NCBI GenBank assembly: GCA_963771175.1
Contig: CAVYSY010000003.1
Span: forward strand, 64,001-128,000
DNA from: an uncultured delta proteobacterium
GTDB lineage: Bacteria; Myxococcota; Myxococcia; Myxococcales; Myxococcaceae
DNA length: 64,000 nucleotides
Direction of reading: 5' to 3'
Part shown: piece after piece, positions 1-64,000 of the stretch
Numbering within the stretch: the first letter of the stretch is position 1
Layout of the letters: every line of letters begins with the position of its first letter
Translations under genes and position numbers: made by a program
The notes under the pieces: model-generated
Database searches by the model: none
Told to the model about the DNA's origin: nothing
What the model saw: only the letters and a program-made list of their open reading frames with translations

Positions 1-1
1 C

Positions 2-340
2 CTCGCCCTGACCCTGTTCCTTCCCCTGGCCGCACGGGCCCAGGACGGGGGCCTCCAGGACGGGGGCAGCGTGTATGACCTCCCGGACGCCTCGGTGGGC
101 TCAGGGGGGGCGGACCGCGACAACCCGGAGGGTGACGACGCCACGGGCCGACCTGGTGGGTCCTGCCAGAGCGGGGCCGACTGCGCGACGCGCTTCAGTT
201 GCTCGCAGGGCCGGTGCCGTTACACGGGCATCCGCCAGGCCGAGCGCGTGGGGTGCCTGCTGGGCCCGGAGGACACCCTGGCGGTGGTGGGACTGGGACT
301 GGTGGTGGCGGCGCGAAGGCGCGGCCGGGAGGGGCGATGA
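2..340 (+). CDS. Small secreted Cys-containing protein with MYXO-CTERM-like C-terminal sorting signal (5'-truncated by window edge)
   Basis: Frame is open from base 2 (LALTLFLPLAARAQDGG..., signal-peptide-like). It ends GC-hydrophobic stretch-RRR (GCLLGPEDTLAVVGLGLVVAARRR). The TGA overlaps the next ATG (ATGA 337-340). Confidence 0.7.
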   Translation, partial: LALTLFLPLAARAQDGGLQDGGSVYDLPDASVGSGGADRDNPEGDDATGRPGGSCQSGADCATRFSCSQGRCRYTGIRQAERVGCLLGPEDTLAVVGLGLVVAARRRGREGR

Positions 341-1377
341 GGCTCGGGCTCAAGGCGGACAACCTCCTGGAGCGGCTGGCGGACTGGTTGAACCTGGCCC
401 CGCAACCGCTGGCGCACGCCTTCTTCGGGATGATGGCGGCGCGCACGCTCATGGCCGGGGAGCGGCTGGGGTTGTACACGGCGCTCGCCGACGGCTCGGC
501 CACGGTGGAGGAATTGGCGGCGCGGCTGAAGCTGTCCCCGGAGGGCACGCGGGCGCTGCTGGAGGCACTCGAGGCCTGCGAGGCGGTGGAGCGCAAGAAG
601 GGCCGCTACCGGATGGCGGACCGGGCCCGGCGCTGGTTGGACCCGCGCTCACCGCAGTACGTGGGCGGCTTCCTGGACTTCAACTACACCCAATGGGACT
701 GGTGGAGCCACCTGGAGGAGGCCGTGCGCACGGGGGAGGCGGTGGACATCCATCGCTTCTCCCCGGATGACCCGCGCTGGCGCTCCTATATCCACGCCAT
801 GCACCAGATGGCGCGACTGTCGGCGCCCGAGGTGGTGCGGCACATCCCCCTGCCCCGGGGAGCGCGACAGGTGTTGGACCTCGGGGGCGCGCACGGCTGG
901 TTCGCCGCGGAGCTGTGCCGCCGGCATCGGGGATTGAAGGCCACGGTGCTGGACCTGGAGGGCAGCGTGCGGGTGGGGCGGGAAATCATCTTCCGGGCTG
1001 GCCTGTCTCACCTGGTGACACACCGCGAGGGGGACCTGCTCACCTCGGAGCTGGGAGGGCCGTACGACGCGGTGCTGCTCTTCCAGGTGGTGCACCACCT
1101 GACGCCCGCGCAGAACGTGGCGCTGCTGCGCCGGGTGCGCACCGCGCTGACGCACAAGGGGACGCTGGCGGTGCTGGAGTACCTGCGCGAGGACGAGGAG
1201 AAGCCCGCGAGCGCCGCTCCGCTCATCGGCCTGCACTACTTCCTCACCTCGAAGGCGGCGGCGTACACGCCAGCGGAGATAGAAGGCTTCCTGGACGACG
1301 CGGGCTTCCGCATCGAGAGCGCCAGGCCGGTGCGCCACCTGCCGCTGCAGACGCTCATCATCGCCCGCCCCGAGTAA
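337..1377 (+). CDS. SAM-dependent O-methyltransferase (family 2, N-terminal dimerisation domain)
   Basis: Motif I VLDLGGAHG, GDLL motif, N-terminal winged-helix-like EELAARLKL; ATG at 337 is coupled to the upstream stop. Confidence 0.85.
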   Translation: MRLGLKADNLLERLADWLNLAPQPLAHAFFGMMAARTLMAGERLGLYTALADGSATVEELAARLKLSPEGTRALLEALEACEAVERKKGRYRMADRARRWLDPRSPQYVGGFLDFNYTQWDWWSHLEEAVRTGEAVDIHRFSPDDPRWRSYIHAMHQMARLSAPEVVRHIPLPRGARQVLDLGGAHGWFAAELCRRHRGLKATVLDLEGSVRVGREIIFRAGLSHLVTHREGDLLTSELGGPYDAVLLFQVVHHLTPAQNVALLRRVRTALTHKGTLAVLEYLREDEEKPASAAPLIGLHYFLTSKAAAYTPAEIEGFLDDAGFRIESARPVRHLPLQTLIIARPE

Positions 1378-1505
1378 CTGCACGCCGTAGGCCCTCCAGG
1401 CAGGCGACAGGGCGGCCGCCAATGCATGGCTCCTGTCCGACCGTCAACGGGCCTCTTACAATAAGGATGCGGTGTGCATCCGCTGCGCTACCCTGCGAGG
1501 CACCG

Positions 1506-2849
1506 ATGATGGTGCCTAATTCGACCACCGCGACCGAGATGCAGGACCCGCCGCCGCTCGTCGTCGAGCTGGATGGCGTGCTCGCACACACGGACACCCT
1601 GCACGAGGGGCTGCTGCGACTGCACAAGCGCCAGCCCCACCTGATTCCGGCGGTGCTGGCCTGGAGCCTCAAGGGCCGGGCCTTCCTGCGGGCCGAGGTC
1701 GCGCGGCGGGTGGAACTGGACGTTACGCGGCTACCCTATGACGAAGCGCTGGTGACCCGGCTCTCCGAGGAGAAGGCCCGCGGGCGCCGGCTGGTGCTCG
1801 CCACGACCGCGGACCAGCGGGTAGCGGAGGCGGTGGCGGCACACCTGGGCCTCTTCGACGCGGTCCACGCGGGTGATGGCACCCAGGAGCTGTCCGGCGC
1901 GCACCGCGAGGCCCGGCTGCGGGAGTTGCTCGGCGAGCGCTACGAGGAGGCCCGCCGCTCCCCTCCCTCCCGCTCGTTCCCCCGCGCGCTGCTCAAGGCG
2001 CTGCGGGTGCACCAGTGGGCCAAGAACGTGCTCGTCTTCGTGCCGCTGCTCGCCGCGCACAAGGCCCAGCACCTGCCGATGCTCCTCCAGGCGCTGCTGG
2101 GCTTCGCCTCCTTCAGCCTGTGCGCCTCCAGCGTGTACGTGCTGAACGACCTGTTGGACCTGGACTCGGACCGCAAGCACCCCACCAAGCGCCGGCGACC
2201 CTTCGCGTCGGGAGACCTGTCGGTCCGCACCGGCCTCTGGATGGCCCCGGTGCTGCTGGCGGCCGGAGCGGCGGTGGCGCTGCTGCTGCCGATCGAGTTC
2301 CTGGCGCTGCTGGCCACCTACTACGCCATCACCCTGGCGTACTCGCTCTACCTCAAGCAGGTGATGATGATGGACGTGCTGGTGCTCGCCGGGCTGTACA
2401 CGGTGCGCATCTTCGGCGGCTCCCTGGCGGTGGGCGTGCCCACCTCGAGCTGGCTCCTCACCTTCTCCATGTTCCTCTTCCTCTCGCTCGCGCTGGTGAA
2501 ACGGCTCAGCGAGGTGCGCCGGCTGCGGCTGGCCAACGAGGCGACGGCGCCAGGGCGCGGGTACGTGGCCGGAGACTACGAGCAGCTCGCGAGTCTCGGC
2601 GTGTCGAGCGGCTTCCTGTCCGTGCTGGTGCTCGCGCTCTACATCACCAGCAAGGAAGTGACGGCGATCTACCTCCACCCAGAGCGCCTGTGGCTGCTGT
2701 GTCCGGTGATGATGTACTGGGTGGGGCGGGTGTGGATGCTCGCGCACCGCGGCGAGGTGAACGAGGATCCGCTCGTCTTCGCGCTGAAGGACAAAGTGAG
2801 CTACGCGGTGGGGCTCCTCGCCGCGGGCGTGTTGCTGGTGGCGACCTGA
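1506..2849 (+). CDS. UbiA-family prenyltransferase, decaprenyl-phosphate phosphoribosyltransferase (DPPR synthase)-like, with N-terminal HAD-like domain
   Basis: ALRVHQWAKN, YVLNDLLDLDSDRKHPTKRRRPFASG, multiple TM helices, C-terminal EDPLVFALKD. N-terminal VVELDGVLAHTD is a degenerate HAD motif. Confidence 0.85.
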   Translation: MMVPNSTTATEMQDPPPLVVELDGVLAHTDTLHEGLLRLHKRQPHLIPAVLAWSLKGRAFLRAEVARRVELDVTRLPYDEALVTRLSEEKARGRRLVLATTADQRVAEAVAAHLGLFDAVHAGDGTQELSGAHREARLRELLGERYEEARRSPPSRSFPRALLKALRVHQWAKNVLVFVPLLAAHKAQHLPMLLQALLGFASFSLCASSVYVLNDLLDLDSDRKHPTKRRRPFASGDLSVRTGLWMAPVLLAAGAAVALLLPIEFLALLATYYAITLAYSLYLKQVMMMDVLVLAGLYTVRIFGGSLAVGVPTSSWLLTFSMFLFLSLALVKRLSEVRRLRLANEATAPGRGYVAGDYEQLASLGVSSGFLSVLVLALYITSKEVTAIYLHPERLWLLCPVMMYWVGRVWMLAHRGEVNEDPLVFALKDKVSYAVGLLAAGVLLVAT

Positions 2850-2852
2850 GGT

Positions 2853-4199
2853 GTGACGGACATGGGCTCTGAGTTGCAATCCTGGGGACGGTACCCGCAT
2901 GTGGCGGAGCAGCGGATGCTGCCCGTCACGTGGGCCTCGGACACCCTGCCGGTGCCGGCGGATGGAGGCAAGCTGCTGCCGTACGGGCAGGGCCGGAGCT
3001 ATGGCGACTCGTGCCTCAACGCGGGCGGCGCGCTGCTGACGACGGCGCGGATGGACCGCTTCCTCGACTTCGACCCGGCCACGGGCGTGCTGCGCTGCGA
3101 GTCGGGCGTCACGCTGGACGCCATCCTCCGGCTGGTGTCGTGGCAGGGCTGGTTCCTCCCGGTGACGCCGGGCACGAAGTTCGTGAGCGTGGGCGGGGCC
3201 ATCGCCAACGACGTCCACGGGAAGAACCACCACCGGGCGGGCACCTTCGGACGGCACGTGCGGCGCTTCGAGCTGGTGCGCTCGGACGGCTCGCGGCGGG
3301 TGTGCTCGCCCCAGGAGAACAAGGACTATTACGAGGCCACCATCGGCGGCCTCGGGCTGACGGGCCTCATCACCTGGGCGGAGATCCAGCTCCGGCGGAT
3401 GAGCAACCCGTACATCCTCCAGGAGACCATCCCCTTCGCCAACCTGGACGGCTTCCTCTCGCTGGCGCACGAGTCCGAGAAGGACTTCGAGTTCACCGTG
3501 GCGTGGATCGACAGCCTGGGCAAGGGGCAGAGCCTGGGCAAGGGCCTGTTCTACCGGGGCAACCACGCGCCGCCGCAGTTCGACGCGGTGCCGCTGTCCC
3601 AGAGCCACCTGTCGCGCCAGGGCGGCGGGCTGGCGGTGCCCTTCGACCTGCCGGGCTTCGCGCTCAACCGGCTGTCGGTGTCGGCCTTCAACTGGCTCTA
3701 CTACAACCGGCAGCGCGGCAAGGCGTCCGAGGGACTCGTCCACTACGACCCGTTCTTCTACCCGCTGGACAGCGTCCACCGGTGGAACCGCATCTACGGG
3801 CACCGGGGCTTCATGCAGTTCCAGTGCTTCGTGCCGGTGAGCGACACGGGCGTGGCGGCGCTGAGGGAGATCCTCGACCGCGCCCGCAGCGGCCTGCCGA
3901 GCTTCCTCACGGTGCTGAAGATGTTCGGCGACGTGGCCTCGCCGGGGTGGATGAGCTTCCCGCGGCGCGGGGTGACACTGGCGCTCGACTTCGCCAACCG
4001 GGGCGAGAAGACGTACCGGCTGCTGGAGGAATTGGACCGGGTGACGCGCCAGTCGGGCGGGCGGGTGTACCCGGCCAAGGACGCGCGGATGAGCCCGGAG
4101 AGCTTCGCGGCGTACTACCCGGAGCGCGAGCGCTTCGCGCGGTACGTGGACCCGGCGTTCTCATCATCGTTCTGGCGCCGTGTGAACGGGGCGGGGTAG
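2853..4199 (+). CDS. FAD-binding oxidoreductase, DprE1-like (decaprenylphosphoryl-ribose oxidase)
   Basis: GQGRSYGDS, PVTPGTKFVSVGGAIANDVHGKNHH, GGLGLTG, GGRVYPAKD motifs typical of the DprE1 family. Confidence 0.88.
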   Translation: MTDMGSELQSWGRYPHVAEQRMLPVTWASDTLPVPADGGKLLPYGQGRSYGDSCLNAGGALLTTARMDRFLDFDPATGVLRCESGVTLDAILRLVSWQGWFLPVTPGTKFVSVGGAIANDVHGKNHHRAGTFGRHVRRFELVRSDGSRRVCSPQENKDYYEATIGGLGLTGLITWAEIQLRRMSNPYILQETIPFANLDGFLSLAHESEKDFEFTVAWIDSLGKGQSLGKGLFYRGNHAPPQFDAVPLSQSHLSRQGGGLAVPFDLPGFALNRLSVSAFNWLYYNRQRGKASEGLVHYDPFFYPLDSVHRWNRIYGHRGFMQFQCFVPVSDTGVAALREILDRARSGLPSFLTVLKMFGDVASPGWMSFPRRGVTLALDFANRGEKTYRLLEELDRVTRQSGGRVYPAKDARMSPESFAAYYPERERFARYVDPAFSSSFWRRVNGAG

Positions 4200-4208
4200 A
4201 TGGGCCCC

Positions 4209-4949
4209 ATGATGAAGAAGGTCCTCGTTCTCGGCGCCACGAGCGCCATGGCCCAGGCGACGGTGCGGCTGCTCGCCGCGCGCGGCGCGTCCATGTACCT
4301 CGTGGGCCGCAACGCCGAGCGGCTGGAAGCGGTGGCGCAGGATGCCCGGACGCGGGGCGCCGCGAAGGTGGCCACCGAGGCGCTCGACCTGGACGATGTC
4401 ACCCAGCACGAGGCCCTGGTGGAGCGAGCCACCACCGCCCTCGGCGGCCTGGATGGGGCGCTGCTCGCTCACGGGATTCTGGGCGACCAGGAAGCCTCCC
4501 AGCGCGCGTACGCCGAGGCCGAGAAGGTCTTCCGCACCAACTTCCTGAGCGCGGTGTCCTTGCTGACGCCGCTGGCCAACCGCTTCGAGGCCCAGAAGGC
4601 CGGCACGCTGGTGGTCATCTCCTCGGTGGCGGGAGACCGCGGCCGGCAGAGCAACTACATCTACGGCGCCTCCAAGGGTGCGCTGAGCGTGTTCCTCCAG
4701 GGCCTGCGCAACCGGCTGGCGCGCTCGGGGGTGGCGGTGGTGACGGTGAAGCCGGGCTTCGTGGACACGCCGATGACGGCCGGCATGAAGAAGAACGCGC
4801 TCTTCGCCTCGCCCGAGAAGGTGGCCCGCGGCATCCTCCGGGCGGCGGACAAGCGCCGCAACGAGGTGTACCTGCCCGGCTTCTGGCGCCTCATCATGTT
4901 CATCATCCGCTCCATCCCCGAGGGCATCTTCAAGCGACTGAAGCTGTAG
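4209..4949 (+). CDS. Short-chain dehydrogenase/reductase, DprE2-like
   Basis: VLVLGATSAMA, SSVAGDRGRQSNYIYGASK (YxxxK), KPGFVDTPMT; directly follows the DprE1-like gene. Confidence 0.85.
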   Translation: MMKKVLVLGATSAMAQATVRLLAARGASMYLVGRNAERLEAVAQDARTRGAAKVATEALDLDDVTQHEALVERATTALGGLDGALLAHGILGDQEASQRAYAEAEKVFRTNFLSAVSLLTPLANRFEAQKAGTLVVISSVAGDRGRQSNYIYGASKGALSVFLQGLRNRLARSGVAVVTVKPGFVDTPMTAGMKKNALFASPEKVARGILRAADKRRNEVYLPGFWRLIMFIIRSIPEGIFKRLKL

Positions 4950-5160
4950 GTGCCGGTGGCACCGCTCTCGACAGGACGAGGAGCAGGCAAGCACCCTGCC
5001 CTCCCCGGGTCAGGTGGGAGTATCCACCCCTGAAACCCCACCCGGCGCCGTGCCGCCCAAGCAGAGGGAAAGGTGATAGCGTCCACCGAGTGGACGTGGC
5101 CGTGCCCCCCGACCGCCACGTATACCGCCCGCGTCACCGCTCCGCCCTGGGCCTTCAATC

Positions 5161-6960
5161 ATGGCGTTCTTGAAATCATCGAGCAGCAGCAACCGCTCCC
5201 TACCCAGCCGCATTGATGCGCTCATGCGCGCGTGCGCGATGCCCCTGGCGCCCTTCGTCGCCTACCTGCTGGGGATGCTGCTGGGGCTCCAGGGAGACCA
5301 GGTTCCGAGCGCCGTCATCTGGCTGCTGCCGCCGACGATCGGCGTCTGGGGAGTGCTCTTCCCGCTGATCATCATCCACTACTTCCACCGGACCGCGCTC
5401 CGCTCGAATCCGAACGATCCCCCCGGCCTGCGCCTGGCCCGCATCCTCAAGATGCCCTGGCGCATCGCCTTCTACAACATGGTGGGCTCCTACGGCTTTG
5501 GCGCGTCCTTCTTCTGCACGGGCGTCTGCCTGTGGTTCGACAAGAGCCTGTGGCTGGTGCTCTGGGGCACCCTCATCGGCGTGGCGGTGGGACTGCTGCT
5601 GGCCTTCCCCGCCGGCATCACCATGGAGCGCTGGGTGCAGCCGCTGGCCCTCGAGGAGCAGGGGCGCCATCCCCACCTGCGCGTGATGAGCAGCGGCTTC
5701 TTCTGGCCGCGGCAGTCCTGGTTCCTGCCCTACGCCTTCGCCGTCTGCGTGCTCTCGCTCATCCTCCTGGGCGGCGTCACGGTGGGCGTGCAGACCACCA
5801 ACGTCCAGCGCCGCTACATCGAAGACCTCCAGGCCACCGGCCAGCACCAGGCGGCCGCGATGCTGGAGGGGCTGAGCTTCTCGCTCCTGTCCGAGCTGAG
5901 CATCCCCGTGGCCGTGCTGGCCCTCGTGCTGCTCGCCCTCGCCATCCTCTCCGCGTGGATGCTGGCGCGCCGCCAGGAGAGCGGCTCGCTGGCGGTGCTG
6001 CGCGCCATCGAGGGCCTCTCCGTGGGCAAGGTGCGCCCGCCCCAGTGGGTGTCCACCGATGAGATCGGCGACCTGGCCTTCGGCCTCAACGCCATCACCC
6101 TGCAGCTCAGCGCCCTGCCCCGCACGCTGCAGCAATCCGCCACCCAGCTCGTCGAGGCCGGTGCCACCCTGCGCCAGGCCAACGACGCCCAGCGCCGCGC
6201 CCTCACCACCCAGGCCACCGCCATCCAGGAGACCAACGTCACCGCGCAGGAAATCAAGCAGACCTCCAACCTCACCGCCCAGCGGGCCGAGGAGGTGCTG
6301 CACGTGGTGCGTCACGCCGAGGAGCTCAGCCGCTTGGGCACCAGCGCCCTGGAGCAGACCAGCGCCGGCTTCAGCGCCATCCGCGACTCGGTGTTCGCCA
6401 TCCGCGGCAGGATGGAGCGCCTGCAGGCCAGCGCCCTGCAGATTGGCGAAATCACCCAGACGGTGAAGGACCTGGCCGACCAGTCCAACATGCTCGCGCT
6501 CAACGCCGCCATCGAGGCGGTGCGCTCGGGCGAGCACGGCAAGGGCTTCGGCGTGGTGGCCCGCGAAATCCGCCTCCTGGCCGATCAGTCCATCCGCGCC
6601 ACCGCCCGCATCCGCACCATCCTCGACGAGGTGGGCAACGCCATCGACGACGCCGTCTCCATGACGGACGTGGGCTCCGCCCAGGTGGAGGGCGGCCTGG
6701 ACAAGGTGCGCACCTCCGAGGAGAGCCTCCACCAGCTCTCACAGATGGTGAAGGAGAGCTCCACGGCCGTGACTCAAATCACCGTCGCCGTGAGCCAGCA
6801 GAACGCCGGCTTCACTCAAATCTTCAACGCCGTCGCCGACCTGTCCCACAGCATGGACGCCGCCATGGAGCGCCTGGAATCCACCCAGGAGGCGGCGCAG
6901 ACCCTCCAGAACGTCTCCGCCCAGGTCACCCGCGTGGCCGGCCAGTACCATTTGGAATAG
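5161..6960 (+). CDS. Methyl-accepting chemotaxis protein (multi-TM sensor, HAMP, signalling domain)
   Basis: Conserved hairpin QSNMLALNAAIEAVRSGEHGKGFGVVAREIRLLADQS; HAMP-like DEIGDL; several N-terminal TM segments. Confidence 0.92.
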   Translation: MAFLKSSSSSNRSLPSRIDALMRACAMPLAPFVAYLLGMLLGLQGDQVPSAVIWLLPPTIGVWGVLFPLIIIHYFHRTALRSNPNDPPGLRLARILKMPWRIAFYNMVGSYGFGASFFCTGVCLWFDKSLWLVLWGTLIGVAVGLLLAFPAGITMERWVQPLALEEQGRHPHLRVMSSGFFWPRQSWFLPYAFAVCVLSLILLGGVTVGVQTTNVQRRYIEDLQATGQHQAAAMLEGLSFSLLSELSIPVAVLALVLLALAILSAWMLARRQESGSLAVLRAIEGLSVGKVRPPQWVSTDEIGDLAFGLNAITLQLSALPRTLQQSATQLVEAGATLRQANDAQRRALTTQATAIQETNVTAQEIKQTSNLTAQRAEEVLHVVRHAEELSRLGTSALEQTSAGFSAIRDSVFAIRGRMERLQASALQIGEITQTVKDLADQSNMLALNAAIEAVRSGEHGKGFGVVAREIRLLADQSIRATARIRTILDEVGNAIDDAVSMTDVGSAQVEGGLDKVRTSEESLHQLSQMVKESSTAVTQITVAVSQQNAGFTQIFNAVADLSHSMDAAMERLESTQEAAQTLQNVSAQVTRVAGQYHLE

Positions 6961-7034
6961 CCCGGCGTGCGACAGCCGTGTATTGTAACGCGTCGTGTCA
7001 TTCTTAAGTTCCATTATTGCACGAAAATTCCAGG

Positions 7035-7064
7035 TTGACCGGACGTGGCTCAGGTCTGTAGTAT
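7035..7064 (+). promoter_or_regulatory. Possible sigma-70-type promoter of the ACP-PKS-FAAL operon
   Basis: TTGACC-N18-TAGTAT within an AT-rich intergenic stretch, 66 nt upstream of the ACP ATG. Confidence 0.35.
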
Positions 7065-7129
7065 CCCTTCTTGGTTGGAGAGGGGGGCATCACTCGAAGG
7101 CTCGCTCGTCCCCACGGCGGGAGGTCCAC

Positions 7130-7453
7130 ATGCATCGGCAGGAGATCCTCGACAACGTCCGCAACATCATCCTGGCCACCAACAGTGGCCTGTTCCCGGA
7201 TGATGTGAGCGAGTTCGCCTCCATGACGTATGATCTGGGCATGGACTCCTTCCATCTGGAGTCGATGATTTCCCGGCTGAAGGACGAAGTGGCGGACATC
7301 GAGTTCACCCCCTGGTACATCAAGGCCTCGCGTCGCGGTCACGACACGGTGGGCAGCCTCGTGGACTTCATCGACGAGCGCCTGTGCGCAGATCGCCCCC
7401 GCGCGGAGCGCCATGGCCTCGGACTCCCACGCCAGCGTCCAGAACACGCTTGA
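7130..7453 (+). CDS. Acyl carrier protein
   Basis: DLGMDSF phosphopantetheine-attachment motif, TVGSLVDFI C-terminal helix, GGAGG RBS; upstream of a type III PKS and FAAL. Confidence 0.75.
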   Translation: MHRQEILDNVRNIILATNSGLFPDDVSEFASMTYDLGMDSFHLESMISRLKDEVADIEFTPWYIKASRRGHDTVGSLVDFIDERLCADRPRAERHGLGLPRQRPEHA

Positions 7454-7465
7454 CGTGGAGGCGGC

Positions 7466-8527
7466 ATGACCCAGGCAGTACCCGCGCGTAGACCCACCCT
7501 GCTCTCCATCGCCTCGGCGGTCCCTCCGCTCTCGCTCACCCAGGACGAGATGTACGAGGGGCTGCTGAAGCATTGGTACAAGAACATCCCCAACGCCGAG
7601 CGCATCATCAAGAACACCGGGGTGCGCCAGCGGCACTTCGCGTGGGACCCGCGCGTGGAGCTCAAGGAGGGCAACCGCGGGGTGGGTGACCGCGTGCGCG
7701 TCTACGAGCGCGTGGGCCTCGAGGTGACCGGCGAGTCCGTGGAGAAGGCGCTCGGGAACCTGGACCGCTCCAAGGTGGGCGCCTTCACGATGACCACCAA
7801 CTCGGGCTACTCGGGCCCGGGGTTGGACCTGTTCATCTCCAAGAAGCTCGGGCTGCGCTCCAGCATCCGCCGTACCTTCGTGGGGCACATGGGCTGCTTC
7901 GCGGCCTTCCCCGTCATGCGGGTGGCCCTGGACAGCATCGCCGCGCGCCCCGACGAGTACGTCATCGCCAACGCCTCGGAGTTCAGCTCGCTGCAGTTCC
8001 GCAATGACCCGAACCCGGAGCAGGCCGTCATCATGGGCCTGTTCGGCGACGCCACCTGCACGATGGTGCTCGGCAGCGCCCCGGACGGCGAGGGCATCCA
8101 GTTCATCCGCTCGCACACCGAGCAGCTCTACGACACCTACGAGCTGATGGGCTGGAACATGCAGAACGACGGGTTCCAGATGACCCTGTCGCCCTACGTG
8201 CCCTTCGTGCTCGCCGAGCACATCGACGCCTTCCTGGAGAAGCTGCTCGGCCCGGAGAAGCTGGGCGTCGGGGACATCAAGCACTGGCTCATCCACCCGG
8301 GCGGCCCGAAGATCCTCGAGGCCCTCGCCAAACAGCTCAAGCTGGACAAGTCGCGGATGCGCGCGAGCTGGCACGTACTGAGCGAGTACGGCAACTGCGG
8401 CTGCACCACCGCGCTGCTCGTGCTGGAAGAGGCGCTGAAGACGGACAAGCCCCAGCGCGGCGAGTACGGCGTGATGATGGGGTTCGGCCCCGGCCTCACC
8501 GTCGAGGCCATGCTGGTCCGTTTCTGA
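7466..8527 (+). CDS. Type III polyketide synthase (copy 1)
   Basis: Catalytic Cys-His-Asn contexts HMGCFAA, IHPGGPKIL, YGNCG; also LFGDA and GFGPGLTVE. Confidence 0.92.
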   Translation: MTQAVPARRPTLLSIASAVPPLSLTQDEMYEGLLKHWYKNIPNAERIIKNTGVRQRHFAWDPRVELKEGNRGVGDRVRVYERVGLEVTGESVEKALGNLDRSKVGAFTMTTNSGYSGPGLDLFISKKLGLRSSIRRTFVGHMGCFAAFPVMRVALDSIAARPDEYVIANASEFSSLQFRNDPNPEQAVIMGLFGDATCTMVLGSAPDGEGIQFIRSHTEQLYDTYELMGWNMQNDGFQMTLSPYVPFVLAEHIDAFLEKLLGPEKLGVGDIKHWLIHPGGPKILEALAKQLKLDKSRMRASWHVLSEYGNCGCTTALLVLEEALKTDKPQRGEYGVMMGFGPGLTVEAMLVRF

Positions 8528-8555
8528 GTCGGTTCTCCACCAAGGACAGACATCG

Positions 8556-10396
8556 ATGAGCCAGGAACCGCTGCGTCGTCAGACGGGAACCGTCCGCCTG
8601 GGCCCCGGGGTGGGCTACCACCCCAGCCGCGAGATTGCCCAGCGCTCGCCCACCCGCGCCACCGTGGCCCCGGTCCAGACGCTGGCCGAGGCCCTGGTGC
8701 ACTGGGCGCACACCCGCCCCTCCCAGCCCCTCTTCTACTTCGTGGACCTGGAGGAGAAGCTCACCCTCCTCACCGCGGCGGACCTGCACCACAACGCCCT
8801 GCGGCTCGGCGCCAACCTGCGCGCCCGCGGCGTGCGCCAGGGGGACCGGGTGGTGCTCTCCTTCGACACCGGCCCCGACTTCCTCGAGTGCTTCTTCGCC
8901 TGTGGCCTCGTCGGCGCCATCCCCTGCCTCATCGAGCTGCCCTCCTCGAAGGTCTCCGTGCAGTCCTGGGGCGAGCGGCTGGGCGTGAAGCTGCGGCTGC
9001 TGGGAGCCCGGGCCATGCTCATCGACCCGGACTTCCTGGACCTGGCGCAGGAGGCCTTCCGGGACTACCCGCCCGAGGAGGGCCAGCCGGCGCCCTTCGT
9101 GGCCACCCCGGCGGAGCTGGTGGCCGACGCCGAGCCCCTCGAGCCGCCCACCAGCGGCGCGGACGACGTGGCCTTCATCCAGTTCACCTCGGGCACCACG
9201 GACGCCCCCAAGGGGGTTCAAATCTCCCACCGGGCGCTGTTCGCCAACTGCGCGGCCATGGGGGAGATCAGCCAGTGGGACTCGGATGACCTGATGGCGT
9301 GCTGGCTGCCGCTCTACCACGACATGGGACTGGTGGCCTCGACGCTGGCCTCCTTCGTCCACGGGATTCCGACGGCGCTGATTCCTCCCTTCGGCTTCCT
9401 GCTCAAGCCCGCGCGCTGGCTGTGGACCCTCCAGTACTTCCGCGCCACCTCGGCCTTCGCGCCCAACTTCGCCTACCAGCTCTGCTTCAAGCGCATCAAG
9501 GACGCCGAGGTGGAGGGCCTGGAGCTGGGTGCGTGGAAGCGGGCCTACAACGCCGCCGAGTACATCCACGCCGACACCGTGCGCCACTTCACCGAGCGCT
9601 TCCAGCCCTACGGCTTCGAGCCGGATGCCTGGCGGCCCTCGTATGGCATGGCGGAGATGGTGGTGGGCGTGTCCATCCGCGATCGCGCCGATGCCCTGCG
9701 CACGGAGCTCATTCGCGCTCGGCGCTGGCCTCGCGCCGCGAGGCCGTGCCGCTCGCCGAGAGTGGCCCGGACGCCCTCCCGGTGCTCAGCGTGGGTCGCG
9801 TGCTGCGCGGCATCGACCTCCGCATCATCGACGAGGAGGGCAAGCCGGTGGGCGAGCGCCGCGAGGGAGAAATCCTCCTGCGCGGCACCTCCCTCTTCGG
9901 CGGCTACTACAAGAACCCGGAGGCCACCGACAGCGTGCTGCACGACGGGTGGCTGCACACCGGGGACCTGGGCTACCTCGCCGACGGCCAGCTCTTCATC
10001 TGCGGGCGCAGCAAGGACCTCATCATCAAGGCGGGCGACAACTATCACCCGTACACCATGGAGAACGCCGCCGCCCAGGTGGCCGGCGTGCGCGCCGGGT
10101 GCGTGGCCGCGGTGGGCGTCAACAACGCCCAGACGGGCACCGAGGACATCGTCATCGTCTGCGAGACGACCGAGACGAAGCCCGACCTGCTCCGACAGCT
10201 CTGCAAGCACGTGGAGGAGATGGTCTACCAGGGCTCCGGCGTGCGCCCCAACCGCGTCATCCCCGTCGCCTCCCACACCGTTCCCAAGACGACCAGCGGC
10301 AAAATCAAGCGCGCCTACATCCGTCAGAACATCGAGGCCTTCGAGAACCTCTCGCTGCTGGTGACGCCTCCCGCCCAGCAGGCCATCGTCCACTGA
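8556..10396 (+). CDS. Fatty acyl-AMP ligase (copy 1); apparent frameshift near 9712
   Basis: FIQFTSGTTDAPKG, WLPLYHDMGL, PSYGMAE in the first frame; WLHTGDLG, GRSKDLII, PKTTSGKI in the second frame (ORF 9299-10396). Confidence 0.88.
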
Positions 10397-10427
10397 CGGT
10401 CTGAGCCACACTCCCAGTCCTTCATCG

Positions 10428-10470
10428 AGGAGCCCGGGTACACACCGTGTATCAGGGCTCTCCGTTTTTA
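10428..10470 (+). terminator. Probable intrinsic terminator after FAAL 1
   Basis: Imperfect inverted repeat gagccc.ggtacac-acc-gtgtatc.gggctc followed by a T run. Confidence 0.5.
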
Positions 10471-10615
10471 CGCCCTTCTCCTACCTCGCGGATGTTTCCA
10501 CACAACCGCACCATTGAATTTTTCCAGAATAGTCGCTTGCTCCCTTGCTTGTCGCGCATTCTTGGGATACAAGACTGAACAGCTTTCCCGAGGAATCTTT
10601 CCCGAGGAGTTGGAA

Positions 10616-11494
10616 ATGTCCCGTAGCTTTGTGTCCAAGTTCGCGGTGGTCGTTGGTTCGGTGATGGCCCTCGCTGGTTGCAGCTCGGAGCAGAAGCCCG
10701 CCGAGGAGCAGCAGCCGACGCAGCAGGCCGCCGACCTCCACGGCTGTGCGACGCAGGACCTGCCCGAGGCGGAGAAGCTGGCCGTGGAGCAGACCATCTC
10801 CGGCCGCAAGAGCGCCCAGGCCCGCGCTGCCGGCTCGGTGAACGTGAACGTCTACTGGCACGTCATCAACAACGGCACGGGCATCGCCAACGGTGACATC
10901 CCCCAGACGCAGATCGACTCCTCGATCGCCGTGCTGAACAACGCGTACAAGAACACCCCGTTCAAGTTCACCCTGGCGGGCGTGGACCGCACCACCAACT
11001 CCACCTGGTACGCCTGCGCGGGCGGCGGCTGCGAGACGAAGATGAAGACCGCGCTGCGCCAGGGCGGCGCGGGCGACCTGAACGTCTACTCCAACAACAT
11101 GGGCCGCGGCCTGCTCGGTTGGGCGACCTTCCCCTCCAGCTACGCCAGCGCCCCGAAGATGGACGGCGTGGTCATCCTCTACTCCTCCGTGCCCGGCGGC
11201 ACCGCCGCTCCGTACAACCAGGGCGACACCCTCACCCACGAGGCCGGCCACTGGTTCGGCGCGTACCACACCTTCCAGGGCGGCTGCACCGGCTCGGGTG
11301 ACTACGTGGCTGACACCGCGGCCGAGGCCTCCCCCGCCTACGGCTGCCCGAGCGGCCGCGACTCCTGCGCGGGTGGCGGTCTGGACCCCATCACCAACTT
11401 CATGGACTACACCGACGACGCCTGCATGAACACGTTCTCGGCGGGCCAGGCCGACCGCATGGATGCGCTGACCATCCAGTACCGCGGGATTTGA
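10616..11494 (+). CDS. M43 family (ulilysin/pappalysin-like) zinc metalloprotease lipoprotein, copy 1
   Basis: HEAGHWFGAYH zinc motif, NFMDYT Met-turn, lipobox LAGC, propeptide HGCAT (Cys-switch-like). Confidence 0.92.
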   Translation: MSRSFVSKFAVVVGSVMALAGCSSEQKPAEEQQPTQQAADLHGCATQDLPEAEKLAVEQTISGRKSAQARAAGSVNVNVYWHVINNGTGIANGDIPQTQIDSSIAVLNNAYKNTPFKFTLAGVDRTTNSTWYACAGGGCETKMKTALRQGGAGDLNVYSNNMGRGLLGWATFPSSYASAPKMDGVVILYSSVPGGTAAPYNQGDTLTHEAGHWFGAYHTFQGGCTGSGDYVADTAAEASPAYGCPSGRDSCAGGGLDPITNFMDYTDDACMNTFSAGQADRMDALTIQYRGI

Positions 11495-11528
11495 TTCACG
11501 CCTGAAATCCTGAAGCCCTGAAGTCCTG

Positions 11529-11566
11529 ACGCCGGAGCGCCCCTCGCGCTCCGGCGTTTTGCTTTT
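11529..11566 (+). terminator. Intrinsic terminator after protease copy 1 (repeat copy A)
   Basis: Perfect 12-bp stem acgccggagcgc/gcgctccggcgt, 5-nt loop, tail tttgctttt. Confidence 0.8.
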
Positions 11567-11742
11567 CGCGCGGCACGCTCCACGCAGCCGCTCCGCTCTT
11601 CCCTCTTTCACCCGCACTGCCCCGCTCGCGGAGAATTCTCAATATCTACGCGGGTGGAATTTTGCGATACTGTTGTTTTTCCCCTTGATGGAGGCTTGTT
11701 CCTCGTCTAGAAGGAGTAACAACTTTTTCCGGGGAGTCGGAA

Positions 11743-12634
11743 ATGTCGCGTAGCTTCGTGTCCAAGTTCGCGGTTGTTGTTGGCTCGATGATGGCCCTCA
11801 CGGGTTGCAGCAGCTCGGAGCAGAAGCCGGCCGAGGAGCCCACGCAGCAGGCCGCGCCCCTCCACGGCTGCGCCACGCCGACTCCGACCGAGGCCGAGGC
11901 CGAGGCCGTTCAGCAGGTCATCAGCCAGCACCGCAGTGCGCTCGCCGCCGTTGGCTCCATCAACATCCCGGTCTACGCCCACGTCATCAACAAGGGCACG
12001 GGCATCGCCAACGGCGACATCTCCGACGCGATGATCGCCGACCAGATCGCCGTGCTGAACGCGGCCTACGCGAGCACCCCGTTGCACGCTTCACCCTGGT
12101 GGCCACGGACCGCACCACCAACGCCACCTGGTACACCGCGGGCTACGGCACCACGGCCGAGACGCAGATGAAGACGGCGCTGCGCCAGGGCACCGCGGAC
12201 GACCTGAACATGTACTTCAGCAACCCCGGCGGCGGCCTGCTCGGCTGGGCGACCTTCCCCTCCAGCTACACCAGCAGCCCCAAGCATGGACGGCGTGGTG
12301 CATGCTCTACTCGTCGCTGCCCGGCGGCTCCGCGGCGCCCTACAACCTGGGCGACACGGCCACCCACGAGGTCGGCCACTGGATGGGCCTGTACCACACC
12401 TTCCAGGGCGGCTGCGCCAGCAAGCCACGGCCGGCGACGTCGTGAGCGACACCCCGGCGGAGAAGTCGGCCGGCCTACGGCTGCCCGACCGGCCGCGACA
12501 CCTGCTCCACCACCGGCCTCGACCCGATCACCAACTTCATGGACTACACCGACGACTCCTGCATGGACCGGTTCTCCGCCGGCCAGGACACGCGCATGGA
12601 CTCGATGTGGACGACCTACCGCCTCGGCAAGTAG
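11743..12634 (+). CDS. M43 zinc metalloprotease lipoprotein, copy 2 (several apparent frameshifts)
   Basis: N-terminus [19 protein letters not shown] nearly identical to copy 1; [22 protein letters not shown] and NFMDYT occur in shifting frames; TAG at 12632-12634. Confidence 0.85.
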
Positions 12635-12660
12635 TCCGCGCTTGAGGTCCTGAAGTCCCG

Positions 12661-12698
12661 ACGCCGGAGCGCCCCACGCGCTCCGGCGTTTTGCTTTT
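12661..12698 (+). terminator. Intrinsic terminator after protease copy 2 (repeat copy B)
   Basis: Same 12-bp stem and tttgctttt tail as 11529-11566; loop differs by one base. Confidence 0.8.
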
Positions 12699-12823
12699 CG
12701 CGACGCTCGCCGAGGAGGCTCAATACACCTACAGACAGAAGCTCGCGGGAATGTCGATGTACCCCTTGAGGGTGGCCTGCTCACCACACACCGTGAGCGC
12801 CCTCCATCCCCGAGGTGTTGAAA

Positions 12824-13710
12824 ATGTCCCGTCGCTTCGTCTCCAGGTTCGCGGTCGTTGTTGGTTCTGTGATGGCCCTCACGGGTTGCAGCAGCTCGGA
12901 GCAGCAGCCGGCCGAGGAGCAGCAGCCGACGCAGCAGGCCGAGGCCGTCCACGGCTGCGCGACTCCGACTCCGACCGAGGTCGAGGCCGAGTCCGTTGAG
13001 CAGGCCATCAGCCAGCACCGCGGTGCGCTCGCGGCCACCGGGTCCATCACCATCTCGGTCCATGCCCATGTCATCAACAAGGGCACGGGCAGCTCCAACG
13101 GCGACATCTCCGACACGATGATCGCCAATCAGCTCGCCGTGCTGAACGCGGCCTACGCGAACACCCCGTTCCGCTTCACCCTGGTGTCCACGGACCGCAC
13201 CACCAACAGCAGCTGGTACACCGCCGGGCCACGACACCACAGCCGAGACGCAGATGAAGACCGCGCTGCGCCAGGGCACCGCGGACGACCTGAACATGTA
13301 CTTCAGCAGCCCCGGTGGCGGCCTGCTCGGCTGGGCGACCTTCCCCAACTGGCTACGCCTCCAACCCCAAGGACGACGGCGTGGTCATCCTCAACACCTC
13401 GCTGCCCGGCGGCTCCGCGGCCCCCTACAACGAGGGCGACACGGCCACCCACGAGGTCGGCCACTGGCTCGGCCTGTACCACACGTTCCAGGGCGGCTGC
13501 GCCAAGAAGAACGACTACGTGAACGACACCCCGGCCGAGCAGTCCGCCGCCTTCGGCTGCCCCACGGGCCGCGACACCTGCCGCACCACGGGCGCGGACC
13601 CCATCACCAACTTCATGGACTACACGGACGACGCCTGCATGGACCGGTTCACCGCCGGCCAGGTCTCTCGCATGGACTCGATGTGGACGTCCTACCGCGC
13701 CGGCAAGTAG
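12824..13710 (+). CDS. M43 zinc metalloprotease lipoprotein, copy 3 (apparent frameshifts near 13230 and 13350)
   Basis: LTGC lipobox, [36 protein letters not shown]. Confidence 0.87.
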
Positions 13711-13726
13711 GCCGCGCCTGTGCGGC

Positions 13727-14953
13727 TCACTCGAAGAGGGACAGCTCGCGCAGCGAGGGGTTGAGCGGCGGCGCCGGCTGCCCCTCGTACCCGGTGGTGC
13801 GCAGGCGCACCTGCCGCACGGGGACGGGTGACGGGGTGAGCGCCACGTCCAGGTAGAGCTCCGCGTCCAGGCTCAGGTCTCCCAGCTCCACCTCCTCCCT
13901 CTGGGGCAGCCGGTCGCTGAAGTCCGCGAGCAGGTGCCACGTCTCACCGTCCGCGCTTCCCTCCAGCACGGCGGTCCGGGCCGACAGCATCTCCCTCGGA
14001 TTCATGCCCCGGAGGAGCGCGCGCCGCGGCACGCGCGGCTCGGAGAGGAAGACGGTGGGCCCCACCTCCTGCTCCCGAATGAGCGAGGAGACGCGGTCGA
14101 AGCGGCCATCCGTCAGTGGACAGGGCGCGAGGAGCTCCCCCGGCTGAGGCAGGCCGCTATCGGGGCCCGGGCCCTCCACCCTCACCATGGAGCGCAGGTT
14201 GCACGGCGCGCCACGGCTCACCGGGAGACGCACGGGGACGGGCGGGAGCTCAATCGAGGGGCTCTCATGCACCAGCGAGTAGGCCAGATAGCCGCCGGCG
14301 CCCGAGAGGGGGAACCAGGTCCGCGTGCCCTCGGCGTGCGCCTCCACCGAGAACACGAGCGGGGACAGGTCCTCGCCCACGTCCGTGGGGAACGAGCCAC
14401 CCGTCTCACCGAGCTGTTCCTGCCACACCACCTTTCCTCCGACGCGGAGCACCGCGCGGTACAGCGGGGGCGGTACATCCTCGAGCGGAGGCACCGGCGC
14501 CCAGGAGAGCTCCGCGCGCGAGCCCTCCAACGTGTGGCGCAGGCCGCTGCGCCAGGGCCGAAGCGTCGGGAACTCCGCGTCGGACCTGCCCATGGAGAAG
14601 TGCAGCCAGGTGCGCCCACCGTCGGCGTCGGGCGGCAGCCGGATGCGACAGGCACGTCTGTCACCGGGTCCGGGTCGCGTGGGGTCCGGGAGTTGCTGGG
14701 TATCGAAGACCCGAAGCTCGTGCACGAAGCGCCCGTCCTCCCCGGCCGTCACCGTCACCCAGGGCTCGAAGACGGGCTCGGTGCCGTACGCGTCCACCCC
14801 GTCGGGGGTGCGTTCGAGCTCCAGCTCGGCGCCGGCCCAGGGGCTGCCGTCCTCACGCAGCACCCGGCCCACATAGAAGAGCGGGTCGTCCGGTGCGAGC
14901 TCGCAGGCGGTCCCCAACACCAGCAGGGGGAGGAAACGAGACAGGCGGCTCAT
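13727..14953 (-). CDS. Hypothetical lipoprotein, partner of the TonB-dependent receptor
   Basis: MSRLSRFLPLLVLGTAC lipoprotein-like signal; start overlaps the receptor stop; beta-rich C-terminus (VLEGSADGETW). Confidence 0.7.
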   Translation of the reverse strand: MSRLSRFLPLLVLGTACELAPDDPLFYVGRVLREDGSPWAGAELELERTPDGVDAYGTEPVFEPWVTVTAGEDGRFVHELRVFDTQQLPDPTRPGPGDRRACRIRLPPDADGGRTWLHFSMGRSDAEFPTLRPWRSGLRHTLEGSRAELSWAPVPPLEDVPPPLYRAVLRVGGKVVWQEQLGETGGSFPTDVGEDLSPLVFSVEAHAEGTRTWFPLSGAGGYLAYSLVHESPSIELPPVPVRLPVSRGAPCNLRSMVRVEGPGPDSGLPQPGELLAPCPLTDGRFDRVSSLIREQEVGPTVFLSEPRVPRRALLRGMNPREMLSARTAVLEGSADGETWHLLADFSDRLPQREEVELGDLSLDAELYLDVALTPSPVPVRQVRLRTTGYEGQPAPPLNPSLRELSLFE

Positions 14954-17671
14954 CAGTACGTCCCCTTCACGCCCAGGATGGGCAGCAGCAGCGGAATGGC
15001 CACGGGCTGCCTGGCGACGAGGTTCCCCTCCTCCCCCAGCTCGGGAAAGGGGCGGCGATCCATGTACTCGTAGCCCAGCACCTCGGAACGCGCGGTGATG
15101 TTGAGCACGTCGAGGTAGGCCTCCAGGTTGAAGTCGTCGAAGGCCCAGGCCTTGGACACGCGCACGTCGAGTCGGGGGAAGGACGGCAGCCGGGCCACGC
15201 GGTCCCGGTCCTCGGACATCCAGTACGCCTGGCCTCCCGGCAGCACCACCTCGCGCTGGGTGCGCGAGGAGAGCTGGCCGGACTCGGGGCGCCCGGTGTT
15301 GTAGTGCAGCACCGCGCCCACGGTGAAGTTGCCGTCGAACTTGTAGCTGAGCGCCGCGTTGAGGACGTGGGCCTGCTCGAAGGCGAAGGGCAGGTAGCCC
15401 TCGGCGCTACCCACCTCCCTGCCGGTGTCGTCCAGTCGGGAGAAGGAGAGGTAACGCTTGCTCTGCCCGAAGCTGTAGGAGGCCCAGCCGAACCACCGGC
15501 GTCCGAGTGGCTGGCGCACCATCAACTCCAGGCCATACGCGTAGCCGTGGCTGGAGGGGTCCTCCTCGGGCAGCCCCAGGCGTCGGCGACTCTCCAGCAC
15601 CTTGGCGATGTCGAACTCGAGCGTGCGCAGCAGCGGGTTGTAGTACGCGTCGGCGGACACCTCGAGGCCATTGGCGAAGCGGTACTCCGCGCCCACGTCG
15701 AGCTGCACCGCCTCCTGCAGGCCGTGGCGCAGACCGGCGAGCTCGGCGAGCGGCACGGGGACAATCACGGTGGGCGGCTGATGGTAGAGGCCCGCGCCTC
15801 CCTTGAGGGTGAGCTGCTCGGAGAGGGCGTAGCGCCCGGTGAGGCGGGGCTCGAGGGCCCAGTGCTGGAGGCCGGGGACGAGGTGGTAGCCGTCCACGCG
15901 CACACCGGGCACGAGCGTCAGGGCCGCGAATGGGCTTCCAGGTGGCCTGCGCGGAGAGGCCCACGAAGGTGCCAATGGAGACGGGCTCGCGGAAGGCCGC
16001 CGCCGCGTCCTCGCCCCCAGGGCTCGCGTCCTTGAGCAGGCCCGAGATGACGACGCCGCCGCGCCGGTGCTCCACGTCCGCCATCACCTCCAGCGCGAGC
16101 GCGTCCGAGAAGGTGCGGCTGTAGCCGGCGCGCGCGGAGACAAGGCGCTGCGAGAGGCTGTACTCGCCCTCCAGCTCCGGCACCCGCTCGATGTCCAGGC
16201 CCATCCGATCCGTGCCCACGGTGGTGCCAAGCTCCAGCTCACCCCCGGCCAGCGGGAAGCGGCCTCGCAGGTCCACCCGGTGGAACGTGGAGCCGAGCCC
16301 GGCGGACAGGTCTCCCTGCTGCTTCGCCTCCAGCCCCACGCGGTCCGAGCTGCCGAAGACGAGCAGGCGCAGCCGCCCGCTCCCGAGCTTCTGCTCCACC
16401 CGGGCCTGGTAGTCCCAGAAGTTGGCGAAGAACTGGTTGGCCTCCATGCCCTCGGGAGCCTCGCCCTGCATGGCGAGATTGGCGCCCAGGGTGATGAGCA
16501 GCGCCGAGTAGGACAGGCGCCCGGCCAGGGTGATGCTCGTGCCCGTCTCCTGGATGGGAACTTCCAGGAAGCCCCCTGAGTTGAGCAGGTCCGCGTAGAC
16601 ACTGGCGTGCAGCCGGTCCTCGCGCGGCCGGCTCACGTGCCCGTCCACCACGCCCCCGATGAGCCGCCCGTAGCGGGCCGGCGCCACGCCCGGGTGGAAG
16701 TCGATGGTATCGACGAAGTCCGGGTGCACCACCGCGGGCCCGAGCAGCAGGTGGTAGAGCATCGGCACGCGCACGCCGTCGATGAAGTAGCCCGTCGCCG
16801 CGGGCTGGCTGCCGCGCACCACCGGATAGGAGATGCCGCTGGCGATGCTCGCCACGCCCGGCATCAGCATCACCACCCGGAAGGGGTCTCCCATGGTGCC
16901 GGGCACCTCGCGCAGCTCCTGCTCGCGCAGGGTGACGCGGGAGACCTCCGTGCGCTCGCGGTCTCCACGCACCACCGTCTCGTACGGATTCACCACGAGC
17001 GGCTCGAGCGCGTACACCACCTCCAGGCGCTGGCCCTCCTGGAGCTCCTCCTTGAAGGCCGCCGGCTTGAAACCGGGAGCGGTGACGCGCACCCAGCGCG
17101 AGCCCGGCGCCACCGGCAGGGAGAAGGTGCCCTCCGCGTCGGCGCTCACCGTGACGCCGTCACACGTGAGGCTCGCCTCGGACACGGGCCGCCGGGTGCC
17201 CTTGCCGCGCACCCGCCCGGTGAGAACCGTGGCCGGACTCGGCGCGGCGGCCGGAGGCTCGAAGCGGTAGACGAAGAAGAGACGCACGGAGACGGGCTCG
17301 TCCCCCAGGCGCGCGGGGTGGAAGCGCAGGCCCGCCGCCGCGTGCAGCGCCGCCTCGTCGAAGGCCGTGCCGGCGCTCCGGGTGACACGGGCCTCGGCCA
17401 CCCCACCCCGCTCGTCCACGAGCAGCTCCAGCTCCACCTCGTGCGCTCCGGGAGGTGCCTCCAGCGGATACACGGCCGGAGAGTCCGCGAGCAGCGAGGG
17501 TGGCACCAGCACCGCCGTCCCCGCGTCCCCAGCCTCCACCTGGAGACCCGCCTCCGTGGACAGCACCTCCCGCTCCACCGGGAGGCCCGTGCCCCCATCG
17601 TCCTGGCCCCTCGCGAGGCTGGACAGCAGCAGCGAGAACACCGCGGCGAGACACCTCGAACTGTTCGACAC
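14953..17671 (-). CDS. TonB-dependent receptor with N-terminal TonB-C-like domain (frameshift near 15930)
   Basis: TonB-C-like FDEAALHAAAGLRFHPA, plug motif VPGTMGDPFRVVMLMPGV...ARYG, beta-barrel repeats, C-terminal PILGVKGTY. Confidence 0.85.
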
Positions 17672-17822
17672 GACCCCCCCACTCCCTTCGGAGGACCGGC
17701 CGGCCTCCGAGTCATGACGCGCCAGCGCTCCGGGCCGACGGGGCCAGGAGAATGCCACGACGGTACGGCGAGCGGCGGAGCTCATTGCCTCTCGAAATGG
17801 CCCGTGGCCGAGACGCACCCGC

Positions 17823-17864
17823 AAAAGCAAACAGCGGGCCCCCACGCTCGTGGGAGGCCCGCTG
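17823..17864 (-). terminator. Intrinsic terminator after protease copy 4
   Basis: Inverted repeat cagcgggcc...ggcccgctg followed on the minus strand by tttgctttt. Confidence 0.7.
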
Positions 17865-17900
17865 CTCATGTCCGAGACGAGAGGTGTCTCGGGCCGGGGC

Positions 17901-18791
17901 TTACTTGCCCGCGCGGTACGAGGTCCACATGCTGTTCATGCGCGTGCGCTGGCCCGCGGAGAACGTGTTCATGCAGGAGTCGTAGCTGTAGTCCATGAAG
18001 TTGGTGATGGGATCCAGGCCAGCGTAGGTGGTGCAGCTGTCGCGGCCGGTGGGGCAACCGGAGGCGCCCGAGGCCTCGGCAGGCGTGTCGCTCACGCTGT
18101 CGTTGGTGCTGGTGCAGCCGCCCTGGAAGGTGTGGTACAGGCCCGCCCAGTGGCCGACCTCGTGGGTGCCGGTGTCGCCCTGGTTGTAGTTGGTGGCCGA
18201 GCCGCCGGGCAGCGAGCTCTGGAGCACCACCACGCCGTCCTTCTTCGGGGCGCTGGCGTAGCTCCAGGGGAAGGTGGCCCAGCCCAGCAGGCCGCCGCCC
18301 ATGTTGTTGGTGTAGAAGTTGAGGGCGGTCGCGGTGCCCTTGCGCAGGGCGTTCTTCATGTTCGTCTCACACGTGCCACCGGTGCAGGTGTAGTACGAGT
18401 CGTTGTTCGTGTAGTCCGTGCCCGCCAGATAGAAGCTGAAGCCCGCCGCCGAGTAGGCGTTGTTGAGGACGGTGATCTGGTTGTTGATCTGCGTGGTGGT
18501 CACGCCGCCGGCGCCGGAGCTGCTACGGATGACGTGGAAGTAGACCGGGATGGAGACGGCCATGGCGTGCACCTGACCGCCCATCGCCTGCTTCGCCTGG
18601 AGCACCTCGAACTGGGACTCGATCTGAGCCACCTGCTCCTCGGTGAACTCCTCGGCGCCGCAGTTGCGGGGGTCCGCCACCTGGGCCTCGACACCCTCAG
18701 CGGCCACCTGCTCGGCCTCGTCCACGGGACCGCAGCCAACCATCGCCGCAACCGCACCGACAGCCACAACCGTCTTTCCGAAGATACGCAT
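17901..18791 (-). CDS. M43 zinc metalloprotease lipoprotein, copy 4 (more divergent, intact)
   Basis: MVGC lipobox-like, RNCG propeptide, [23 protein letters not shown]. Confidence 0.92.
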
Positions 18792-19086
18792 GTGCCTCCA
18801 CCTTTCCCAATTGGGGGGGTGCCAACTGAAGGGGACCTGATTCCTAAATCAGTCTGGAAAAATGTTCAAACCCCTTATTCTTTTTTAAGCCGGATTTTCT
18901 TGACTCCCCGCGCAAATCACTTTGGGCACAAACATTTGAGACGAAATCTTTCGAGCCACACCGCGTCGCGCGGAATGGAATCTTCACAGATGCAGCATCC
19001 CCCACGCGCCTGTGCGCGGAGGACTCTGGCGTAGCATCCGGGGGACATCGTGAGCCCCGCGGCTCGCGTCCGTGAGAGGAGAAGAA

Positions 19087-20218
19087 GTGAAGGCGCGATT
19101 CACATTGATGGTGGTGGCCGTGCTGCTGCTGCTGCCCCTGGGGGCCCAGGCCGAACCCCGGCGACTGGTGCTGCTCTTCACCGGAGACAACCGGGGGGAG
19201 ATCGCGCCGTGTGGCTGCAAGCAGGAGCCGCAGGGAGGGCTGGCCCGGAGGAAGACGGCCCTGGAGGCGGAGCGGGCCCGGGGCCTGCCGCTGGTGTTGA
19301 TGGACGCGGGCAACGCGCTGTTCCGCGAGCCCACGCGCCAGGAGGAGCCCCTGGTGCAACAGCGGGCGGAGCTGGTGCTCGAGCAGATGGAGGCGCAGGG
19401 CACGGTGGCCATGGCGGTGGGCGAGCGCGACCTGTCGCAGGGCCTGTCCTGGCTCCAGAAGGCCACGCGGGCGCGCGGCAAGAAGATGAAGCTGCTGTCC
19501 GCCAACCTGGTGGACAAGGCCGGCAAGGCGCCCTTCGCGGCCTCCCTGGTGGTGGAGGCCGGCGGACTGAAGGTGGGCGTGGTGGGCGTGTCCCCCGAGG
19601 GCACACCGGCCGGGGAGCCCGGGTTGAAGGGCCGCCCGCCGAAGGAAGCCGCGCTGGCCGAGGCCCGCAAGCTGCGCCAGAGCCGCAAGGTGGACGTGGT
19701 GGTGGTGCTGGCGGCGGTGCCCTACCAGGAGGCCGTGAAGCTGGCCCTGCTGGCCGAGGACGCGGTGGACTTCGTGGTGCAGTCCAACGACACCAAGGGC
19801 ATCGGCATCGGCGAGCTGGTGGGCAGTCACGCCGCCGTCTTCCCCGCGGGGGAGCTCGGCAAGCAGGTGACCCGGCTGGAGCTGAGCGTGGACGGACCGG
19901 GGCCCTCGGTGGACCTGGGCTCGGGCTCACGAGCCCGCAAGCAGCTGCAGCGTGGTGGAGGACAACCTCCTGAAGGCGCACGAGCGGCTGGCCAGCGCGA
20001 AGGACGAGCAGACGCGGGGCGACCTCACCCGTACCATCGTCGAGCTGGAGGGCCGCCTGCGGCAGCTCGAGTCGGAGCTGGACGTAAAGGCGCCCAAGGG
20101 CGGGCGCGCACACCAGCTCTCCTACGTCACCCTGGGACTGGCGGTGGCGGATGATCCGATCCTCAAGCAGCGGGTGGAGCAACTCCAGCCGAGCGGCTCG
20201 GCCAACGCCGCCCCCTGA
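19087..20218 (+). CDS. Secreted 5'-nucleotidase/UshA-like metallophosphoesterase-fold protein (frameshift near 19950)
   Basis: Signal peptide, LLFTGDNRGEIAPCGC, GGLARR, DAGN, VGERD, LLSANL motifs; coiled-coil tail continues in ORF 19952-20218. Confidence 0.7.
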
Positions 20219-20221
20219 GCC

Positions 20222-21977
20222 TCACACCTCGCGTCCCGCTCGGACGAAGGCCAGCGCGCTCTTCGCCATCTCCATCGCCAGCCCCACCATCCCCACCTTC
20301 CTCGGGGCCGTCAGCTCGCCCGCGAGGTAGCGCCGCAGCGCCTCGCTCCGGCGCAGCTTCCCGCTCGAGGTGCGCGGCAGCGTCCCCGGCTCCAGCACCT
20401 TCACCGTGTGCGCTCGCACGCCCGTGCCCGCCACCACCGCCTCGCGCACCCGCTCCTCCAGGCCGGCCACCTCCACGCCCGGCGCGTGCTCGACGAGCAG
20501 CAGCAGCGCCTCGTCGTGCTCCCCTTCCGGCGTGAAGCCCAGCGCCACCGCGCAGCCCGTGCGCAGGCCCTCCACTCCCTCCAGGCACTCCTCGAACTCC
20601 TGGGGCGCGTGGTTGGCGCCGCGGATGATGACCAGGTCCTTCGCGCGGCCCGTGAGGAACAGCTCGCCGCCCGCCTCGAAGCCCAGGTCCCCCGTGTCCA
20701 GCCAGCCCTCGGCGTCCAGCGCGCGCTCCGTCGCCTCCAGGTGGCCGAAGTAGCCCGCCATCACCGAGGGCCCTCGCGCGAACACCCGCCCCACCCGCCG
20801 CTCCGGCAACACGTGGCCCAACTCGTCGCGCACCTCCACCTCGCAACCGGGCACCGGGCGCCCCACGGACACCACCTCGCGCGAGCCGTCCACCACCCGC
20901 CGCTCCGTGGCCAGCACCCGCGCGTCCACGCCCAGCGCGCGCGGCCCCCGGCCCGCCGGAGGAAAGGTGACGGCCAGCGAGGCCTCGGACAGCCCATACA
21001 CCGGCCGCAGCGCACCCGCCTGGAAGCCCCAGCGGGAGAAGCGCTCGGAGAAGCGACGCAGCGTCTCCACCGCCACCGGCTCCGCGCCGTTGAGCGCGTG
21101 CTTCCAGCAAGAGAGGTCCACGCCCTCCAGCTCCGCGTCCTTCACCCGCTTGAGGCACAGCCCGTAGGCGAAGTTGGGCGCGGGCGAGACGAAGCCCCGG
21201 TGCCGCGACAGCGCGCGCAGCCACAGCGCCGGGCGCGCGAGGAACACCTCGGGGGGAATCAGCACCATGCGGCCCGGGTAGTACACCGCCGACAGCAGGC
21301 AGCCGATGAGCCCCATGTCGTGGTACAGCGGCAGCCAGCACACGCCCACCGGCACCGGGTCCGTCGGCGGTGGCAGCTCCGCCTCCAGCGCCGCCAGTTG
21401 CGCCATCAGGTGCTCATGGCGCAGCGCCACCGGCTTCGGCTCCACCGTCGAGCCCGAGGAGAACTGGATGAGGGCGAGCGCCTCGGGCCGCACGGGCACC
21501 TCCACGTCCCCCTCCCCGCGAGACACCTCCTCCACCGTGTGGCAGCCGAGCCTCGGGCGCGCCGCCGCCACGGACTCGCCCAGCAGCAGGCGCACCTTGC
21601 CATCGGTGAGCACCACCGCCGCGCCCGACACCTCCAACATGCGGGCCGTGGCGCGGTGGTACTCCTCCAGCCGCCCCAGTCGCACCGGCGGGTAGAGCGG
21701 CACCGGCACCGCGCCCGCCAGCAGCGCGCCGAAGAAGGCATCCATGAAGTCCGGCGAGGTGGGCAGCAGCACCGCCACGCGCTCCCCGGGCCCCACCCCC
21801 AGGCGCGCGCAGGCCGGCGGCGGTGCGGCGGGCGCGGGCGTACACCTCGGCCCACGACAGGGACGTCTCCCGCTCGGCCGCGTCCACGAAGACGAGCCCC
21901 AGCGGCGTGCGCGCCGCGGCGGCGAGCGCCTCGGGGACGGTGGCGTGCTTCACCGCGGGCAGCACCGGCCCCTTCAT
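20222..21977 (-). CDS. Fatty acyl-AMP ligase (copy 2, FtpD-like; frameshift near 21800)
   Basis: QFSSGST, WLPLYHDMGLIG, YGLSE, WLDTGDLG, GRAKD, PRTSSGKL. Confidence 0.9.
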
Positions 21978-22255
21978 GACGCGCCTCCGGAGCAGGAAGC
22001 GTGAGGCTCCTGGAGGGTCCGCGCCGCCACCAGGCGCATCAGGTCCCCCACGGTGCTCACCCCCACCGAGTCCTCCACCGACAGGCAGATGTGGAAGCGG
22101 TTCTCCAGCTCCACCGCCAGCACCGTCAGCCCCAGGCTGTCGAGCTGCAGCTCCCTCATCAGGTGCTGTGCGGGCTCCACCGGCCCCTTCCAGTCCAGCT
22201 CCTGGGAGAGGATGCGACGTATCTCGGAGAGGACGACCAGCTCGTTGTCAGCCAC
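21974..22255 (-). CDS. Acyl carrier protein (FtpC-like)
   Basis: LQLDSLGLTVLAVELENRF, TVGDL; GTG start with GGAGG RBS. Confidence 0.88.
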   Translation of the reverse strand: MADNELVVLSEIRRILSQELDWKGPVEPAQHLMRELQLDSLGLTVLAVELENRFHICLSVEDSVGVSTVGDLMRLVAARTLQEPHASCSGGAS

Positions 22256-22288
22256 GGAGCACCTCCTGAAAGTCGTGGGGCGGGCGAC

Positions 22289-23375
22289 TCACCATCGCAG
22301 CAGCACCAGCTCGGCGCAGAAGCCCGGTCCCAGGGCCATCATCACGCCCCAGTCCCCGGGCTCGGCCTTGCCGGACTCCAACATGTCCCCCAGCACGAAG
22401 AGCACCGAGGCCGAGGACAGGTTGCCCACCTCGCGCAACGAGGCCCACGAGTGCTCCAGCATGTCCGGCGCCAGCTCCAGCGCCTCCTCGAAGGCCTGCA
22501 ACACCTTGGGGCCGCCGGTGTGCGCCACCCAGTGCTTCACGTCCTCGCGCGTGAGGCCGTGCTCGGCGAGGAAGCCGTCCACGTCCCGGCGGATGAACTC
22601 GCGCACGAGCTGCGGCACCTTCGCGGACAGCACCACCTTGAAGCCCGAGTCCACCACGTCCCAGCCCATGACGCGCTCGGTGTCCGGGTAGAGCACCGAG
22701 CGCGTGGCGACAATCCGCGGGCCGGACGAGGCCCCCGCCCGCTCGGCGCCCTGGAGCACCACGCACGCCGCGCCGTCCCCGAAGAGGCCCGAGGCGATGA
22801 TGTTGGGGATGGAGAGGTCCTCGCGCTGCAGCGTCAGCGAGCACAGCTCCACGGCGACGAGCAGCGCCGTCTGGTCCTTCCAGTACCGCAGGTAGTCCGA
22901 GGCCCGCGCCGTGCCCGCCGCGCCCGCCACGCACCCCAGCCCGAAGATGGGCGTGCGCTTCATGTCCGGCCGCATGCCCAGCCGGTTCATCAGCCGCGCG
23001 TCGATGCTCGGCGTGGCGATGCCCGTCACCGTGACGAAGTAGACATGGTCCACGTCCCGCGGGGACGAGCCCCGTCTTGTCCAGCGCCCGCCGCACCACC
23101 TGCGCGCCCAGCTCCAACGCCACTTGAATCCAGGCGTCATTGCGTTGCTGGAACGTGACGAGCGAGAGGTAGTGCTCGATGGGCAGCGCGAGGAAGCGCC
23201 CCTCCACCTTGACCGAGCGGTGCAGTTCCTCCAGCCGCTCGATGTTGAAGTGCCGGGTGGCCCACAGGTCTCGGAGGGCTCCGATGATCTGCTCCTGCGG
23301 GACGTAATGCGGAGGGAGCAGACGCTCCACCGCGCGGATGACGGGGGAAGAGTCCTGGTGGGCTGCGGAATTCAT
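22289..23375 (-). CDS. Type III polyketide synthase (copy 2, FtpA-like; frameshift near 23070)
   Basis: FGLGCVAGA, ELCSLT, LFGDGAA, AHTGGPKVL, VGNLSSAS, ALGPGFCAE. Confidence 0.92.
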
Positions 23376-23786
23376 CGGCGCCGTCCCTGATGGATGGTGG
23401 GAACGACGGTTAATCACCCGCCCGCGGCCGTGCGACCCGTGGGGAAGAGATTGACCGCGCCACGTCACTCCCCCATCGCCCACCTGATGGCTGGCCGACA
23501 TCTCGCGGCGAGTGCCACGCGGCCAGTGCCGGCTCGACAACAGGGCCGCACGCGCGGCCGAGGGCGGAGCGCGGACGCGGGCTCCCGGGTGGGCATCAAG
23601 CTGCCCCCGATGCCGGCGCTGGCGCTCACCGACGACGTGGCCGCGCGGGTGTATGGGAAGACGGAGGTGGGCGGACTTGGGCAGACATTTTCCACATGCG
23701 GGATAGATGAGAGGAACGCATCCGTCACCGGGTGGACTCCCGGGCCATGAACGTGGAGGGCACGCGGGTTGCTGAAGGGGCTCGGC

Positions 23787-24431
23787 ATGAAACGCGCCTT
23801 GCTGCTGTGTGCCCTCGTCGGTGGCCTCCTCCTCGGCTCGGAGGCCGAGGCCGCGCGCCGCGCCTCACCGGGGCGAAGCGCTCGGGCCTCCCTGTCACTC
23901 GCGAACCGGGCCGCGGCCCGCGCCTCCCTCTGGGTGGGGCTCCCCTCGCTGAAGCGAGTGAGTCGCTCGGTGAACGACGACTGCTCGGGGCTGGCCAACC
24001 TCGCCTATCGCAAGCCGGGCCTCAACCTGCTGCCCGAGCGCCCCCTCCCGGGAGAGGGCGGAGTCACCGCCATCCACCGCAAGGCGAGGAGCCTCGGCGC
24101 GCTGCGCAGCCGGCCACGCCCGGGAGACCTGGTCTTCTTCCGGGAGACGTATGACCGCAATCGCGATGGGCGGCGCAACGACGGGCTCACGCACATCGGC
24201 GTGGTGGAGCGCGTGGAGTCGGACGGCACGGTGACGTTCGTGCACCGCGCGGGTGGAGGCGTGAAGCGCTCGAAGCTGAACCTGCACCAGCCGAGCCTCC
24301 GCCGGGACGCGGAGGGCCGGGTGCTCAACGACTACCTGCGCCGCCCCGAGAAGGTGGCGCGGCCCCGGCTGGCCGGGGAGCTGCTCGTGGGTTTCGCCGC
24401 CGTGGACACGCGCTGGTTCACAGCGCTTTGA
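23787..24431 (+). CDS. CHAP/NlpC-P60 family cell-wall hydrolase
   Basis: Signal peptide; DCSG, PGDLVFF, THIGVV catalytic motifs. Confidence 0.82.
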   Translation: MKRALLLCALVGGLLLGSEAEAARRASPGRSARASLSLANRAAARASLWVGLPSLKRVSRSVNDDCSGLANLAYRKPGLNLLPERPLPGEGGVTAIHRKARSLGALRSRPRPGDLVFFRETYDRNRDGRRNDGLTHIGVVERVESDGTVTFVHRAGGGVKRSKLNLHQPSLRRDAEGRVLNDYLRRPEKVARPRLAGELLVGFAAVDTRWFTAL

Positions 24432-24503
24432 CAGGCGCCTCGTCGGACAGCTGGCCTCGGGAGTCGTGGACGCGTGGGCCCGACTGCGCTTCACTTCGCG
24501 GCG

Positions 24504-24881
24504 ATGACACCCCACGAAGCAGAGAAGGCCCTGGCGGAAACGGAAGTGGTGCCGTGCGTGGAGATGCCTCTCGCGGACGCCCGGAAGCTGGTGGAGGCGT
24601 GCCTCGCCGAAGGCGTGCCCGCGCTCGTCCACCGCGAGGCGTGCAGCAAGCCCTCGTGCTCCCCGAAGTTCCAGGTGCTCGTGCGTCCCGAGGACACCTC
24701 CCGGGTCGCGGGCCTTCTCCACCAGGGCTGGATGGACAGCCTCCACCGCGAGGGACTCGTCCCGGCTCAGCAGGCTCCGCAGGCGATGTCCGAGGACGGC
24801 GAGCCCCCGTGCCCCGCGTGCGGCACCGCCGCGCCCCTCGTCCAGGGAGCGTGCAGCGACTGCGGCCTGCAACTGGAGTGA
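24504..24881 (+). CDS. Hypothetical protein with C-terminal zinc ribbon
   Basis: CPACG...CSDCG motif plus an internal CSKPSC. Confidence 0.65.
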   Translation: MTPHEAEKALAETEVVPCVEMPLADARKLVEACLAEGVPALVHREACSKPSCSPKFQVLVRPEDTSRVAGLLHQGWMDSLHREGLVPAQQAPQAMSEDGEPPCPACGTAAPLVQGACSDCGLQLE

Positions 24882-24903
24882 GCCGGCCGCTCGCGGGCCG
24901 TGG

Positions 24904-25791
24904 CTACTGGCTGCTGGAGGAGGGCGGCGTCACCGGCGGCGGGCGCTGCACCACCTTGGCGGAGGGCGCCGTCACGGGCTCGAGCAGGGAGAGGTCGGCC
25001 ACCACCGGGTAGTGGTCGGACGCGCGCACGCGCAGCACCCGGCTGCTCTTCGGCATGAATTGGTCACTCGCCATCACATAGTCGATGCGCAGGTTGGGGA
25101 TGATGGGCAGCGGATAGGTGTCCGAGGCCCCCTGGCCGCGCAGGGCGAACACGTCCATCAGCTCGCGCCGGAAGAGCCGCACGGAGCGCGAGTCGGGCGT
25201 GTCATTCATGTCGCCCATCAGCAGCTTGGGCCGCGGGTCCTTCTCCATCAGCGCCATGATGGCCGCGCTCTGGCGTACGCGGACCGCGCTGTTGAAGGGG
25301 CGCCGGGTGAGGTGGGTGACGTAGACGCTCACCTCCTGCCCGTTCACCTTCATGAGGACGCGGGCCACGGTGCGCGGCTCGGCACCCGCCTCCACGGGCA
25401 GCGGGTGCTGCTCCACGGACACCAGCGGGAAGCGCGAGATGAGCCCCACACCGTAGTCACCGCCGTGCATGCCGGTGGTTCGGAAGTGGGCGTGATAGGG
25501 CAGCCCCGTGCGCTGGGCCAGCACCGCGGGCTGATCCAACCCATCGGCGCGCCGCGTGCGGACGTCGACCTCCTGGAGGGCGACGATGTCGGGCGCAACC
25601 GAGCGAATGGTCTCGGCCACCTTGTCCAACCCGTGGCGGCCGGACTGGATGTTGAAGGTCATCACCCGGAGGTCTCCCTCGACACGCGAGGCCGAGGGCT
25701 CCGAAGCCGCGTTGGCCCGGAGGGAGGGAGTTGATGCACACGCGACGGAGGTCGCGAGGAACAGGCCGGCGAGGAGTCGGACGAGGTGCAT
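24904..25791 (-). CDS. Endonuclease/exonuclease/phosphatase (EEP) family lipoprotein
   Basis: VMTFNI, ALQEVD, THL, GDMN, RIDYV, SDH motifs; SVAC lipobox-like signal. Confidence 0.88.
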   Translation of the reverse strand: MHLVRLLAGLFLATSVACASTPSLRANAASEPSASRVEGDLRVMTFNIQSGRHGLDKVAETIRSVAPDIVALQEVDVRTRRADGLDQPAVLAQRTGLPYHAHFRTTGMHGGDYGVGLISRFPLVSVEQHPLPVEAGAEPRTVARVLMKVNGQEVSVYVTHLTRRPFNSAVRVRQSAAIMALMEKDPRPKLLMGDMNDTPDSRSVRLFRRELMDVFALRGQGASDTYPLPIIPNLRIDYVMASDQFMPKSSRVLRVRASDHYPVVADLSLLEPVTAPSAKVVQRPPPVTPPSSSSQ

Positions 25792-25886
25792 GAAGAGGAG
25801 ATCCATGATGGCACCACTCAGCACGACCGTCCCACCACCCCTCCCGAGCCAGCCCGGAGAGCAACCGGGCAGCCGACGTGGAGAGG

Positions 25887-27227
25887 TCAGCAGCGGTGCC
25901 GCTCGGCCTCGCGGTAGAGCTGAGTGAGGGAGTAGTCCAGGAGCGACTGGCGGGAGCGCATGTAATGTTGGGCCCGAGCAAAGGGTAGCCAGACGCGAGT
26001 GCCCACGAGCACCTGCGCTTCCTCGAGCTTCTGGCGCGGAATCCACTGTCCACCCAGGTTGCGCACCAGCACCTCGCCCAGGTACGCGCCCACCGCGGGC
26101 ACCGCGTGCGCGTCGATGGCTTCTCGCAGGCGGCTCTTCGGGAACTCCTCGCGCCAGAAGTAGAAGTCGGCGTCCGTGAGCGACTCGGGGGTCTCCTTGA
26201 AGACCGAGGGCACCTCGGTGTGCAGCAGCGCCACGAGGCGCTCGGAGAGGTAGCCGTAATGCTCGAGCGCGCGCGCCGGGTCCTCCACGTCGGAAGGCAG
26301 CGCGGCGTCGGCGGGGAGCCACTCCTCGGGCTCGGGCGGCCGCCACGCGTTGAACTCGGCGATCTTCCGCTGGCGCTCGCTGATGGCGACCCGGTCCACC
26401 ACGCGCGAGAGGAGCGGCGCCAGCTCCGGGGGAAAGCGGGGCTCCACGGGGGCGAGCGCGGCACTGCGCTCGCGCAGGGTGCGCAGCACGGTGTCGAAGT
26501 CGAGGTCCGGCCGGAGGTGGGCGTGCGCGCGGGCCTGGGCCACTCGCGCCTCGTCGCTGGCGAAGTCCGCCGCCGTGGGCCACGTCACCAGGAGGACGGA
26601 GCCGGTGGGTAATTCCTCCACCCGCCAGGCCGGCGTGGACAGCATGCGCTCGCGGCCGACGAGCTCCACCAGCTTCGGACCGAAGACGTTGAGCCAGGAC
26701 AGCTCGTAGATTTTGTCGAAACCGTTTCGAATCGCGGTCTGCATATCGCGGCCGAACCAGGGAGCGCCCGACAACTGGTCCTCAGCCAGGCTGTTGGCCT
26801 CAGCGTGGGTGACCGGATAGTGGGAGGCCCAGGCGCGCACCATGTCCACGAATTCGCGGCAGCGCTCCGCACTCGAAAAGCAGGAGAGCGGCTGGACAGA
26901 GAGCCCCATGCGCAATTTGGGAGGGAGCGGCGGGAAATAGAGACTGAGCGACATGTCCAACGCGGGCCACTTCGTGCGGTAGAGCCCGAGGCCCGTGCTG
27001 TTCTCATCTCGCCGCTCCGCCAGCCCCTTCCAGAAGGAAGGGCGGGAGTATTTGCGTTGGCGCTTGCCCTGGATGACATCCGGCATCCACTCGCCCGAGA
27101 ACTCCTCGAGTGCCTGCAGGAAGGGCTCCAGCTCGCGTTCCAGCGGGGCTCGTTGGTCGAAGGTCCCTTTGAAGGAGAAGGTGAGACTGTCCTCCGGCTT
27201 CAAGTCATGAAATTCCAGCACCTTCAT
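25887..27227 (-). CDS. Hypothetical cytoplasmic protein, candidate immunity protein
   Basis: ATG overlaps the stop of the upstream toxin-like gene. No signal peptide. WLNVFGP...VEELPTGSVLLV resembles the tails of known immunity families. Confidence 0.55.
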   Translation of the reverse strand: MKVLEFHDLKPEDSLTFSFKGTFDQRAPLERELEPFLQALEEFSGEWMPDVIQGKRQRKYSRPSFWKGLAERRDENSTGLGLYRTKWPALDMSLSLYFPPLPPKLRMGLSVQPLSCFSSAERCREFVDMVRAWASHYPVTHAEANSLAEDQLSGAPWFGRDMQTAIRNGFDKIYELSWLNVFGPKLVELVGRERMLSTPAWRVEELPTGSVLLVTWPTAADFASDEARVAQARAHAHLRPDLDFDTVLRTLRERSAALAPVEPRFPPELAPLLSRVVDRVAISERQRKIAEFNAWRPPEPEEWLPADAALPSDVEDPARALEHYGYLSERLVALLHTEVPSVFKETPESLTDADFYFWREEFPKSRLREAIDAHAVPAVGAYLGEVLVRNLGGQWIPRQKLEEAQVLVGTRVWLPFARAQHYMRSRQSLLDYSLTQLYREAERHRC

Positions 27228-29461
27228 TGGAACAGCACCTCCACCCCCTGGACCTTGTTCTGAGCTTCTTCCAATGCCGCAGCCAACGTGGCTGGCTTTC
27301 TGGGCTTGAGTTCACCGCCTTCGTAGATGAGGCGGACCCTGTGAACCAGCACCTGCTTGTCGAGAAGTTCCAGAGTGGGCCGACGGATGTTCAGCGTCTC
27401 GCCGTAATACCGCAGAGCCTCGCGCGCGTCCGCCTTCACCTGTGCCTTCAAGGGACCTTCCTTCAGCAACGAGAGGTCTCGGCTCTTGAAGCTGAACGTC
27501 TCCACGCGAGGGAGCGGGCCGGAGAGCGAGCCCTCCTCGATGATGAGCACATCCGCGAAGCGCAGGCCGGTGCCAGGTTTCTTCACGCCCACATACGTCT
27601 CGATGCGCGGGTTGTCGAAGTCTCCCAAGAAGCGGCGCTGCGCCTTGGGAAGGGCCGCATCCGCGCGCAGCAGCTCCACCATGGCGCGCTCGAAGGCCAG
27701 CCCTCGGGCGAATTGCCCGCGCATTGGTTCGTAGCCCGCCCATGATAGGGGCGGCTTCACCACCTTGCCTTGCTTCAGCTCGGCGAGTCGGCTCTCCCAA
27801 TAGGCAACGTACTCACGCCAGAGCGGGTGACCCTGAGCACCCAGCGGAGGGACGTCGAGGGAAGGGCGTTGTTTCTCCAGCACCGCCACGTTCCCGGACA
27901 GGCGCGGGCCCCCGGAGTCGAGCTCCACCTGCAACAGCTTGGCCTCCACCACCTCCGGGGTCAGGCCCGCCGGCTCGTCCACCAGGGTGGACACGGCACC
28001 GGGGTGCTTCCCGGCACCACGCAGCTTCGCGGTGGGCCCCGCCTGCTGGGGCCTTGCTCGTGACAGCCACACCTGCGCCTTCGCCACATCGCCCCGGGCT
28101 TCGTAGAGGGCCACGGCGGCATCCGGTCCCCCCACGGACACGAGGCGGCCCGCCTCCCGGTTGGCCTGGATGTACCGGGCCAGCTCGTCCAGGGCCTCCC
28201 CACCCAGCCGCGCTTCCAAGTGCGTCACCACCTCCGTCAGCTTCGAGCGCAGCTCCGGTAGTTGGAGTCGCCGCACGCCGCCCGTCCCGGCGCCCGGGGC
28301 CACCCACGTGCCGCCCGCGTACAGGGCCACCAGCAGCGCCGCGGGCGTCAGCTCGCGGGCCGCCTGCTCGTACTGGCCTCGGGACAGGGAGTGCACCCCC
28401 CGGCCCGTCCCGACCGCCAGATGGTAGAAGCCCAGCGGTACGCCGAACGTCAGCGTGTCGAAACTCCCCAGCGCCACGTTGCCCGGCGAGAAGGACCGCA
28501 AGCGCTCCACCCGCTCCACCTCGTCGAGGGCCTGCTGGTAGGGAGGCGGCAGGTGCCCTCGCTGCGCGGAGAACTTCGTGGCCCGGGCATTCCTGGCCTC
28601 ATGGGGAGTGAAGGCTTCGCCCAGGGCCGTCACCACTCCGCGGGCCCCGTCCTCGAGCGGGCGCTCGGGGCGGTCCTCATACGCCTCGAGGTTCAGCCCC
28701 CGCCGCGCCAACGCCTCGCGGGCGGCGCCCATCTTCCCCAACGTCTCCCCCAGCCGCCTGTCCCCGGCCAGCAACCGCAGCACCGCTCCCAGCTCGTCGC
28801 CAAAGGCCGAGTGGATGAGGAAGAGGGCGAACACCTCGCCCTCGGCGGGGCCACGCTCGCGGGTGACCTGGACGAGGAAGGAGGCCCGCTTGCGATTGAG
28901 GACTTCGGCGGCGTCTTCACGCACGGGCCCCAGTGCGCCGAGCCGGACGGCGGACCAGTCGTCCAACGCTTCCACCAGCCGGGGCATGTCCACCCCTTGC
29001 TGCACCTCGACGAACTCCGAGGGTGAGCACGCCAGCACTGGGGCGAGCAGCTCCTCATCGCTGGAGGACAGGTCGGGCCAGCCTGGGGGCACGGCCACGC
29101 CTCCGCAGGAGAGAGGAGCCACCGGTGAGCCCTCTCCCCTGCCCTCCCAGGGCGCCTCCGCCAGTTCCTCGTTCTCGACGACGACGAGGAGCGGAGCTGT
29201 CTCGAGCGGCGTCCCGCCCAAGCGAGCGGTGTCCGCATCCTGCCCGGGGAAGCCGCCCGCCCCTCCCGCCGTCTCCGCCCAAGCGGCGTCCGGCTGTCGA
29301 GAGCCGGAGCGGAACGAGTCGGGCCGGGAGTGGAGGCCAAAGCCGCTCGTCAGACTCCCGCGTGGGGAGCCTGTCGCGCAGCCTCCGAGGAGCATCAGCG
29401 CGGCCAGGGCCAGCGGAAACGAGCCGAGCCGCCACCCGGTCCCACGGACAGGGATTTTCAC
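27224..29461 (-). CDS. Lipoprotein with C-terminal PD-(D/E)xK-like nuclease domain; candidate polymorphic toxin
   Basis: LMLLGGCATG lipobox; C-terminal AFERAM...RFADVLIIE...ETFSFKSR; followed by a coupled cytoplasmic ORF. Confidence 0.6.
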   Translation of the reverse strand: MKIPVRGTGWRLGSFPLALAALMLLGGCATGSPRGSLTSGFGLHSRPDSFRSGSRQPDAAWAETAGGAGGFPGQDADTARLGGTPLETAPLLVVVENEELAEAPWEGRGEGSPVAPLSCGGVAVPPGWPDLSSSDEELLAPVLACSPSEFVEVQQGVDMPRLVEALDDWSAVRLGALGPVREDAAEVLNRKRASFLVQVTRERGPAEGEVFALFLIHSAFGDELGAVLRLLAGDRRLGETLGKMGAAREALARRGLNLEAYEDRPERPLEDGARGVVTALGEAFTPHEARNARATKFSAQRGHLPPPYQQALDEVERVERLRSFSPGNVALGSFDTLTFGVPLGFYHLAVGTGRGVHSLSRGQYEQAARELTPAALLVALYAGGTWVAPGAGTGGVRRLQLPELRSKLTEVVTHLEARLGGEALDELARYIQANREAGRLVSVGGPDAAVALYEARGDVAKAQVWLSRARPQQAGPTAKLRGAGKHPGAVSTLVDEPAGLTPEVVEAKLLQVELDSGGPRLSGNVAVLEKQRPSLDVPPLGAQGHPLWREYVAYWESRLAELKQGKVVKPPLSWAGYEPMRGQFARGLAFERAMVELLRADAALPKAQRRFLGDFDNPRIETYVGVKKPGTGLRFADVLIIEEGSLSGPLPRVETFSFKSRDLSLLKEGPLKAQVKADAREALRYYGETLNIRRPTLELLDKQVLVHRVRLIYEGGELKPRKPATLAAALEEAQNKVQGVEVLFQ

Positions 29462-29590
29462 GCCGGGCCCGCGCGCCGCAGCAGCAGGCACGCCTCGTCG
29501 CGCAGTTGGGCGAGCGCGTGCCGCACCGTGGCCCAGACGAGGTTGGTCAGGCGCCGGGGCTCGAAGCCGGGAGCGCGCGGCGCCGAGCGC

Positions 29591-30265
29591 CTAGAGCCAC
29601 GCGAAGGCATCGCGCATCGCCTCCCGGCCCCCGCGCTCCACCACCTGGCCATGACACGGCACCACCCGCTCGAAGTCCCACTGGAGGACGCGGTCCCTCC
29701 AGGCGCGCAGCGCGGCCCGGTCCTTCACCATGGACTTCACCAGCTTCGTGGCCCCGAGCCGTCCATACACCCCGCTCCACTTCAGGTACGTGCGCGTCAG
29801 CCACGAGGGCGAGTCGTGGATGTTGAAGGCCAGGTCCGTGAGCAGCAGCGTGCGGCTGGGGCGGTGCAGGAAGACGAACTCCTCCAGCTTGGGAATGCCG
29901 TGCGCCAGGAGCTGCTCGAGGGTGGGCGACTGGCCCACGTCCATCACGTCCGACAGCTCCACGTCGATGCGCAGGTCCGGCCGCTTCTCGCGCAGCCCCG
30001 CGGGCGCGAGCACCTTCGCCGACGGGTACGCGGCGGCCCAGTCCCCGAGCGACAGGTGGTGCATGGTGTTGGGCGCCACCAGGAAGCGCACCGGCCCCAC
30101 CGCGTCCACCGCGCTCCTCACGGCCGCGTCCAGCTTCACCGGCGAGTGCAGCCACAGGCCCCCCTCCGGCAGGCGCACCACCGTCATCCTCCCGCCCAGG
30201 TCCATGCCGGCGAGGCGGAAGGGGACATCCAGGACGAAGAGGTCATCCGTCAGGGGACGCAACAT
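29591..30265 (-). CDS. DUF4336-like (metallo-beta-lactamase-like fold) protein
   Basis: RMTVVRL, LWLHSP, VAPNTMHH, EFVFLHRPSRTLLLTD, PCHG motifs. Confidence 0.78.
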   Translation of the reverse strand: MLRPLTDDLFVLDVPFRLAGMDLGGRMTVVRLPEGGLWLHSPVKLDAAVRSAVDAVGPVRFLVAPNTMHHLSLGDWAAAYPSAKVLAPAGLREKRPDLRIDVELSDVMDVGQSPTLEQLLAHGIPKLEEFVFLHRPSRTLLLTDLAFNIHDSPSWLTRTYLKWSGVYGRLGATKLVKSMVKDRAALRAWRDRVLQWDFERVVPCHGQVVERGGREAMRDAFAWL

Positions 30266-30446
30266 GGCGGGGTTCCTCCGTTTTCAACCCACACACAAAA
30301 AACCAACCCTTGGTCAGAAATCTTGCCAGCACTCTTCCTCGGAGGGTGGTTCTCCTTGCTCCCAGATAGGCTTGGATTCCATAGTTGACAGGGTTGCTAC
30401 CGCAACCGCCGCGCAGCACCGCCCCGAGTGGCTCAGGAGAATCGCC

Positions 30447-30659
30447 ATGAAGAAGGATACGAAGCAGGGCAAGAAGCCGTTCTTCGCGCGCTTGCTGGAG
30501 ACGCAGGAGCTGGAGCACGTGGTGGGCGGTAGGCCGATGAGCGCCGACGCCACCAACAAGTACCCCTCGGACTCGGATGAGGTCGCCATGCCGGTGGTGG
30601 GCCCGAACGGCGCCGACACCACCCACAAGTTCCCCTCGGATAGCGACGAGGCTCTGTAG
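30447..30659 (+). CDS. Microviridin-type (graspetide) RiPP precursor with two core repeats
   Basis: MKKDTKQGKKPFFARLLETQELEHVVGGRPMSADATNKYPSDSDEVAMPVVGPNGADTTHKFPSDSDEAL: PFFARxL leader motif and two TxK(Y/F)PSD cores; AGGAGA RBS; directly upstream of two ATP-grasp genes. Confidence 0.93.
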   Translation: MKKDTKQGKKPFFARLLETQELEHVVGGRPMSADATNKYPSDSDEVAMPVVGPNGADTTHKFPSDSDEAL

Positions 30660-30679
30660 TACCCCGGGCCCCCGGTTCC

Positions 30680-31676
30680 ATGCCCTCCGCCCGCGACACC
30701 GTCCTGCTCCTCACCCACAGCGGCGACCACTACACGGTCGACCGGGTGGCGGAGGAGCTGTCGCGGCGGGGGGCCCGTCCGCTGCGCGTCAACACGGATG
30801 AGTTCCCGTCGACGCTGGAGCTGACGTCGGCGCTGGGCTCCGAGGGCAGTGAGGTGGTGCTGCGCACGGCGGCCGGAGCGCTGCACGCGGAGGAGGTCCA
30901 GTCCGTGTGGCTGCGCCGGTTGGTGCCGCCCCGCCTGGATGAGGAGCTGGAGCCCTCCTACCGCGATGGCTGCCTGCGCGAGTCGCAGGCGGCGCTCGAA
31001 GGCTTTCTCGATGGGCTGACGGAGGCGGGCTGCCGCTTCGTCAACCCGCTCGAGGCGGATCGCGACGGCGAACAACAAGCTGCGCCAGCTCCGGTTGGCC
31101 CGCGCCATGGGTCTGGAGGTGCCGCGCACCCTCGTCACCAATGACGAGGCGCGGGTGCGGTCCTTCTTCGAGCAGGTGCGGGGCCGCATGGTGGCCAAGA
31201 TGCAAACCCCGCTGACTCAGTCCATGCAGGGGGGGAACCCCTTCGTCTACACGACGGCGATCGGCCCCGAGCACCTCGAGGAGCTCGACGGGCTGCGCTA
31301 CAGCCCCATGGTGTTCCAGGAGCGCCTCGACAAGGCGCGCGAGCTGCGGGTGGCCGTGGTGGCCGGGCGCTGCCTGGTGGGGGCCATCGACGCCTCGCGC
31401 TCGGTGGCGGGACAGGTGGACTGGCGGCGGTCCCGGCCGGACGAGGTCCGCTGGGAGCCCGGCGAGCTGCCGGCGGACGTGGCCGAGCGCCTGGGACGCC
31501 TGATGGAGTCGCTGGACCTGGTGTACGGCGCCGTGGACTTCATCGTCACACCCGAGGGCCGACACGTCTTCCTGGAGGTGAACCCCGGGGGCGAGTGGGG
31601 AATGCTCGAGCGAGAGCTCGGTCTGCCCATCGCCGCGGCCCTGGCCGAGGCGCTCGTGGCCGGCGGCTCCCTCTGA
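30680..31676 (+). CDS. mvdC: Microviridin ATP-grasp ligase, MvdC/MdnB-like (lactam-forming); frameshift near 31063
   Basis: VLLLTHSGDHYTVDRVAE, NKLRQL, PMVFQE, ELRV, GAVDFIVTP, FLEVNPGGEWGMLER. Confidence 0.88.
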
Positions 31677-31696
31677 CGGCATTCGCGGGAAAGTCC

Positions 31697-32674
31697 ATGG
31701 CCATCCTCCTCGTCACGCACTCCAAGGACAACCAGGCGCCCCTCTCCGTGGCACGCGCCCTCGAGGCTCGCGGCGAGCGGGTGTACCGGTTCGACACGGA
31801 CCTGTTCCCCACCCGGCTCCAGCTCGCGCTCGACGAGGGCGGCGGCGGGCGGCTCTCCGGGCCGGCGGGCGTGCTCGAGCTGTCGGACGTCACCGCCGTC
31901 TGGTACCGCCGCAACTCGACGGGGGCGGGCATCCCCCAGGACCTGGAGCCGCAGCTCCGTCAGCCCTCGGTGGAGGAGAGCCGGCGTCTGGTGTTCGGGA
32001 TGATGGCGGCGCTCGGCGTCTTCCAGCTCGACGCGCTCGAGGTGGTGCGGCGCGCGGAGCACAAGCCGCTGCAGCTCAAGCTGGCGCGCACGCTGGGGCT
32101 GGAGGTGCCGCGCACGCTGATGACCAATGACCCGGAGGCGGTGCGTGCCTTCGCCGCGAGCTGCCCCAGCGGCGTGGTGACGAAGATGATGTCCTCGTTC
32201 GCCGTGTACGACGAGCGGGGCAAGGAGCAGGTGGTCTTCACCACGCCCCTGAGCCCGAAGGAGCTGGAGGACCTGGAGGGACTGGACCTGTGTCCGATGA
32301 CCTTCCAGGAGCGGCTGACCAAGGCGGTGGAGCTGCGGGTGACGGTGGTGGGAGAGCGGGTGATGGCGGCGGCCATCGACTCGCAGGCGCTGCCGGGCGC
32401 GCGTGAGGACTGGCGTCGCGAGGGCGTGGCGCTCGTCGATGCATGGAAACCCTACACACTGCCCGAGCCGGTGCACGCGCGGGTGCTCGGGCTGATGGAT
32501 GCGCTGGGGCTCAACTACGGCGCGTTCGACTTCATCGTCACCCCCGAGGGGCGGCACGTCTTCCTCGAGGTGAACCCGTCGGGCGAGTTCATGTGGTTGA
32601 TGCGCAACCCGGGCCTGCCCATCGACGAGGCGCTCGCGGACGTGCTCACCGGGCGTGCACCGCGGCGGTCGTGA
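31697..32674 (+). CDS. mvdD: Microviridin ATP-grasp ligase, MvdD/MdnC-like (lactone-forming)
   Basis: ILLVTHSKDN, RFDTDLFPT, HKPLQLKLAR, KMMSSFAVYD...VVFT, CPMTFQE, DWRREG, FLEVNPSGEFMWL. Confidence 0.9.
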   Translation: MAILLVTHSKDNQAPLSVARALEARGERVYRFDTDLFPTRLQLALDEGGGGRLSGPAGVLELSDVTAVWYRRNSTGAGIPQDLEPQLRQPSVEESRRLVFGMMAALGVFQLDALEVVRRAEHKPLQLKLARTLGLEVPRTLMTNDPEAVRAFAASCPSGVVTKMMSSFAVYDERGKEQVVFTTPLSPKELEDLEGLDLCPMTFQERLTKAVELRVTVVGERVMAAAIDSQALPGAREDWRREGVALVDAWKPYTLPEPVHARVLGLMDALGLNYGAFDFIVTPEGRHVFLEVNPSGEFMWLMRNPGLPIDEALADVLTGRAPRRS

Positions 32675-32772
32675 GCCCCCCGGTGCCCGAGCGGTTGGAG
32701 GCCCTCACCGGCCTCCGCTTCCTCGCCGCCTTCCATGCGGCGCCCGCTACGGAGCGCGCAGGAGGCTGGTGA
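32671..32772 (+). pseudogene. N-terminal stub of an acyltransferase-3 (OafA-like) gene
   Basis: GTG overlaps the mvdD stop (GTGA). The peptide VSPPVPERLEALTGLRFLAAFH matches the RxxxLxGLRxxA signature, then runs into the 3' end of the convergent gene. Confidence 0.55.
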
Positions 32773-34269
32773 AGGCCTCCGCCGACGAGTGGTCCACCAG
32801 GGTGGTGACCCGGTAGGGGCTCCGGGTGAGGTCGACGCCCGGCGTCACCTTCGCGTCGATGCGGACGACGTAGGTCTGCCCCGACTGGAGCACGCCCGGT
32901 GGCACCTGGAGGCGCCGCCCCTTGGTGAAGAAGTTCGCCACCGGTTCGTTGGCGGTAAGGGTGGGGTCGCTCGGCCGGGTGAAGAGCCGGAGGATGCGCA
33001 CCTCGTAGACATCCGGGGTCCCCAGCGAGGGCGGCGCCCAGGTGAAGACCGGGGAGAGGGACGCGAGGTCGCGATCCTCCAGCGCGTTGAGGCCGTCCAC
33101 CTGGAGCTGCGTCGGCGGCGAGACGCGCGCCTGCACCGGCCCCGACAGGAAGCGGCCCAGCTCCGCCTGCTCCATCAGCGAGGCGGTCACCGAGCCGCTC
33201 GTCGTCCCCGGCAGCCGCAGGGGGACCGGGTAGCGGTGGTAGACGTTCGCCACCACGCCCCACGTGGACGGATAGGGGTTGCCGAACTCCACCTGGAAGG
33301 GAACGTCCTGGGCGCTCGCGGAGATGCTCCCATGAGCAGCTCCCCGGAGTACCCCACCCAACCCTTCGCGAGCCCGCCGGCGGCCGGCATGATGTTGAGG
33401 TTGTGACGCACGGACCGCGTGCTCAGGGAGACCGCGAGCGGGTGTACCGCGGACCGGAAGAAATCGAAGCTCGCGCGCCGCCAGTCAATGGTGGCCTGCT
33501 GCTGCGGGACGGGATTGAGGGTGCCACTCACCCGAGAGGCCTCACCGTCCGCGCGGAACGTCACATCCGACAGCGTCCGCGCCCGGGAGAGGCTGGAGTA
33601 GTTGAAGCCATTCGACGCGTGCGGGAGATTCTGGAAGATGTAGGAGCGGTCCCCCTTCGCGGCATCGATGAGCTCATTGCGCGCATACCCGTAATCCGAC
33701 AGGTACTCTCCAGGCGCATCGGAGAGCGAGTCGACGCCCGGGGCAACGGAGCTGTCCACGTTGATTGTGCCCGTGGCGCCCGCGTTCGGGGTGACCAGCC
33801 CGAAGCTCAGCATTTCGGTCAGGGGGTCCAGGCCGTCCAGGGTCAGGGTGACGGGGAGCGGCGTCTCCGCGAAGGTGACGCCCTCGCGACCCAGGATGTA
33901 CTCGTCGAGGTCCAGCTCCCGGTGCTCGGTGACGACGTACCCGGTCTGGCGATACTTCAGGTAGTAGGAGCCCTGCGGAACGTTCTCGAACTTGAAGGTG
34001 CCCTGGCCGGTGGCGATGACGGGGCGCGTCTCGAAGGAGCCCTCGACGGGCACCAGCACCGACAGCGCGCTCAGCCCCTCATCATCCACGGTGCGGAGGT
34101 CTTCCGTATCCAGGCGGCGGTGGATGGCGCGCTGGCCCGTGACGACATCCGGGTTCTGCTCCGGCGGGTTCGGCTCCTCACCCCCACAGGAGATGGACAG
34201 CAGGCTGAGCGGGGCGAGCAGGGCGGTGAGACGGCCGATAGCGGGCAGGGAACGACGGTGGGAGGACAT
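32747..34269 (-). CDS. Beta-rich myxobacterial lipoprotein with FN3-like C-terminus (frameshift near 33320)
   Basis: LLSISCGG lipobox; FTWAPPSLGTPDVYEV...LQSGQTYVVRI FN3-like pattern; ORFs 33187-34488 and 32747-33361 join. Confidence 0.65.
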
Positions 34270-34554
34270 CGACGGCTCCTGTTGATCGATTTTGTTCGGT
34301 AATTCGATCGGAAATACGGAGGCACCGTCCCACCCTGGTCGTTCGCACCGCACAATCCGGGCAGTCAGCCGAGCACGCGGGTGAGGGCACACCCACATCC
34401 CGCGAGCAGCAGGCGGGGGTGCAAGGGTTACAAGATGGGAAATTCCGTTCCAGTAGAAAGGCCAGCCGGAGGTAACGCGGGCGGTCACCCGGGACAGAGA
34501 ACTTCCCTCTCGTTCCGAGGACTTGGACAGGGTTGACCCTCCCGTGGGGACAGG

Positions 34555-34570
34555 TGGGCCGTGCTTTGCA
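34555..34570 (+). promoter_or_regulatory. Sigma-54 (-24/-12) promoter candidate for the minor pilin operon
   Basis: TGGGCCGTGCTTTGCA: GG(34556-57)-N10-GC(34568-69) with TTGCA, about 30 nt upstream of the GTG start and its AAGGAG RBS. Confidence 0.55.
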
Positions 34571-34598
34571 CAGGCAGCCGGGCGGAAGGAGTTCCCGC

Positions 34599-35264
34599 GT
34601 GTCCACCCGCTCCCGCTCCGCAGGCTTCACCCTCATCGAACTGCTCGTGGCGGTCGCCCTCCTCGGCATCCTGGCGACGCTCGCCGGCGTGACGGTGTTC
34701 CATGGCACCGCGCGCGTGCGCGTGAGCAATGCCGCCTTCGAGGTGGGCGCGCTGTACTCCGCCGCACAGATGCGGGCCAGCAGCATGGGCGTGCCCCACT
34801 ACGTCGTCTTCCACGATGACGGTACCGACTTCGGCGCCTACCTGCTGGAGCGAGCCGACGCGCTGGGCTTCTACAACTGGGCCAGCGACGACGTGATGAA
34901 CGCGGCCCTGGTGGGAGGAACGCGGCACGAGCACCTCCGACTCTCGCGCGAGAGCGGTCTGGGCTTCGTGAACCTCGCCGCACCGACTCCCAGCCGCAAG
35001 CCCCTGCCCGCGCCCTTCGCCTCCATCCCGCTCACCGCGTCCGGCTCGGGCCGGCTGCTCGGCGGGTGCTCCTTCTGCACCACGGGCACCGGGGGCGCTC
35101 GCGGGGTCCTCCGCTTCTCTCCCAACGGCACCGTGCAGGTGATGACGGGCAGTGCGGAGGCGGGAGGCGTCGTCGCCTTCGCGCCCGACTCGCGCGGCTT
35201 CCAGTCCGGCCCACCCCGTCTGGTCGTCATCGCCACGCCGGCCGGCGCCATCCGGGTCTTCTAG
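34599..35264 (+). CDS. fimU: Type IV minor pilin FimT/FimU-like
   Basis: Prepilin motif AG|FTLIELLVAVALLGILA; first gene of the operon. Confidence 0.8.
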   Translation: MSTRSRSAGFTLIELLVAVALLGILATLAGVTVFHGTARVRVSNAAFEVGALYSAAQMRASSMGVPHYVVFHDDGTDFGAYLLERADALGFYNWASDDVMNAALVGGTRHEHLRLSRESGLGFVNLAAPTPSRKPLPAPFASIPLTASGSGRLLGGCSFCTTGTGGARGVLRFSPNGTVQVMTGSAEAGGVVAFAPDSRGFQSGPPRLVVIATPAGAIRVF

Positions 35265-35278
35265 GAGGACACGTCTCC

Positions 35279-35830
35279 ATGACATCCATTGCTCGCGCTC
35301 CCCATGCCCGAGGCTTCAGCCTCATCGAGGCCCTGGCGGCGCTCGCCGTCTTCTCCATCGGCCTGCTCGGCGTGCTGCACATGAACGTGCTGGCCAGCCA
35401 GCAGAACGGACTGGCCCGGCGTCAGTCCACCGCGAGCAAGATTGGCCGCGACCTGGTGGACGCCTTCGAGCGCCTGCCCTTCCACCACCCACTGCTGTCC
35501 ACCGTGAGCACCCTCGACCCGGTGGAGCCGCGCTTCGCCCGCTTCGATGAGGCCGACGGTCGGGTGAAGCTCTCGGACGCGGTGGCGCTCGTCGGGGAGC
35601 GCCCGCTGCTCGGCGCGGCGCAGGCCAGCGTGAGCGCCGAGGGCACCTACGAGGTGGCCTGGCGGGTGGCGCCCGTGAAGGGCTCGGACGGCAGCACCGA
35701 GGCCCACCGCATCCTGGTGATGGTGCGCTTCCCCACCACCGCCGGGGACCTCAAGCAGGTCAACGTCTGGGCGGTGAAGTTCAACCCCGAGGCCATCGGC
35801 CGGGGCGCCGCGGCCATCCCGGAGATTTGA
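35279..35830 (+). CDS. pilV: Type IV minor pilin PilV
   Basis: RG|FSLIEALAALAVFSIGLLG; position in operon. Confidence 0.82.
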   Translation: MTSIARAPHARGFSLIEALAALAVFSIGLLGVLHMNVLASQQNGLARRQSTASKIGRDLVDAFERLPFHHPLLSTVSTLDPVEPRFARFDEADGRVKLSDAVALVGERPLLGAAQASVSAEGTYEVAWRVAPVKGSDGSTEAHRILVMVRFPTTAGDLKQVNVWAVKFNPEAIGRGAAAIPEI

Positions 35831-35833
35831 GTC

Positions 35834-37057
35834 ATGCGCGCGCCTCCTGGCCCTCGGGGCTTCACCCTGGTCGAGCTGCTCATCGGCACCGCCGTGAGTG
35901 CCCTGGCGCTCACCGGCATCTGCTTCGTCTTCGTGTCGCAGGCCTCGCAGTACCAGGCCCACGCCAGCCGCCGCGCGGTGCAGGCCAGCGTCCGCCAGGC
36001 GCTCGGCGTCATGGAGCGGCACGTGCGCAACGCGGGCTACGGAGTGGACCCGGACCGCGCCATCCTCGCCTACGACTCCTACGATGCGGCCGGGGACGCA
36101 CCCGGTGACGGCTACCCGGACGGCCTCACCGTCCACGCGCGCGACCTGTACTTCCGCCGCCTCGCCACCACCGTGGGCCCGGACTCCCTGCACTTCGACC
36201 ACGAGCTCCAGCGGCCGCTGCGCAAGGGCGAAATCCTCCTCGTCCTCTGCCCCGGCGCCATCCGGTATGCCTACGTGACGGTGGGAGAGACCGCTCCGGC
36301 GAAGGCCACCTCCGTCAAGCTGGACACCTCTCCGGCCCCGGTGGACTCGCCCGCGGGACCTCCCGGCGCGCTCTTCCGCGAGCAGGACAAGCTGGACGAC
36401 GCCTGCTTCCACGACGGCGAGCCGCCGGTGGTGGTGAAGGTGGAGCGCACCAGCTTCTACGTCACCGCCTTCGATGATGACGGGGACCCGGCCACGCCCA
36501 GCGCCACGCCCTACCTCATGCAGCACCGGGGCGTGGACACCAACGACGACGGACACATCGACGCGGCCGACGCCACGCCCGTCGCGGTGGGCATCGAGCA
36601 ACTCCAGGTGGCCTACATCCTCAACACCGTGGGCAACAGCGCGCCGCCACTCGTGGGGGTGGACGGCACCGTGCCCTGGGGCGAGACGTGGAACACCGGG
36701 ACGCCCGAGTCGGCTCGCCCGCGCCTGGACGACGCCTACGCCTCGCTCCGGCGCCTCCAATCGCACCCGGCCAACATCCGGCAGGTGCGCCTCACGCTCG
36801 TCGCGCGCAGCACCCAGCCGGACCGGCAGCGCCCGGGAGATGACGTGCTCACCCCCGGAGCCGCGGGCACCGAGGGCCCCGCGCTTCCCTCCGGCTCCCT
36901 CCCCTGGCGCCAGCTCGAGAACCTGGGCACCACGCCCGCCAAGGCCTTCGACCCGCGTGGCGGCGGCTTCACCCGCGCCGTGCTTCGCGAGGCCATCGCT
37001 CCCAAGAACCTGCTGATGCGCTCCCAGTTCATCCCCATCCACCGGGGAGGAGGCTGA
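35834..37057 (+). CDS. pilW: Type IV minor pilin PilW
   Basis: RG|FTLVELLIG, RNAGYG, GIEQLQVAY, IRQVRLTLVARS. Confidence 0.85.
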   Translation: MRAPPGPRGFTLVELLIGTAVSALALTGICFVFVSQASQYQAHASRRAVQASVRQALGVMERHVRNAGYGVDPDRAILAYDSYDAAGDAPGDGYPDGLTVHARDLYFRRLATTVGPDSLHFDHELQRPLRKGEILLVLCPGAIRYAYVTVGETAPAKATSVKLDTSPAPVDSPAGPPGALFREQDKLDDACFHDGEPPVVVKVERTSFYVTAFDDDGDPATPSATPYLMQHRGVDTNDDGHIDAADATPVAVGIEQLQVAYILNTVGNSAPPLVGVDGTVPWGETWNTGTPESARPRLDDAYASLRRLQSHPANIRQVRLTLVARSTQPDRQRPGDDVLTPGAAGTEGPALPSGSLPWRQLENLGTTPAKAFDPRGGGFTRAVLREAIAPKNLLMRSQFIPIHRGGG

Positions 37058-37060
37058 GCC

Positions 37061-37582
37061 ATGCACTCCCGTCCCACCGGCCCACGAGGCATGGCCCTCG
37101 TGATGTCGCTCATCGTCATCGTCCTCCTCTCCCTGCTGGTGGCGGGCGCCATCACCTTCACCGGCACCGAGCGCAACGCCGCGATGCTCCAGACGCGCGA
37201 GGACTCGCTCTCCGCCTGCACCCAGGCGGCACGCAACCTCTTCCTCGCGCGACTGCGGGTGCTCACGCCGGGCAGCGCCAGCCAGGTGAGGCTCGATGAC
37301 GCGTACGGCGAGGGCCGCATCCGCCTGGGCCACTTCGCGGGCGGCGCCGATGCCGGAGTCCCGCCCACCCCCGGAGGCGGCTCGTCGGCCACCCTCACCG
37401 AGGTGAAGGCCATTCCCGCCAACGCCGTGGGGACCTCGCGCGGCTCGGCGCGGGACATCAGCAACACCCTCGGCGACTCGGCCGAGGGAGCCATCTGGTA
37501 CTCCGTCACGGCGCTCTGCCAGGAGTACCCGGGCGGCCCCGAGCGTGAGGTCGAGTTCGTCGTCCGTGTCGGCCTGCAGTAG
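37061..37582 (+). CDS. pilX: Type IV minor pilin PilX
   Basis: RG|MALVMSLIVIV lacking Glu5, as typical of PilX; directly before pilY1. Confidence 0.78.
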   Translation: MHSRPTGPRGMALVMSLIVIVLLSLLVAGAITFTGTERNAAMLQTREDSLSACTQAARNLFLARLRVLTPGSASQVRLDDAYGEGRIRLGHFAGGADAGVPPTPGGGSSATLTEVKAIPANAVGTSRGSARDISNTLGDSAEGAIWYSVTALCQEYPGGPEREVEFVVRVGLQ

Positions 37583-37598
37583 CCCCGAGGAATCCCTC

Positions 37599-40500
37599 AT
37601 GACTGCCTGGAGCCACCTCCACCGCCTGCTCTCCGCCGCGCTCCTGCTCACCCCCGCGCTGGCCCATACCGAGTCGGAGCCCAGGGCCGCCTGCTGCCAG
37701 CTCACCACCTCGCTGGCCTCCGAGGCCCTGCGCGGTGAGGACCTCACCGGGGACGAGCGCTTCTTCATGAGCGAGGGCACGTCGCCCAACGTCCACTTCC
37801 TCATCGACACCTCGGCCTCCATGCGCGAGCTGCCCCAGGTGAAGGAAGGCGACCATGAGTCCTTCTTCGCCGCGGGCGACGGCTGCACCCAGCCGGCTCT
37901 GCTCGCGGTGGAGGCCGCCAACGGGTGGAACCCGAGCACCGTGTACCCCGTACCGGACGCGGACCACCCCAACCTGTTCCGTGACGACAAGCTCTACGCG
38001 TACATGTTCTGGGAGGACCTCAACGAGCCGGCCCCCAACTGGAACACGAAGGAGGACGCCTGCGCGTTCCAGCACCCGGTGTCCGCGGACCCGACCCGGG
38101 CGCTCTACGACGCGTGCCTCTCCTGCCTCCAGGAAAAGGGCTTCTACAAGCGGCCGGGGGCGGTGGGCTCCAGGCCGGGGATGGATCCCCGCCGCCTCAC
38201 CTACGTCTTCACCGGCCGCTTCCTCAACTTCAACCCGCCCAAGTACGTGACGGCCAAGGCCACCCTCAAGTCCATCCTCCGAGACATGCGGCGGGTGCGC
38301 GTGGGCCTCAGCTACTTCGACGCGGACAACTCGGTGCACGGCGCGCTCATGGCCATGCCGCAGGGCCCCTCGTGCGACGCGCTCCGCGCGAACCCCAACG
38401 CCTTCACCACCGCGCGCGACGGCTACCTCGCGGCCGTGGACTCGCTGCGCTTCAAGGCCGCCACCCCGCTCGCCGAGTCGCTCCTCAACCTCGGGCAGTA
38501 CTTCTCCTCGAGCAACGGCCTCTACACGGACACCTTCGGCTTCGACTCCAGCTACCTCAAGACGGGCTTCCAGAACGTGCTCCTCGGGAGCCCGGAACGG
38601 AGCTGGTGCTGGGGCTGCCAGGCCACCTCCATCGTCATCGTCACCGACGGCGAGCCGAGCGCCGATGACCACGTCCCCGCCGCGAGCATCGAGCTCCTCA
38701 ACGGCGGCCCGGTGACATGCCCCACCGCGGAGCCGTGCCCGGAGGACGCGCAGCACAAGCTGGATGACGTGGCGAAGCTGCTCGCCACCCAGGACCTGCA
38801 GCGCAGCAGCCCGGAGGTGCTGGGCGACCTCGACACCCACGGCCGGCAGAGCCTCACCATCCACGCCATCGGCTTCGGGGTGAACGCCCACATCCTCAAG
38901 AACGCCGCCCGCGTGGGAGGCGGCCTCTACTACCAGGCCAACGACGGCGTGGGGCTGAAGAAGGCCCTGGAGAACGTCATCGCCAACGTGGACCGGCGCG
39001 CCACCTCCTTCTCGTCGGCGTCCGTGTCCGGCACGCAGCTCTCCGGTGCGAACGGCACGCTGGTGCCCCGCCTGCGTCCGGGCCGGGACAGAGACGAGCC
39101 GTGGCGCGGCTACCTCTACCGCTACGAGCTCGCCTCGGAGCTGCTGCTCGGCTGCAAGCCGGACAAGGCCGCGGCCTCCGGTGGGGACACGAAGGACCTC
39201 AACGCGGACAAGGACTGCGAGGATGTCCACCTCATCGACGCGGACGGCGACGCCGTCGTGGAGAACGAGCTGGGGGACTTCGTGAAGCTGAAGGACCGGC
39301 TGCAGCCGGCGCGCCCCTTCTGGGAGGCGGGCCAGCAGCTCAAGGCCACGTCGACACCGACCCAGCGGTGGAAGACGCGCTCCATCTACACCCTCGTGGA
39401 CAACGGCGGCCCCAACGGGGCCGGACCGGATGGACGCCTCGACTCCCACGACACCCCGGTGGCCTTCACCGAGGCGAACGCGACCCTGCTGCGCGAGTTC
39501 CTCGGCATCGGCGAGGGCGGGTGCACGGTGGCCGGCGAGAAGCTGGGACCGGACGACTGCGCCCGGGCCGTCATCCGCTACTACCGGGGCGCGGACGTGC
39601 TGAACACGGACCCGACCCGGCGCGACTTCGACCGGCCCTTCCTGCTGCACGACATCTTCCACTCGGCGCCGCAGAGCGTGGAGCCGCCCATGCCCCGGGC
39701 CTTCTGCGGCTTCTCGCGGCAGTGCCTGCAGACACTCTTCGCCGGGCAGACGGAGCAGAAGGGCTACGCGGAGTCGGGCACGGGCCGCACGCACGACGCC
39801 TATGACGAGTACGTCTCGCGCCACAAGGACCGGGACCGGGTGGTGCTGGTGGGCTCCAACGGCGGCATGCTCCACGCCTTCCACAACGGGCGCGGCGCCG
39901 GGGAGGACCCCGTCACGGGACTCGTGCGGCACGACGAGGGCACGGGCGAGGAGCTGTGGGCCTTCGTCCCGCCGGACCTGCTGCCCAAGCTGCTGCCCAA
40001 GCTGGGCCGGCACGGCTGGTTCGTGGACGGCACGCCCATGGTGCGCGAGGTGTGGCTGGACGGCGTGGGCCGGCCGGGAGACGCGGTGGCCGATGGGAAG
40101 AAGCAGGCCAGCGAGTTCCGCACCGTGGCCGTCGTGGGCTCGGGCACGGGCGGCGTGCACCGCTTCGCGCTCGACGTGACGGCGCTGCTGCGCAGCCCGG
40201 GTGCGGCACAGTCGGGGCGGGCGCCCAGCGAGAAGGGCGACTTCCTGTGGATGTGGCCGCAGCCGTGCGACCCGCTCGCGCTGCAGCTCGGCGAGAGCGA
40301 TGGCCACTTCGCGTCCCGCCCGCCGCCCATCGGCCCGGTGGCCCTGGACGACCCGGACGGCCCGTGGAAGGTGGAGGGCAAGAAGGCCCGCGAGCAGTGG
40401 GTCGTCTTCCTCAACGGCGGCTATGACCGCTCGCTCAGCCGGGGCCGGGGCCTGGCCATGGTGGACCTGCGCTCGGGCGAGACGCTGTGGAGCTTCTTCG

Positions 40501-41831
40501 CGGGCGACGGCAGCGCGCGCTCCGAGTCCCTGCGCCACCCCTTCGCCGCCAGCGTGGCGATGATGGACATCGGCGGCCAGCTCGGCTCGAAGCCGGACGG
40601 AGACCTGCTCTTCGACACCGCCACCGTGGCGGACTACGGCGGGCAGGTGTGGACGGTGCGCTTCTGGGAGCCGGGGAGGCGCTCGCCCGGGGGCCGTGTC
40701 GAAAACTGGTTCGCCGCCCGCGCCTTCCAGGTGAAGGCCTCGGACCCACAGGCCGTGCGGCCGTCCTTCAGCTACATGACCTCCAACACCGTGCAGCCGG
40801 ACACGGGCTACCTGCGGACCTTCATCGGCACGGGCGACCGCTACAACCTCGCGGACGGCGGAGGGACGACGTGCCGGCTCTCCAATCCGCTCGGGTGCGC
40901 GCAGCTCGGCTGCCAGGCGAGCCAGACCGTCACCCTGGAGCGCGGAGGCACCACCGCCTGGAGCGCCAGCACCTCCTATGCCGACTACCTGAACACCAGC
41001 GGCGCGCCCACCTCGGGCACGGCCGGGGCCACGTGTGGCTCGACGAAGGTGTCGCTCGCCTGGAACTACGGCGCGGACAACGGCTGCACCGCGAGCACCT
41101 CGGGCCGGCTGGAGTACACCTGTGACGGCACCGGCGCCTCCTGGGGCTGCCGGGTGACCCAGAACGACTGGAAGCAGCTCGCCACGACGAAGCCGCTGCC
41201 GGCCACCAGTCCCCACCGCTTCTATGGTTTCTGGAGCTACGGGGTGAAGAAGGCCCGCACCTTCAACACCCCCACCGAGGCCACCGCGTACGAGGCGGGC
41301 CTGCTCACGGACGACTCGCTGGTGGACGTGTCCCAGTTCGATGCCACCGGGAAGGTGACGGGGGACCTGGAGGCCGGGTCTCTGGAGGCCGGCTGGTTCG
41401 TGCGCTACGGCCTGCCCCGCGAGCAGACGGGCAGCGGCACCACCATCGTCAACGGGTGCGTGCTGTGGAACAGCTTCGAGGCGGGGGCCTCCAGTGGCAT
41501 CTGCGCCACCTCGGGGGACCACAAGGCGCGCATCTACCAGGCGGGCTTCGTGGGCGGGGCGGCCAACTGCGCCGAGGGCTTCTACACGGCGGCCAGTGGC
41601 GGCGGGAGCGGCACCTGGCAGCGCTACGGGGAGCGGAGCGTCCTGTCGGCCCCGGCGGACCCGACCCCCCAGCGGAGCCCGCAGACGGTGGACATCATCC
41701 TCAACGAGCCGGGCACGGGCCCCCGTCGGGTGGGGGTGGCCCTGGAGAACGAGGCCCTCCAGTCACTCTACCAGTTGGAATTGGACCGTTCCGGGCACGA
41801 CTGCCGGCACGAGGCCCAGCGGTGCGAGTAG
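37599..41831 (+). CDS. pilY1: PilY1/PilC type IV pilus tip adhesin with vWA-like domain and beta-propeller
   Basis: FLIDTSASM (DxSxS), TPLAESL, IVTDGEP (vWA); LHDIFHSAP, GSNGGMLHAF, ELWAFVP, FVDGTP, IGTGDR (PilC propeller). Confidence 0.9.
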   Translation: MTAWSHLHRLLSAALLLTPALAHTESEPRAACCQLTTSLASEALRGEDLTGDERFFMSEGTSPNVHFLIDTSASMRELPQVKEGDHESFFAAGDGCTQPALLAVEAANGWNPSTVYPVPDADHPNLFRDDKLYAYMFWEDLNEPAPNWNTKEDACAFQHPVSADPTRALYDACLSCLQEKGFYKRPGAVGSRPGMDPRRLTYVFTGRFLNFNPPKYVTAKATLKSILRDMRRVRVGLSYFDADNSVHGALMAMPQGPSCDALRANPNAFTTARDGYLAAVDSLRFKAATPLAESLLNLGQYFSSSNGLYTDTFGFDSSYLKTGFQNVLLGSPERSWCWGCQATSIVIVTDGEPSADDHVPAASIELLNGGPVTCPTAEPCPEDAQHKLDDVAKLLATQDLQRSSPEVLGDLDTHGRQSLTIHAIGFGVNAHILKNAARVGGGLYYQANDGVGLKKALENVIANVDRRATSFSSASVSGTQLSGANGTLVPRLRPGRDRDEPWRGYLYRYELASELLLGCKPDKAAASGGDTKDLNADKDCEDVHLIDADGDAVVENELGDFVKLKDRLQPARPFWEAGQQLKATSTPTQRWKTRSIYTLVDNGGPNGAGPDGRLDSHDTPVAFTEANATLLREFLGIGEGGCTVAGEKLGPDDCARAVIRYYRGADVLNTDPTRRDFDRPFLLHDIFHSAPQSVEPPMPRAFCGFSRQCLQTLFAGQTEQKGYAESGTGRTHDAYDEYVSRHKDRDRVVLVGSNGGMLHAFHNGRGAGEDPVTGLVRHDEGTGEELWAFVPPDLLPKLLPKLGRHGWFVDGTPMVREVWLDGVGRPGDAVADGKKQASEFRTVAVVGSGTGGVHRFALDVTALLRSPGAAQSGRAPSEKGDFLWMWPQPCDPLALQLGESDGHFASRPPPIGPVALDDPDGPWKVEGKKAREQWVVFLNGGYDRSLSRGRGLAMVDLRSGETLWSFFAGDGSARSESLRHPFAASVAMMDIGGQLGSKPDGDLLFDTATVADYGGQVWTVRFWEPGRRSPGGRVENWFAARAFQVKASDPQAVRPSFSYMTSNTVQPDTGYLRTFIGTGDRYNLADGGGTTCRLSNPLGCAQLGCQASQTVTLERGGTTAWSASTSYADYLNTSGAPTSGTAGATCGSTKVSLAWNYGADNGCTASTSGRLEYTCDGTGASWGCRVTQNDWKQLATTKPLPATSPHRFYGFWSYGVKKARTFNTPTEATAYEAGLLTDDSLVDVSQFDATGKVTGDLEAGSLEAGWFVRYGLPREQTGSGTTIVNGCVLWNSFEAGASSGICATSGDHKARIYQAGFVGGAANCAEGFYTAASGGGSGTWQRYGERSVLSAPADPTPQRSPQTVDIILNEPGTGPRRVGVALENEALQSLYQLELDRSGHDCRHEAQRCE

Positions 41832-41904
41832 CCACGACCATTGATTTCCGTCGAGGGCCGGCGTAGGCAACGGCCCTCACTCATTTTCGAAGGATTTCAA
41901 GCAG

Positions 41905-43339
41905 ATGGCCGAGAAGCTGGCACCGCGCGAGAAGGGCTTTTCCGAGTGGTACGTGGACCTGGTCCAGAAGGCGAAGCTCGCCGACTACTCGGACGTGAAG
42001 GGCTGCATGGTCATCCGTCCCAATGGCTACGCCATCTGGGAGAACATGCAGCGCGTCCTCGACAAGATGTTCAAGGACCTGGGCCACAAGAACGCCTACT
42101 TCCCGCTGCTCATCCCCGAGAGCTACCTGAAGAAGGAGGCCGAGCACGTCGAGGGCTTCAACCCGCAGCTCGCCGTCGTCACGCACGCGGGCGGCGCCAA
42201 GCTGGAGGAGCCCTACGTCATCCGGCCCACCTCGGAGACCATCATCAACCGCAGCTTCGCCAAGTGGATTCAGAGCTACCGCGACCTGCCGCTGCTCATC
42301 AACCAGTGGGCGAACGTGATGCGCTGGGAGATGCGCACGCGCCTGTTCCTGCGCACCACCGAGTTCCTCTGGCAGGAGGGCCACACCTGCCACGAGACGG
42401 AGGAGGACGCGGAGAAGGAGACGCTGCAGATGCTGGAGGTCTACCGGAAGTTCGCCGAGGACTACATGGCGATGCCGGTGATGACGGGGCGCAAGACCGA
42501 GTCGGAGAAGTTCGCCGGCGCGCTGCGCACCTACAGCATCGAGGCGATGATGCAGGACAAGAAGGCGCTGCAGGCGGGCACCAGCCACAACCTGGGGCAG
42601 AACTTCGCCAAGGCCTTCGACACGCAGTTCCAGGGCCGTGACGGCAAGCAGCACTACGTGTGGCAGACGTCGTGGGGCGTGTCCACGCGCCTCATCGGCG
42701 GCCTCATCATGACGCACTCGGATGACGCGGGCCTCGTCGTGCCGCCGCGGCTGGCGCCCACCCAGGTGGTCATCATCCCCATCGCCGGCAAGGCGACGGA
42801 CGCCGAGAAGACGCAGGTGCTGGAGAAGACGCACGCGCTGGCGGCGGACCTGAAGAAGGCCGGCCTGAGCGTGGTGGTGGACGACGACGACACCAAGAGC
42901 CCGGGCTGGAAGTACAGCGAGCACGAGCTCGTCGGCACGTGCCTCCGCATCGAGCTGGGCCCGAAGGACCTCGCCAAGGGCTCGTGCGTGATGGTGCGCC
43001 GGGACGTGCGCCAGAAGGAGTTCATCCAGCTCGACCAGGCCGTGGCCCGCGCCCAGGAGATGCTCGAGCAGATGCAGACGAGCCTCTTCGAGAAGGCGAA
43101 GAGCTTCCGGGAGTCGCACACCTTCGAGGTGAACAGCTACGAGGAGATGAAGGCGAAGGCCGACGACGGCTTCCTCCTGGCGCACTGGAACGGGGACCCG
43201 AAGGTGGAGGCGCGCATCAAGGAGGAGACGGGCCTGCACCACGCGCAACCGGCCGTTCGCGCTCACTCAGGAGCCGGGCAAGTGCGTGGTGACGGGCGAG
43301 CCTTCTCCGGGCCGCATCGTCTTCTCCAAGGCCTACTGA
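41905..43339 (+). CDS. proS: Prolyl-tRNA synthetase, archaeal/eukaryote-like type (frameshift near 43236)
   Basis: [48 protein letters not shown]; the shifted frame ends ...IVFSKAY*. Confidence 0.96.
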
Positions 43340-43342
43340 GCC

Positions 43343-44681
43343 TCAGCCCACCCGCCGCTCTCCGCTCGAGTTCTCCTCGGGCGGCAGCGGCGGGATGCAG
43401 GGCAGGTGGATGATGAAGCAGGTGCCCTTGCCCAGCTCGCTCTCCACCTCGATGCGGCCACCATGGGCCTTGATGATGCCGTTCACCACCGACAACCCGA
43501 GCCCCGTCCCCAGGCCGGGCGGCTTGGTGGTGAAGAAGGGCTGGAAGAGCTGCTTCTTCGTCTCCTCGGACATGCCCGTGCCGGTGTCCCGCACCTCCAC
43601 GCGCACATGCGTCCCCGCGCGGCGCGTGACGAGGCTCACCACTCCGCCCTCCGGAGTGGCCTGCCCCGCGTTGACGAGCAGGTTCACCAGCACCTGGACG
43701 AGCTGACGCGGGCGGCCCACCACCGTCCCCACCTCGGCCAGCTCCTTCTCCACCCGCACGTGGCCGAGCTGCATCTGCGCGATGCGCAGCGCCGCCTGCA
43801 CCTCGGCGGTGAAGTCGTAGTCGGTGTAGCTCTCGAAGCCCCCGCGTGAGAAGCGACGCAGGTCCGAGACGATGGCGTTCACCCGCTTGATGCCCGCCAG
43901 CGTGTCCGGGAGCACGTCCGTCATGTACTCCTTCATCAGCTCGGACAGGTTCTGCTCGCTCCCGCATGTCCAGGAGCATCGAGTCGACGTTGCTCGTCAC
44001 GTAGCTCATCGGGTTGTTGATTTCGTGCGCCACGCTCGCCGCCATCAGCCCCAGGCTGGAGAGCCGCTCCTGCTCGATGGCCCGCTGGTGAAGCTGCTGC
44101 AGCTCCTGGTGGGTCTTCTCCAACTGCTGGTGGGCCAACTCCAACTCCTCGCTCTGGCGCAGCACCTGCTCCAGCGTCCCACGCAGCTGCACGACCCGCT
44201 TCTCGGACACCAGGTAGCCGATGACGCCGAGCACCGAGAAGGCCAGGGCCATGGTCGGGCTGGCGCCGGTGGACAGGGCCACCGCGTCCACCGCCGCCAG
44301 GTAGATGGCCATGCGCGGACGGACCCACCGGTCGAGCCCGAAGTAGAAGAGCATGTTGTAGGGCACGAAGACCCAGCTCAGCACCACCCACTGGGTGACG
44401 ATGCCCGTCACGCAGACGCCCAGCCCGTTGACCGCCAGCCGCACCGCCTCCACCACGGCGTGGCTCCTCCTCTTCCGGAGCCACTCGAGGAACACGGTGT
44501 TGAACAGGAGGAGCCCTACGCCCACCCCCAGCATGACGAGGATGACGCGCCACTGGCCCCAGAACGAGACGACCAGCGAGAGATTGACGGCGGTCGCCCC
44601 CAACCCCGCCAGGCCCTGGATGCCGCGCTGAGCCTGCGCCGAGTGCGCCGCACGGATCGCCTCTTCTATTCGAGCATCCAT
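43343..44681 (-). CDS. Membrane sensor histidine kinase (frameshift near 43960)
   Basis: AHEINNP H-box; [25 protein letters not shown] boxes; several TM segments. Confidence 0.9.
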
Positions 44682-44699
44682 CGCGAACCTCCGGGGGAC

Positions 44700-45083
44700 T
44701 CAGGTTTTCGAGGTGGAGGGGCCTTGTCCGCCAACGAGGGCCCGGACGTCGGCGACGAGGCGGGCGTCGTCCCAGGGCTTGCTGCTGAAGTGGGAGATGA
44801 TGCCGGCGCCGGGGCCACTGTCGACGGACAGGTCCGCATGGCCCGAGATGAGCACCCGCACCGTCCTGGGCGCGATGCGCAGCACCTGCCCGAGCAGCTC
44901 CAGGCCGTCCATCCCCGGCATGCGGAAGTCGGAGATGACCACGTCCGCCTCGAAGGTCGCGAGCTTCTCGATGGCCTCGGTGCCATTGAGCGCGACCTCG
45001 ATGCAGTAGCCCTCACGCCGGAACAACCGGCGCAGTGCTCCCACCACATGGACTTCGTCGTCGACGATGAGAATCCGGGTCAT
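44700..45083 (-). CDS. Single-domain response regulator
   Basis: ILIVDDE, ISDFRMPGMDG, KPW. Confidence 0.9.
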   Translation of the reverse strand: MTRILIVDDEVHVVGALRRLFRREGYCIEVALNGTEAIEKLATFEADVVISDFRMPGMDGLELLGQVLRIAPRTVRVLISGHADLSVDSGPGAGIISHFSSKPWDDARLVADVRALVGGQGPSTSKT

Positions 45084-45100
45084 GGGGTTTCTCGTCGCAA

Positions 45101-46339
45101 TCACCCCACGGCGCGCAGCACGGGCCGACTGGGTTGGAAGGTGGCCACGGGTTCGACCTTCCCCGCCACGGGGAGAGGCATGGCCGCCTCGAAATGGAAC
45201 TCCTCGCCGCACCGGGCGCGCGTCGCCTCGGACACCAGCATCGCCACGCCGACCTTCTTGGTGAGCCCCTCGATACGGCTGGCCAGGTTCACGGCATCTC
45301 CAATCACGGTGTACTCGCGGCGCTGCTCGGGCCCCACGTCTCCGACGACGACACTGCCCGTGTGCACGCCGATACCGATGCGCAGCGGCTCCTCCCCCCG
45401 GGCGCGGCGCTCGGCGTTGAGGGTCTCCAACGCATCTAACATGGACAACCCACATGCGACGGCGGCGCTCGGGTGGCCGATCAGCTCCAGGGGTGCGCCG
45501 AAGTAGGCGAGGATGCCGTCACCGATGAACTTGTCGAGCGTGCCCCCGTGGCGGAACACCACCTCCACCATGCGCGCGAGGTACTCGTTGAGGAGTCGCA
45601 CCACCTGGGGGCTCTCCATGCGCTCGGACATGGCGGTGAAGCCACGGATGTCGGCGAAGAGCAGCGTCACCTCGCGGTGCTCGCCCTGCCCGGCGTCGGC
45701 GCTGGCGCCGGCCTGGAGGATGCGGCGGGCGACCTCGGGGGAGAAGTAGCGGCCCAGGCGCATGCGGTGCGTCTGCTCCTGGGACACCTCGAGGACCAGC
45801 CGGTACACCTGCGCGCGGGTGTACGCCGCCGCCACGGCCGCGGCGGAGAGCACCAGGGCCACGCCCGGGAGGTTGTCCCCGATGCCCAGGCCGCTCCGCC
45901 GCACCAGCACCGTCTCCAGGCAGATGCCGAGCAGGGTGGCCAGCCCCAGGCTCACGCGCGAGCCGCCCAGCAGCGCCGTCATCATCACCAGGATGATGTA
46001 GATGCCCACGGAGAGACCGGCCATGACCTGGCCGTTGGAAGAGGTGGCCACCGCCGGGGCCTGGATGGCGAAGACGGCGGGCATGTCGAGCAGCAACACG
46101 GCGATGTCCGGCCGGTGGCGGAGCAGCGGGAGGAACCGTCCGCCCGCCCACAAGGCCGCCGCGAGCATCACGTACGCCGCCAGGAGCGCGAGGGGCATGC
46201 TCCAGTCGAAGAGGTACGCACAGCCGAGCCAGCCGAGCGCGCCCAGGGCGCGGAAACGGTACACCCAATGCCCCATCCGGACGCGCTGCGCGTCCAGGCG
46301 CTGGAGGAGGATGTCGTCGAGAACGGACTCGGGAAGCAC
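45101..46339 (-). CDS. Membrane-bound class III adenylate cyclase
   Basis: [17 protein letters not shown] (Lys indicates ATP specificity), [22 protein letters not shown]. Confidence 0.9.
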
Positions 46340-46415
46340 TGAACAGGGAGGTTAGTCCAGTGCCCGTGCGTTCTCCAGGGAGGGGGGGCGGCGGTGGGGT
46401 ATTCTCGGGGGTCTC

Positions 46416-46946
46416 ATGGCGAGCTTCGGACACGTGGCGGTGGGACTGGCACTGGGACGCCTCGGCGCGGGAGCGGCACCCCCGAGGCGCGTCGCCGCCT
46501 CCATGCTGCTGCTGTCGGCCCTGGCCCTGCTGCCGGACGCGGACGTCATCGCCTTCAAGCTGGGGATTCCCTACCAGGCGGAGTGGGGACACCGGGGGGC
46601 CTCGCACTCGCTGGTGCTCGCGGCGCTGGTGTCACTGGCGGTGGCGGCCGGGACGCACCTGGCGAGGGGGCCCGCGCTGAAGACGGGACTGCTCGCCTTC
46701 GCGGCCGTGGGGAGCCACGGCCTGCTGGACGCGATGACCACGGGCGGCCTGGGCGCGGCGCTCCTCTGGCCCTTCACCCAGGCCCGCTATTTCCTCCCGC
46801 AGCGCCCCATCCCGGTGGCCCCCATCGGCGCGGGGATGCTCTCCGCGCGCGGCCTGCACGTGGTGACGGTGGAACTGCTCCTCTTCCTGCCCTTCTGGGC
46901 CTACGCGCTCTGGCCGCGCCGCGCGGTGCGGCCGGTGGAGGGATGA
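46416..46946 (+). CDS. YdjM-like membrane metal-dependent hydrolase
   Basis: GH, LPDAD, HRGASHS, SHGLLD motifs. Confidence 0.85.
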   Translation: MASFGHVAVGLALGRLGAGAAPPRRVAASMLLLSALALLPDADVIAFKLGIPYQAEWGHRGASHSLVLAALVSLAVAAGTHLARGPALKTGLLAFAAVGSHGLLDAMTTGGLGAALLWPFTQARYFLPQRPIPVAPIGAGMLSARGLHVVTVELLLFLPFWAYALWPRRAVRPVEG

Positions 46947-46950
46947 AGCC

Positions 46951-47517
46951 ATGCGCCTCTTCGTCGCCGTCACCCTGGGAGAAGCCATCGAGTCCCAGGC
47001 CGTCACCGCCCTGCCGAAACTCAAGGCCCTGGCGCCCCGCGCGCGCTGGGTGCCCCCGACGAACCTGCACCTCACGTTGAGCTTCCTCGGAGAGGTGGAG
47101 GCCGAGCGGGTGCCAGCCCTGTCGGAGGCCCTCTCGCGGGTGGGGAGCGCGCATGCCCCGCTGGTGCTGACCATCGAGGGCGGAGGCGGCTTCGGCGCGC
47201 CGGGACACCCCCGGGTGCTGTGGGCCGGTGTGGGCGGAGACACGAAGGCGCTGGGGGCGTTGCAGGCGGACATGGCGGAGGCGTTGAAGCCGCTGGGCTT
47301 CGAGCCCGAGCACCGCGACTACACCGCGCACCTCACGTTGGCGCGGGCGAAGGTGCCGCGTGGGGACCGCGAGCTGGCCGAGTGCGTGCGCGCGCTTCAG
47401 GACGCGAAGTGGGGCGAGGCGCGGGTGGACCGGCTCGTCCTCTTCGAGAGCCTGGGCGGCAAGTACCACCTGCGTGCCGAGGCCCCGCTGAGCAAGGCCC
47501 CGCCGGGTGGCGGGTAG
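46951..47517 (+). CDS. thpR: RNA 2',3'-cyclic phosphodiesterase (2H family)
   Basis: MRLFVA, two HLTL motifs, PRVLWAG. Confidence 0.92.
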   Translation: MRLFVAVTLGEAIESQAVTALPKLKALAPRARWVPPTNLHLTLSFLGEVEAERVPALSEALSRVGSAHAPLVLTIEGGGGFGAPGHPRVLWAGVGGDTKALGALQADMAEALKPLGFEPEHRDYTAHLTLARAKVPRGDRELAECVRALQDAKWGEARVDRLVLFESLGGKYHLRAEAPLSKAPPGGG

Positions 47518-47583
47518 CTGGCACCGGCCGTGCACGGGAAGACGGTGGGCGCGGGGGTCGCGCCAGAAAAGGACCGGGTTTCC

Positions 47584-48204
47584 ATGCGTTGGCTGAAGCT
47601 CTCGCTGCTCTCTCTGTCGCTCCTGGCCCACACCGCGGTCGCGGTGCCGCGCTCCCTCGAAGGCGAGCTGCGGACGGGAGACCTCGTCTTCCATACCTCG
47701 CGCTCGCGGCAGTCGGTGGCCATCCGGGCGGCGACGAACAGCCCCCTGTCGCACGTGGGGCTGGTGGAGGTGACGCCGAAGGGGGTGTTCGTGGTGGAGG
47801 CCGTCCAGCCGGTGCAGCGCGTGCCGTTCGCGAAGTGGAAGGCGCGCGGGGTGAACGGGCACATCCTGGTGCTGCGCCCCGGGGAGCTGCCGGAGGAGCA
47901 GCGGGCACGGGCCGTGGCGGAGGCGAAGCGGCACCTGGGCAAGCCGTACGACTGGCGCTTCGGCTGGGGGGACGAGGCGATGTACTGCTCGGAGCTGGCG
48001 CGCAAGGCCTACACGAAGGCCGCGGGCGTGGACTACGGGAAGCTGGAGCGCCTGGGCTCGTTGGACGTGAAACGGCTGGGGCCCGCCCTCCAGGAGCGCT
48101 ATGGCGGCAAGGTGCCCCTGGAGCTGGAGCTCATCACCCCGGCGAGCCTCGCCGCGGACGAGCGCCTCACGATGGTGCACTCGGACTTCCCGGGCGTCCG
48201 ATAG
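47584..48204 (+). CDS. YiiX/YebB-like permuted NlpC/P60 cysteine hydrolase
   Basis: GDLVFH, SHVG, GKPYD, YCSEL, ITP; signal peptide. Confidence 0.85.
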   Translation: MRWLKLSLLSLSLLAHTAVAVPRSLEGELRTGDLVFHTSRSRQSVAIRAATNSPLSHVGLVEVTPKGVFVVEAVQPVQRVPFAKWKARGVNGHILVLRPGELPEEQRARAVAEAKRHLGKPYDWRFGWGDEAMYCSELARKAYTKAAGVDYGKLERLGSLDVKRLGPALQERYGGKVPLELELITPASLAADERLTMVHSDFPGVR

Positions 48205-48268
48205 AGGCCCCGGCGGGAGCCCGCGCCCGGCCCCCGGCGCCCCTGAGTCCAGGTAGAATGCGCGGGCC

Positions 48269-50585
48269 ATGCCCCCTCGCCTCGTGCTCCTCGTTGCCCT
48301 CCTGACCCTCGTCGGCTGTCGAAGCAACCATGAGGGGGCGGTGAAGCTCACCGTCTCCTATGCGGGCTTCAAACCCGGCTGTATCCGGGTGGCGGTGAAG
48401 GACGCGGCGGGCGCGGGCGAGACGCGCACGACGGAGCTCGCGGGCAAGGGAGAGGCCACGGGAGGCGCCGTGACGGTGGCCGCCTTCCGTGAGGCCGGTT
48501 GGAGCGCCACCCTGGCGCTGACCGCCGAGGCCTTCGAGACGGAGTGCACGGGGACGCCGGTGAGCACCGCCTCGGGGACGGTGACGGTGGACAAGGGCGC
48601 GGTGGCCGAGACGGAGCTGGCGCTGGCGGCCACCGACGAGGATCACGACGGATACGTGTCCCAGGCCCAGGGCGGTACGGACTGCTACGACACCCGCCCC
48701 GAGGCCCACCCCGGTGCCACGGAGCTCTGCAACGGACAGGACGACAACTGCGACGCCGTGAAGGACGAGGGCTTCGCGCTGGGCGACCTCTGTGACGCGA
48801 CCGACGGCTGCAAGGGCGCCTGGGTGTGCGGTGCCCAGGGCGCGCGAGCCTGTGAGGTCCGGCCAGACCAGTGGCGTCTCGACGCGGACAAGGATGGCAA
48901 AGGCTCGAAGCAGGGGCCGGCCCAGTCGAGCTGCACGCAGCCGGACGGCTATGTGCCCAACGACCTCGACTGTGACGACAGCAACCCGCGGCGCTACACG
49001 GGCGCTCCCGAGCTGTGCAACGCGGTGGACGACGACTGCGACGGCACGGCGGATGACGGGCTGGACGTGGGAGCCACCTGCACGGGCGGGAACGGGTGTG
49101 GCGGCAAGCGGGCCTGCAGCTCGGATGGTGGCATGGAGTGCAACAGCCCCCCGCGCACCGTGCTGTACCCGGACAACGACCAGGACCAGCGCGGGCAGGC
49201 GGACGCGGGGGTGTCGAGCTGCGAGCCCACCCTCCCCGGCCACGTCGCCGATGCGGGCGACTGCGACGACACCCGGGCGAACGTGTACGCGGGCGCGCCG
49301 GAGCTCTGCGACGAGCAGGACAACAACTGCGATGGGACCCGGGACGAGGGCTACACCCTGGACGCGGGCTGCGATCCGGGCCTGGGCTGCTCGGGCGTGA
49401 CGGCGTGCGCGACGGACGGAGGCACCCGGTGCGCCTACGTCACCCCGCCCTCGAACTACTACCCGGACAACGACCTGGACCTGCACGGGAAGGCGGACGC
49501 GGGCGTACTGACGTGTGTGCCCCCCCTCGGCTCCATCCTGGCCGCGGGCGACTGCAACGATGGCAACCCCTTCATGCACGCGGACGCGCCCGAGCTGTGC
49601 GACTTCGAGGACAACGACTGCGACGGCCCGAAGGACGAGGACGATGCGTGCCCCGCGGATGGCGGGACCTGGGTGAGTCAGACGACGGGCACGGACAGCC
49701 TGGCGCTCGGTGTCCGTCTGGGGCGATGGGGGCGTGTGGGTCGCCGGAGGCACCAACGGCCTGCGCCTCCGCCAGCCAGGGCAGACGACGTTCCAGAACC
49801 TCGACGGCCAATGCTCGGGAGAGTGGTACGGCTCCTGGGTGGACCCTCGGACCGGAACCGTTACACTCGGGGGCACCAACAACGCCACCGCGAGCCGTGC
49901 CCCTGATGCGACGAGCTGCACTCCTTCCGGAATGACCGTCACGGATACGGACGTGCGGGGCGTCTTCGGGCTGTCGCTGACGGATGGAGGCACCGAGGTG
50001 CATGTCGTCGGTCACTCCCGGAGCAACGTCTACGGATGGACACCTGCTCTGGTGGAATGGCTCCCAGAACTACTCGGATCCTGCTCCCCGACGTGGCTCC
50101 GATCTGGGACGTGCATGGCTCCTCGCGGGACATGCTCGTGGCGGTGGGCGGCTACGACACCAACGACTACTCCAGCGTGGGCGCGCGCATCTACCGCTTC
50201 AAGTCGGCCGCAGAACGACTGGGAGACCGAGTCGGTCCAGGACATCTCGGGCGTGGTGGACGACCGCCTCCGGGGCGTCTGGGTGGTGAGCCCGACGCTG
50301 GCCTATGCCGTCGGCGAGAGCAGCTCCTTCCTCATGTGGAACGGGACAGCGTGGACCCCGCTCACGGGACCCGCGAGCGAGGACCTGCTGTCCGTGGTCG
50401 CCTTCGGGAAGAACTCCGTCTACGCCACCACCGGAAGCGGGAAGGTCTACCGGTACGACGGGAGCACCTGGACCGTGATGCCCGGCTTGAGCACCGGCAG
50501 CGCCCTCAACGACATCGCCGGCACCAGCCCGGGAGACCTCTGGGTGGTGGGCGACAACGGGAAGATCCTCCACTGGCCGCGCTGA
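48269..50585 (+). CDS. Cys/Asp-rich repeat lipoprotein with C-terminal beta-propeller (frameshifts near 49710, 50040, 50210)
   Basis: LVGC lipobox; four DCxD...(G/D)AxELC...DxxCD repeats; propeller repeats LRGVWV, LLSVVA, LNDIAG, DLWVVG. Confidence 0.75.
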
Positions 50586-50595
50586 GCGCGGCCTC

Positions 50596-51369
50596 TCAGG
50601 AGGCGGGGCGGCGCACGGCCACGACGAAGCGGCGGCGGAACAGGAAGGGCGTGCCGTGCGGCGAGGCCGGGTAGTCCTGGCGCAGCAGGGGCCGCAGGGT
50701 GTCGAGGAAGGCCTGACCCTCCTCCGCGCCGAGCGCCGCGAGCACCGGCCGCAGCGTCGTGCCGAGCAGCCACTCGAGCACCGCGTCCTCGCCCGGGAGC
50801 ACGTGGAGGTACGCCGTCTCCCACGCATCCACGGAGAAGCCGAGCGCCGAGAGGTGGGCCTCGTAGAAGGCGAGTGACTCGGCGTGCCCACGACGCACGG
50901 AAGCGAGCGCGGGAGCGAAGCGGGAGAGTGCGCGCACCTCGTCGATGCGCCGGTGCGAGGGCTCCTCGAAGTTGGCGGGCACCTGGAAGGCGAGCACGCC
51001 GTCCGGGGCGAGCTGTCCCACCAGGCGCGAGAGCAGCGCGGCATGGTCGGGCAGCCAGTGCAGGGCGGCGTTGGAGACGAGCACGTCGAGCGGCGCGGAG
51101 GGCGTCCAGCGCGCGAGGTCCGCGAGCTCGAAACGGACGCGCTCGGGGGCGGGGCGCCGGAGGGCCTCGGCGATCATCGACTCGGACGAGTCGACACCGG
51201 ACACGCGGGCAGCGGGCCAGCGCTCGGCGAGGGAGAGGGTGAGATCTCCCGTGCCGCAGCCGAGGTCGGCCACGAGAGCGGGAGCGGAGACGGGCACCCG
51301 CGCGAGCAGCTCGAAGAAGGGGCGCTTGCGGGCGTCGCGGAACTGCTCGTACTGCGAGGGGTCCCACAT
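50596..51369 (-). CDS. tam: Trans-aconitate 2-methyltransferase-like
   Basis: MWDPSQY, RPFFELL, DLGCGTG, SNAALHW, LAFQVP, GTTLRP, FRRRFVVA. Confidence 0.85.
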   Translation of the reverse strand: MWDPSQYEQFRDARKRPFFELLARVPVSAPALVADLGCGTGDLTLSLAERWPAARVSGVDSSESMIAEALRRPAPERVRFELADLARWTPSAPLDVLVSNAALHWLPDHAALLSRLVGQLAPDGVLAFQVPANFEEPSHRRIDEVRALSRFAPALASVRRGHAESLAFYEAHLSALGFSVDAWETAYLHVLPGEDAVLEWLLGTTLRPVLAALGAEEGQAFLDTLRPLLRQDYPASPHGTPFLFRRRFVVAVRRPAS

Positions 51370-51479
51370 GGAGTGCCTCCGCGAGTTGGAGTCGCGCGAG
51401 GCGCCTGGCGGATGAGGACCCCGCGCCGGACGACCGGGGTACGCGAGCACCGAGGCCCTGCGTACCCCGGGAGGAGGAA

Positions 51480-52196
51480 CTACTTGACCGGCTGGGTGGT
51501 GCCGGCGTCGGGCGAGCCGGTCATGCCACCATCGGCGGGGGTGCCGGGCATGCCACCATCGGCCGGGGTGCCGCCGTCAGCGGTGGCGGCGGAGCGGGTC
51601 ATGATGGCGGGGGGCGGGTTGACCAGCTCGAGCGAGGTGAGGAACTGATCGGCCAGGGGAGCGCCGATGCTCGGGTTGTAGAGGACGAGCAGGGTGTAGA
51701 GGCGCGGCCCGACGAGGAAGTTACGGGCGCGGACCTCGCCGGCGTCAGAGGAGACGGTGAAGGCCTTGCCGGGGTAGCCCTGGAGGATGATGTCCTCCTC
51801 GGCCTTGATGGTGCCCTTGAGCTGATTGACGAGGCCGTTCTTGCCCTCGTTGAGGAAGGCGGCGGCGGGGTTGGCGGCGACGACCTTCTCCGGGTAGTCG
51901 GCGGTGCTGATGGAGTAGAGGACGCCGTTGGGGTCGTTGGTGGTCCAGGCGGCGGTCTGCACCTTGCCACCGGGGATGGCGACCTCGCCGCGCTGGGGCT
52001 GGGGCTCACCGGGGATGCTGACGTTGAAGCCCTCGGGAGCGGACAGCCGCTTGAGCTCGACCTGGGGCTTGGTCTCGCTCGGGAGCTCCTCGACGGTGGA
52101 GGTGCCCTCCTTGGTGGAGCCCTCCTTGGTGGCGCAGGCAGCGCCAATCAGCGCGATGGTCACGAAAGCGGCGAACAGTCGGGACAGCGATGACAT
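51480..52196 (-). CDS. Hypothetical lipoprotein with low-complexity ADGG-repeat tail
   Basis: IGAAC lipobox-like signal; GC3-rich codon usage; DGGTPADGGMPGTPADGGM tail. Confidence 0.72.
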   Translation of the reverse strand: MSSLSRLFAAFVTIALIGAACATKEGSTKEGTSTVEELPSETKPQVELKRLSAPEGFNVSIPGEPQPQRGEVAIPGGKVQTAAWTTNDPNGVLYSISTADYPEKVVAANPAAAFLNEGKNGLVNQLKGTIKAEEDIILQGYPGKAFTVSSDAGEVRARNFLVGPRLYTLLVLYNPSIGAPLADQFLTSLELVNPPPAIMTRSAATADGGTPADGGMPGTPADGGMTGSPDAGTTQPVK

Positions 52197-52318
52197 ATGT
52201 GCGAGTCCTGAAGGTTGAGGGTGAAAAAGGTAGCGGCGGACCCTAGACGAGTCCGCCGCCGGTCGCTACGTCCTAGTACCTGGAGTGACGGCTTTCGAGA
52301 GGAACCGTCCGCCACTCC

Positions 52319-54473
52319 TCACGGGCACGAGGAGACGGGTGTCGCCGGGTTGCCGGTGTTGCGGGCGTCGCGCTGGAACTTGGGCCACGGAGCCAGGGGG
52401 TCAAGACCACGGCTGTCGACGACGAAGGAGTACAGCTTGCCGTCCGGAGGGCACATACAGCACGCCGAGTGGGGGGCAGAAACCGCACTGCCCTCAGGAT
52501 CGCGAGAACAATCGAGCGCAGGCGATGCCTCTACGCGGCCCACGCTGTCATTGAGCCTCCAAAGCATGTTGAGGCCTTCCGTACTCCAAGCCGAAACCTC
52601 GCCGACACCAGGCGAAGGCCCACTCGCAGCAGCCGTGTAGACGAGGTTCGAAGCACCCAGGATCGGCGCCCCTACGAAGCTCCCTGCATTCTGTACGCTG
52701 GCACGAGGCTGCGTGGCGAGCAGGTCAATTGCAGTCAGCTCACCACCAACTGCCTCGCGCCCGTAAAACAAGACATCGTTGGCACCAATGGATATGTTTC
52801 GGACAGGCGGCGCACCAACGAATGGGCTGGATTCTTCTGCAGACCAGAACCATCCGCCTCAAGGAAAGAGAAAACACCGCCCGCTCCCGTCACAGGCAAT
52901 CCAGCACCACCAACAATCCGGTCGACTGTCGAGAACCCCAGCCCCGTTGTCACAGTACCAATCACCGGAGCAGTGAAGCTCGGCTTGGCTACCCACCCCG
53001 TGCCAGCAAAGCGATAGCTTCGCACGCTCGCGTCCTGAGAGCCGAAATAAACATCCGCGCCCTTTGCGATCATGCCAGCTCCTTGTTGGCCGACCGCAGA
53101 CAAAGGGCGGTGCTGCACAGTCGAGATCCCGTCGCTCCAGGCCGAAGCGCGAGGAGAGCATCACCGCTCCCCAAGGTAACGGCCGTTTCGACGGAGTCTC
53201 TTCCACGTCGAACTTGGTACTCATGATTGCGACTGCTGTCGAAACCAAGCCCGATTCGATACCAACTCCCGGGCACCTTCACAACGGAGCCATTCGCCCC
53301 CAATGCGAACAGAACGCCAGTACCACTAGTAACATTGACGCCGACGTACACTCGCTCAACGCCAGCAGAGAATTCGCCTACAGCCGGGCTCCCTTGAATC
53401 GACCCCAGCTGACCCATCCCATTTCCTCGCTCCATCGGGAGTAAGGGCAAACACCCTACCGTTTGAGTCAGCTCGTCCCAAAATAGATGGTTCCCAATTG
53501 GACCAATGGCAGGGCTGGCTCTGATGGCTCCTGCACCTCCGCATTGAAGGACCCACTTCCAGCGCGTCACGTTCACGCTGGTAGCGGAGTCACTACCCGC
53601 ATTGCCAGCCTTATCTCGCCCTGCACTTCAATCGGCATCGAGCCACGGAAGGCATCGAAGGCGAGGCTCCCAAAGCTTCAACTGGGCTACGCCGCAGAAA
53701 CCTGCGTCACAGGCTCCGGTCAAGGACGCCACCCCAACTGCGGGCGCGACACCTCCATCCGTGCCCTTCAGCGCGACCGTCAGAGTGCTCGGGTCCAGAT
53801 TCGGCTCGTTCGTCCGGATCTCCACCGGCACGACCTGATCGCGCCGCCACGCGTTGGCGAGATCCGGGTCTCCGTACGTCGCGCCTCCATCAGTTGCCAT
53901 GCCGGCATCTGCGGGAGGCACCGCCACCGCGAAGGTGGGCGGCGTCGTGTCCACGGTCAGTTGCACGGTGGTGCTCGGTCCACCGGACTCCGGGTATGCC
54001 GCCGTCAGCAGGAACACGCCCTCCCCGGGCGGCGTCCACTGCGCGGTGTAGACTCCCTCGTTCCTCGAAAGCTGGGTCAGCGCCTCGACCGTCCCGCCAT
54101 CGCTCCGCACGACACTGAAGTTCAGGGACTCGGGGAAGCTCGGATTGAACTTCGCACCGAGGACCAACTCGGCCGTCACTGGCACCACGCCCCCGTCCAG
54201 CACACTGCCAGTCCCCGGCGTCACCGTCAGGGCCGTGTACCTCGGTACGCAGCTCAGCGACGCCGTACACGCCTCGTAAGGCGCGCAGCGCGGATCGCAC
54301 CGCTCTGGGTCAACCTCCGACTCGGCGGCGTAGCACAGCCCTCGCTCCTTGTCGCAAATGCCCGTGCCCTCACCACAATCCGCGTCCACCTTGCACGTGC
54401 TCGTGCTGGCCGGTCCGCTACATCCCACGAGCGCTCCCAGCAGCAGCACCGTTCCGAGGACATTGCGAAGCAT
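52319..54473 (-). pseudogene. Lipoprotein with PQQ/BamB-like beta-propeller, broken by many frameshifts (pseudogene or assembly error)
   Basis: LVGC lipobox and Cys-rich N-terminus. Fragments IRASPAIG, VFALTPDGARKW, IQGSPAVG, VEASPALDC, WPKFQRDARNTG are spread over several frames. Confidence 0.6.
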
Positions 54474-54615
54474 CACGGTCACCTCTCCAAACCCTTTGAC
54501 GGCCCTGTCCCGGTGGATAGCATGGTGCTCCTAGTCGCGGAAGGTTGCGTTCCCGCAGCCACTCCTACACCGAGCATGCATCCGCGATCGCCCCGCCCCT
54601 TCACGAGGGTCCACC

Positions 54616-55635
54616 GTGAAACTTCCTCCTTCCTCGCGGTCCACCCTCCTCGCCCTCGGCCTGCTGCTGGCCCCCTCCGCCTGGGCCCAGACGGACCTCG
54701 TCGCCCTGCACCCGTGCAGTATCGTCGGAGTGAAGGTCAAGCAACAGGTCGAGGACCTCCAGGCCACCTGCGCCACGGAGATGGCCCGTGGCGACGTGCA
54801 GCTCGTGCCCTCCGACCAGGTCCGCGCCTTCCTCGACAAGGAGGCCAGGAGCCCCAAGGAGCCCCAGGGCTCGTGCGCTCGCGCCAAGAAGCCCTCCGAG
54901 TGCCTCGGCAAGCTCGCCACCGCCACCCAGGCCAGCCGCGCCGTCCTCATCACCGTCGACCCCGGACAGCTCACGCGCGTCTCCGGCCTCGTGGTCAATT
55001 CCAAGGGTGACGTGGTCGATCAGAAGAGCATCCAGCTCCGCACCCGGTCCGGTCAGTCGCAGGGAGAGCTCATCCGCACCGCCATCACCCGGCTCCGCGA
55101 GCAGCTCAACCTCGTCCCCTTGAAGATCGCGCCCCTCGTCGAGCAGCCGCCTGCCCCTCCGCCGCTCGTGACGACCCCCGCCCCCACCCCCGAGCCCTCC
55201 ACGGGCACGGCTCAGGTCACTCCGCCTCCCCCCACCCCGGCTCCGCCGGAGGCCATCAGCGTGCGTGAGTCGGGCCCACGCACCAAGCGCACCTGGAAGA
55301 CCCCCGCAGCCTACGCCGGGGCGGGCGTGGGCGTCGTGGGGCTCGGGCTCGGGGTCGTCTTCGCCATCACCGGCAACAACGCGATGGTCGACTCCAACAA
55401 GTTCTACGAGGGCAACAACCTCCCGACCTTCAACCAGTTGGATGAAGTCGTGAGGCTCCGTGAGAAGGCCAGCCGGGATCGCACCATCGCGGGCGTGAGC
55501 GCCGGTGTCGGTGCCGCGCTCGTCGGCGCGGGCGTCTACCTGTGGCTCAACGACCGTCCGGAATCCCCCGCTCCGGGCACCGCTGCCCTCTCCGCGGGCC
55601 CCGGTGGCGTGAGCGTCCACGTCCTCCTTCCCTGA
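54616..55635 (+). CDS. Hypothetical secreted/membrane protein with Pro-rich linker
   Basis: Signal peptide (..SAWA), Cys-containing domain, Pro-rich linker, two Gly-rich hydrophobic segments. Confidence 0.7.
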   Translation: MKLPPSSRSTLLALGLLLAPSAWAQTDLVALHPCSIVGVKVKQQVEDLQATCATEMARGDVQLVPSDQVRAFLDKEARSPKEPQGSCARAKKPSECLGKLATATQASRAVLITVDPGQLTRVSGLVVNSKGDVVDQKSIQLRTRSGQSQGELIRTAITRLREQLNLVPLKIAPLVEQPPAPPPLVTTPAPTPEPSTGTAQVTPPPPTPAPPEAISVRESGPRTKRTWKTPAAYAGAGVGVVGLGLGVVFAITGNNAMVDSNKFYEGNNLPTFNQLDEVVRLREKASRDRTIAGVSAGVGAALVGAGVYLWLNDRPESPAPGTAALSAGPGGVSVHVLLP

Positions 55636-55804
55636 AACCCGGTGGCCTTCTTCCCCCAGGGGCGCGCGTCACCGTCCGCGAGCGCGTGGACCGGGCTGAG
55701 GAGGAACGCCGCCGGCCGTGTGGAGAGCGCGGAGCCACCTCAGTGCGCGAGCGAGGCGGTTCATCCCGTGGGCCCTGAGTCTCAGGGCCAGCGCCAGACG
55801 GGGC

Positions 55805-57598
55805 TCACTGGGGCTCGTATTTGTAGATCTCGGGCCAGCGCCAGACGGGGCTGATCGGCAGCTCTCGGGCCAGCAGTGCGGCCCCGGGCATGGAGCCCGC
55901 GGCCTTGGGCACAAGCCCGTAAGGCGCGTCGCCCAGTACGATGCACACGGGGTATTTCCGCCCATCCGGCAACACGGCCACGGTGTAGCGGCCCAGGGCG
56001 GAATCATCCTTGAAGCCGGTTGAGTCCACCTCGTAGATGCCGGGGCCCGTCCAGAGGCGGCCCTGTAGCAGCGTCCCCACGGGCAGCTCGCCCGCGCCCC
56101 TCGTGAGGCGCCCGATGACGGGGCCATCCTGGTAGACGCCCGCCTCGCTCTGATCGCCGGGTTGTTTGATGTCCACGACGGCCCGAAGATCGTTGCCCGG
56201 CCTGATCTTCAACTGCTTCATGGCCGCGATCGCGTCCTTGGGGCAGTCCTCGGCCTTCGGGGGCCTCACCTGAGCGGCGGGGCAGCCAAGGCCGGCAACG
56301 GAGCACAGCCAGGCCGCGAGGAAACGCGACGGGGAGGAGGGAGAAGTGGTGGACACGGGCGTGCTTCCTTTCTCGGAATGGCCAGACCCAGGCAGCAGCG
56401 CCTCGGGTGGGCCCGCGAGTGTGGACCGCGCCAGCCACAAGGCAAGGCCGAGCACCGTCAGGCACGCCAGCAGGACGAGGAGCCATCTCGCGTGTAGCGG
56501 GCGGCTCGCGGGAATGGCGGGAGCCTCCCGCTGCCCCTCCGGCTGGGGCTCCTCCTCCTCGGGAGGCGGTGCCTCTTCCGAGGCCTCGTCCGTCATTTCC
56601 GACAACCGGGCCGGCTGTGCCACTTCCTCGGACGAGGGCTCCGCCGGAACTCCCTCCGCCGCGAAGAGCGGCACCGTCCAGGAACTGGAGGTGCGCTCCT
56701 TGCCCGCGTCCTCCAGGGCCCGCAGCAGCGCCTCGGCGTCGGGGTAGCGATCCTCGGGCCGTTTCTCCAACAGCTTCAGGGCGATGTCACCGAGAGACCT
56801 CGGTGCCCTCGGATTGAGGAGGTGCGGCGCCTTGGGGGGCACGGTGGCGATGATCGCCAACAACAACGTGTCCGGCAGCTCGGGGTTGAAGGGATGAAGG
56901 TCGGTGAGACCCTGGTAGAGCAGCACGCCCAGTGCGTACAGGTCCGCGGCCACTCCTCCTCGGAAGGGCACGCCCTCCTTCCACGCCTCACTGCGCGTAT
57001 AGGCGAGGACTTCTGGAGGCAGCAGGTGGATGACGCCCGGCGGCAGGTCCCGCGTCCGGGTGAAGGCCCCCGGCAGGCGCACGTTGCCGAAGTCGATGAG
57101 GACGGGCCTGCCGTCCTCCCGGCGGATGAGGACGTTCTCCGCCTTCAAGTCCCGGTGGTACACGCCGCGCGAGTGCAGCACTCCCACCGTGCGCACCACC
57201 TCGGAGAAGGCGTCCAGCAGCTCGCCAGCATGGGGGGGAGTCCTCCAACGCCATCCGTGCCAGGTGTCCGCTTCCACGAAGTCCGTCACGAAGAAGAGGT
57301 AGCCCTTCCGAGGGTGGGGCCAGCAGTCCACCGCGTGCACGCGCAGCAGGTTGGGCAGGGGCGAGTACGTCAGCAGCGCCGCCACCTCGCGCCTCATCCG
57401 CCAGGAGGTCTCCTCCTCCTCTTCGTCCTTGTCGGTGGAGCTGGGCCGCAGCGCCATCTTCATCGTGAAGAAGAGACCCTCGCGCTCCACCTTGAAGACG
57501 CGGCCGAAGCCGCCAACCCCCAGCCGATCCACGATGCGCCAGGGGCCCACCATGTGGCCGGGCTGGAGATGATCCGGGTGATGGACTTCCGTCGTCAT
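55805..57598 (-). CDS. Serine/threonine protein kinase with TM segment and C-terminal extracytoplasmic domain
   Basis: GVGGFG, HRDLKAEN, DFG, DLYALG; TM segment WLLVLLACLTVLGLALWL. Confidence 0.9.
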   Translation of the reverse strand: MTTEVHHPDHLQPGHMVGPWRIVDRLGVGGFGRVFKVEREGLFFTMKMALRPSSTDKDEEEEETSWRMRREVAALLTYSPLPNLLRVHAVDCWPHPRKGYLFFVTDFVEADTWHGWRWRTPPHAGELLDAFSEVVRTVGVLHSRGVYHRDLKAENVLIRREDGRPVLIDFGNVRLPGAFTRTRDLPPGVIHLLPPEVLAYTRSEAWKEGVPFRGGVAADLYALGVLLYQGLTDLHPFNPELPDTLLLAIIATVPPKAPHLLNPRAPRSLGDIALKLLEKRPEDRYPDAEALLRALEDAGKERTSSSWTVPLFAAEGVPAEPSSEEVAQPARLSEMTDEASEEAPPPEEEEPQPEGQREAPAIPASRPLHARWLLVLLACLTVLGLALWLARSTLAGPPEALLPGSGHSEKGSTPVSTTSPSSPSRFLAAWLCSVAGLGCPAAQVRPPKAEDCPKDAIAAMKQLKIRPGNDLRAVVDIKQPGDQSEAGVYQDGPVIGRLTRGAGELPVGTLLQGRLWTGPGIYEVDSTGFKDDSALGRYTVAVLPDGRKYPVCIVLGDAPYGLVPKAAGSMPGAALLARELPISPVWRWPEIYKYEPQ

Positions 57599-57610
57599 GG
57601 TCCGGCCCTC

Positions 57611-58489
57611 CTAAAACTTCACATTGGGAATGAGCAGGCGCCGGCCGCCGGTCTTGTCCACCAGCTCCAACTGAAGGGCAGCATCTGCCATCCAGTCGAG
57701 CGCCTCCGTCTCCACCGCCACGAGCCCCTCCTCCCCGGGCCCGAGCCGCGCCTTGTTCATGCGCACGGAGAGCACCTTCACGGAGGTGCCGTCCGCCCAA
57801 GTGAGTCGCGCGCCTCCTGGCTCCCAGGGCTGCTGCCCCGGAAGGTTGTGCAGGCGGACGACGGCGAGCGCCCAGGAGCTGGCGCGATACGCCGTGCCAT
57901 CCTCCGCCTTCAGCCCACTCCGAGGGTCGAGGACTCCTGCGATGCGCCGGGCCTGAACCCCATCCAGGTCGAGTCGCCCCGAGAACGCGAGCCCGACGGG
58001 CCCGCTCACGGCCTGGAGCGCCGCGAGCTCCGCCTCCTTCTCCTTCAGCGCCGCCTCCAGCGCCCCCACCGTGCGGGGACGGCGCACCACCTCCACCTCC
58101 TTGTCCACCAGCGTGGGGTGGGAGACGAGGGAGAAGGTGGCGTACGCCGGACTGGCGCCGTCCTTGTAGCGCACCCGGACGCTCAGCTTCTCCGCGGCGC
58201 CCAGTTCCACTGCGGGCTGAAGGCTGAGGGTGCTCTCCCCCGGGTCCACCAGCCGGAAGCGCGTCGTCCGACCCTCGACCTCCACCGAGCCCCTCTCAAT
58301 GGGCGCGTCGAAGACGAAGAGGGTGACGACATCGGCGGCGACCCGCACCTCCGGCACGGGCTCGTGGGGACTGCTGGGAACGAAGACCTGCCGCTGCCGC
58401 TGCTCTCGAGCCAGGGGTTGGGGCTGAGCCGCCGCCGTCACCCCCGTCAGGAAGAGGACGAGCGGTAACCACGGGAGAAGTCGTGCCAG
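57611..58489 (-). CDS. DUF2381-family protein (probable CTG start)
   Basis: TLFVFDAPI, VRYKDGASP, VEVVRRPR, YRASSWALAV, PWEP, VAVETE patterns; adjacent to the kinase as is typical; signal peptide starts at CTG 58489. Confidence 0.72.
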   Translation of the reverse strand: MARLLPWLPLVLFLTGVTAAAQPQPLAREQRQRQVFVPSSPHEPVPEVRVAADVVTLFVFDAPIERGSVEVEGRTTRFRLVDPGESTLSLQPAVELGAAEKLSVRVRYKDGASPAYATFSLVSHPTLVDKEVEVVRRPRTVGALEAALKEKEAELAALQAVSGPVGLAFSGRLDLDGVQARRIAGVLDPRSGLKAEDGTAYRASSWALAVVRLHNLPGQQPWEPGGARLTWADGTSVKVLSVRMNKARLGPGEEGLVAVETEALDWMADAALQLELVDKTGGRRLLIPNVKF

Positions 58490-58542
58490 GGTGGAATACC
58501 TCCAGAGTCCACCCTAGCAAATGTCCCACCCAGGCAAGCCCG

Positions 58543-59298
58543 CTACTCGCCGAGGTAGGCCTTGCGAATCTCCGGGCTCTCCAGCAGCGCCTTGCCCGGA
58601 CCCGCCATCACCACCTCGCCCGTCTCCAGCACGTAGCCGTAGTGGGCGAAGTTCAGCGCCAGGTGCGCGTTCTGCTCCACCAGCAGGATGCTCACGCCCG
58701 CGGCGTTCACGTCGCGCAGGTTGCGGAAGATGGTCTCCGTCACCTGCGGCGCCAGCCCCAGCGAGGGCTCGTCCAGCAGCAGCAGCTTGGGCCGGCTCAG
58801 CAGCGCGCGGGCAATGGCCAGCATCTGCTGCTCGCCGCCCGACAGCGTCCCCGCGAGCTGCTTGCGCCGCTCCTTCAGCTTCGGGAAGAGCACGTAGCTC
58901 TTCTCCATGTCCTCGTCGATGGCGTCCGTGTCCCGGCGCAGGTAGGCCCCCAGCTCCAGGTTCTCCAGCACCGTCAGGTTGGGGAAGATGCCTCGCCCCT
59001 CGGGCGCGTGCGCCATGCCCCTCGGCACCAGGGTGTGCGCCTTCGCCCCGGTGGTGTCCTCGCCCCCGAACGTGATGCGTCCGCCCACCGGCTTCAGCAT
59101 CCCGCTCACCGCGCGCAGCGTGCTCGTCTTCCCCGCCCCGTTGGCGCCGATGAGCGCCACCACCTCGCCCTTGCCCACCTTCAGCGTCACGCCCTTGAGC
59201 GCCTGGATGGCCCCGTAGGACACCTTCACGCCGTCCACCGCCAGCAGCGGCGGGAACTCCTGACGCTCGCCCAGCAACTTCAGCTGTGCCTCGCTCAC
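58543..59298 (-). CDS. livF: Branched-chain amino acid ABC transporter ATPase
   Basis: GANGAGKT, PEGRGIF, LSGGEQQML, LLDEPSLGLAP, VEQN. Confidence 0.93.
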   Translation of the reverse strand: MSEAQLKLLGERQEFPPLLAVDGVKVSYGAIQALKGVTLKVGKGEVVALIGANGAGKTSTLRAVSGMLKPVGGRITFGGEDTTGAKAHTLVPRGMAHAPEGRGIFPNLTVLENLELGAYLRRDTDAIDEDMEKSYVLFPKLKERRKQLAGTLSGGEQQMLAIARALLSRPKLLLLDEPSLGLAPQVTETIFRNLRDVNAAGVSILLVEQNAHLALNFAHYGYVLETGEVVMAGPGKALLESPEIRKAYLGE

Positions 59299-60147
59299 GC
59301 CGCCCCTCCGTGCGACTCCAGGTAGCTGTCTCCCAGGTACGCCTCGATGACCTTCCGGTCGTTGCGCACCTCGGCCGGCGCGCCCCGGGCGATCGTCTCA
59401 CCGTGGTCCAGCACGGTGATCTTCTCGCAGATGCCCATCACGAGCTTCATGTCGTGCTCGATGACCAGGATGCCCAGGTTGAACTCGTCCCGGAGCTTGC
59501 GGATGAGCACCATCAGGTCCGCCTTCTCGCGGGTGTTCATGCCCGCCGCCGGCTCGTCCAGCAGCAGCACCTTGGGCCCCGTGCCCAGCGCGCGGGCGAT
59601 CTCCAGCCGCCGCTGCTCGCCGTACGGCAGGTTGCGGGCCTCCTCGTCGCGCCGGTGCGCCAGCCCCATCACCTCGAGCAGGCGCTCGGCCTGCTGCGTG
59701 AGCTCGCGCTCCTCGGCCTGGAAGCCCGGCGTCAGCATCAGCGCCCGCCACCAGTCGCGGTAGTTGCTCACCGCCCCGCGCGAACTTCGCCCCCAGCCCG
59801 ACACCCCCGGGGTGGAGAGCCCCCTGCGCCCGGCAGGCCACCTTCACGTTGTCCAGCGCCGTCAGCGCCCTGAAGAGGCGGATGTTCTGGAAGGTGCGCG
59901 CCAGCCCCAGGTGGTTGATCTGATGCGGCAGCAGCCCGTTCACCCGCTGCCCGGCCACGCGCACCTCGCCCTGGGAGGGCTGGTACACGCCGGTCAGCAC
60001 GTTGAAGGCGGTCGTCTTGCCCGCGCCGTTGGGGCCGATGAGGCCCTGCAGGTCTCCCTTGTGGATGGCGAGGTTGAAGTCCGAGAGCGCCTTGAGGCCT
60101 CCGAACTGGATGCTCACCCCCACTGCCTCCAGCAGCGGCCCGCTCAT
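59295..60147 (-). CDS. livG: Branched-chain amino acid ABC transporter ATPase (frameshifts near 59770-59820)
   Basis: FGGLKAL, GPNGAGKTT, RTFQNIRLF, LPYGEQRRLEIARAL, IEHDM. Confidence 0.92.
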
Positions 60148-61203
60148 CACATCCCCTTCCGCCGGCGAGGTATCCACCGCGGCACGATCTCCCAGAGTTC
60201 CTTCGTGCCGAACAGCCCCTGCGGCCTCGAGAGCATCAGCACCACCAGCAGCAGGCCGTAGATCGGCATGCGGATCTGATCCACCTTCTGCGCCAGGCTC
60301 CCCTCCGTCCCGAAGGCAGGTGAAGGCCGAGCGCAGCCCCTCGGGCAGCAGCGTGAGGAACACCGCCGCCACGATGGCGCCCGTGGTGGAGCCCAGCCCG
60401 CCCAGCACCACCATCACCACGATCTCCATCGACTTCACGAAGGTGAAGGAGCCCGGGTTGATGATGGGGACGAAGTGCGCGAACAGCCCGCCCGCCACGC
60501 CCGCGAAGAAGGAGGAGATGACGAAGGCGCGCACCTTGTAGCCCGGTGGTGTTGACGCCCATGGCCTCGGCGGCCACCTCGTCCTCGCGGATGGCCCACA
60601 GGCTGCGGCCGTGGCTGGAGCCGGCGATGCGGCGCGCCACCAGCACCACCAGGAACACCCAGAAGCCCACCATGGCCACCGAGGACGTCTGCGGAATGCC
60701 CGACAGGCCCAGCGCCCGGCCGAAGGCCTCCGTGTTCTGCACCACCACGCGGATGATCTCCCCGAAGCCCAGCGTCACGATGGCCAGGTAGTCCCCGCGC
60801 AGGCGCAGGGAGGGCAGGCCCACCAGGAAGCCGCTGATGGCGGCGGCCGAGGCCCCCCATCAGCAGCGCCACCACCAGGAACACCTGGTCGCTCACCGCC
60901 ACCGGCAGGAAGGAGATGCGCCACGTCCTTGAGCGCCAGCGACGTCACGCCCGCGATGTAGGCCCCCACCGCCATGAAGCCCGCGTGGCCGATGGAGAAC
61001 TGGCCCGTCATCCCGTTCACGATGTTGAGGCTCACCGCGAGGATGACGTTCACCCCGATGATGGACAGCAGGTAGGTGGCGAACGGGGAGGCGCTCAGCA
61101 GCCACTCGAGGACGAGCAGCACTGGCAGCGCCAGCAGCACGGGGAGGATGCCCTTGAGGGAGGCGGGAACCCCCGAGGAAGAGGGAACGGCGGCGGTTCG
61201 CAT
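60147..61203 (-). CDS. livM: Branched-chain amino acid ABC transporter permease (several frameshifts)
   Basis: GQFSIGHAGF, LRLRGDYLAIVTLGFGEI, AIREDEVAAEAMGVN, MVVLGGLGS. Confidence 0.9.
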
Positions 61204-61211
61204 GCGCGGCG

Positions 61212-62141
61212 TCAGACCTTCTCCGCCGCGACCCGGCCGAACAGACCACCGGGCCGGACGAGCAGCACGAGGATGAGGAAGCCGAAGGCCACCGCGTCAC
61301 GCCAGGTGCTCGCGGCGTAGCCCACCACGAACTCCTCCACCAGGCCCAGCAGCAGCCCGCCCACCATGGCCCCCGGCACGTTGCCGATGCCGCCGATGAC
61401 GGCCGCCACGAAGGCCTTCAGGCCCACGTACATGCCCATCAGCGGGCTCACCGAGGTGTCCTTGATGGCGTACAGCAGGCCCGCGCCCGCGGCCAGCGCG
61501 CTGCCGAGCATGAAGGTCAGCGAGATGACCCGGTCCGTGGGGATGCCCATCAGCGCCGCCACTCGGTGGTCGAAGGAGACCGCCCGCATCGCCCGGCCAA
61601 AGCGCGTGCGGTACACGAGGTACTGCAGCACCACCATCATCGCCACCGCCACCAGCAGCGAGATGATCTGCCAGTTCCACAGCACCACGTCCGGGAACTC
61701 GGGGTCCCCCAGGGTGAACCACTGCGAGGGCTTGATGATTTGAGGGAAGGCCCTCGGCGCCGCGCCCGGCAGGAAGCCGATGTCGAGCTGGAAGCCGTAC
61801 GAGAGCGTGAACGAGATGCCGATGGCGGTGATGAGCGAGGTGAGCCGGGGCTTCTCGCGCAGGGGCCGGTAGGCGAAGCGCTCGATGAGGAAGCCCATGA
61901 GCGCGCAGCCCCCCATGGCCACCAGGAAGATGAGCAGCACGCCCCACATGGAGCTCTGCGCCTGACGGCCGAGCGCGAAGGCCGTCGCGTAGCCCATGTA
62001 CACGCCCACCATCATCACGTCGCCGTGGGCGAAGTTGATGAGCTTGAGCACGCCGTACACCATCGTGTAGCCGAGCGCGACGAGCGCGTAGATGGTGCCC
62101 GCGGCAATGCCGTTGATGAGATGCTGGAGGAGTTCGGCCAT
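61212..62141 (-). CDS. livH: Branched-chain amino acid ABC transporter permease
   Basis: YALVALGYTMVYGVLKLINFAHG, KAFVAAVIGGIG. Confidence 0.94.
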   Translation of the reverse strand: MAELLQHLINGIAAGTIYALVALGYTMVYGVLKLINFAHGDVMMVGVYMGYATAFALGRQAQSSMWGVLLIFLVAMGGCALMGFLIERFAYRPLREKPRLTSLITAIGISFTLSYGFQLDIGFLPGAAPRAFPQIIKPSQWFTLGDPEFPDVVLWNWQIISLLVAVAMMVVLQYLVYRTRFGRAMRAVSFDHRVAALMGIPTDRVISLTFMLGSALAAGAGLLYAIKDTSVSPLMGMYVGLKAFVAAVIGGIGNVPGAMVGGLLLGLVEEFVVGYAASTWRDAVAFGFLILVLLVRPGGLFGRVAAEKV

Positions 62142-63346
62142 TACGGGTTGATGGTGGTGACGAACTCGGTCTTGCCGTCGCCGACCTTGAGGATGACCGC
62201 CGACTTCACGGCGTTGCGGTTCTCGTCCAGCGACACCGTGCCGGCCACGCCCGGGAAGTCCTTCGTCTGGGCGATGGCGTCACGGATGGCGGGGCCGCTC
62301 AGATCCTTGGCCTTCTCGATGGCCGCGATGGCCACCCTGGCCGCGTCGTAGCCGAGCGCCGCCAGGGCGTCCGGCACGCCGCCGTAGGCCGCCTTGTAGT
62401 CCGCGATGAACTTCTGCGTCTTCGGGTCCGGGTTCTCCGGCGAGTAGTGGTTCGAGAAGTAGCTGCCATCCAGCGCGTTGCCGGCCAGCTCGAAGAGCTT
62501 CTCCGAGTCCCAGCCATCGCCGCCCATCAGCGGCACCCTCAGGCCCAGCTCGTGCGCCTGGCGGGCGATGACGCCCACGTCGCTGTAGTAGCCCGGCACG
62601 TAGATGGCCTGCGGCTTCGTCTTCTTGATGGCGGTGAGCTGCGCGCGGAAGTCGGTGTCGCCCTGCGAGTAGCTCTCCGTGGTCGTCACCTTGCCGCCCA
62701 TCTCCGCGAACGTGCGCTGGAACACCTCGGTGAGGCCGATGGAGTAGGCGCTCTTGTTGTCCTGGAGGACGGCCACCTGGTCCGCCTTCAGGTTCTCACG
62801 GGCGAAGCGCGCCATCACCGCGCCCTGGAAGGGGTCGATGAAGCAGACACGGAAGATGTAGTCCCCCTTCTCCGTCACCTTGGGGTTGGTGGACGAGGGG
62901 CTGATCATCGGCACCCCGGCCGCCTGGGCCTTCTCGGCCATGGCCAGGGAGTTGGACGAGGCCACCTCGCCGAGGATGAGCACCACCTTGTCCTGGGTAA
63001 TCAGCCGGGTGACGGCCTGGGCGGCCTCCTCGGGCTTGCCCTGGTCGTCATAGACGCGCACCGCCAGCTTCTTGCCCTTCACCCCACCGGCGGCGTTGGC
63101 CTCCTTGATGGCCAGCTCGATGCCGTTGCGGGTGGAGACGCCGAAGGTGGCCTGGGCGCCGGTGAGGCTGCCCACCTCGCCGAGCAGGATGGTGTCCGCC
63201 CCTCCGGGCGCGCCCCCGGTCGTCGCGGGCTTGGCTACCTGATCGCCCGGCCCCCCCTCACCGGAGGGAGCGGGTTGCGTCTTCTTCTCGCAGGCCGCCG
63301 CGAACAGGGCGAACGAGGCGAGCAGCATCGGGACGAAACGGCGCAT
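62141..63346 (-). CDS. livK: Branched-chain amino acid ABC transporter substrate-binding lipoprotein (LivK/LivJ-like)
   Basis: AAAC lipobox-like signal, SLTG, YIFRVCFID, DFRAQLT, GGDGW, YDAA. Confidence 0.9.
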   Translation of the reverse strand: MRRFVPMLLASFALFAAACEKKTQPAPSGEGGPGDQVAKPATTGGAPGGADTILLGEVGSLTGAQATFGVSTRNGIELAIKEANAAGGVKGKKLAVRVYDDQGKPEEAAQAVTRLITQDKVVLILGEVASSNSLAMAEKAQAAGVPMISPSSTNPKVTEKGDYIFRVCFIDPFQGAVMARFARENLKADQVAVLQDNKSAYSIGLTEVFQRTFAEMGGKVTTTESYSQGDTDFRAQLTAIKKTKPQAIYVPGYYSDVGVIARQAHELGLRVPLMGGDGWDSEKLFELAGNALDGSYFSNHYSPENPDPKTQKFIADYKAAYGGVPDALAALGYDAARVAIAAIEKAKDLSGPAIRDAIAQTKDFPGVAGTVSLDENRNAVKSAVILKVGDGKTEFVTTINP

Positions 63347-63613
63347 GCGGGGCATCCTCCGGGGTAGGGCCACGTCAAAAGCCCCGGTTTTCTATGGGGA
63401 CCAGACAGAGGGGTCAAGCTCGCAACACCTCGCCAGCCGGCTCCCCCATGGCTTTTTCTACCCCCAGTCCCTGGCGGCAGGGCCCTCGCCGGCCCTCTGG
63501 GAGGGCCGCCAGTCCGGCGAGCCATTCTCGTGCCCACTCCCTGGAGGGTGCCCTCCCGCCTCCTCGGCTCCCACCTTAGAGGCAAGAACAGCATCCCCCG
63601 CGAGGAGGCGGAC

Positions 63614-64000
63614 ATGTACCAGCGCAACGACATCAAGGAAGGCATGACGGTCCGCAGCGTCGACGGCCACAAGCTCGGCAAGGTGTACGCCGTCGGCGAG
63701 ACGGAGTTCCACATCGAGAAGGGCCTCTTCTTCCCCAAGGACTACGCCGTCCGGTACGCGGAGATCAGCGAGCTGCGCAACGGGGAGATCATCCTGGCCC
63801 ACGGCAAGGACAGCCTGCTGATCTCCTCGAACGAGGTGCCCTATGGCTCCGACAGCATCGCCACCCGCGAGGGCATCGGCACCAGCCCGGTCACCCGCGC
63901 GGCGGCCAGCGCGGAGTTCGCCGCGGGCGAGCGCACGGGACTGCCCTTCGGCGCGCGCCCCGAGAACCTGCGCACGCAGGACCTGGGCAACCAGGAGATA
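63614..64000 (+). CDS. Hypothetical protein with PRC-barrel-like N-terminus (possibly YsnF/AvaK family); 3'-truncated by window edge
   Basis: GAGGAGG RBS; MYQRNDIKEGMTVRSVDGHKLGKV...IEKGLFFPKDY; open to the end of the window. Confidence 0.65.
   Translation, partial: MYQRNDIKEGMTVRSVDGHKLGKVYAVGETEFHIEKGLFFPKDYAVRYAEISELRNGEIILAHGKDSLLISSNEVPYGSDSIATREGIGTSPVTRAAASAEFAAGERTGLPFGARPENLRTQDLGNQEI

Follow-up and report, generated by a model that had tools for sequence, protein, structure and literature searches.

A locus encoding a small precursor peptide and two ATP-grasp ligases, found in a window of 64,000 nucleotides (the whole stretch of DNA that was analysed), is very likely, taken as a whole, an operon for a multi-core microviridin (group 1 graspetide) from the genus Archangium or one of its nearest relatives. 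How the genes are laid out, to which families they belong and how far they are conserved was determined directly; the chemistry is predicted from characterised homologues. The cluster is an ordinary three-gene kit of the known microviridin family, and nearly all close relatives have one; for this well-studied family it means one more predicted congener, and the pseudogene call for mvdC is probably false. The features of the locus are as follows:

30356..30385, plus strand: promoter-like element (TTG, 20–21 nt, CATAGT), 91 nt 5' of the precursor start
30435..30439, plus strand: ribosome-binding site AGGAG, 7 nt 5' of ATG 30447, read from the sequence
30447..30659, plus strand: microviridin precursor gene, 70 aa, MvdE/MdnA type, two cores (ORF and profile matches)
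30477..30497, plus strand: PFFARLL ligase-recognition motif, residues 11–17 (sequence; aligns to the MdnA leader)
30495..30530, plus strand: double-glycine (C39/PCAT-type) leader end with L(-12), E(-8), L(-7), V(-4) and GG 27–28 (motif; putative cleavage site)
30552..30581, plus strand: core 1, TNKYPSDSDE, residues 36–45, Asn S1-facing (pattern match)
30621..30650, plus strand: core 2, THKFPSDSDE, residues 59–68, His S1-facing (pattern match)
30680..31676, plus strand: mvdC/mdnB-type lactam-forming ATP-grasp ligase gene, frame-shifted in the assembly (TIGR04185 matches of the halves)
31697..32674, plus strand: mvdD/mdnC-type lactone-forming ATP-grasp ligase gene, 325 aa, intact (TIGR04184, 5IG9)
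32674..32737, plus strand: remnant of an acyltransferase-3 gene start (matches residues 12–32 of the L001 acyltransferase)

Precursor gene and cores

By reading of the sequence, the precursor ORF starts with the ATG at 30447 and runs for 70 residues to 30659, forming the tail of a 309-aa ORF call (29730–30659). The longer ORF was rejected as a genuine protein, since a DUF4336 gene (29591–30265, minus strand) covers most of it in antisense and the ribosome-binding site lies just 5' of 30447; a GGAG-type site is also found 5' of the starts of relatives' precursors. An earlier note on this DNA had described such a precursor at the end of the 309-aa call, with PFFARLL and two cores, and profile searches bear it out, with 49.5 bits against NF033738 (cut-off 26) and 35.3 bits against PF12559 (cut-off 21). 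A separate JGI contig (P0002) encodes an identical 70-residue stretch, and orthologous precursors are named microviridin/marinostatin inhibitors by NCBI.

The leader aligns to that of MdnA in PDB 5IG9 chain P (E 0.024), PFFARLL agreeing with the PFFxRFx or PFFARFL-type leader helix expected of microviridins, and both cores are complete with respect to the consensus TxKxPSDx(D/E)(D/E) (PMC12848669). Asn in core 1 and His in core 2 occupy the position to which a role in the S1 pocket has been ascribed (PMC7823629). As a check on chance level, a search of all six frames of the 9.83-Mb genome with the core pattern returned 4 matches, all within two precursor genes. The TTG/CATAGT element lies 80–96 nt upstream of 11 of the 21 clustered precursors and of none of the 15 orphan (ligase-less) precursors, with 5 copies genome-wide; this count is post hoc because the pattern was derived from the same sequences. 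A generic sigma-70 scan for a precursor promoter gave no site.

ATP-grasp ligases and the mvdC frameshift

The MvdC-like and MvdD-like ATP-grasp genes that had been noted after the precursor were recovered by TIGR04185 and TIGR04184, with structural matches of the MvdD-type protein to 5IG9 and of an MvdC orthologue to 7M4S and 5IG8. The MvdD-type protein scored 437.1 bits against TIGR04184, 253.8 against the MvdC profile and 34.6 against RimK; its best PDB match was MdnC (5IG9, 336.5 bits), and the residues aligned to MdnC K125, K166, Q207, E208, D281, E294 and N296 are kept. Profile, structure and catalytic residues thus agree on an MvdD/MdnC-type ester ligase adjacent to the precursor. The halves of mvdC matched TIGR04185 over positions 1–119 (121 bits) and 122–317 (285.7 bits), and the best structural matches of an intact orthologue (L001, 94–96% identical) were AMdnB (7M4S, 322.7 bits) and then MdnB (5IG8). 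In the profile search that the earlier note had proposed, the precursor exceeded its cut-off, and TIGR04184 was still the best profile of the MvdD-type protein. The equivalog cut-offs of TIGR04184 and TIGR04185 (475 and 425 bits) are missed by this protein and by intact MvdC orthologues (424.5 and 400.5 bits), so the ligases are termed MvdD-type and MvdC-type, not equivalog members. The leader-binding Glu191 of MdnC is Lys in the window's protein and Glu in just 2 of 21 orthologues, while position 192 is acidic in 13 of the 21; loss of the Glu191/192 pair marks the dependent enzyme MyxD2 (PMC12848669).

The earlier note had named a grouping of the ATP-grasp proteins with RimK as evidence against its reading. 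Weak matches to the RimK profile TIGR00768 do exist, at 34.6 and 38.9 bits, and in the MvdD cluster one database member carries the name of a glutathione synthase/RimK-type enzyme. However, the MvdD/MvdC scores are about ten times higher, the RimK scores compare with a cut-off of 143.4, the MvdD pre-ATP-grasp domain PF21068 is above cut-off in both genes, the structural matches group the ligases with MdnC and MdnB, and such genes lie directly 3' of a precursor in 21 distinct clusters. RimK-like amino-acid ligases unconnected with the small ORF are refuted by these data, their probability being negligible. Other ATP-grasp genes of the window's genome (G000), on contigs C26, C27 and C36, are 30–41% identical, and those on C26 and C27 each have their own small upstream ORFs.

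In the assembly, a single extra base near 31063–31065 splits the mvdC frame. The base is absent from the contigs of three of four runs, X1 (25 substitutions in 2.5 kb), X2 and X3, which represent close strains, none demonstrably the own reads of the window's genome; the fourth run, X6, did not span the site. Comparison with the ORFs of G011 revealed 76 frameshifting indels in 66,050 bases of the assembly, 68 of them extra bases; with contig C22 excluded, there were 26 in 50,284 bases, about 0.5 per kb, so that a 1-kb gene would be struck about 40% of the time. Given the contigs without the extra base and the richness of the assembly in indels, the frameshift is most likely an assembly error. 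If it were genuine in this strain, only two esters would form per core, giving a bicyclic marinostatin-like product with four water losses. Such a reading takes the break as it stands in the assembly, which no own-genome reads contradict, and finds some support in the frequent loss of MdnB, which yields marinostatin-type peptides (PMC7823629), and in the search for a second MvdC-type gene in G000 to stand in for the split one, which found none. It is nevertheless quite unlikely in view of the three close strains, 10 further +1 indels within 19 kb of the window's own contig, the lack of stop codons interrupting either matched half, and the Lys retained at position 3 of both cores. Among 20 loci, mvdC is in a single frame in 19; L014 has an mvdC frameshift too, but a different one from the window's. 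The MvdC/MdnB-type gene expected beside a microviridin precursor is present, frameshifted here and intact in close strains.

Conservation of the cluster and ligase-less precursors

The precursor was found in 17 of 17 same-genus genomes and the ligase pair in 16 of 17, and the gene order is the same at 17 of 18 myxobacterial loci, the exception being L011, without a precursor. Two or three cores are present in 34 of 36 related precursors, all ring-forming residues in 71 of 76 cores, and pN/pS is 0.18–0.30 over leader and ring positions, with the L048–L051 pair, misaligned by a GGG leader end, disregarded. Positive selection on the S1-facing residue is not claimed, its variability being 2.69 bits versus 2.85 at core position 8; single-codon pN/pS ranged from 0.49 to 5.92. 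Neighbouring genes vary (ThiF at 9 loci, DUF1684 at 8, peptidase S58 at 4, and single M28 and S15 peptidases), and no conserved dedicated transporter, peptidase or acetyltransferase was found beside the cluster among the neighbour families examined. At 32737, about 1 kb of extra DNA is present in the X1 contig. The acyltransferase-3 gene is not conserved beside other clusters, and its remnant is probably outside the pathway.

A second precursor, without ligases, is located on contig C21 of the window's genome, and 13 of 18 genus genomes contain orphans of this kind. G008 and G010 each have an open-frame ligase pair with no precursor next to it, and in each the sole NF033738 match is an orphan; in G008, a single contig, about 3.3 Mb by the shorter arc separates this one detected precursor from the ligases. 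An orphan as the sole precursor found in two genomes suggests processing of orphans in trans, and the window's ligase pair would probably also mature the C21 precursor.

Orphans, that on C21 included, could instead be unprocessed leftovers from cluster duplications, their ligases since lost, only the clustered precursor being made. They do occupy sites of full clusters in other genomes, L049 and L061 being syntenic with the window's cluster and L048 and L051 sharing a neighbour with cluster L016, and in 5 of the 18 genus genomes no match that was examined is an orphan. Moreover, the search for orphans relied on similarity to P0001, so that decayed copies are missed and apparent conservation is inflated. 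However, 29 of 30 orphan cores retain every ring residue, and pN/pS is 0.24 on orphan leaders and 0.18–0.30 on ring positions, as in clusters. An upstream motif, common to 6 of 21 clusters, is kept in 10 of 15 orphans, and G008 and G010 have an open-frame ligase pair with an orphan as their only NF033738 match. Leftovers are thus a rather doubtful explanation, and processing in trans is preferred. On the precursor tree, 19 of 33 inner branches are weak and orphan versus clustered status requires about 3 changes, so that neither a single nor a multiple origin of orphans is shown.

Predicted maturation and export

By analogy with characterised homologues, the PFFARLL leader would activate the MvdD-type ligase, which would form T36–D42 and then S41–D44 esters in core 1 and T59–D65 and then S64–D67 esters in core 2, each core independently. 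The MvdC-type ligase would next close the K38–E45 and K61–E68 amides, for a total of six water losses. The untagged precursor has a calculated monoisotopic mass of 7614.71, which would fall to 7542.67 with four waters lost and to 7506.65 with six; for the peptide cut after GG, the corresponding values would be 4418.99, 4346.95 and 4310.93. The T1–D7, S6–D9 and K3–E10 rings predicted in the earlier note are in the same register as the links solved by NMR in myxomiditide A (Thr9–Asp15, Ser14–Asp17 and Lys11–acid18; PMC12848669). The product would most likely be a serine-protease inhibitor, with Asn and His entering S1 pockets.

All 36 distinct myxobacterial precursors compared share L-12, E-8, L-7, V/A-4 and GG, in line with the -4/-7/-12 leader rule (PMC10885120). 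Since L(-12) is the final L of PFFARLL, the ligase-recognition and C39 signals overlap. The motif points to a C39 peptidase ABC transporter, encoded elsewhere in the genome, that would cut after G27–G28 and export a 42-residue peptide with two tricyclic cages. A GG between cores occurs in 5 of 36 precursors, the window's not among them, and with neither GG nor another evident cut site there, one two-cage peptide is the default product. As to the two distinct peptides or single hexacyclic one proposed before, the former is thus less likely and the latter favoured, though host proteases may afterwards split the Pro/Gly-rich linker between the cages.

Three full-length PCATs are encoded in G000, on contigs other than the cluster's, where they reside in their own lanthipeptide and radical-SAM clusters. 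PCAT homologues were found in 17 of 17 same-genus genomes, but G018 has the ligase pair and no PCAT match at 1e-100. The leader could also be cut by a cytoplasmic M1-type bifunctional peptidase of the NosP/AplP type, leaving ragged N-termini. NosP, encoded in trans, cuts cyanobacterial leaders near LEEQ/LAEQ (PMC13039773), the leaders studied here have LETQ, LEEQ, LEAQ or LEDQ right after PFFARL, and no PCAT is linked to the cluster. This route is unlikely, since it would not need the GG and hydrophobic pattern common to all 36 precursors, and cleavage by a C39 transporter remains our preferred reading. The double-glycine leader motif, the C21 precursor and the evidence for a frameshift artefact are additions to the earlier note.

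A wider scheme can be proposed, in which one MvdC/MvdD pair serves both linked and megabases-distant ligase-less precursors, the latter with a second promoter type, and a C39 transporter is borrowed via the overlapping leader signals; we consider its chances about even. If so, protease inhibitors with two or three heads would form a library across the genus, and the residues that they present to the S1 pocket (Leu, Lys, Gln, Arg, Met, Glu, Asn, His and Thr) may reach proteases beyond the trypsin/chymotrypsin/elastase set. Maturation of orphans in trans would mean that cluster-based genome mining undercounts microviridins and that a predatory bacterium has a modular protease-inhibitor arsenal, whose role, as a guard against proteases of prey or competitors or in the control of its own proteases, would become testable. 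With Asn and His here, and Gln and Glu genus-wide, at the specificity position, the inhibitors could act on unusual proteases, and intact versions in cultured Archangium strains offer easy entry to this conserved myxobacterial pathway.

Comparison with known systems

The suggestion that the system is uncharacterised did not hold: multi-core precursors have been described (PMC13039773, PMC7823629, PMC5934393), NCBI already names the orthologues, a Myxococcota microviridin of another subclass has been characterised, and a published table already lists microviridin clusters among those conserved in Archangium (PMC12766979, Table 5). The antiSMASH-called microviridin clusters of Archangium, Cystobacter and Sorangium (PMC12766979, Table 5; PMC5323630) include the same genus, and that of Archangium very probably belongs to the same family as the window's; in their accessible parts, these sources give cluster type or count only, and neither precursor anatomy nor orphan genes nor a product. 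No isolated Archangium microviridin was found in the searchable literature. Table S1 of PMC12848669, which lists accessions with phylum only, gave 0 matches to Archangium, Cystobacter, Vitiosangium, Hyalangium or PSDSDE, and with such a listing it neither includes nor excludes myxobacterial clusters by name.

Marinostatin-type bicyclic peptides combine a PFFARFL-type leader with two esters (PMC7823629), but lack the amide and MdnB, whereas the window's cores keep Lys3 and mvdC is present; the likeness applies only if the frameshift is genuine. The myxomiditides (myx cluster of a Myxococcota MAG; PMC12848669) come from the same phylum and share the tricyclic core consensus, and their small Ser–Asp lactone, demonstrated by NMR, is of the type predicted here. 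In the myx cluster, four ligases, one of them MyxF, go with two precursors and N-terminal KxxE lactams, whereas the window's cluster encodes two ligases and neither of its cores is preceded by KxxE, which corresponds to class 1 of that scheme. Neither the (KxxE)n and MyxF-type ligase of class 3, the myxomiditide subclass, nor the TxxxxD N-terminal to a core that marks the chitinoviridin-type class 2 was found.

Microcystis MdnA/MdnB/MdnC (5IG8, 5IG9) and Planktothrix MvdE/MvdC/MvdD share the PFFARxL leader, core register and catalytic residues, but their precursors carry a single core and mostly lack GG (PMC13039773), with GNAT and ABC genes alongside. Compared with Microcystis, Lys takes the place of MdnC Glu191, and Ser-Asp-Glu stands in the core at the site of Trp-Glu-Glu in the 5IG9 peptide.

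Tandem cores on one leader and a double-glycine motif, features of class II in the Ahmed scheme (as given in PMC7823629 and PMC13039773), are both present, while the C39 transporter, usual but not obligatory in class II clusters (same sources), is absent among the neighbour families examined; the locus may thus be placed in class II by precursor layout only. The class II system of Anabaena sp. PCC 7120, AMdnA with AMdnC/AMdnB (PMC5934393; PDB 7M4S), is alike in having one leader with several TxKxPSDx(D/E)(D/E) cores and an ester ligase paired with an amide ligase, AMdnB being the nearest structure to the MvdC orthologue. The Anabaena precursor has three cores and the window's two; the window's cluster has no C39 transporter or acetyltransferase and no GG between cores, and its genome has extra ligase-less precursor genes elsewhere.

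Precursor and ligase genes

The cluster consists of a precursor gene followed by two ATP-grasp ligase genes, and another precursor lies elsewhere in the same genome (G000):

30447–30659, + strand: microviridin precursor ORF of 70 residues, read from the sequence, starting with ATG
30680–31676, + strand: MvdC-type ATP-grasp ligase gene, assigned by profile match and split by an extra base near 31063–31065
31697–32674, + strand: intact MvdD-type ATP-grasp ligase gene, TIGR04184 being its best profile
G000 contig C21, 35130–35336 (L021:7131–7337), + strand: second microviridin precursor, 69 aa, NF033738 49.7 bits

The hidden two-core precursor with a PFFARLL leader proposed in the earlier note is real. 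Its ATG at 30447 is accompanied by an AGGAG site, and most of the 309-aa ORF call that concealed it lies antisense to a DUF4336 gene. The profile search suggested in that note gave 49.5 bits for NF033738 (cut-off 26), and PF12559 was likewise exceeded (35.3 versus 21 bits). PFFARLL occupies residues 11–17 and GG residues 27–28; the cores are TNKYPSDSDE and THKFPSDSDE. The core pattern is not a chance occurrence, since all four of its matches across the six reading frames of the 9.83-Mb genome fall within the two precursor genes.

The proposed MvdC-like and MvdD-like pair was likewise borne out, and the microviridin-type classification is correct: the second ligase scored 437.1 bits with the TIGR04184 MvdD profile, 253.8 with MvdC and 34.6 with RimK, while the first is MvdC-type, AMdnB and MdnB being the best matches of its intact orthologue at locus L001. 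Both proteins fall somewhat below the TIGRFAM cut-offs, as do all four orthologues tested. The closest solved relative of the MvdD-type ligase is 5IG9, and, with MdnC numbering counted along the alignment with it, the residues aligned to K125, K166, Q207, E208, D281, E294 and N296 are retained. Apart from Q207, we take these to be catalytic residues; for Q207 a catalytic role is described (PMC12848669, excerpt). The leader-binding Glu191 of MdnC is replaced by Lys, and Glu occurs in only 2 of 21 orthologues; acidic residues nearby may compensate for this change. MyxD2, which depends on a partner enzyme, is distinguished by having lost the Glu191/Asp192 pair (PMC12848669, excerpt).

Three further ATP-grasp genes were found in G000 (C26:103–1412, C27:2845–4140 and C36:2364–3533; L022–L024). 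Those on C26 and C27, both close to contig ends, are preceded by small Cys/Asp/Thr-rich ORFs with double-glycine leaders and probably represent other graspetide groups.

The mvdC frameshift and assembly quality

The extra base in mvdC is absent from contigs of three of the four public runs compared (X1, X2 and X3), none demonstrably the genome's own reads; a single X1 contig spans 30200–32737 with 25 substitutions relative to the window, and the X6 contigs do not bridge the site. Single-frame mvdC was found in 19 of 20 related loci. When 95 coding-like ORFs of the nearest genome, G011, were aligned to G000, 56 matched at an identity of at least 88% across 80% of their length. Frameshifts in G000 affect 30 of these 56, a count that takes in overlapping antisense ORFs. 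With overlaps removed, 76 frameshift events remained in 66,050 bases, and in 68 the change was an extra base; leaving out the very noisy contig C22 gave 26 events in 50,284 bases, which corresponds to a roughly 40% probability of a hit in a 1-kb gene. Because X1–X3 lack the base, related loci nearly all have mvdC in a single frame and indels are dense in G000, the frameshift is most likely an assembly error.

Single-base insertions are dense across the genome, at 3.2 per kb on C22 (the worst stretch being C22:42500–61100) and about 0.5 per kb outside that contig, and pseudogene or frameshift calls from this assembly deserve distrust. At 32674–32737 the window has about 1 kb less DNA than the close strain X1 and an acyltransferase-3 gene is reduced to its ends, which may reflect a real deletion or assembly loss.

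Distribution among relatives

Searching with MvdD retrieved 20 loci, two from Planctomycetota and 18 from myxobacteria (Archangium, Vitiosangium, Hyalangium, Cystobacter and one Myxococcaceae strain) at 78–96% identity; this set suggests that the window source belongs in or beside Archangium. Among 40 relatives, the precursor was present in 17/17 same-genus genomes, 1/7 from other genera of the family and 0/16 further genomes of the order. The ligase pair occurs in 16/17 and 1/7 of the first two groups, the same-genus genome lacking it (G007) being 73% complete.

Forty distinct precursors were gathered, and 36 were analysed after four from Planctomycetota were set aside. They comprise 76 cores, with ring-forming residues complete in 71. 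Since 34 of the 36 carry two or three cores, two cores are the genus norm and no rarity. The ELxxxxGG leader motif does not accompany every related ligase: it is missing from two Planctomycetota clusters (L019 and L020), each of which has two single-core precursors with Gly-rich linkers.

Predicted ring formation, leader removal and product

AMdnC works on the three cores of AMdnA independently, making the large ester first and the small one second (PMC5934393, excerpt). In the window's cluster, by homology, the MvdD-type enzyme would form the large, then the small ester on each core independently, and the MvdC-type enzyme would afterwards close the Lys–Glu amide. The earlier note's ring register agrees with that of myxomiditide A, the Ser–Asp small ring included (PMC12848669, excerpt).

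Every one of the 36 leaders closes with L(-12), E(-8), L(-7), V/A(-4) and GG, a pattern of the kind recognised by C39 peptidase transporters (PMC10885120, excerpt); the final residue of PFFARLL is L(-12) of the double-glycine motif. No C39 transporter linked to the microviridin cluster was found; G000 encodes three full-length ones, all within other RiPP clusters, and 17/17 genus genomes have homologues. Contigs C25, C33 and C38 (L083, L085 and L084) carry RiPP clusters, two of them for lanthipeptides and the third for a radical-SAM peptide. All three encode a C39 peptidase ABC transporter, and the one on C25 is matched at about 90% identity or higher in 17/17 genus genomes. Just 5 of the 36 precursors have a GG between their cores, and, because none separates the window's cores, the default predicted product is one 42-residue two-cage peptide. 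Of the two outcomes envisaged in the earlier note, two distinct tricyclic peptides are accordingly less likely than a single hexacyclic one.

In microviridin J, the residue following Thr occupies the protease S1 pocket, and the S1-position substitutions treated in a review are Phe, Leu, Arg, Tyr and Met (PMC7823629, excerpt). The corresponding residues in the window's cores are Asn (core 1) and His (core 2); across the set they are L (27), K (13), Q (10), R (7), M (7), E (5), N (3), H (3) and T (1). We know of no characterised microviridin with Asn or His at this position.

Orphan precursors

The C21 precursor, which has two cores with S1-facing Arg and Gln and a syntenic copy in G011 (L042), has no ligase nearby. 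Fifteen such orphans are spread over 13 of 18 genus genomes (G000 counted), with no ATP-grasp match at E 0.01 within flanks of 1.4–8 kb. Conversely, G008 (one contig) and G010 possess an open-frame ligase pair without an adjacent precursor, their only NF033738 match being an orphan. These features make maturation in trans by a distant ligase pair a candidate explanation. The orphans appear well preserved, 29 of 30 cores being complete and pN/pS resembling that of clustered copies, although their finding by similarity leaves decayed copies invisible. One upstream motif is common to 10/15 orphans and 6/21 clusters, while that of the window's precursor occurs in clusters only (11/21 versus 0/15), both patterns being derived from the same sequences in which they were counted. 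Against maturation in trans, some orphans sit where other genomes hold whole clusters, and kin genomes are non-independent evidence. No report of in-trans microviridin precursors was found in the searchable literature, which omits most subscription journals.

Neighbouring genes

In G010 and G008, the ligase pairs that lack a precursor adjoin tRNA arrays (L011:926–2830 and L082:7451–8820, six tRNAs detected in each), together with a small ORF rich in Met and Thr and a gene of HNH type; an HNH family borders six clusters. In the window, 34533–41831 (+) holds a run of type IV pilus minor-pilin and PilY1-like genes, labelled from ORF translations. The same pilus-type genes flank the L049 and L061 orphans, and thus the window locus is syntenic with both. 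At 25887–29491 (−), neither of two successive reading frames has a Pfam match: a 755-aa ORF call whose C-terminal part is lower in GC, and after it a 446-aa gene. Their layout is reminiscent of a myxobacterial polymorphic toxin–immunity pair.

Comparison with known microviridins

The earlier note's suggestion of an uncharacterised system found no support: the cluster is ordinary and adds one more member to a kind already known. Precursors that combine several cores with double-glycine motifs are described as class II microviridins (PMC13039773 and PMC7823629, excerpts), which the window's precursor resembles in both respects. Its orthologues carry matching microviridin-type names at NCBI. The interest lies in the candidate maturation of orphans in trans and in the unusual residues that face S1. 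In genome G018, an MvdC/MvdD-like pair follows a 457-aa precursor (L057:3167–4537, −) that has an N-terminal domain of some 120 residues, the leader variant PFFEHLL and 16 tandem cores, far exceeding the five described for class II in the excerpts.

An isolated Archangium or Cystobacter microviridin was not found in the searchable literature, most subscription journals lying outside it. Microviridin clusters of Archangium, Cystobacter and Sorangium are tabulated as conserved and uncharacterised (PMC12766979, Table 5, excerpt), and Archangium sp. Cb G35 is credited with two (PMC5323630, excerpt). Myxomiditide, the one characterised Myxococcota example found, belongs to another subclass than the window's cluster (PMC12848669, excerpt).
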